Shown here one piece after another: positions 1-32,000 of a stretch of 32,000 bases of DNA. Below the pieces are notes generated by a model. The model did no database searches and was not told the origin of the DNA. It saw only the letters and a list, made by a program, of their open reading frames with translations. The stretch's first letter is position 1. Every line of letters starts with the position of its first letter. The position numbers were made by a program, and so were the translations under genes. This stretch comes from Oscillospiraceae bacterium (lineage in GTDB: Bacteria > Bacillota > Clostridia > Oscillospirales > Oscillospiraceae). The stretch spans positions 1-32,000 of the forward strand of contig JAJBUU010000004.1 of NCBI GenBank assembly GCA_020860205.1, written 5' to 3'.

Positions 1-1805
1 TACTTCACACAACTTAGAGCAAATTTCAAAAAAGTCTTGACAAAGCGTTCCCCGAAGGGACAGGCTACCGGGCGCGGACGAGATTTTCAAAGTTCTTCAA
101 TCTGCCGGAATTGATGGTCATGTTCAAAGAGGTTGCCGATATTAAAACCTCCGATCAGCTCAATCTGCCTGCCCCTACGCCCATCTATCACAACGAAGTG
201 GCGCAGCCTACCGCAATCCAGCAGGAGATGGTGCAGCAGCTCTCCGAACGAGCCTCACTGGTACACGCCGGACGAGTAGACGCCAGCGCAGATAATATGT
301 TGAAGATCACCAGCGATGGCCGCAAGCTGGGACTTGACCAGCGGGTGATCAACCCCAACCTGCCCGACGACCCGAACAGCAAAGTCAATTTGTGTGTCAA
401 CAACATCGTGAGGATTTGGGAGGAAGGACAGGCGAACAGGCTGACCCAGCTCGTGTTCTGCGATATATCCACACCGAAAAGCGCACCGACAAAGAAAATC
501 GCCAAAACTGTGGACAGTCCGGAGCTTCATGCGCTGGAACAGCTTACGGAGGAAGCTGAACCTGAAAAGCCCTTCTCCATTTACGATGATATTCGGGAAA
601 AGCTGGTGGCGCGGGGTATCCCACGGGAACAGGTGGCCTTTATCCACGAGGCCAACACGGAGGTGCGGAAAAAGGAGCTGTTCGCAAAGGTGCGCAGCGG
701 GCAGGTGCGCGTCCTGATGGGCAGCACCTTCAAAATGGGAGCAGGTATGAACGTACAGGACCGGCTGATTGCGCTCCATGACCTCGACTGCCCGTGGAGG
801 CCGGGCGACCTGGAGCAGCGCAGCGGACGTATTATCCGGCAGGGCAACAGAAATGAGCAGGTACACATTTACCGCTATGTCACAGAAGGAACATTTGATT
901 CGTACCTCTGGCAGACCGTAGAGAATAAGCAGAAGTTTATCTCACAGATCATGACCAGCAAAAGCCCGGTGCGCTCCTGTGAGGACATCGACGAAACGGC
1001 GCTTTCCTATGCGGAAATCAAGGCGCTGTGCGCCGGAGATGACAGAATACGGGAGAAGATGGACCTGGACGTAGACGTGTCCCGCCTGCGGCTGATGAAA
1101 GCCAACCACCAGAGCCAGCAGTACCGCCTGGAGGACGATTTGCTCAAACGCTTTCCCAAACAGGTGGAGGAAAGCAAGAGCTTCATCGCCGGATTTGAAG
1201 CGGATTTGAAAACGCTGGCAGAACACCCCTGTCCGAAGGAAGGGTTCGTTGGCATGGAGGTCAAGGGCGACTTCCTGACAGACAAGGATAACGCCGGCGC
1301 TGCACTGTTGGAAGCCTTTCAGGACGTTAAGGGCATGGAACCTGTTTCCATAGGAAGCTACCGCGGATTTTCCATGAGCCTGACCGTGGAGGATTTTGGC
1401 CGGGATTTTGTGCTGACGCTCAAGGGACAGATGAGCTGCCGTGTTGAGCTTGGCAAGGATGCCAGAGGCAACCTGACCCGAATTGACAACGCTCTGACCG
1501 GTATTCCCAAACGGCTGAAAACCGCACAGGACAGACTGGACAATCTCTATGCGCAGATGGAAAACGCCAAAGCGGAGCTGGGCAAGCCGTTTCCTCAAGA
1601 GAATGAGCTGCGGGTAAAATCCGCGCGTTTGGCGGAGTTAAATGCAGAGTTGAATATTGACGAGAAAACCTCGATGGAGCGCGTGGCGGAAGAACCTGTG
1701 CTAAAGCAGACGGGGCGTCCATCCGTGCTTGCGAAGCTCAAACAGACGTTGCCGGAATCGCATGGCTCGCCAAAGAAAGCAAAGCATCCGGAGACGGAGC
1801 GTTAA
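1..1805 (+). CDS. C-terminal part of a large SNF2/DEAD-like helicase of the conjugative-element helicase(-methylase) type. The 5' end lies outside the window and the frame is broken near nt 28-33.
   Basis: The frame-3 ORF is open from nt 18 and reads ...PEGTGYRARTRFSKFFNLPELM.... It continues into helicase C-terminal motifs: LVFCDISTPK, VLMGSTFKMGAGMNVQ, and DLDCPWRPGDLEQRSGRIIRQGN (QRxGRxxRxGN-like motif VI). There is an in-frame TAG at 15-17. Frame 1 is open over 1-108, and one extra A in the A6 run (28-33) would join YFTQLRANFKK to SLDKAFPEGTGY. Confidence 0.8.
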
Positions 1806-1816
1806 GCTCCGTCTCC
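1790..1816 (+). terminator. Hairpin spanning the helicase stop codon; a weak terminator candidate
   Basis: Perfect 11-bp stem ggagacggagc / gctccgtctcc with loop gttaa. The tail that follows (cgtatcttctg) is only partly T-rich. Confidence 0.3.
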
Positions 1817-1881
1817 CGTATCTTCTGATAAGGGCAGTATAGCACACAATTTCCGGAATTTCTACAGGGAGGAATTATATT

Positions 1882-2724
1882 TTGAGTTCTGATGCGAAAA
1901 AACTGAACGACCAGCTTTATGCAAAGATGACCGCAGAGCAGGAAAAATACCGAACATGGCTGTTGTCGCAGCCCGCAGAGGAGATTTTGAATCATGCCTG
2001 CGAATACACGATGCGCGAGGACATTTTGATGTCCGTTGAAACAAATCATCTGACCGCACAACAGGCGGCGGCGCTGCTCGCATCCCCGGATGCGCTCGCA
2101 GATTTATTTCATAAGCTGAGAGACATAGATACCGACTATATGGATACGATTCACGACTGCGTAACTGACTATGCCAATGAGCAGGCATACCGCCAGCAGA
2201 AGGAACTGCGAAACACCCCGGTCTATCGGGAAAGCGGCACTTATGCCAGCAGGCATGACGAGAAAGACGAGTACATTGCATCCTATAAAGCCAACATTGC
2301 CTGTAAGCAAACGCTGGAGCAGGCCATCAATGGAAATTACGCGGACAACCAACTGAATGTGAGTGCAGCGCTCCGGCAGGCAGCGGAGCTGTTCGGCATG
2401 GAGCGTGTGGTCTATGTGCTGGCTGTTACGGTGAGGGCAAAGGATTGGGATGGGAGAATTATGCCGGACAACAAGGCGTGGGCAAAAACGATCCCCGTTG
2501 CGGAAAATCTGGACGCATGGAGCAATGACCGCAACCTCGCTTTTGTCGTAGATCAGGCGCACACGGGGTTAATAGATATTCTGGTCAGCCATGTTCGGAA
2601 AGAGCTGATGCGGGAACAGCCCCCTGCTGAAAAGCGGCCTTCGGTGATGGACAAACTGAAAAAAGCAAGCCCCCTGGAAACAAAAGCACCCGCAGCCGAA
2701 AAGAAACCGGATTTGGAGCTGTGA
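1882..2724 (+). CDS. DUF3848/DUF3849-like conserved ICE protein of unknown function
   Basis: TTG start about 9 nt after GGGAGGA (1866-1872). Segments such as PVYRESGTYASRHDEKDEYIASYKANIACKQ and VYVLAVTVRAKDWDGRIMPDNKAWAKTIPV match, from memory, DUF3849-type proteins encoded beside helicase and relaxase genes in Clostridia ICEs. Confidence 0.65.
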   Translation: MSSDAKKLNDQLYAKMTAEQEKYRTWLLSQPAEEILNHACEYTMREDILMSVETNHLTAQQAAALLASPDALADLFHKLRDIDTDYMDTIHDCVTDYANEQAYRQQKELRNTPVYRESGTYASRHDEKDEYIASYKANIACKQTLEQAINGNYADNQLNVSAALRQAAELFGMERVVYVLAVTVRAKDWDGRIMPDNKAWAKTIPVAENLDAWSNDRNLAFVVDQAHTGLIDILVSHVRKELMREQPPAEKRPSVMDKLKKASPLETKAPAAEKKPDLEL

Positions 2725-2725
2725 A

Positions 2726-3064
2726 ATGACCACGCGCAGCCGGAACATCAAGCTGGAGTTCTGGGTGACGGAACAGGAACGGGCTATGATCGAGGAAAAG
2801 ATGGCGCAGCTCGGTACCCGCAACATGAGCGCCTATCTCCGCAAGATGGCCATCGACGGATGTATTGTAAATCCGGATATACCGGGATTGAAAGAAATGG
2901 TGTCCCTCCTGCGGCGCTCCGGCAACAACCTGAATCAGTTCGCCCGCCGCGCCCATGAAACGGGACGCATTTATGATGCCGACATCGAGGACATAAAACA
3001 GAATCAGGAACGGCTCTGGCAGGCGGCGTCGGATATTCTGACCGCCCTTGCCAAACTGGGATAG
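2726..3064 (+). CDS. mobC: MobC-family relaxosome accessory protein (ribbon-helix-helix)
   Basis: The ATG lies 1 nt after the upstream stop. The N-terminus is RHH-like (IKLEFWVTEQERAMIEEKMAQLG) and the protein carries an LRRSGNNLNQFARRAH motif. The gene sits upstream of a relaxase. Confidence 0.8.
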   Translation: MTTRSRNIKLEFWVTEQERAMIEEKMAQLGTRNMSAYLRKMAIDGCIVNPDIPGLKEMVSLLRRSGNNLNQFARRAHETGRIYDADIEDIKQNQERLWQAASDILTALAKLG

Positions 3065-3138
3065 GCCGCATCCTTGCAAAAAAATCTGCGGAGCCGGTAT
3101 GCGGTATGCCATTCAGGACAGAATTTACGAATGATTGA

Positions 3139-3167
3139 TTGACGATTCTAAAAAGATGCTGTATACT
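3139..3167 (+). promoter_or_regulatory. Sigma-A-type promoter upstream of the HU gene
   Basis: TTGACG (3139-3144), 17-nt spacer, TATACT (3162-3167). Confidence 0.5.
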
Positions 3168-3229
3168 TGGCCTCACGTCACAGCCACCAACAGCGTATGA
3201 TTCTAAAACAAACAGAGGAACGAAAGAAT

Positions 3230-3505
3230 ATGACCAAAACTGAATTTGTGGATAAGGTTGTCGCGGAAAGCGGACTGAGCAAAAAACAGTCAGACGAAGC
3301 GGTAAAGGCCGTGCTGAAAGTTCTGACCGATGCGATGGCTGCGGGAGATAAGGTGTCCTTCCCCGGCTTCGGCAGCTTCGAGGTCAGGGAGCGCGCCGCC
3401 CGCGAGGGCAAGAACCCGCGCACCGGTGAATCGGTGCAGATCGCAGCCTGCAAGGTTCCCGCGTTCAAGGCTGGCAAGTCCCTGAAGGACGCCGTGAACG
3501 GTTAA
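3230..3505 (+). CDS. hup: HU-family DNA-binding protein (91 aa)
   Basis: MTKTEFVDKV...FPGFGSFEVRERAAREGKNPRTGESVQIAACKVPAFKAGKSLKDAV is a canonical HU/IHF signature. GAGGAA lies about 10 nt upstream of ATG 3230. The ORF-track start at 3167 is an unlikely extension. Confidence 0.9.
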   Translation: MTKTEFVDKVVAESGLSKKQSDEAVKAVLKVLTDAMAAGDKVSFPGFGSFEVRERAAREGKNPRTGESVQIAACKVPAFKAGKSLKDAVNG

Positions 3506-3530
3506 ACAAGTTTATAGCATTTATGTCTGA

Positions 3531-3565
3531 GGCGGTCACACATTGGTGGCCGCCCTATTCTTTAT
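3531..3565 (+). terminator. Rho-independent terminator after the HU gene
   Basis: 9-bp stem ggcggtcac / gtggccgcc (one G-U pair), loop acattg, then ctattctttat. Confidence 0.55.
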
Positions 3566-3599
3566 CCGGGAGGGATGCATCATTGCCACCACCTGCATC

Positions 3600-4985
3600 A
3601 TGCCGCTGCACATAGGCCGTGGTCGGAGCGTCGGAAAGGCAATTCAAAGTATTCTGGACTATGTGGAGAACACGGAAAAGACTGACCACGGCAGACTCAT
3701 CACCTGCTATGGCTGCAACTGCCAGATTGCCGATGCTGAGTTTCTCTTTTCCAAACAACAATACAAGCGCCTGACCGGACGGGAGCAGAAAAATGATGTT
3801 ATCGCCTACCACTTCCGGCAGTCGTTCCGCCCCGGCGAGGTCATGCCGGAGGAGGCCAACCGCATCGGCGTGGAGTTTGCCGAACGTTTCCTCAAGGGCA
3901 ACAATGCCTTTATTGTCTGCACCCACATTGACCGGGCGCACATTCACAATCATGTGATTTGGAACTCTATCACGCTGGACTGCACCCGGAAATTCCGCAA
4001 TTTTTGGGGCAGCACAAAAGCCGTTCGGGAACTGAGCGACCTCATCTGTCTGGAGCATCACCTGTCCATCGTGGAAAATCCCCAGCGGCGGGGGAGAAGC
4101 TACAACAAGTGGCTGGGTGACAAAGCAGAGCCTTGCCACCGCGACATATTGCGCGCCGCTATTGACGCCGCTTTGGAGAAAAAGCCCGCAGACTTCAACG
4201 CGCTTTTGGAGCTGCTGCGGGAGAACGGCATCACGGTCACGCGCAGAGGAAAATCCATCTCTCTCTGCGCACCGGGATGGAAAGGCGCGGCGTGCCTGGA
4301 TTCACTCAGGGATGGCTACACTGAGGCCGATTTGACCGCCGTGATTCTCGGCGGGAAAACACATACTCCGCGCAAGCAGCCTGCCTCCGTTCCACCGTCA
4401 AAGGCCAGTCTGCTCATCGACATCCAGGCGAAGCTGAACGAGGGAAAGGGCGCTGGTTATGAACGGTGGGCGAAGGTTTTTAACCTCAAACAGATGGCGC
4501 AGACGATGAATTATCTGCGGGAACACGATGGGTTGGACTACGACGGACTTGTGCAGCGGGCCGACGCCGCCAGTATGCGGTTCAATGAGCTGTCTGCGCA
4601 AATCAAGGCGGCGGAAACCCGTATGGCAGAAATCTCTGTTCTCAAAACGCAGCTCATCAACTATGCCAGGACCCGCAAGGTCTTTGAGGAATACAAGGCG
4701 TCGCGTTACTCAAAAAAATATTTTGCAGAGCATGAGGGCGACATCATTCTCCATCGTGCCGCAAAGAAAACCTTTAACGAGATGGGACTGAAAAAGCTGC
4801 CTGCTGTCAAGAGTCTGCAAACGGAGTATGCCGCCCTGATCTCTGAGAAAAAAGCGGCCTACGCCGAATACCGCGAGGCGCGGGAGGAAATGAAGCGGCT
4901 GCTCGTCTATCGTGCGAACGCAGAGCAAATTCTTGGTATCGGCACCTGCGAGACAGAAAAGAAAAAGGAGCGCGAACAACGATGA
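3600..4985 (+). CDS. MobA/VirD2-family relaxase (mobilization nuclease)
   Basis: Histidine-triad region HIDRAHIHNHVIWN, an N-terminal ...MPLHIGRGRS... segment, and a C-terminal coiled-coil-like tail. ATG 3600 is used here. An ATT codon at 3582, 7 nt after GGGAGGG (3568-3574), would give MATTCIMPLH, which resembles the N-termini of homologues as I remember them. The ORF-track TTG at 3543 lies inside the hup terminator. Confidence 0.85.
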   Translation: MPLHIGRGRSVGKAIQSILDYVENTEKTDHGRLITCYGCNCQIADAEFLFSKQQYKRLTGREQKNDVIAYHFRQSFRPGEVMPEEANRIGVEFAERFLKGNNAFIVCTHIDRAHIHNHVIWNSITLDCTRKFRNFWGSTKAVRELSDLICLEHHLSIVENPQRRGRSYNKWLGDKAEPCHRDILRAAIDAALEKKPADFNALLELLRENGITVTRRGKSISLCAPGWKGAACLDSLRDGYTEADLTAVILGGKTHTPRKQPASVPPSKASLLIDIQAKLNEGKGAGYERWAKVFNLKQMAQTMNYLREHDGLDYDGLVQRADAASMRFNELSAQIKAAETRMAEISVLKTQLINYARTRKVFEEYKASRYSKKYFAEHEGDIILHRAAKKTFNEMGLKKLPAVKSLQTEYAALISEKKAAYAEYREAREEMKRLLVYRANAEQILGIGTCETEKKKEREQR

Positions 4986-5004
4986 AGTGTTCACGCTCCG
5001 ATAA

Positions 5005-5099
5005 GCATCCGCAGGATGCGCCGCCGCACAAATGTGCGTTCAAAGGGAGCTTGAGGGATACCCTCAACAAGCCGTTTGTGTCCGTTTGTCCGGACACAA
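5005..5099. other. Cluster of short inverted repeats downstream of the relaxase (terminators or oriT candidate)
   Basis: gcatcc-gca-ggatgc (5005-5019); gcaca-aa-tgtgc (5026-5037); ttgaggg-ata-ccctcaa (5051-5067); ttgtgtccg-tttgtc-cggacacaa (5076-5099). Confidence 0.3.
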
Positions 5100-5153
5100 G
5101 CATTGCTTGCCGCTAAGTTCTAACTCAAACAAAGATAGTAATTCTAATAAGTC

Positions 5154-6044
5154 TCAGGAGTTTGCTAAACGCTCCACCTCGTCCAGCGGGATGCCCGTCA
5201 GTGCAGAAATATCTGCAACGCTTACCTTTTTGAGCATATTCTTAACCAGTTCAGCTCGTGCTTCCTGTTTGCCCTCTTGGAAGCCCTCCTGGAACTTCTC
5301 TTGGTAACCCTCTTGATAGCCCTCTTGGAACTTCTCTTTAGCGACATTGTAAAGTTCAATGTCCCATACCTGCCGTTGGTCAAACAGCGTTGTCATGATG
5401 TCAACGACCTCCTTTCGCCGACTTTCCAGGAACGGTTTTAGGATTCCCCGTTCCAGACAAATTCTTAGCGTTTCATCCATTGCTTTCTGGGTTCGTCCAT
5501 ACTCTTTCACCTGTCTGTCAAATATCTGGCTGAACTCGATGTACTGGTCGAGAATATCGCCAGAACCATCGTCACGCAGGACTTTCACGTTTACCTCAAC
5601 GTCTCCAGCTCCATCGTAGAGGTCAGACAGGCAAAGCGTGTCAGGTACATTTTTCTTCTCTCCAGTATAGACGACATAAGTATAGACGACATAAAGCTCC
5701 GGCCGTGGAATTGATACCCGCTTCTCACGATACAGCGAGAGCTTGTGGTCCTCCACATATTCCTTGTAGGTGGAGGCCAGATACATCAGCATCCGAAGCG
5801 GAATATTCTCCGAAAACGTGGATTGTGCTTCGACCAGAAAAATAAGTCTGTCACGAACCTGAATGCCAATGTCGTTGTGCTGGCCAATGACCAGCACATT
5901 CTCCAGCGTTACCAACTTGAAATCCTCATCCGTCACTTTGGTATCTTCTGGATGGAGCTGAAGGTAAAGCGCCCTCGTGTACTCCGGCTGCTTAAACAAA
6001 AATGTGAAAAGACTGTCTTTTATATCTCGTTTGGGTGTTGGCAT
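5154..6044 (-). CDS. Rpn/YhgA-like PD-(D/E)XK nuclease (putative recombination-promoting nuclease/transposase family), copy A
   Basis: ATG 6044 is preceded by GAAGGAGGG. The protein reads MPTPKRDIKDSLFTFLFKQPEYT...DRLIFLVEAQS, a D...ExQ nuclease core. The C-terminus has a (QEGY/F)-type repeat and an HTH-like tail, VSVADISALTGIPLDEVERL. The ORF-track extension to 6179 runs through the promoter. Confidence 0.7.
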   Translation of the reverse strand: MPTPKRDIKDSLFTFLFKQPEYTRALYLQLHPEDTKVTDEDFKLVTLENVLVIGQHNDIGIQVRDRLIFLVEAQSTFSENIPLRMLMYLASTYKEYVEDHKLSLYREKRVSIPRPELYVVYTYVVYTGEKKNVPDTLCLSDLYDGAGDVEVNVKVLRDDGSGDILDQYIEFSQIFDRQVKEYGRTQKAMDETLRICLERGILKPFLESRRKEVVDIMTTLFDQRQVWDIELYNVAKEKFQEGYQEGYQEKFQEGFQEGKQEARAELVKNMLKKVSVADISALTGIPLDEVERLANS

Positions 6045-6069
6045 GGATCGCCCTCCTTCATCTGTTCCT

Positions 6070-6098
6070 ATTATACACAGACTTTCATACAAATACAA
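6070..6098 (-). promoter_or_regulatory. Sigma-A-type promoter of Rpn copy A
   Basis: On the minus strand: TTGTAT (6098-6093), 17-nt spacer, TATAAT (6075-6070). This lies about 25 nt upstream of ATG 6044. Confidence 0.55.
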
Positions 6099-6199
6099 GA
6101 AAATTTTTTGTGTACATTCCGCCGCAGGAGCATTTATCGTTCCCTGTGGCATTTTCTCGTTCCCATTTTTACTACACACTACGAAAGCGAGGCTCTTGA

Positions 6200-6508
6200 T
6201 TGAAACGAATTTTTATCTTTATCTTATCCTTATCTTTCATATTCTCCTTTATTCTGACAGCCGGTGCTGCCGAGACTGACACGCTTACCATGACAGCGAC
6301 CAGGCGGCTCACCTGCGAGGGTTACACGCTGGGCGACCTTGCGGCGGCGCGTCTGGCCGTCTATGGAATCACTTCATCCACTCGTGTTTCGCTGGTTCTG
6401 TCGTTAGCCCCTTTGAAGTTAGTCAGGTCTGTGCCACCCTGCCGCCTCCTATTGTACATGACGACTGTGCGCAGAATATTATTATCCCGAAAGTTAGTGG
6501 GCGATTGA
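6200..6508 (+). pseudogene. Truncated duplicate of the 5' end (signal peptide plus about 57 aa) of the SLH/transglutaminase-like gene at 7942
   Basis: MKRIFIFILSLSFIFSFILTAGAAETDTLTMTATRRLTCEGYTLGDLAAARLAVYGI parallels residues 1-57 of the 522-aa protein. Homology stops near 6368, and the ORF then runs into unrelated sequence. Confidence 0.75.
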
Positions 6509-6547
6509 TTCCAAAAACGAACTTAAAACATGAGCATAGAGAGAAAA

Positions 6548-6612
6548 ATTATCCCGAAAGTTTTTGCGAAAACGCCTACGATTGCAGGCGTTTTCGTGCC
6601 TTTCGGGATAAT
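6548..6612. terminator. Long composite hairpin; candidate bidirectional terminator or protein-binding palindrome
   Basis: Outer arms attatcccgaaag (6548-6560) / ctttcgggataat (6600-6612). Inner perfect 11-bp stem cgaaaacgcct (6567-6577) / aggcgttttcg (6586-6596). On the minus strand it is followed by a T-rich stretch (tttttctctc). Confidence 0.4.
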
Positions 6613-6670
6613 ACATTTTGCGGGATAACCGCTAAGTTCTAACTCAAACAAAGATAGTAATTCTAATAAG

Positions 6671-6881
6671 TCAGGAGTTTGCCAGACGCTCCACCTCGTC
6701 CTGCGGAATGTCCGTCAGTGTGGAAATATCTGCAAGGCTTACCTTTTTGAGCATAGTTCAGCTCGTGCATCCTGCTTGCTTTCTTGGAAGCCCTCCTGGA
6801 ACTTCTCTTTAGCAACATTGTAAAGCTCAATGTCCCATACCTGCCGTTGGTCAAACAGTGTTACCATGATGTCAAGCCTCC
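6671..6881 (-). pseudogene. 3'-only fragment of a third Rpn-like gene copy
   Basis: Aligns with the last ~210 nt of copies A and B. It also shares the 44-nt downstream flank (6629-6670 versus 5110-5153). A 10-nt deletion relative to the full copies (ttcttaacca missing near 6753) shifts the frame. Homology ends just upstream of a retained GGAGG (6881-6877) and ATG (6867). Confidence 0.75.
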
Positions 6882-6886
6882 ATGGA

Positions 6887-7786
6887 TCAGGAGTTTGCCA
6901 GACGCTCCACCTCATCCTGCGGAATGCCCGTCAGTGCAGAAATATCTGCAACGCTTACCTTTTTAAGCATATTCTTAACCAGTTCAGCTCGTTTTTCCTG
7001 CTTGCTTTCCTGCAAGCCCTCCTGGAAGCCCTCACGGAAGCCCTCCTGAAAACCCTCTTGGTAACCCTCCTGGTAGCCCTCTTGGAACTTCTCTTTAGCG
7101 ACATTGTAAAGCTCAATGTCCCATACCTGCCGTTGGTCAAACAGCGTTGTCATGATGTCAACGACCTCCTTTCGCCGACTTTCCAGGAACGGTTTTAGGA
7201 TTCCCCGTTCCAGACAAATTCTTAGCGTTTCATCCATTGCTTTCTGGGTTCGTCCATACTCTTTCACCTGTCTGTCAAATATCTGGCTGAACTCGATGTA
7301 CTGGTCGAGAATATCGCCAGAACCATCGTCACGCAGGACTTTCACGTTTACCTCAACGTCTCCATCTCCATTGTAGAGGTCAGACAGGCAAAGCGTGTCA
7401 GGTATATTTTTCTTCTCTCCAGTGTAGACAACATAAAGCTCCGGGCGTGGAATTGATACACGCCTCTCACGATACAGCGAGAGCTTGTGATCCTCCACAT
7501 ATTCCTTGTAGGTGGAGGCCAGATACATCAGCATCCGAAGCGGAATATTCTCCGAAAACGTGGATTGTGCTTCGACCAGAAAAATAAGTCTGTCACGAAC
7601 CTGAATGCCAATGTCGTTGTGCTGGCCAATGACCAGCACATTCTCCAGCGTTACCAACTTGAAATCCTCATCCGTCACTTTGGTATCTTCTGGATGGAGC
7701 TGAAGGTAAAGCGCCCTCGTGTACTCCGGCTGCTTAAACAAAAATGTGAAAAGACTGTCTTTTATATCTCGTTTGGGTGTTGGCAT
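6887..7786 (-). CDS. Rpn/YhgA-like PD-(D/E)XK nuclease, copy B
   Basis: Near-identical paralogue of 5154-6044. ATG 7786 has the same GAAGGAGGG SD. It differs from copy A by a few substitutions, by lacking the 15-nt duplication, and by having a longer (QEGx) repeat. Confidence 0.7.
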   Translation of the reverse strand: MPTPKRDIKDSLFTFLFKQPEYTRALYLQLHPEDTKVTDEDFKLVTLENVLVIGQHNDIGIQVRDRLIFLVEAQSTFSENIPLRMLMYLASTYKEYVEDHKLSLYRERRVSIPRPELYVVYTGEKKNIPDTLCLSDLYNGDGDVEVNVKVLRDDGSGDILDQYIEFSQIFDRQVKEYGRTQKAMDETLRICLERGILKPFLESRRKEVVDIMTTLFDQRQVWDIELYNVAKEKFQEGYQEGYQEGFQEGFREGFQEGLQESKQEKRAELVKNMLKKVSVADISALTGIPQDEVERLANS

Positions 7787-7811
7787 GGATCGCCCTCCTT
7801 CATCTGTTCCT

Positions 7812-7840
7812 ATTATACACAGACTTTCATACAAATACAA
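7812..7840 (-). promoter_or_regulatory. Sigma-A-type promoter of Rpn copy B (duplicate of 6070-6098)
   Basis: On the minus strand: TTGTAT (7840-7835), 17-nt spacer, TATAAT (7817-7812). Confidence 0.55.
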
Positions 7841-7941
7841 GAAAATTTTTTGTGTACATTCCGCCGCAGGAGCATTTATCGTTCCCTGTGGCATTTTCTC
7901 GTTCCCATTTTTACTACACACTACGAAAGCGAGGCTCTTGA

Positions 7942-9510
7942 TTGAAACGAATTTTTATCTTTATCTTATCCTTATCTTTCATATTCTCCTTTATTCTGAC
8001 TGCCAGCGCCGACGAGCCTGACACGCTTACCATGACGGCGGCCAGGCGGCTCACCTGCGACGGTTACACGCTGGGCGACCTTGCGGCGGCGCGTATGGCC
8101 GTCTATGGAATACTGGACGATGCGTATAAAACGCCGCAGCCGGAAACAAAATTGCCCTTATCCAGAACGGACGCAGTGGCAACTTTATACGCGGCGTTTG
8201 GAGATGACGGCAGCTGCGCTTCTCCGTTTACAGATGTTCCCGATGAATATGCCGATGCCGTTGCGTGGGCGTATGCTATGGGAATCACGTCGGGCATCTC
8301 CACCACAGAATTTGGCGTTCGGGAAATTACAGAGACCGAGTTTGTGACGATGCTGCTTCGCTATATGGGCTATAGTGATGCATTTGACTTTGAGGAAGCA
8401 ATCAGCTTTGCCACAACATTAGGCTTATCCCCGACAGGATTATCCGCTACGTTTTGTTTGGGTGATGCTGCGCTGTATCTGCAATGCAGCGCGGACACGT
8501 TTGACCTGACGCTGAACAAGGCCGGGAAATTCGGGCAAATATCGTTTCCGTATTTGATTATTCTAACACCGGCTTCACTGGAGGATGCCGAGGAGCAGCT
8601 TCAGGCTGCGGCCTGTTATCTGCCTGCCTATATTCGGGTCTATGGAGATGATCTCGCTGCGGGCGAACTGCGTGAGCTTTATAAAACCTATTGTCAGTAT
8701 CAGTACATGGCGAAGTCCGGCGCGTATGCAACAGAAGTCTGGTGGCTGGGCAAAATTTCATCCTCCTCGCAGATGTCGCCCAGCTATGAAACAGTTTCGC
8801 AGGAATCTGCGCCGGAAGCGGAGACGTATTCTGCCACGATCTCCACACTTACAGCTCAACACAGCACGGGAGAGCTGTCCTCTGCGGAGTACGTTTATCT
8901 GTTCAAGCTGGCAATCGCGGATTATCTCGGCAGTGACAGTATGATTTCCTTTGACGCGCTCCGATGGAGCGAGGAGTGGCAGCTTGCGTGTGATGCGGAC
9001 GATGCGTTTACCGCATTTGCGGACGATACGATTACACAGCTCGCAGACGCGTTCTACTCTGAATGCATCAGGATCGCCGCCTCTGACAGCGATTATGATA
9101 TTGTGATGGCGGCGAAGCAGCTTATCATGCGTCGGGCAAGCTACGCCTCTCCAATTTCATATGCGAACGGGTCTGCATCGTATAGTGCAAGCGCCCATTC
9201 CGTCTTTGGCTTTTTTCAAAGCGGCGAGATAGTCTGCGATGGCTATTCCGCCGTTTTTCTGTATGTAATGCTCCGCGCGGGGATACCATGTGTCGAAGTC
9301 ACAGGCTCCACAGTCGGCGCTGACGGTCAAATAAATCATGCATGGAACAAGGTCAGGATAGACGGCGCATGGTACAACATAGATGTTTGTTGGGCCGATA
9401 CCGGATACCCCACCCGCTATGACCTGAAAAGCGACGCGGCATATAAAAACCTTTCCCATTGGGCGGAAGATTTCACAGTGGGAGCTTATGCGGCGGAGAA
9501 AAGCTATTAA
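7942..9510 (+). CDS. Secreted protein with an SLH-like domain and a C-terminal transglutaminase-like cysteine peptidase core
   Basis: TTG start 7 nt after GAGG. Signal peptide MKRIFIFILSLSFIFSFILTASA/DE. SLH-like segment FTDVPDEYADAVAWAYAMGITSGISTTEFGVREITETEFVTMLLRY. The C-terminal CDGYSAVFLYVMLRAGIPCVEVTG...INHAWNKVRIDGAWYNIDVCWAD fits a Cys-His-Asp transglutaminase-like core. Confidence 0.7.
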   Translation: MKRIFIFILSLSFIFSFILTASADEPDTLTMTAARRLTCDGYTLGDLAAARMAVYGILDDAYKTPQPETKLPLSRTDAVATLYAAFGDDGSCASPFTDVPDEYADAVAWAYAMGITSGISTTEFGVREITETEFVTMLLRYMGYSDAFDFEEAISFATTLGLSPTGLSATFCLGDAALYLQCSADTFDLTLNKAGKFGQISFPYLIILTPASLEDAEEQLQAAACYLPAYIRVYGDDLAAGELRELYKTYCQYQYMAKSGAYATEVWWLGKISSSSQMSPSYETVSQESAPEAETYSATISTLTAQHSTGELSSAEYVYLFKLAIADYLGSDSMISFDALRWSEEWQLACDADDAFTAFADDTITQLADAFYSECIRIAASDSDYDIVMAAKQLIMRRASYASPISYANGSASYSASAHSVFGFFQSGEIVCDGYSAVFLYVMLRAGIPCVEVTGSTVGADGQINHAWNKVRIDGAWYNIDVCWADTGYPTRYDLKSDAAYKNLSHWAEDFTVGAYAAEKSY

Positions 9511-9573
9511 ATGAATTTTCTCTTTCCGTCGCCTCTCCAAAAATTCACTGCGATTTTATTTTTAACAATGGAG

Positions 9574-9602
9574 TTGTATTTTTTTCTAATGTTTGCTATA
9601 CT
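9574..9602 (+). promoter_or_regulatory. Sigma-A-type promoter upstream of the MoxR gene
   Basis: TTGTAT (9574-9579), 17-nt spacer ending in tgc, TATACT (9597-9602). This leaves a ~100-nt leader before ATG 9710. Confidence 0.5.
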
Positions 9603-9709
9603 GGCATAAAGAGTTTGCAGTACGGCGGCATTCGTTCGTGAAACAGAGCGCGTTGATACATAATAATAAAAGTATTGCAGACAAGAAATATTGAAAAGGA
9701 CAACCGAGT

Positions 9710-10678
9710 ATGCAAGAACAAAAGCAGGAACAGATTCCGCAGGAAACGCTTGCGGAAGCACAGAAAAAAATAGAGGCCGTTCTGGACAATGTGGAAACGG
9801 TCATTATTGGCAAACGAACCTGTGTGGAACTGGTCGTGTTGGCATTGCTGGCGCGGGGACACGTTCTGATCGAGGACGTGCCGGGCGTTGGCAAAACGAG
9901 TCTGGTTTCCGCAGTGGCGCGGAGCCTGGACTGCGGCTTTAAGCGGATCCAGTTTACGCCGGACTTGATGCCATCCGATGTGACGGGCTTTTCTATCTAT
10001 AATCAGGGAACGGGTGCATTTGAGTTTCGCCCTGGCGCGGTCATGAGCAATTTGGTACTGGCTGATGAAATCAATCGAGCTTCTGCCAAGACGCAGGCCG
10101 CGCTGCTGGAGGCAATGGAGGAAAAGCAGGTGACGGTGGATTCCCACACCTACCCGCTGGAGGAGCCGTTTATGGTTCTGGCAACACAGAACCCGGTGGA
10201 ATCATTTGGTACTTATCCGCTGCCGGATGCACAAATTGACCGTTTTCTGCTGAAACTCTCGATGGGTTATCCCAGCATGGAGGAGGAACGACAAATCATC
10301 CACAACGGCAAGACAAGCCGGAAAAAACTTCATGCGGTGGTCAGCCGGCAAGATGTGGTGGAACTGAGCAATCTCGCGGAGCGCGTCACGGTCATCCCCG
10401 ATCTGGAGCGCTATATCGTTGAGATCGTCACGGCGACGCGCTCGCATAAAAACGTCAACCTTGGCGTATCGCCGCGCGGCAGTATTGCGCTGCTGGCCGC
10501 GTCGCGGGTGCTGGCGCTGATGCGTGGCCGGAACTATGTGCTGCCGGACGATATAAAATATCTTGCGCCATACGTTCTGGCACACCGTCTGAGCCTGAGC
10601 AGCGAGGCGCGCATGAATCACATTACGCCGAAAGATTTGATTTCGGAAATATTGGATAGCATTATCGTACCTGTGTGA
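9710..10678 (+). CDS. MoxR-family AAA+ ATPase
   Basis: Walker A VPGVGKTS, FKRIQFTPDLMPSDVTG, Walker B and sensor region VLADEINRASAKTQAALLEAMEEKQVTVD, then LATQNPVESFGTYPLPDAQIDRF. The length (322 aa) is typical for the family. Confidence 0.85.
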   Translation: MQEQKQEQIPQETLAEAQKKIEAVLDNVETVIIGKRTCVELVVLALLARGHVLIEDVPGVGKTSLVSAVARSLDCGFKRIQFTPDLMPSDVTGFSIYNQGTGAFEFRPGAVMSNLVLADEINRASAKTQAALLEAMEEKQVTVDSHTYPLEEPFMVLATQNPVESFGTYPLPDAQIDRFLLKLSMGYPSMEEERQIIHNGKTSRKKLHAVVSRQDVVELSNLAERVTVIPDLERYIVEIVTATRSHKNVNLGVSPRGSIALLAASRVLALMRGRNYVLPDDIKYLAPYVLAHRLSLSSEARMNHITPKDLISEILDSIIVPV

Positions 10679-10841
10679 AACAGGTATCACAAAACCGATA
10701 ATGCGTGAAAAAAATCCGGCATCGCAGAATTATTCATGTACAGATGCCGTTATCTATGCCTCGTCATGTGAAAGGCCAAAATCTGGCAGGCAGCATGGCG
10801 GGGCTTCTTTTATCTTATATATAATTTGAATCAGAATAAAG

Positions 10842-10890
10842 CAGGTGGTCTGCTGTACGGGGCGTACAGTGGGCCGCCTGTTATTTTTTT
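10842..10890 (+). terminator. Strong Rho-independent terminator about 165 nt downstream of the MoxR gene
   Basis: caggtggtc-tg-ctgtacg-ggg-cgtacag-tg-ggccgcctg (two G-U pairs), followed by ttattttttt. Confidence 0.65.
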
Positions 10891-11165
10891 GTTTATAGAA
10901 AACAACTGAGGAAAATCCTACACTGTCATGCATAAAATCTTTTCGCAAAGTATTCTCCTTTGTGAAAAGAAAAAATTCATAATTCGTTCTTAATTGATAT
11001 AATAAGACATTCAGGCCAAAATGTCAAGTGCTATTTTGAAAAAGATTTTTTATCCCCTATAATGAATTACGTAACGGTATATTTTCTAAATCACCAGCCA
11101 AAGAGAGGAAAACCACCCCAATAAAAAGAATAATCGCCGTCAAAATTCTGGTCAGGAGGGTAGCT

Positions 11166-11426
11166 ATGCCAAGACGTGGAGAAAACATCTACAAGCGGAA
11201 AGATGGCCGTTGGGAGGGACGTTATATCTATGGTCACCGAGCAGACGGCCGCGCAATTTACAAATCAGTTTATGGAGATTCGTATATCGAGGCACGAGAG
11301 AAATTAACACTTCGCAAATCAGAACTTGCGCAAAAGAAAACCGGTTCCTGTGCGCTGACCATAAAAGAAATCAGTATTCAGTGGCTTGCGCAAAATCGGT
11401 TCTCCGTCAAGAAATCAAGGCTATGA
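11166..11426 (+). pseudogene. N-terminal fragment (about 84 aa) of a Tn916-Int-like tyrosine integrase
   Basis: MPRRGENIYKRKDGRWEGRYIYGHRADGRAIYKSVYGDSYIEAREKL... is a typical arm-binding N-terminal integrase domain, preceded by an AGGAGGG SD. The ORF stops after ...SVKKSRL and has no core-binding or catalytic domains. Confidence 0.7.
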
Positions 11427-11595
11427 CGGCGGAAACCATAAAATTTCCGGATTGTACATCAACGATACGCCGGCAAAAAGCACCACATATTACGGCTTGT
11501 TCGGCGTTGTCGAGGATGGAACAATCAAGAATTTGACTATCAGTGGTGAAATCACGCTTGAGCCGAATGGAACAGATTATAATGGTTATGTTGGT
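11425..11595 (+). pseudogene. Fragment resembling a GLUG-motif repeat from a large surface protein, fused in frame to the recombinase remnant
   Basis: ISGLYINDTPAKSTTYYGLFGVVEDGTIKNLTISGEITLEPNGTDYNGYVGG matches the GLFG...G.I.NL...G.I...VGG pattern. It has no signal peptide, no start context and no continuation. Confidence 0.45.
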
Positions 11596-12585
11596 GGCCC
11601 TGTACTGCCGCCGCGTTGGTATTGGGCGATTCATTATGGAAGCGGCAGCTGCAACTATGCGAAGTACTGGTTATGCAGCACCGTCAAGTACATACTGAGG
11701 AGTTCCGTATATCTTGGTACTGTGACACAGAATACCACCGGCTCACGTTCCTATAAGGACAGAGCCGCAATTCATAAACCTGAGAACGAGTGGATCATAC
11801 ACGAGGAAGCGTGCGAGGCTATTATTCCGCGGAAGGTATGGGACATTGTGCAGGAGCGTGACCGGCAGGCAGCGGAAGCATCCGCAAACAATGCATCGCC
11901 TGTACAGGGCTTGTTCAGTGGGAAACTCGTCTGTGCCGACTGCGGCGCATCTCTTTATGTGAACAGAGAAAAGTATCGCCGGAAAGACGGCACCGTTAAA
12001 CAGTATGTGGCTTATATATGCGGAAATTACACAAGCTCAGGGGGTAGCGTCTGTTCGTGGCATCGAATAAACGAGTTGACCCTAAAGCAAATCGTGATGA
12101 GAGAAATTCAGGCTCATGCCAAAGCGCTCACGTTGGACGAAGCCGCTGTGCTGGACAAGCTGAGAAAGCGGACAGACACAGACAGCGCAGACCACCGGCA
12201 GACGTCCAGACGTGAAATCACAAAGCTGCGCTGCCAGATTCAGGAGCTGGAACAGAAAACCGCCCAACTCTACGAGGATAAGGTCACAGGCTCTATTTCA
12301 GCCGAGACATTTTCGTTGTTGGCGGGAAAAACCGAACAGGAACGACAGGAAAAGGCAGAGCAGCTCAGTGCGCTGGAAACCGAAGTGAGACGATACGAGC
12401 AGGATAACGCGAACATCCGGCAGTGGACTGCACTGGTCCGCAAATATCTGAATGTGCAGGAGCTTGACCGCCCCATCGTGGATGAATTGGTAGAACGTAT
12501 TGAAGTTGGAGAGGGCAGCATGATAGACGGACTGCGACAGCAAGATGTCCGCATCTATTATCGCTTTGTTGGGCTGGTGGAATAG
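11596..12585 (+). pseudogene. Large serine recombinase lacking its N-terminal resolvase catalytic domain
   Basis: Recombinase-domain segment ...YWLCSTVKYILRSSVYLGTVTQNTTGSRSYKDR...HEEACEAIIPRKVWDIVQ. Zinc-ribbon segment LVCADCGASLYVN...YICGNYTSSGGSVCSWHRI. Coiled-coil and DUF4368-like tail LYEDKVTGSISAETFSLL...IVDELVERIEVGE. No catalytic Ser domain is present upstream. Confidence 0.75.
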
Positions 12586-12902
12586 CGGCGATCAAGCTAT
12601 AAACATATTTTGGGCAGTACAAAAACACCTATACTTTAGGCATGGTGGGAACATACCCCGTAAAGGTGATTACTTCCTGCCGTGCAGCACATAATCCCTT
12701 GCCGAACAGGGACATTATGCGGTAAAATTACGCATTTGTTGCAGGTCGTAGAACCGATATATCCATCATTCCCCAATAATACTCATTCAAGACGTGCTCG
12801 GAGAAGGGGGACTTACGGCGGCGCAGGGAACGTACCGCCCGCACAAGGCGCGGGAGTATGTACCCCGTCCGAATCCCCCTCTCCTGTACCTCTCCCCAAC
12901 GG

Positions 12903-13183
12903 CCAAAAGGGGCGCGCCCCTTTTGGATAACCCCCGTGCAAGCGGTAAGGCGAAGCATAACAATCGGTGCTGTTTCTACGTCCCGCACAGGGTTTTCTTA
13001 AAGGGGCGGTGCCCCTTTTGGCCGCTCAGGAAGGGTGGTTCCGGAGGGAAACCCATTCGGAAGGGTTTCCCTTCGGGCGCACCTTTGCCTGATTTCCTTG
13101 CGTAAGGAAAGCAGATCGTCGCCGCAGCGACGAAACCTTGCCCGCAGCAACGAAACCCGCCGCGCCCCGGCAGAAGCGAAACC
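12903..13183. repeat. GC-rich intergenic block of palindromes and CGAAACC-containing short repeats
   Basis: Perfect 24-nt palindrome ccaaaaggggcgcgccccttttgg (12903-12926) and a related aaaggggc-ggt-gccccttt (13000-13018). Also gggaaaccc-attcggaa-gggtttccc (13046-13071) and tttcctt-gcgt-aaggaaa (13093-13110). cgaaacc occurs at 13131, 13151 and 13177. Confidence 0.7.
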
Positions 13184-13186
13184 TCC

Positions 13187-13217
13187 TGTTTCTTTTTTCA
13201 CCGCGATGTGCTATAAT
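13187..13217 (+). promoter_or_regulatory. Possible extended -10 promoter for mobA
   Basis: tgcTATAAT at 13209-13217. There is only a weak -35-like tgtttc about 19 nt upstream. Confidence 0.35.
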
Positions 13218-13250
13218 CAGAAAAACAAACGGAGAAGGGGGGCGGACAGG

Positions 13251-13814
13251 GTGCTGACAGTAATCCTCACCGGCGGCGCATCACGGCGCATGGGGCGCGA
13301 CAAGGCGCTGCTGCCTTATGCCGGGACCACCATGCTGCAAAGCCTCATCGACAAATACGCCGCGCTCGGCAGGGTTGCCGTTTCCGTAAACCGTTCGGGA
13401 CGATTTGCCTTCACCGGTGCGCTGGAGCTGCCCGACCGGTTTCCGGATCTCGGCCCGCTCAACGGCGTCGTGTCCGCGTTTGAAGCGACGGACGCGGAGG
13501 AGATTTTCCTGACCGCGACCGATTTACCGCAGGGCGACCCGGCGCTGGCGCTGCGTCTGGCGGCGCTGCGCGGCGGCGCGGATGCCTGCCTGCTGCGGCG
13601 CGGGGTCAAGGGTACGGAGCCGCTCTTTGCCATCTATGCCCGACCATGTCTGGACTATGCGTGCCAGGCGTTGGAACAGGGGCGGCAGTCGTTTATGCAG
13701 ATGCTGCGTCCGGCAAATGTGCGCTATGTGCTGCCGGAGGAGGTATCAGAATTTGATTTGGAGCATATATTATTGAACGTCAACACTGCTCCGGAATACG
13801 AAAGCCTGTTCTGA
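13251..13814 (+). CDS. mobA: Molybdenum cofactor guanylyltransferase
   Basis: GTG start 13251 after GGAGAAGGGG. The N-terminal VILTGGASRRMGRDKALL matches the LAGGxSxRMGxDK signature. The size (~187 aa) fits. The ORF-track extension back to 13035 runs through repeat DNA. Confidence 0.8.
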   Translation: MLTVILTGGASRRMGRDKALLPYAGTTMLQSLIDKYAALGRVAVSVNRSGRFAFTGALELPDRFPDLGPLNGVVSAFEATDAEEIFLTATDLPQGDPALALRLAALRGGADACLLRRGVKGTEPLFAIYARPCLDYACQALEQGRQSFMQMLRPANVRYVLPEEVSEFDLEHILLNVNTAPEYESLF

Positions 13815-13892
13815 GGGAGCGCCGCGAAATCCGGCAAGCGCGGATTGTGCGGTGCTGCCATGAATTTTTATTACAGGAGGATACGCATTACG

Positions 13893-15716
13893 ATGAATGA
13901 AAGCAGGGAAATTTTTGCGCCGGAACCGGTGCCAGACCGCACGGCATCCGACCCGGCATACCAATGGGACCTGACCGCGATTTTTCCGGACGATGCCGCG
14001 TGGAACGCCGCACTGGAGGCGGCGAATGGACTGAAAGACGAACTGGCCGCTTACGAGGGACGTTTGGGAGAGAGCAGCGCGACGCTGTTGGCCTATATGC
14101 AGCTCAGTGAGCGCGTCAGCGAAACATTCAGCCCGATTTACGGCTATGCCAGCCTGAAATCGGACGAGGACACCGCAGTTGCCAGGTATCAGGATATGCA
14201 GGGCAAGGCGCAGAACCTGAGCGTCGCGCTCTCTACCGCAGCCGCCTTTGAAATGACGGAACTGATTGAAATCCCGGAGGAGCGTCTGGAGCGGTTTTAT
14301 GCGGAAACGCCGGAGCTGGAAAAATACCGCACCGCGATTTTTAACGCGCGGCGCATGGCTGCGCACGTCCTCACCAGGCCGGAGGAGGCGCTCCTGGCCT
14401 CTGCCGGGAATCTTGGCGCCGCCCCTTACGGCATCTATAATCTTTTTGAGGGCGCGGATTTGAAGTTTCCGGACGCGGCGGGCGCGGACGGCGCGCCCCA
14501 TCAGGTGACGGCGGGGACGTTCATCCCGCTGCTGCGCGCACCGGACCGCACGCTGCGCAGGAACGCTTTTCACGCGCTGTATGACACCTATCTGGGAACG
14601 CAGAATACCTTTGCCGCGCTGCTGAATGCGCAGATGAAGCAGCTCCAGTTTTTCGCGGAAGCGCGGCATTATGATTCCGCGCTGGCGGCCTCGCTGGATG
14701 CGACAAATGTGCCGGTTCCGGTTTATACCGGTCTGGTTGACGCGGTAAACGCGAATCTGCCAAAGCTGCACCGCTATGTGGCGCTGCGGAAGCGGCTGAT
14801 GGGTCTGGACGAGCTGCATATGTACGATATTTATACGCCGCTGGTTCCGGATGCGGATGTGACGATCTCCTACCGCCGCGCGCAGGAGCTGGTGCTGGAC
14901 GCGCTTTCCGTGCTGGGAGAGGACTATACCGCCGTGCTGCGCCGCGCCTTTTCCGAGGGCTGGATCGACGTCTATGAAAACATCGGCAAACGCTCCGGCG
15001 CTTATTCCTCCGGCCTTTCGCGGCCGCACCCTTATGTGCTGCTGAACCACAAGGACACGCTGGACTGCGCGTTCACCATTGCCCATGAGCTGGGACACGC
15101 GATGCACTCCTATCTTTCCGCCAGACACCAGCCCACGGTTTATTCCGACTATGTGATTTTCGTCGCGGAGGTGGCCAGTACGGTCAACGAGTCGCTGCTG
15201 ATGCAGCATCTGCTCGCCAAAACGGAGGAGCCGCGGGCGCGCGCCTATCTGTTGAATTATTTCCTGGAGCAGTTCCGTACCACCGTCTATCGCCAGACGC
15301 TGTTCGCAGAGTTTGAGCTGCTCTGCGGCGAAATGACCGGGCGCGGCGAAACGCTGACCGCGGAGGCGCTGAACGCGGCATATCTGGAGCTGAACCGCCG
15401 CTATTATGGGCCTGCGGTCACGCTGGATGACGAGATACGCATAGAATGGGCGCGCGTCCCGCATTTTTATTATAACTACTATGTTTATCAGTACGCCACC
15501 GGCTTCTCCGCGGCGATGGCGATCAGCCGCCGCATCCTGACGGGGGGAGAGGCCGCGCGGACGGACTATCTTCGCTTTCTCTCCTCCGGATGCAGCCAGT
15601 CGCCCATTGATTTGCTGCGGCTTGCAGGTGCGGATATGACCACCGCCGAACCGATAAATGCCGCGCTGGAATTGTTCAATCAGCTTATGGATGAGATGGA
15701 AAACCTGCTGGTATAA
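13893..15716 (+). CDS. pepF: Oligoendopeptidase F (M3B metallopeptidase)
   Basis: HELGHAMHSY zinc motif with a downstream E. Length ~607 aa. ATG 13893 lies about 12 nt after AGGAGGA. Confidence 0.85.
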   Translation: MNESREIFAPEPVPDRTASDPAYQWDLTAIFPDDAAWNAALEAANGLKDELAAYEGRLGESSATLLAYMQLSERVSETFSPIYGYASLKSDEDTAVARYQDMQGKAQNLSVALSTAAAFEMTELIEIPEERLERFYAETPELEKYRTAIFNARRMAAHVLTRPEEALLASAGNLGAAPYGIYNLFEGADLKFPDAAGADGAPHQVTAGTFIPLLRAPDRTLRRNAFHALYDTYLGTQNTFAALLNAQMKQLQFFAEARHYDSALAASLDATNVPVPVYTGLVDAVNANLPKLHRYVALRKRLMGLDELHMYDIYTPLVPDADVTISYRRAQELVLDALSVLGEDYTAVLRRAFSEGWIDVYENIGKRSGAYSSGLSRPHPYVLLNHKDTLDCAFTIAHELGHAMHSYLSARHQPTVYSDYVIFVAEVASTVNESLLMQHLLAKTEEPRARAYLLNYFLEQFRTTVYRQTLFAEFELLCGEMTGRGETLTAEALNAAYLELNRRYYGPAVTLDDEIRIEWARVPHFYYNYYVYQYATGFSAAMAISRRILTGGEAARTDYLRFLSSGCSQSPIDLLRLAGADMTTAEPINAALELFNQLMDEMENLLV

Positions 15717-15757
15717 GTAAAAATCATACAAATTCGGTCAAAGCGGAAAGAAAAATG

Positions 15758-15786
15758 TTGACTTATAGCCTTTTTTCGATTAAAAT
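15758..15786 (+). promoter_or_regulatory. Sigma-A-type promoter upstream of the transporter gene
   Basis: TTGACT (15758-15763), 17-nt spacer, TAAAAT (15781-15786). Confidence 0.55.
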
Positions 15787-15876
15787 AAAGGATGAAAACA
15801 GCCACAGTGTCCAGCCGCAGTATTCCCGCAACAGAGATGCTGTGGCATTATTTTGGAATTGGGGAGCGCACAACTT

Positions 15877-17258
15877 ATGAAATCTTACCTCGTCACCATC
15901 CTGTCGAACAGCTATTTCCTGTTGTTCGTCACCGCTGCGTTCGGCGCGGCGCTGGGTAAAATCCGCATCAAGGGCTTTACCCTCGGCTCCACGGGCGGTA
16001 TCTTCACCGGTATCGTCATCGGCTGGGGCATCACGGAGCTGATGGATTCCCTCGCGGAAGATCCGGAAGTCGGAACCACCGCATCCTCGCTTGTCAGCGG
16101 CGGACTGGTACCCTCCGGGTTCATGATGTTCTTCCTGCTGCTGTTCATCTGCGCCGTCGGTCTTTCCGTCGGCAAAAAGCTCAAGACCGTTATGAACCGC
16201 AACTTTTTCAAGCTTATCGCAATCGGTATCTTCATTCCCATTGTTTCCATGTGCATGACGCTCGGTGTGCTGAAAATCGCCCCCACCTTCATCGGGGACG
16301 ACTACAACATCTACCAGATTTCCGGTCTGTATTCCGGCGCCATGACGAATACAGCCGCGCTTGGCACTTCCATGGAGGTCATCGGCAATATCGACGCGGA
16401 AACGCGCTATGAGGAGCTTTCCGATGCGGACAAGACGCGCGCGCTGGAGATGATCGGCGCAGAGGATACCACGCCGACAGACTCTCTGACAGAGGAACAG
16501 GTCGGCACCTTCCTCGGCAAGGCAAAGGCCAACGTCAGCACCGGTTACGCCATCAGCTTCCCGGTCGGCACCGTAGTCATCATCCTGGCCATGACGCTCA
16601 TCTCTATCCCGGTGAACAAACGCCGTCCCGCAGACTGGCGTGAGCAGACGCCGGAGGTGACAGAGGTTGTTGTGGACGTGCGCAAGCGCAAAAACCCGGC
16701 GCGGGCGGTTTCTTCTTCAACGCCGTCGCGTTCGGCATTACCATCGGCTGCGGCATCCTGCTCGGCAACATCGAAGTTCCGCTCGGCAACGGTGTTACCT
16801 TCTCCCTCAGCGCCGTCGGCGGCGTGCTGATCAGCGCACTGGTCTTTGGCAACATCTCCCACATTGGGCCGATCAATATGCAGCAGGATCCCAAAATTCT
16901 GGGTTTTGTCCGGGAATTCAGCCTTCTGTTCTTTATGTCCGTCATCGGCCTGAGCTATGGCTACGACGTGATTCATGCGTTTGCCAGCACCGGTATCTTC
17001 ATCGCAATTATGGCGCTGATCATCGAGAGCATCGCCATCCTGCTTGCTATCCTCATCGGCCGCCCGCTGATGAAGATGGACTGGGGCCTGCTCTGCGGCG
17101 CGATCAGCGGCGGCTGCACGTCCTCTGTCGGTCTTGGCGCGGCGCTGAACACAATGGGCGGCGAGGAGCCGACTGTCGGTTATGGCATTTCCCAGCCCTT
17201 TGCCATCCTTGCAAACGTCATCCTGATTTCTTTGTTCCACAGTTACATATTTATCTAA
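15877..17258 (+). CDS. AAE-family (YidE/YbjL / aspartate-alanine exchanger-like) transporter, split by a frameshift at the A5 run 16690-16694
   Basis: The N-half reads MKSYLVTILSNSYFLLFVTAAFGAALGKIRIKGFTLGSTGGIFTGIVIGW. After ...VDVRKRK the frame degenerates into ARAVSSSTPS.... The neighbouring frame, open from 16644, reads GAGGFFFNAVAFGITIGCGILLGNIEVPLGNGVTFSLSAVGGVLISAL..., which is the second repeat half. One extra A in the run restores continuity. Confidence 0.7.
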
Positions 17259-17305
17259 ACTCCGGGGGACACGGCGCCAAGCGCGCCGTGTCCCCCAAAA
17301 TGCGT

Positions 17306-17337
17306 GGGCGCTGCAAAAATCTTGCAGCGCCCTTTTT
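17306..17337 (+). terminator. Rho-independent terminator after the transporter gene, preceded by a second 14-bp hairpin at 17264-17296
   Basis: gggcgctgcaa-aaatc-ttgcagcgccc followed by ttttt. The upstream hairpin is gggggacacggcgc / gcgccgtgtccccc. Confidence 0.7.
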
Positions 17338-17522
17338 GCGGTTATTCGGCAGAGAATGCGGACAAGTGTGCGCATAAGGAATCACGCAAGGAGGGCACGA
17401 CCAACATGGCTGCCACGCGCCCTATATGTCACATTCACGGCTTTTCAGTGGTTTTTCGGTTTTTAGCCAAACATATAAAGGAACGAAAATTCAGCCGGGT
17501 TTATTACATTACTAAGATAAGA

Positions 17523-18107
17523 TCAACCTTTGCTCGTAAGCATCTCGGCTTTCAAATCCGAAACCTTTTTTGTTGTTATGCCGAGAAAAGAGGCGATAAA
17601 CTTCTGCTCGACCGCACAGCTGAGTCCGGGGTACGTCGAATAGAGCCATGCGATCTTTTCTTCCGGAGATTTTTGAGTCCGGATATTATTCAGCTTCGCC
17701 TGCTCTGTCAGACGCTGAATTTGCTGCGTCTGGAACCATGCGCGAAGCTCTGCGCTCCCGGCCAGCGCGGCCTGAAAAACGTCAACCGGAATTTGCAGGA
17801 CGTCGGCGGACCCGGAAACGGGTGCGATCGAGACCAGTGCAGGCTGATCCAATTCAAAGCCGCCTACAACAAAATCGCCATAGTGATAATAAAATCCGTT
17901 AAATATTTTCTTGCTTTTGCCGCTTGTGATGATGTAGCTGCTCAGAACGCCCTCGAAAAGGAAGGACACAACCGTTTGAATCTCACCCGTTTGCGCAAGG
18001 GTCGTATCCTTTCTTATCTTGCCTGGCTTTGCATTTTCTGCCAGCATATTCAAGGTGTCCTGATCCTGAATTTTCAGTGTTTCCTCAAAAAATTTTCTTG
18101 CAAACAT
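17523..18107 (-). CDS. Crp/Fnr-family transcriptional regulator
   Basis: 194 aa. The N-terminal part looks like a cNMP-binding beta-barrel. The C-terminal HTH-like segment is EQKFIASFLGITTKKVSDLKAEM. The start lies 9 nt after the stop of the upstream gene. Confidence 0.6.
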   Translation of the reverse strand: MFARKFFEETLKIQDQDTLNMLAENAKPGKIRKDTTLAQTGEIQTVVSFLFEGVLSSYIITSGKSKKIFNGFYYHYGDFVVGGFELDQPALVSIAPVSGSADVLQIPVDVFQAALAGSAELRAWFQTQQIQRLTEQAKLNNIRTQKSPEEKIAWLYSTYPGLSCAVEQKFIASFLGITTKKVSDLKAEMLTSKG

Positions 18108-18116
18108 AATTTCCCC

Positions 18117-19346
18117 TTAAACTCCTTTGTTTGAATTATTAACTAACCACCCCGACGGCACATATCTTCCATATGTCATCGCAGTGCTCGGTTTTGTGAT
18201 TAACGCTCCATCATAGACCATGCAGGATGAGGAACCGCCGTCCATGCACATGGCATTGAACGCATGGTAGCGCAGCATGATCGCCGCGCAGTCTCCTACG
18301 GTTGCGCCGATGCTGTAGCCGATTTGCCGACCGTCGATGATCAGCATAAGCGTTTTCAACGTGGAAGTTTGCCCGATGCAGGTGCGCGGCTGGATGCCAA
18401 ATGCGTTTGCATTTTCGGCTGTCGCGTCCTCGCCATTGAGGACCACGATCGGGAAAAACTGCGCCGCGTCCCGAAGCTCGTCCGTATTCAGACCGTAGCC
18501 AACGCGGAAGTAGTCATCGTAATCATAACCGCCGATTTGAAAATAGCCGTCGCTGGACGCGGGGTTGTATATCGTGCTTTCGGAAAGCAACAGACCTTCG
18601 GGGCTGTCGCCATAGCTCGTACCGTCCGGGTCGTAGAAGCCGTTGGCGTTGATCCCCAAAATCGCACCGTAGCTATCGCACATCTCTTTGATGGTTTCTC
18701 CTCTTTGGGAAAGCGAGCTTTTCCCAAGAAAAACCTGTGCGCTGTCGTTTACAATCGCAAGCGTGCCGACATAATTATCCCCATAAATTTTGGTGATCAG
18801 AATACCGTTGGGAATATCGATTCCCCAGACTGCATCGCCGGAAGCAGTCAAAATACCCGTATCCTCTATGTCTTTTGCCTGAAACCCGCAAAAGTCAGAA
18901 TATTCGGCAGGCAGGAAATCGTCCGGTACGGTTTCCATATCGATTTCCGCAAACATCCTTGCCAGCGCGTCCATCGGAACAGGGTCGCCGCGCGTTTCTG
19001 TTTCCTGTGTGTACGCGGTTTCCGTCTCAATTTCCGGCAGTTCGCTTTGCGCCACCTGATTATTTTCCAAAAACTCGTTTTGCCGGTTCATGACAGCATC
19101 GATTACACTTGCAGGGATGAACGCCGTTGCAAGCCATTGATGGGTCATTGTTGTCATGGCTGTTTCGATGTATATCTCACGCCATTTTTTCACGAACGGG
19201 ATATTTGAGAAAACCGCTGCGCCCCAAAGACCCACAAGCAGCGCAAGAACCAAAATACAGCTTGCGACGATGCGCCATGCGGTGGATTTTTTTGTGTGCT
19301 TGCTGTTTTTGCAGTCTCCCGATAATTTCAAAGAGTTCCGTTCCAC
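18117..19346 (-). CDS. Membrane-anchored phosphodiester glycosidase (NAGPA/DUF2233-like) family protein
   Basis: GTG start 8 nt after GAGGAA. N-terminal TM helix AWRIVASCILVLALLVGLWGAAVF. The C-terminal LMLIIDGRQIGYSIGATVGDCAAIMLRYHAFNAMCMDGGSSSCMVYDG resembles the DGR...NLDGGGS pattern of this family. Confidence 0.65.
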   Translation of the reverse strand: MERNSLKLSGDCKNSKHTKKSTAWRIVASCILVLALLVGLWGAAVFSNIPFVKKWREIYIETAMTTMTHQWLATAFIPASVIDAVMNRQNEFLENNQVAQSELPEIETETAYTQETETRGDPVPMDALARMFAEIDMETVPDDFLPAEYSDFCGFQAKDIEDTGILTASGDAVWGIDIPNGILITKIYGDNYVGTLAIVNDSAQVFLGKSSLSQRGETIKEMCDSYGAILGINANGFYDPDGTSYGDSPEGLLLSESTIYNPASSDGYFQIGGYDYDDYFRVGYGLNTDELRDAAQFFPIVVLNGEDATAENANAFGIQPRTCIGQTSTLKTLMLIIDGRQIGYSIGATVGDCAAIMLRYHAFNAMCMDGGSSSCMVYDGALITKPSTAMTYGRYVPSGWLVNNSNKGV

Positions 19347-19411
19347 AATTCTGTTTCCTCACTTTGATTGTTTTGAAATTTGAAAACGTCCTGCATCTCT
19401 GCAACGCAGAA

Positions 19412-19440
19412 ATTCTACCAAATTTTTATGGTTTTGTCAA
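19412..19440 (-). promoter_or_regulatory. Near-consensus sigma-A promoter for the 19346-17523 operon
   Basis: On the minus strand: TTGACA (19440-19435), 17-nt spacer ending in tgg, TAGAAT (19417-19412). Confidence 0.65.
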
Positions 19441-19638
19441 CATTTTTCGGATAAATAAAATCCAGCGGGCTTTTTGTCCAGATATGGCACAGCAAAAATA
19501 TGCCCTCCCGCAAGCACTTTTGGGCTTGAGAAGGGACGTCCTTCCTGTATGGCGCGGTGCAAAATGATGATCGCCGCATCGCATCTCAAATTGAGAACAC
19601 GGTGCGGCGATCATATCATGCTTCAGCCTGGAAGGAAA

Positions 19639-20340
19639 TTATGCGTCAGGCAGTTCGATATTCAAGACTTCTACAGAAACGAGGGTTTCAGTATCGTCAT
19701 AAATGAGTTTTACGACATCGCCAACCGAAATCTCCGTATCGGCAAAAAAATCGATGTCAACCGTGATGCTGACGGCTGCAACGTCCTCGTCCGGCGTTCC
19801 CGGCAAATCCTCCGGTGGCGCTCCATCGGGGTTTTCCGGCGGCGTCATGCTTTCATCCGGTCCGCCCTCCGGCAGCTCCGGCGGGGTCTCGTCCCCGTCA
19901 GTTTGGCGCGGCGCGGCTTTTTCCATTCCGTCCGCGTTGTTCAACGGGGCGCCGCGATTTTCACCGCGCCCTGCGGGAGCCATGCCGCCGACTTCGCCGG
20001 GAAGTGCAGAATCGTCCGGCGTTTCGGCGTCCGCATCGGGCTTTTCCGCCCGCTCAGGCAAAGCCATTCCATCCGCAGCATCCATATCGGCTGGCGGTTC
20101 CATGTGGGGTTCGTCCTCGTCGCTGCCAAACCCGATGTTGCCGTGTTGCATTCCACGGCCTCCGGTCAGCTCCAGTGTCACTTCGTCGTCCGCAATGTCA
20201 ACGATTCGAGCCACAGCGACCGTTCCGTGCGGCGCATCCGATTCTGCTTCCTCAGCGGCAGATACGCTAATCGCCATCGCCGACATAAGCGCTGCGCTAC
20301 ACAACACTGCAATCCCGCGTTTCAGATTTTTTGTTATCAT
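19639..20340 (-). CDS. Secreted acidic Pro/Asp/Glu-rich protein of unknown function
   Basis: AAGGAGAA SD upstream of the ATG. Signal peptide MITKNLKRGIAVLCSAALMSAMAISVSA/AE. A long low-complexity acidic core is flanked by short beta-like segments. Confidence 0.55.
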   Translation of the reverse strand: MITKNLKRGIAVLCSAALMSAMAISVSAAEEAESDAPHGTVAVARIVDIADDEVTLELTGGRGMQHGNIGFGSDEDEPHMEPPADMDAADGMALPERAEKPDADAETPDDSALPGEVGGMAPAGRGENRGAPLNNADGMEKAAPRQTDGDETPPELPEGGPDESMTPPENPDGAPPEDLPGTPDEDVAAVSITVDIDFFADTEISVGDVVKLIYDDTETLVSVEVLNIELPDA

Positions 20341-20522
20341 GGTTTTGTTCTCCTTAGATTGGATTTTTGGATGCAGACGGTTGCGTCTGAATCATCCAAC
20401 TAAGGCAACTATACACGCACGCGCTGGAAAAAGTCTGGAAGTTTTGTAAAGAGTTTGTAAATGCGGAATTGGCAAAAGGATGGTTCCGACCAAAAGGCGG
20501 GGCGTACCGTTTCATCCAATGC

Positions 20523-21875
20523 TCATTTCGCTGTCTCCGCAGCCATATACCGATAGAGGAACGTCAGAGCCTGCCCGCGTGTGCAGACCGCATCCGGGGA
20601 AAACAGAGATGCGGCTGTTCCGCTGCAAATCTGCTGCCCGGTTGCCCATGAAACAAACTCCGCGTAATTTGCGGGAACATCTGTGAACGTGGTTTTTCCT
20701 GCGCTCTCCGGCTTGCCCGCGTACAGCCAAAGCAGCTCAACGGCTAACGCACGGGAGCAGGGCATTGCCATGATCGAAGCGACATTGCTTTGAAACGCCG
20801 CCAATCCGCTCTCATAGGCCCATTGCAGCACGGCTGCGCTTTGGTCTGCACTGCTATGATAAACTGACGGTTCCGGCGACCCGGCTGCACGCCAGAGGAA
20901 TGTGAGAAACTGCCCGTATGTGCATGAATCATCCGGGGAGAATGTAATTTCTCCTGTTCCGTTTGCAATGGAATTTTCCACCGCCCACGCAACCGCATCA
21001 TAGTAATATGCATCCGTCGCCACATCGCAGAATCCCGTGTTGGGGTCAACGACGGGTTCACGGAGCTGCTTTTCATAGAGCGCAAGCGAGTATTCCGTCA
21101 GCGCGGCGCACAGTTCCCCAAGCATGGAAACGGAATATCCAACATTCTTTGTAAAAACCACAAGCAGAAAAGGCCGCGGCGTATATATGATCCCGCAGTC
21201 GTTGACGGCTCCCTCGTATGCGCCATATTTGTGTGCGATCTCGTAGTCTCCCTGTGTACTGCGAAAAAATTGTCCGGGGTGTGCCTGCTTCATGTAGTCC
21301 AGAAGCAGGGAATATTTCTCGGAATGTTCATACAGATATTGCAGCGTATGGATCAGATAGTGTGGGCTGAGCGTGTTTGTCTGATAGTAGCTGTCCGGCA
21401 GTTCGTCTGTTTCCAGACCGGAATATTTTGCGATCATTTCACGGTATTCCGTATAATTCAGGGAAAGCCCGTTTGCAAGCATCTTGGCGGTATCGTTATT
21501 GGAATATACGATGGTTGATTGCAGCAGATATTCGATACGATACCCGTATAGCATTGAGTCCAGGTTCAGCTCTCCGGCTTCGATTTTGTCGAGATAATAC
21601 ATCGCCAAAGGGAGCTTATACATACTGCCGGCGGTCATCCACGAATCCTCGCCATAATACCAGCTCTCGCCGGAGCAGATATCATACCAGCCGAACGCAA
21701 AATTGGATTCTGTCAGACGATATTTTTCCGCAAATTCAGATACGATTTCCTCCACGCCGGAGGCAATGCCGTTATCCGGTCCCAACGCGGCAGCCGCCGT
21801 CCGTGAAACAGGAAGGAAAAGCGTAAAAATCAGCAAAAACGCGACGAACGATGCTTTCTGTGTCCTTGTTTTCAT
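20523..21875 (-). CDS. Secreted class-A beta-lactamase-like serine hydrolase with two C-terminal SLH-like domains
   Basis: Signal peptide. SxxK motif (SMYK), SxN-like motif (YSNND) and KTG-like motif (HKYG). SLH-like segments FCDVATDAYYYDAVAWAVENSIANGTG... and FTDVPANYAEFVSWATGQQICSGT.... Confidence 0.65.
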   Translation of the reverse strand: MKTRTQKASFVAFLLIFTLFLPVSRTAAAALGPDNGIASGVEEIVSEFAEKYRLTESNFAFGWYDICSGESWYYGEDSWMTAGSMYKLPLAMYYLDKIEAGELNLDSMLYGYRIEYLLQSTIVYSNNDTAKMLANGLSLNYTEYREMIAKYSGLETDELPDSYYQTNTLSPHYLIHTLQYLYEHSEKYSLLLDYMKQAHPGQFFRSTQGDYEIAHKYGAYEGAVNDCGIIYTPRPFLLVVFTKNVGYSVSMLGELCAALTEYSLALYEKQLREPVVDPNTGFCDVATDAYYYDAVAWAVENSIANGTGEITFSPDDSCTYGQFLTFLWRAAGSPEPSVYHSSADQSAAVLQWAYESGLAAFQSNVASIMAMPCSRALAVELLWLYAGKPESAGKTTFTDVPANYAEFVSWATGQQICSGTAASLFSPDAVCTRGQALTFLYRYMAAETAK

Positions 21876-21900
21876 GTTCTCTTGATCCTGTTCCTCAAAA

Positions 21901-23145
21901 TCATGATTCAGCGAGCCGCGCGATGGCCTGCGCGCATCTGGAAAGGATCACCGCGCACTCCGCCCTTGTCAGTTCGGCGTTCGGCAAAAGCAGCCCTTCA
22001 TCCGTGCCATTGATGACGCCGCTCCAAATGGCCCAGGCAAAGGCCTCCCGCGCCGCAGGGGAAATCTGGTCTGCGTCCGAAAATGAGTTCAGATTCCCGG
22101 CCGCCAGATCCGCTTTTGGACAGCCGAGAGAACAGCAATACTGATACAGCATAGAAAGCAGCGCTTCCCGCGTGATGACAGCATTTGGCTCAAAGTCGAT
22201 AGATTCCGCTGGCGGGATGATCCCCTGGGAAAGTACATTGCGCATTGCCTCCGCGTACCATGCGCTCGCATCCAGATTCCATGCGATGCCGCTGACCGCA
22301 GCAGATTCGCGTTCAACCGTGTCCGCTGCGCCTGCTTCCGGCGCTCCATACATCTTTTCCAGGTTATAGAGCGCCTGTACAGCCATTGCGCGGGTCATGG
22401 TTCCGTCCGGATGAAACGCCGAATCCGTTTCGCCGGAAAGTAACCCGTTTTCATAGCAAAATGCTACGGACTCGGCCTGCCAGCTCTCATAAATGTCCGT
22501 GAACGGGTAGCGCTCCGACAGGATCGGATCGTCGTCGTATGTATGGTCTATAAATTGTACGATGCCCTCAAACGTATACGCGATGTAATAATTGCACAGG
22601 TCCTCGATCGCAACGGCGATCAATTCCCCTTCCGGCACTTTTTCTCCGTTCCATGTCGTGGCAAAGCTCTCTGTGTAATACACGGTTCCGTCTATTACCG
22701 CGTGAATGAAGAAAACATGACCATAGGTCGCCCCCTTCAGAGATGGGCTGCGGTCAAAGCAAACCATCAGATTCACAGCGTTGTCCGATTGGTCGATTGC
22801 TTCCAGCGCGGTTTTCAGTGTATACTCCCTTGCGTTGTATGTCCGAATTTCATATCCGCCGCTGGATGTGGCTTTGCCACTGTAAATGTTCCACTCCTGG
22901 TTCCCGTTTGCAACGATGTATGTATTGTTGATACCAAGTACCATCAGCGTACTGTTCACAGACATACCGCACAGTCCCTGAAATGACCCAACGTGTCCGT
23001 ATTCCAGCGCGACTGCGTATGTGCTTACGGCACGCGCCGATGCTTCATCTGCCTGCATTGGGATCGCCGCCGCTGTATTTGTCAAAAGACCGGTAATGAG
23101 CAGGGTCATCAATCCTGCCGCAGCAAAGTTTTTCCTGCTTCTCAT
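21901..23145 (-). CDS. Secreted protein with three C-terminal SLH-like domains and an N-terminal possible papain-fold (CHAP/NlpC-like) Cys-His domain
   Basis: Signal peptide. SLH-like segments FTDIYESWQAESVAFCYENGLLSG..., ...WYAEAMRNVLSQGII... and FSDADQISPAAREAFAWAIWSGVINGT.... The N-terminal GLCGMSVNS ... GHVFFIHAVIDGTVYYTESF only suggests a Cys/His hydrolase. Confidence 0.55.
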   Translation of the reverse strand: MRSRKNFAAAGLMTLLITGLLTNTAAAIPMQADEASARAVSTYAVALEYGHVGSFQGLCGMSVNSTLMVLGINNTYIVANGNQEWNIYSGKATSSGGYEIRTYNAREYTLKTALEAIDQSDNAVNLMVCFDRSPSLKGATYGHVFFIHAVIDGTVYYTESFATTWNGEKVPEGELIAVAIEDLCNYYIAYTFEGIVQFIDHTYDDDPILSERYPFTDIYESWQAESVAFCYENGLLSGETDSAFHPDGTMTRAMAVQALYNLEKMYGAPEAGAADTVERESAAVSGIAWNLDASAWYAEAMRNVLSQGIIPPAESIDFEPNAVITREALLSMLYQYCCSLGCPKADLAAGNLNSFSDADQISPAAREAFAWAIWSGVINGTDEGLLLPNAELTRAECAVILSRCAQAIARLAES

Positions 23146-23493
23146 CTGTTGTTGCCTGTTCCCCTCTCTTTCGGAAAATCATACGATTATCTGGGGCCAT
23201 TTCAGGGTTCTGATTTCCTGAGCAGCGCCTGTATACTACTTTACTCTTATTTTTTGGAAGATTCAAGCATTTTTTAGTGTGGAAATCAGATTCAGGGAAC
23301 ACCGCACAAGAATAAATCGTATACAGACCGGGGAGCGAACGGCATATCGTTTGGTAAAGCAAAAATCTGCGGCTGGGCGCGTAAAGCTGCAAACCAGTCA
23401 AAAAGGGAGGAGGGCGCAAGGGCGAACGGGCATATTTGCCCCTGCATTGCGGGGCGTCTCCTGCAAAAAGCGGGGAACGCAATCAGCGGAACG

Positions 23494-23534
23494 AAAAAAG
23501 GGCGTGCTGCCGGGCTTGGCAACACGCCCTTTTC
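23494..23534 (-). terminator. Rho-independent (possibly bidirectional) terminator after hom
   Basis: Stem aaaagggcgtg / cacgccctttt with a 16-nt loop. On the minus strand a run of six U follows. Confidence 0.65.
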
Positions 23535-23550
23535 TGGCGCTTGTATTGTG

Positions 23551-24732
23551 TTATTCCAGCACACGGAAGCGGTTGAGCACCTGCACACCGGAGAGATAAT
23601 CCTCCAGCGCGCGGGGCGTCATGCGCGGCGTGATGCCTGCGTGCTCCACACCATCGCTGACCGCTGGCGCAAGCTGCAATGCGGCGCTGCCGGTATAGCG
23701 GACATACCACGCGGACGGCACATCCATCGGGTCCACAAAGCGCTCCGGCTGTTCCTCCCCCCAGTCGATGAACTTGCGTCCATTGCCGCGGCGGAAGGTA
23801 TCCAGAATGTCCGCAACCATTGCGCTGGCGGTGGGCATACGACCCGCGCCCGCGCCATAAAACAGGCATTCGCCCACGGCGTTGCCCCTGACCACGACGG
23901 CGTTCATCACGCCGCCGACGGAGGAGAGAAGCTGCTCCTTCTGCACAAGCTGCGGCGCGACGAACGCGGTGAAGCGCTCTCCGTCCAGCCGGCGCGCATA
24001 AGCCAGCAGCTTGATGGAATATCCCAGCTTTTCCGCCATCGTCGCGTCCTCCAGCGCCACGCCGCGAATACCTTCGGTCGGGACCTTTTCCGGCGGCAGA
24101 TTGCTGCCGAAGCAGAGGTCGGACAGAATGCAGATTTTGCGCATGGAGTCCAGACCGTCCACATCTGCGGTGGGGTCGGCTTCCGCATAGCCCAGCCGCT
24201 GTGCGGCGGAAAGCGCAGCGTCAAACTCCTCGCCGCATTCGATCATCTGGGTCAGGATATAGTTGGTGGTGCCGTTGACGATGCCGTAAATCTCCTCGAT
24301 GCGGTTGGCGGAAAGGCAGTTCGTCAGCGGGCGCAGCAGGGGGATGCCGCCGCCGACGGAGGCCTCAAAGAGCAGGAAAACGTGCTTTTCCTTCGCAATG
24401 GCAAGCAGCTCCAGTCCGCGCTCCGCGATCATCTGCTTGTTGCAGGTGACGACGCTCTTGCCCGCAAGCAGGCTGCGCCGTACAAAATCATAGGCAACGC
24501 CAACGCCGCCGATGCACTCTGCCACCACAGTGACCTCCGGGTCATTTTCGATGATGGAAAAATCGTTGATCATCCGGTCGGCAAACGGACCGGACGGCGC
24601 TTTTGTTTCCAGAATATATTTCAATTCCACCGGTTCTCCGACGGCCTTTTCCAGAAGCGCGGCGTTATCCCGCATGATGATGGCGACGCCGCCGCCAACG
24701 ACGCCGCAGCCCAGCAGTGCTGCTTTTTTCAT
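23551..24732 (-). CDS. hom: Homoserine dehydrogenase with a C-terminal ACT-like domain
   Basis: ATG 24732 after GGAGGAC. The N-terminal MKKAALLGCGVVGGGV is a Rossmann motif. Conserved central regions include VVTCNKQMIAERG and LFEASVGGGIPLLRPL. Confidence 0.85.
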   Translation of the reverse strand: MKKAALLGCGVVGGGVAIIMRDNAALLEKAVGEPVELKYILETKAPSGPFADRMINDFSIIENDPEVTVVAECIGGVGVAYDFVRRSLLAGKSVVTCNKQMIAERGLELLAIAKEKHVFLLFEASVGGGIPLLRPLTNCLSANRIEEIYGIVNGTTNYILTQMIECGEEFDAALSAAQRLGYAEADPTADVDGLDSMRKICILSDLCFGSNLPPEKVPTEGIRGVALEDATMAEKLGYSIKLLAYARRLDGERFTAFVAPQLVQKEQLLSSVGGVMNAVVVRGNAVGECLFYGAGAGRMPTASAMVADILDTFRRGNGRKFIDWGEEQPERFVDPMDVPSAWYVRYTGSAALQLAPAVSDGVEHAGITPRMTPRALEDYLSGVQVLNRFRVLE

Positions 24733-24827
24733 ATTTTTCTGTCCTCCAAAGTAAAGTGGTAAATAAGATAAACGGTGTATAAAATATGATAGCGTATCTG
24801 AATACGCTGCCACCATTTTCCACGTGC

Positions 24828-25265
24828 CTAACCCGCCAAAATCTCCAGCCGCGATACATCCGGCAACGACTCGATCCGGGCGCAGAGCGCGTCCGGCGAG
24901 AGCGCGGTGTTTTCCGTGGTGAAGGAGATCGTGACCATCCCGACCCCGTTGGTCGGGATGGTCTGGTTAATCGTGAGAATATTTGCGCCGCTTTCGGCAA
25001 AAATAGCAAGGACGGAGGAGAGCGCGCCGGGCCGATCCTGTGTGATGATGGTCATGGTCAGGATGCTGTCGCGCTTCATGTCACGGAACGGCGTGATCGC
25101 GTCGCGGTATTTATAAAATGCGCTGCGGCTCACGCCCGCCATTGCTGCGGCATCCGCAACCGTGCGCGCCGCGCCGGTTTGCAGATATTCCTTGGCCTCG
25201 CTGACGCGCAAAAAAATTTCCGGCAGCACGGCCGCGTCTACAATATAACGGTTTGCATTGCCCAT
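24828..25265 (-). CDS. ACT domain-containing protein (UPF0735/PheB-like) upstream of hom
   Basis: ATG 25265 after GGAGGGA. N-terminal HTH-like VADAAAMAGVSRSAFYKYRD, followed by the ACT-like ILTMTIITQDRPGALSSVLAIFAESGANILTINQ. Confidence 0.7.
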   Translation of the reverse strand: MGNANRYIVDAAVLPEIFLRVSEAKEYLQTGAARTVADAAAMAGVSRSAFYKYRDAITPFRDMKRDSILTMTIITQDRPGALSSVLAIFAESGANILTINQTIPTNGVGMVTISFTTENTALSPDALCARIESLPDVSRLEILAG

Positions 25266-25433
25266 CTTTTCCCTCCGGGAAATGACCGCCGCGGAAATGT
25301 GTCCGCGACAAAAAGCCATTTGTCTACGCACGAAACATCATATCATAGCTTCCCGGAGAATGCAAGTATTTTTTTGCATCGGCGGCGCTGTTTTCAAATC
25401 CATACATATCCATATGCACAGGGAGGGAGCATT

Positions 25434-26495
25434 TTGCAGTTTTTATCGTCGCCGCGTCTGCGCACCGCCGCATTGGCGCTGGCGCTGACGGCCGTCGGAG
25501 CTTATGCCGCAGTGCATTGGTTCCTTCCGTGGCTGCTGCCCTTTCTCATCGCGGCATCGGCGGCGGCGCTGTTGGAACCGGCTGTGGCCTGCCTGTGCCG
25601 CCGGGGATGCGTCCGCGGCGCGGCCTCCGGCATATGCGTAATGGGCGCGCTGGCGCTGCTTGTGCTGCTGGTCTGGCTGCTGGGCGGACGGCTCGCCCAC
25701 GAGTGTATGGAGCTGCTTCCACGCCTTCCGGGAATGCTTTCGGCGTTTCTGGATACCCTGCGCACATGGCAGATGGCGCTGGAGCGCGGCATACCGGACG
25801 GACTTGCGCACTGGACGGAGCAGGCGGTTTCCGGCGCTGCGGACGCGCTGGCCGACCTGCCGTCGCAGGCTGCGTCCAGACTGCCGCGGCTGCTCTCCGC
25901 GCTGGCCGCCGCCGCGCCGGAGGCGCTGCTGTTTACCGTCACGACGGTCATCGGCGCTTATTTTATTTCCGCATCCTACCCGGAGCTGCAAAGCTGCGCT
26001 GCGCGGTTTCTGCCGGAACGGTTTCAGATGTGGGCGCGTCCCCTCTGGCGGAGCCTGCGGCAGACGCTGGGACGCTGGCTGCGCGCACAGGGTCTGCTCT
26101 CGCTGATCACCTGCGCGGTGCTTGCCGCGGCGTTTCTGCTGCTGCGCGTCCGTTATGCCCTGCTGCTGGCGCTGCTGACCGCACTCATCGACGCGCTCCC
26201 CGTGCTTGGGACGGGAACAGTGCTGCTGCCGTGGGCGGTCTATGATCTGCTGACGGGCAACGTGCCGCGCTTCGTCGGACTGCTCGTTACTTACGCTGCG
26301 GCGACGGTTCTGCGTTCCTGCATACAGGCAAAGCTGCTGGGCGATCAACTGGGGCTGCACCCGCTTGCCTCGCTCATGTCCATTTATGCAGGCTGGAAGC
26401 TCTGCGGCGTATGGGGAATGCTGCTGTTCCCACTTCTGGCGGTCTGTCTGAAGCAGGGGGTGTCCGTTTTTCTGGCGGCGCAGCATGATGAATGA
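25434..26495 (+). CDS. ytvI: AI-2E/UPF0118 family membrane protein, YtvI-like (sporulation integral membrane protein)
   Basis: TTG start after GGGAGGGAG. Multiple TM helices. The C-terminal LIDALPVLGTGTVLLPWAVY...LHPLASLMSIYAGWKLCGVWGMLLFPLL is typical of this family. The upstream part of the ORF-track frame (24786-25433) is antisense to the ACT gene. Confidence 0.65.
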   Translation: MQFLSSPRLRTAALALALTAVGAYAAVHWFLPWLLPFLIAASAAALLEPAVACLCRRGCVRGAASGICVMGALALLVLLVWLLGGRLAHECMELLPRLPGMLSAFLDTLRTWQMALERGIPDGLAHWTEQAVSGAADALADLPSQAASRLPRLLSALAAAAPEALLFTVTTVIGAYFISASYPELQSCAARFLPERFQMWARPLWRSLRQTLGRWLRAQGLLSLITCAVLAAAFLLLRVRYALLLALLTALIDALPVLGTGTVLLPWAVYDLLTGNVPRFVGLLVTYAAATVLRSCIQAKLLGDQLGLHPLASLMSIYAGWKLCGVWGMLLFPLLAVCLKQGVSVFLAAQHDE

Positions 26496-26528
26496 GGGTA
26501 CACACACGAAACAGGGAGGGCAAATGTA

Positions 26529-26957
26529 ATGATCGGCGTAATTTTCAGCATAATCGCAGGCGTGGCGATGAGTGTACAGGGCGTGATGAACACACGGCTG
26601 GGAGAACGGATCGGAACAGCGGAGGCGAACGCACTGGTGCAGTGTACGGCGGCGCTGCTTTCGCTGCTGGTGCTGGCGTTTTTTCACAGCGGCAGCTTTC
26701 CCGCGCTGCTGCAAACGCCAAAGCTCTATTGGTTTGGCGGCGTGCTCGGTCTTGTCATCACAGTGACGGTCATGCTTGGCATCCGGGACCTTTCCCCGAC
26801 CGTCAGCATTTCCATCATCCTGATTTCGCAGCTGCTGGTTGCCGCGCTCATCGACGCTTTTGGCCTGATGGACAGTGAACAGCAGCCCTTCACATGGACG
26901 AAATACGCCGGACTTGGCCTGATGCTCGGCGGAGTTGTGCTGTTCAAGCTGCGGTAA
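26529..26957 (+). CDS. DMT-superfamily small membrane protein (DUF606/YdcZ-like)
   Basis: 142 aa with 4-5 TM helices. Starts MIGVIFSIIAGVAMSVQGVMNTRLG. GGGAGGG lies 8 nt upstream. Confidence 0.6.
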   Translation: MIGVIFSIIAGVAMSVQGVMNTRLGERIGTAEANALVQCTAALLSLLVLAFFHSGSFPALLQTPKLYWFGGVLGLVITVTVMLGIRDLSPTVSISIILISQLLVAALIDAFGLMDSEQQPFTWTKYAGLGLMLGGVVLFKLR

Positions 26958-27164
26958 CGGCGGCGGGACGCGGCAATGCCCGCAGTTTTGCCTGCCCGCT
27001 GTTCTCTCTAAAACTCTCCTGTGCGGCGCTGTTCGTGCTGATTCAGGAGGACGGCGTTCCCTGCATCGTTGCGAATGGGGGCATACATTGAAAAGACGAA
27101 AATGAGGAAACATGATGTATAAATGGCGAAAATTGAGCGGTACAATTAAAAACTTATCCCGCCG

Positions 27165-27884
27165 CTAACCGTCCGCCGCGACAAGCATGGCGCGGAGCTG
27201 TTCCAGCGCGCGGCGCTCCAGGCGGGAAACCTGCACCTGCGAGACGCCGATGACCTGTGCGGCGCGCTGCTGTGTCATGCCGTGGAAAAAGCGCAGCGCA
27301 ATGACCATCCGTTCGCGTTCCGCCAGCCGCTCCATCGCGTCAAAAAGCGCCACGCGTTCCACCAGCCGCTCCTCCTGCCCGTCGTCGCCCAGCAGCCCTT
27401 CCAGCGTGGCGTGATCCTCGCCCGTTTCCCGCTGCAAGGAGTCCGTCGGTTCGGCAGCGGATTCCGCCAGCGCCACATCCTCCGGCTCCATGCCGGTTTC
27501 GGCGGACAGCTCGGAGAGCGTCGGTTCCCGTCCAAGACGCTGTTCCAGCGCCGCGCGCGCCGCACGGACGCGCAGCGCCTGCTCCTTCAGCCCGCGGCTG
27601 ACCTTGACTGCACCATCGTCCCGCAAAAAACGGCGAATCTCGCCGGAGATTTTGGGTACCGCGTAAGTGGAGAACTGGGTGCCGTATGCCTCACTGAAGC
27701 CGTTGACCGCCTTCAAAAAGCCGACGCAGCCAAGCTGATAGAGGTCGTCTGTATCCACACCGCGTCCGAAAAATCGCTTTGCCACGTTCCAGATCAACCC
27801 CGCGTTGTCCTCCACCAGCTTTTGCGCGGCGTCACGGTCACCGGACTGCGCGCGCCGGATCAGCGGCAGCGTATCTGCGTGCAT
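27165..27884 (-). CDS. sigF: Sporulation sigma factor SigF
   Basis: Sigma-70 regions 2-4 are present (DLYQLGCVGFLKAVNGF, YAVPKISGEIRRFLRDDG, HGMTQQRAAQVIGVSQVQVSRLERRAL). The gene lies directly downstream of spoIIAB with a TGATG overlap. An alternative TTG start exists at 27887. Confidence 0.85.
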   Translation of the reverse strand: MHADTLPLIRRAQSGDRDAAQKLVEDNAGLIWNVAKRFFGRGVDTDDLYQLGCVGFLKAVNGFSEAYGTQFSTYAVPKISGEIRRFLRDDGAVKVSRGLKEQALRVRAARAALEQRLGREPTLSELSAETGMEPEDVALAESAAEPTDSLQRETGEDHATLEGLLGDDGQEERLVERVALFDAMERLAERERMVIALRFFHGMTQQRAAQVIGVSQVQVSRLERRALEQLRAMLVAADG

Positions 27885-28324
27885 CAATGCTTTTTCCGGA
27901 TGCGGCGGAGCATGGTGACGGTAGTTCCCGCGCCGGGACGGGAGCGCACGGTCAGCCGGTCAGTGAAGGTTTCCATGATGGTAAAGCCCATGCCGCTGCG
28001 CTCCTCGCCACCTGTGGTGAAAAGCGGCTGGCGCGCCTGCTCCACGTTTTCAATGCCGCGTCCTTTGTCGCGGACGATGATTTCCAGATACTCGCCGTTT
28101 TTCAGGATGCGCGCAGTCAGCCACACGGTTCCAATTTCGTCCGGATAGGCGTGGACGATTGCATTCGTTACCGCCTCGCTGACTGCGGTGCGGATGTCGC
28201 CCAGCTCGTCCATTGTCGGGTCCATCTGCGCGGCAAAGGCCGCGACTGCGCTGCGCGCCAGCGCCTCGTTCGCGCTTTTTCCGGGAAATTCCAGCTTTAT
28301 GTAGTTTTCGCTTTTCGTTCTCAT
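27884..28324 (-). CDS. spoIIAB: Anti-sigma F factor (serine kinase) SpoIIAB
   Basis: 146 aa with a GHKL-type kinase pattern (AVSEAVTNAIVHAY, DKGRGIENVEQARQPLFTT, RSGMGFTIM). ATGA overlap with spoIIAA. Confidence 0.85.
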   Translation of the reverse strand: MRTKSENYIKLEFPGKSANEALARSAVAAFAAQMDPTMDELGDIRTAVSEAVTNAIVHAYPDEIGTVWLTARILKNGEYLEIIVRDKGRGIENVEQARQPLFTTGGEERSGMGFTIMETFTDRLTVRSRPGAGTTVTMLRRIRKKH

Positions 28325-28647
28325 ATGCTGTCCTCATCCTCCGTTTTGATTCGGATCATCCGGCCGATGCCGGAAGCCTCCAGTACCCGCCGGGGCTGCA
28401 GCCGCGCCTTTTCCACCCACACGCGCCCGCCTGCGCCGGAGAGCCGCCGCGTCAGCCGCAGCAGCAACGCAATGCCGGAGCTATCCATGAATGTCAGCGG
28501 GGAAAAGTCCAGCGCCAGTTCCCGCGGCATATATTCATCCAGCAGCTTTTCGATCAGCGTCATTGTTTCCTTTGCCGCGTGGTGATCCAATTCCCCTTGC
28601 AGGGAGATGGTCAGGCGGCCATCCTGATATGTGGAAAAAACCTTCAT
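28321..28647 (-). CDS. spoIIAA: Anti-sigma F factor antagonist SpoIIAA (STAS domain)
   Basis: 108 aa. MKVFSTYQDGRLTISLQGELDHH...LDFSPLTFMDSSGIALLL contains the phosphorylatable Ser in DSSG. GGAGGG SD upstream of ATG 28647. Confidence 0.85.
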   Translation of the reverse strand: MKVFSTYQDGRLTISLQGELDHHAAKETMTLIEKLLDEYMPRELALDFSPLTFMDSSGIALLLRLTRRLSGAGGRVWVEKARLQPRRVLEASGIGRMIRIKTEDEDSI

Positions 28648-28908
28648 CTGTGCAACACCCTCCGTTTTTCCCATTTTAGGCTTTTCCGCCGGAAAAGCCT
28701 GTCGAAACGCTGCGCCGCCGCAGATACTTTTTGCGTTCCGTCTCAACCGCCCTGTGCGGCGGGGCTTTGGCTTGACGCGGCAAAGGGTTCGGGTGTATAG
28801 TTGCGCTGTGAGGGGACCGCCGCAGATGCGTTTACGCGGCGGCGCCTGAAGAAAAAATATCCGCGCGCTCCGGCAGGAGCATACGGATCGGCGCGGCGGG
28901 AGGCAGAT

Positions 28909-29853
28909 ATGGCATACTATATTGGGATCGACTTGGGTGGCAGCCATTTTTCCATTGGCATCGTGGACGCGCAGTGGCGTATCATCGGAGAAGCCGCCGC
29001 ACCCAGCGCGCCGGAGCGTGGCGCGGCGGCGGTGGCGGAGGATATGGCGGCGCATATCCGCCGGGCGCTCGATGTCGCCGGGCTTTCGCTTTCAGATTGC
29101 TGCGCTGTTGGGATCGGCAGTCCCGGCACCTGCGACAACGCGACCGGTGTGGTGCTGCAAGCGCACAATCTGGGCTGGTATCGCGTCCCGCTCTGCGCGC
29201 TGCTGCAGGCGGAGCTTGGTGTTCCGGCGTTTCTTGCAAATGACGGCGACTGCGCCGCGCTGGGCGAGGTGTGCGCCGGAGCGGCGCAGGGGAGCGAAAA
29301 CGCGCTGCTGGTGGCGCTGGGCACCGGCGTCGGCGGGGGCGTAATTCTCGGTGGAAAAATCTGTTCCGGACACCGTGCGCTGGGCGGCGAGTTGGGGCAT
29401 ATCTGCATCCAAATGGACGGCGCGGAATGTACCTGCGGCGCACGTGGCTGCTGGGAGGCTTACGCTTCCGCTGCGGCGCTTGTGCGGCAGGCGGAAGCGG
29501 CTGCGGCGGAGGAGCCCGCTTCGGCGCTCTGCGCCGTGGGCACGCTGGACGGGCGAAAAATTTTTGACGCGGCGCGCGCCGGAGACAGGACTGCGGTGGC
29601 GGTGCTGGCGCGCTGGTATCAATATATCGGCGTGGGGCTGGTGAACCTGACGAACGTGCTGTTTCCGGAGGTGATTTTGCTCGGCGGCGGCGTCAGCGCG
29701 CAGGGCGAAACGCTGCTTGCGCCGGTGCGTGCTTATGTTGCGTCGCATATCTTTGTCCGGGACTGCGCGCAGCCCCCGCGCATCGAATGTGCCGCGCTTG
29801 CGAACCGCGCCGGAGTGATCGGTTCGGCTGCGTTTGCGGCAGGCTGTCTGTGA
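28909..29853 (+). CDS. ROK-family sugar kinase (glucokinase-like)
   Basis: MAYYIGIDLGGSHFSIG; ROK motif ANDGDCAALGE; zinc motif HICIQMDGAECTCGARGCWEAY. GGGAGG lies 5 nt upstream of the ATG. Confidence 0.8.
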   Translation: MAYYIGIDLGGSHFSIGIVDAQWRIIGEAAAPSAPERGAAAVAEDMAAHIRRALDVAGLSLSDCCAVGIGSPGTCDNATGVVLQAHNLGWYRVPLCALLQAELGVPAFLANDGDCAALGEVCAGAAQGSENALLVALGTGVGGGVILGGKICSGHRALGGELGHICIQMDGAECTCGARGCWEAYASAAALVRQAEAAAAEEPASALCAVGTLDGRKIFDAARAGDRTAVAVLARWYQYIGVGLVNLTNVLFPEVILLGGGVSAQGETLLAPVRAYVASHIFVRDCAQPPRIECAALANRAGVIGSAAFAAGCL

Positions 29854-29903
29854 AGGCGCGCAGCGGATTTTTGGCGGATACACGGGAACGGCGGATATTT
29901 CGG

Positions 29904-29932
29904 TTGCAATTTGCGCTGCGGGATATTATAAT
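29904..29932 (+). promoter_or_regulatory. Sigma-A-type promoter upstream of the dehydrogenase gene
   Basis: TTGCAA (29904-29909), 17-nt spacer, TATAAT (29927-29932). Confidence 0.55.
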
Positions 29933-30007
29933 CAGACTGACTTTAGGAAACGCCGCACGGATCGTTTGTGCGGTGCTGCAAAAAAAAACGAACGGAGGAA
30001 ACGAACC

Positions 30008-30961
30008 TTGAACATCGTCCTTTTGGAGCCGTTGGGTGTTTCGGCGGAAACGCTGGACCGCCTGCAAACGCCGCTGACCGCCGGCGGACACAGGTTTACC
30101 GCTTATGACACCGTGGCCGCCGATGACGCCGCGCTTGCGGAGCGGGCGCGGGACGCGGACATCCTGATGCTGGCCAACCACCCGCTGCCCGGTGCGGTGA
30201 TCGAACAGTGCGCAAAGCTGCAATATATCTCGGTCGCCTTTGTCGGCATCGACCACATTGACAGCGCCGCCTGCAAAGCGAAGGGCGTCCACATTTCCAA
30301 TGCCGCCGGATACTGCAACGATGCGGTGGCGGAGCTGGCGCTTGGGCTTGCGCTGGACTGCCTGCGCAATATCAGCGCAACAAACGCCTGCATCCGGCAG
30401 GGCGGAACCAAAGCGGGGTATGTCGGGAATGAGCTGCGCGGGAAAACCGTGGGCATCATCGGCACCGGCGCGACCGGCTGCCGCGTGGCCGAGCTTTACC
30501 GCGCGTTTGGCTGCCGCCTGCTGGGTTACAGCCGCACGGAGCGCCCGCAGGCGCAGGCGCTTGGCGTGGAATATGTGCCGCTGGAGCGGCTGCTGCAGGA
30601 GAGCGACATCGTGACCATCCATACGCCGCTCACGGACAGGACGCGCCTGCTGATCAACCGGGAGCGCATCGCCATGATGAAGCCGACCGCCATTTTTATC
30701 AATACTGCGCGGGGCGCGCTTGCGGATTCACAGGCGCTGGCTGACGCGCTGGAACGCGGCGCGCTTGGCGCGGTCGGTTCCGATGTGTTTGAGAGCGAGC
30801 CGCCGCTGGAACCGTCCCATCCGCTGCTCCATGCGCCGCGCACCGTCCTGACGCCGCACGCGGCGTTCGCCACGGCGGAGTCTATGGATCGCCGCGCAGA
30901 GATCACGTTTGACAATGTGGCGCAGTGGCTGCGCGGCAATCTGCAAAACCAGATGCTCTGA
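30008..30961 (+). CDS. D-isomer-specific 2-hydroxyacid dehydrogenase family protein
   Basis: TTG start 8 nt after GGAGGA. NAD-binding motif GKTVGIIGTGATGCRVA. Catalytic-region pattern FINTARGALAD...GAVGSDVFESEPP...VLTPHAAF. Confidence 0.8.
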   Translation: MNIVLLEPLGVSAETLDRLQTPLTAGGHRFTAYDTVAADDAALAERARDADILMLANHPLPGAVIEQCAKLQYISVAFVGIDHIDSAACKAKGVHISNAAGYCNDAVAELALGLALDCLRNISATNACIRQGGTKAGYVGNELRGKTVGIIGTGATGCRVAELYRAFGCRLLGYSRTERPQAQALGVEYVPLERLLQESDIVTIHTPLTDRTRLLINRERIAMMKPTAIFINTARGALADSQALADALERGALGAVGSDVFESEPPLEPSHPLLHAPRTVLTPHAAFATAESMDRRAEITFDNVAQWLRGNLQNQML

Positions 30962-31285
30962 TCGGCTGCGAATCTCCTGAAACCAGGGCGGCAGCATTTC
31001 TTTTTAAGGCAGCGCCGCATAAATCGCTCCCGCAGGAGCGAAACCCTGCCCCGCGACGAAACCCGATCCGCTCCTGCACATTGCGGTCAACCAGAGCGGG
31101 TAGAAATTCACCTGCAATTTCGGAAACGAGCGAAGTAAAATAAACGCTGTTGCCCTGTGCCTGAAACATCAAGACACGAAAACGGCCCCCTTCGTGCAGA
31201 CTCGAACGATTGTGGTTTCGGGTGCCTGCACGTAAGGGGGCTGTGTTATCTGCGGGAAGTCCGGCGGCGTTTGCGGCTTTCAGGA

Positions 31286-31330
31286 CGCGCATTTGGGGGT
31301 CGCGCATTTGGGGGTCGCGCATTTGGGGGT
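31286..31330. repeat. Perfect 15-nt tandem repeat, three copies
   Basis: cgcgcatttgggggt at 31286-31300, 31301-31315 and 31316-31330. This lies immediately downstream (minus sense) of the DUF815 gene stop. Confidence 0.9.
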
Positions 31331-31340
31331 GCGGTTCCCG

Positions 31341-32000
31341 TTATTCCTCCGGCGCGCAGCCGGAAAGGTGGTTGATGTACTGCTGAGCGGTGCGTCCGGA
31401 GATACCGCCGTGGCGAATCTCCCAACGGTTCGCGCCCGCGATGAGCGTTTCATCGTCGATGGGGGCGGCGAGCTGCCGCGCGGCGAGGGAGCGGACGATT
31501 TCGTGATACTGCGCACGGTTTGGCGCGGAATAGTTGATGGCTACGCCGAAGCGGGAAGCCAGGGAGAGCTTCTCCTCCACGGTGTCCGAGCGGTGGATAT
31601 CGCCTTTGTGTTCCATGTCGCTGCGGTCGTTCCATGTTTCGCGTATGAGATGGCGGCGGTTGGATGTGGCATAGATGAGGATGTTGCCAGGCCGCGTTTC
31701 CACACCGCCCTCGATGACCGCTTTCAGGAACTTGTACTCGATCTCGTGCTCCTCAAAGGAGAGGTCGTCGATAAAGATGATGAAGCGGTAGCTGCGTGTT
31801 TTGATGCGGGCAATCAGCGCGGAGAGCGAATGGAACTGGTGCTTGTACAGCTCGATCATGCGCAGACCACTGTCAAAGTAGTCGCTGAGCAGCGCCTTGA
31901 CGCAGGTAGACTTTCCGGTGCCGCTGTCGCCATAGAGCAGGACATTGTTTGCGCTGCGCCCGGCGATGAACGCCTCTGTATTTGCGGCAAGCTCCTGCTT
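31341..32000 (-). CDS. DUF815-type AAA ATPase; the 5' end lies outside the window
   Basis: The minus-strand frame stays open to the window edge. The Walker A region reads [20 protein letters not shown] (nt ~31950-31900) and Walker B reads [10 protein letters not shown]. The tail is ...[18 protein letters not shown]. Confidence 0.75.

Follow-up and report, generated by a model that had tools for sequence, protein, structure and literature searches.

The window, by which we mean the whole 32,000-nt stretch of Oscillospiraceae DNA that was analysed, encodes two tandem Rpn-like genes on the minus strand. Copy A (5154..6044) is a long, RpnL-like gene coding for 296 aa and copy B (6887..7786) is a long gene coding for 299 aa, with a spacing of 1.74 kb between them. 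The main Shine-Dalgarno (SD) sequence of copy A, AAGGAGG (6052..6058, minus strand), stands 7 nt before the ATG at 6044-6042, and copy B has the same sequence at 7800-7794. We take the ATGs at 6044 and 7786 as the true starts of the long genes because each has AAGGAGG 7 nt upstream and because homologues begin there. The ORF lister had offered GTG-started frames of 341 and 344 aa at the two loci; these were rejected as the real genes in favor of the downstream ATG. The copy A product is identical to a protein from an Oscillospiraceae MAG at NCBI, LIO60_00240, labelled "hypothetical protein". Across most of the first 700 nt the two copies are 98-100% identical, and they differ mainly in the tail. 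The exception is a 15-nt insertion patch in copy A, a perfect tandem duplication (5664..5694, minus strand) found in that copy only, which adds YVVYT to a predicted β-strand of the core. With this unique 5-aa insertion in its nuclease core, copy A may be inactive.

A MobA/VirD2 relaxase gene (3543-4985) lies on one side of the pair and an SLH/transglutaminase gene (7942-9510) on the other. Farther out are genes for a large serine recombinase and a MoxR ATPase; upstream, the genes encode a helicase-domain protein, a DUF3848/3849 protein, and an HU-like protein. By gene content, the surroundings are those of an integrated conjugative element. A first-pass annotation of this DNA had placed the two genes on a mobile element, in agreement with the relaxase, the serine recombinase, and the other conjugation-type genes present. 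The two genes have a GC content of 0.48 versus 0.55 for the window. The 5′ end of the SLH/transglutaminase gene is present a second time in truncated form (6200..6508, plus strand) and marks the tandem duplication of about 1.74 kb that gave rise to copies A and B. Relatives carry a single Rpn-like copy at the same position, so the duplication is local and recent. PADLOC matched no defence model, and the neighboring genes are of the conjugation and recombination type, with no recognisable defence genes among them.

Each of the two genes contains a second start signal within its coding sequence. The internal SD, AAGGAGGT, is at 5407..5414 in copy A (GGAGG core 5412-5408) and at 7164..7171 in copy B (core 7169-7165), both on the minus strand, where it forms the codons AAG GAG GTC (Lys-Glu-Val). 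In both copies it is followed by 10 nt and an in-frame ATG, which puts 11 nt between the GGAGG core and the ATG. Initiation there would yield a predicted intragenic small protein in each gene. That of copy A is RpnS-like and 80 aa long (5154..5396, minus strand; ATG 5396-5394), and that of copy B is 88 aa long (6887..7153, minus strand; ATG 7153-7151). The first-pass annotation had located the internal SD and in-frame ATG of both copies right to the base, and the product lengths it gave, 80 and 88 aa, were confirmed on the minus strand.

The pattern AAGGAGG-N4-12-ATG occurs five times in the 32 kb with 0.54 occurrences expected, and none of 100 shuffled sequences reached five. Four of these are the main starts and internal sites of the two copies, and the fifth is probably the start of another gene. 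Pairing with the anti-SD tail of the 16S rRNA is predicted at -13.1 kcal/mol for the internal site versus -12.6 kcal/mol for the main start of copy A. An 8-bp RNA hairpin presenting the SD in its loop can be drawn in both window copies. It was discarded as a candidate feature, being absent as a kept structure from 79 homologues and having a fold no more stable than that of shuffles (z 0.16). E. coli Rpn genes give rise to a separate short transcript, for which there is no visible counterpart here: a crude scan of the coding-strand sequence ahead of the internal start returned no sigma-70-like promoter, though a promoter sequence need not be conserved, and the codon alignment of homologues had no suppression of synonymous variation upstream of the internal SD.

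In a protein alignment of 24 sequences, Lys206, Glu207, Val208, Ile211, and Met212 are invariant. With these residues fixed as amino acids, the peptide alone cannot decide whether the nucleotide signal is itself selected. From GTDB genomes we retrieved the nucleotide sequences of 80 homologous loci and threaded the codons onto the protein alignment, for a set of 81 genes with 38-100% protein identity. The loci were retrieved by peptide patterns far from the internal SD site, so the retrieval is not biased toward the SD. Lys206 is encoded by AAG in 51 of 52 genes, with 28.4 expected from each gene's own usage, and Glu207 by GAG in 76 of 81 genes, with 36.7 expected on the same basis. At 15 other conserved Lys and Glu columns, pooled, AAG and AAA are found 158 and 152 times and GAG and GAA 304 and 323 times. 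These control columns are from the same alignment and have therefore the same phylogeny as the SD codons. Among 121 conserved columns the SD codons have the two lowest normalised synonymous entropies (0.14 and 0.33; mean 0.89, sd 0.13), and the suppression does not extend to the codons neighboring the SD.

The signal also persists where the peptide changes. Genes with another residue in place of the Lys retain the GGAGG core, with AGG, ATG, GAG, GCG, or ACG preceding GAG GT, and in one Lachnospiraceae clade the SD core is shifted one codon upstream (GAA GGA GAG). The internal Met codon is ATG in 80 of the 81 genes. At the internal sites the median anti-SD duplex is -13.1 kcal/mol versus -3.1 kcal/mol at 459 other in-frame ATGs in the same genes, and a duplex of -8 kcal/mol or lower is predicted for 95% of the internal sites versus 5% of the other ATGs. 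The distance from SD to ATG is 11 nt in 68 of 79 genes. As this is longer than the approximately 7-8 nt at the main starts, internal initiation may be inefficient, and the spacing may keep the amount of short protein low relative to the long one. The first-pass annotation had raised the question of whether SD and ATG are conserved beyond the needs of the protein. Codon choice, entropy, and anti-SD duplex across the 81 genes answer it clearly in the affirmative, and synonymous changes destroying the SD, which it had named as evidence to the contrary, were not observed in these genes. The comparison shows that the internal SD is selected at the nucleotide level in its own right, and we consider initiation at the internal ATG very probable.

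The long proteins scored below the cut-off of each curated model. For TIGR01784 the score was 32.3 bits (cut-off 52.1, E 9e-8), for PF04754 (Transposase_31) 16.8 bits (cut-off 21, E 0.005), and for PF12784 15.8 bits (cut-off 27.4, E 0.012); with PF14261 included as well, neither window gene was above the cut-off of any of the four. Such a cut-off is an operational criterion and not a biological one. Of 24 family members, 21 match TIGR01784 at E≤0.01 with a best E of 2.9e-9, while the window genes are below the cut-off. When the family was aligned with E. coli RpnA by hhalign, E was 2.4e-4 over 140 columns with a probability of only 44%, and identity to RpnA over the nuclease core is only about 26%. 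RpnA residues D11, D63, E82, Q84, and R94 align to D10, D58, E72, Q74, and R84 here, all of which are invariant. Mutants of these five RpnA residues had altered or abolished phenotypes in vivo (Kingston et al. 2017, PMC5350276).

In an AF2 model of the full-length protein (pLDDT 78.6), an α/β core (residues 1-155) is followed by three helices, a long helix (205-273), and two short helices, with the internal Met at the start of the long helix. Foldseek searches of the PDB with this model gave nothing at E≤0.001, only scattered PD-(D/E)XK nucleases, and phmmer searches of PDB sequences with the long protein gave no match. On the alignments, these proteins are predicted to have a PD-(D/E)XK nuclease domain at the N-terminus, complete with the catalytic residues of Rpn, and the homology to Rpn is real but distant. 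The N-terminal domain forms a separate unnamed clade, related to PF12784 at only E~0.01. A protein search returned 1,282 relatives (over 1,200 at 90% clustering), almost all of them unnamed or "hypothetical". One of them, P0112 from Flavonifractor plautii, is 58% identical and has an identical KEVVDIM site. The proposal in the first-pass annotation of a distant Clostridial member of the Rpn family is borne out by the TIGR01784 matches, the hhalign result with RpnA, and the match of the tails to PDB entry 7TH0 described next.

The predicted small protein is related to the antitoxin part of known Rpn systems. The 80-aa product of copy A matches positions 214-272 of the TIGR01784 profile at E 1.9e-6, the tail as a whole matches positions 208-272, and a profile of 21 tails had as its best PDB match 7TH0, which is RpnA-S, at E 0.0026. 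By BLASTP the small protein is 39% identical to RpnA-S over 36 aa. When modeled alone with AF2, the small protein of copy B (pLDDT 65) had helices at 4-63, 68-75, and 79-87. Foldseek searches of the PDB with the small-protein model retrieved generic HTH domains with nothing at E≤0.001, and 7TH0 was not retrieved. From the profile matches and the predicted fold, the small protein is homologous to RpnS, with a long first helix and two short helices.

Within the long helix are repeats of four residues. In copy A the 12-nt tandem repeat array (5271..5330, minus strand) encodes FQEG YQEG YQEK FQEG FQEG and then KQEA, or 5+1 units. In copy B the array (7008..7087, minus strand) encodes 7+1 four-aa units, two more than in A, and a third, fragmentary copy in the window (fragment C) has 2+1. 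Counted as 12-nt arrays, there are 5 copies in A and 6.7 in B. Each four-aa unit has one hydrophobic residue with charged residues or Gly. The repeats begin at residue 23 of the small protein, slightly past the range of 8-20 given for Rpn in PMC10400941, and are preceded by a well-conserved leader of 22 residues (MTTLFDQxxVWEIELYN...). In one cluster of proteins with N-terminal domains at least 95% identical to each other, 20 distinct tails were found, of 61 to 77 aa. They belong to two unrelated tail types, and within each type the lengths step by 4.

Fragment C (6671..6881, minus strand) is directly after the stop codon of copy B and is a stand-alone small-protein cassette, a degenerate counterpart of the RpnSs genes. 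Its GGAGG (6881-6877) is followed by a 9-nt spacer and an ATG (6867-6865). Compared to five other cassettes it has a 10-nt deletion, and the resulting frameshift leaves a 42-aa ORF ending at 6739. Intact cassettes are found elsewhere. A sister element, L082, has a long gene 88% identical to those of the window and shares the relaxase and HU neighbors. Its long gene is followed by two stand-alone genes, both intact, for products of 64 and 80 aa with different repeat numbers; each begins with the same Met, preceded by TGATTCATGGGGG(G)CTTGACATC. Additional stand-alone copies are present in L004, L017, L029, and L063. The spacer in the stand-alone cassettes, which are free of coding constraint, is 9 nt. 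An exhaustive search with the 80-aa protein returned many representatives of 60-90 aa beginning with M(T/V)xLFDQ. Some of these may be gene-calling artefacts on truncated contigs; the L082 genes are not. As read from the cassettes, the internal Met serves as an N-terminus elsewhere.

The Rpn nucleases of E. coli are toxic, and a short protein corresponding to their C-terminus, whose translation begins inside the gene, blocks them (Zhong et al. 2023, PMC10400941). The same study found phage protection by one Rpn system and production of the small protein from an rpn gene of Clostridioides difficile as well (PMC10400941). RpnS has a long dimerisation helix in which the number of 4-aa repeats, each of one hydrophobic residue and three that are charged or Gly, varies and sets cognate specificity, and arrays of tandem duplications and extra RpnSs genes downstream are hallmarks of Rpn loci (PMC10400941). 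The first-pass annotation had described the E. coli nucleases as toxic, active in phage defence, and held in check by a C-terminal inhibitor from an internal start, in agreement with PMC10400941. A search of the literature on Rpn after Zhong et al. 2023 found nothing beyond the commentary on that paper.

The genes described here resemble those of E. coli (RpnA-E and RpnP2; PDB 7TH0) in several features. Like them, they are predicted to encode a PD-(D/E)XK nuclease with a D...D...ExQS...R motif. As in E. coli rpnA, the Lys-Glu codons spell AAGGAG and an in-frame ATG lies just before the tail helix. The long helix with 4-aa repeats followed by two short helices is also common to both, as is the variation of repeat number among copies and strains, and so are tandem gene duplications, extra small-protein genes downstream, and horizontal transfer. 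The distance from SD to Met is six codons (11 nt) here versus four codons (6 nt) in E. coli Rpn, and the pre-repeat leader has 22 residues versus about 8 in RpnA-S. Unlike E. coli Rpn, these genes are carried by a gut Oscillospiraceae on a conjugative element. Like the stand-alone RpnSs (E. coli ypaA/rpnESs), the cassettes provide the small-protein segment downstream with an SD of its own and the same Met as the N-terminus. Unlike RpnSs, for which the model is DUF4351 (PF14261), they have no PF14261 match (E 0.26 in one of 21 tails), the window copy is frameshifted, and in the sister element two cassettes stand in tandem with different repeat numbers. The tail is also homologous to that of proteins of the PF12784 (PDDEXK_2) and TIGR01784 (Rpn family recombination-promoting nuclease/putative transposase) families from Firmicutes and others; a bona fide PF12784 member, P0162, has (x-Q/E-E-G)n and ...DISxLTGLP... 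in its own tail. The C. difficile Rpn from the work of Zhong et al. is a possible member of this PF12784/TIGR01784 group.

By sequence comparison, all sequence-level features of the published RpnL/RpnS system are present at this locus. We propose, with a probability of about 0.7, that both genes are modules of the RpnL/RpnS type, each a two-in-one toxin and antitoxin. From the main start a protein of approximately 300 aa would be made, with an N-terminal PD-(D/E)XK DNA nuclease and a C-terminal tail consisting of one long helix bearing 4-aa repeats and two short HTH-like helices. Ribosomes binding at the internal AAGGAGGT would in addition initiate at the Met that follows after 11 nt and make the tail alone, 80 or 88 aa long. 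By analogy to E. coli RpnS, the free tail would pair through its repeat helix with the identical tail of the long protein and hold the nuclease off. As pairing would depend on repeat number, copies A (5+1) and B (7+1) would be mutually insulated. We infer small-protein production, toxicity, neutralisation, repeat-number specificity, and an anti-phage function for these genes. The reading of the locus as a toxin with an intragenic antitoxin goes back to the first-pass annotation and is supported at the sequence level by the internal signal, its nucleotide-level conservation, homology in both domains, repeat hypervariability, and the stand-alone cassettes.

The same evidence for internal initiation would be found if the small protein is made and is not an antitoxin but a subunit that the nuclease requires, its specificity partner, or an HTH protein that binds DNA and regulates the locus. 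A precedent for an internally encoded subunit, cited in PMC10400941, is Cas11d, which is produced from within cas10d. The tail does resemble generic HTH domains (the IstA N-terminus, Aca11, HipB, XRE, and HTH Pfam families), and an inhibitor and an activator cannot be told apart by sequence. However, the small protein was an inhibitor of the long one in every Rpn system tested (RpnA, RpnB, RpnC, and RpnP2), the tail in the present genes has RpnA-S as a homologue, and the hypervariable repeat number fits the matching of cognate pairs. A role as subunit or regulator is accordingly an unlikely one for the small protein.

Much less probable is that the SD and ATG are unused, either as a by-product of the Lys-Glu-Val...Met peptide or as a fossil ribosome-binding site from the fusion of a nuclease gene with a small-protein gene. 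The invariance of K206, E207, V208, I211, and M212 does mean that the protein constrains part of the motif, and the 11-nt spacing is supra-optimal. A by-product of the peptide would not account for SD codon choices of 51:1 and 76:5 when other conserved Lys and Glu columns are about 1:1, nor for a core that survives amino-acid replacements and shifts. The signal holds down to about 40% protein identity, so selection is continuing, which counts against a fossil. The internal SD-like sequence could instead pause elongating ribosomes between nuclease and tail and so aid folding or regulation. Its place between the domains, where helix 205-273 of the AF2 model begins, would suit such a role, yet pausing leaves unexplained both the invariant ATG at a fixed distance and the cassettes, which open with that Met and have a purine-rich SD of their own. 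SD-induced ribosome pausing is itself disputed, and among the explanations weighed here we give this one the least credence. The two-in-one module is the most likely reading.

The genes described here are a diverged and so far unannotated member of the Rpn family; the concept was published in 2023 with a Clostridial example already included. As a module of this type they would extend the Rpn principle of an antitoxin encoded as a gene within a gene to a sizeable clade, still unannotated, that comprises over 1,200 protein clusters, occurs in gut Oscillospiraceae, Lachnospiraceae, and neighbors, and escapes current family models. The codon comparison amounts to purely comparative proof that an internal ribosome-binding site is under selection of its own. 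The same codon-choice test could be a cheap screen for functional internal starts in other genes, and gene callers and defence-system finders should annotate genes of this kind as two products.

The stand-alone cassettes could also be a recombination reservoir, with exchange in the MTTLFDQ...ELYN leader swapping the tail of the long gene along with the internal antitoxin, an idea we put forward tentatively and consider doubtful. If true, a single exchange would be enough to change the specificity of the entire module, much as in cassette-switching systems, and the set of 20 tails, unrelated or with different repeats, that accompany near-identical nuclease domains would be its footprint.

The Shine-Dalgarno (SD) sequence inside the long Rpn-like genes is set at a near-constant distance from its in-frame ATG; in copy A the two together span window positions 5394-5414. 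Across this site and its homologues, 68 of 79 genes have a distance of 11 nt, versus 7-8 nt at the main start; the stand-alone cassettes, which begin at the same Met, have 9 nt. In both copies AAGGAGG falls in the 7-nt loop of an 8-bp RNA hairpin, GUCGGCGA / UCGUUGAC, on the minus strand (5397-5422 and 7154-7179). This hairpin is not kept among the homologues and its fold is no better than those of shuffled sequences. The few homologous loci that lack the canonical internal SD are L053, L058 and L064, from bins labelled Proteobacteria, Myxococcota and Fretibacterium. All three encode an additional Met three codons upstream (I/V-M-D/N-I-M), and in L064 an upstream AGGGAGGTGG would serve the earlier ATG. 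The internal start may have shifted in this clade.

L082, the sister element with an 88%-identical long gene, carries the small protein in separate genes as well. Its long gene (2+1 repeat units) is followed in tandem by two intact stand-alone small-protein genes, one of 64 aa with about 1+1 units (L082 1097-1291) and one of 80 aa with about 5+1 units (L082 1312-1554). The three genes are joined by a common junction of ~20 nt, TGATTCATGGGGG(G)CTTGACATC. Tails also differ between close homologues. Among proteins P0007-P0064, N-terminal domains at least 95% identical bear tails of two types that are unrelated to each other, ...LTGISQEEIERL... and ...FAAHRFEDADAATTDEAKRDKLYKEFGIQ, with the breakpoint downstream of a conserved MTTLFDQ..ELxN leader. 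This arrangement suggests that tails have been exchanged by recombination among these proteins.

The two copies in the window belong to a tandem duplication of ~1.74 kb in which the Rpn-like gene was included. It left its mark at 6200-6508 (+), where the opening ~100 codons of an SLH/transglutaminase gene are repeated in truncated form; the counterpart lies at 7942-8250 (+). In the relatives L082 and L083, just one Rpn-like copy lies between the relaxase and transglutaminase genes. Copy A contains a perfect 15-nt tandem duplication (5664-5694, minus) that adds YVVYT to the predicted core β-strand following the invariant P-E-L. The insertion was found neither in copy B nor in any of 22 aligned homologues, and may be a lesion that leaves one of the two predicted toxins inactive.

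Conjugative-element genes flank the locus on both sides (111-4985 and 9710-12585). They encode an HU-like protein (3167-3505), a helicase C-domain protein, DUF3848/DUF3849, a MobA/VirD2 relaxase, a MoxR AAA ATPase and a large serine recombinase with DUF4368. The sole further AAGGAGG-N-ATG site in the window lies at 17388-17408 (+). Its ATG, at 17406, shares the reading frame of an ORF listed with a GTG start (17304-18134), so that gene probably begins at 17406 instead.
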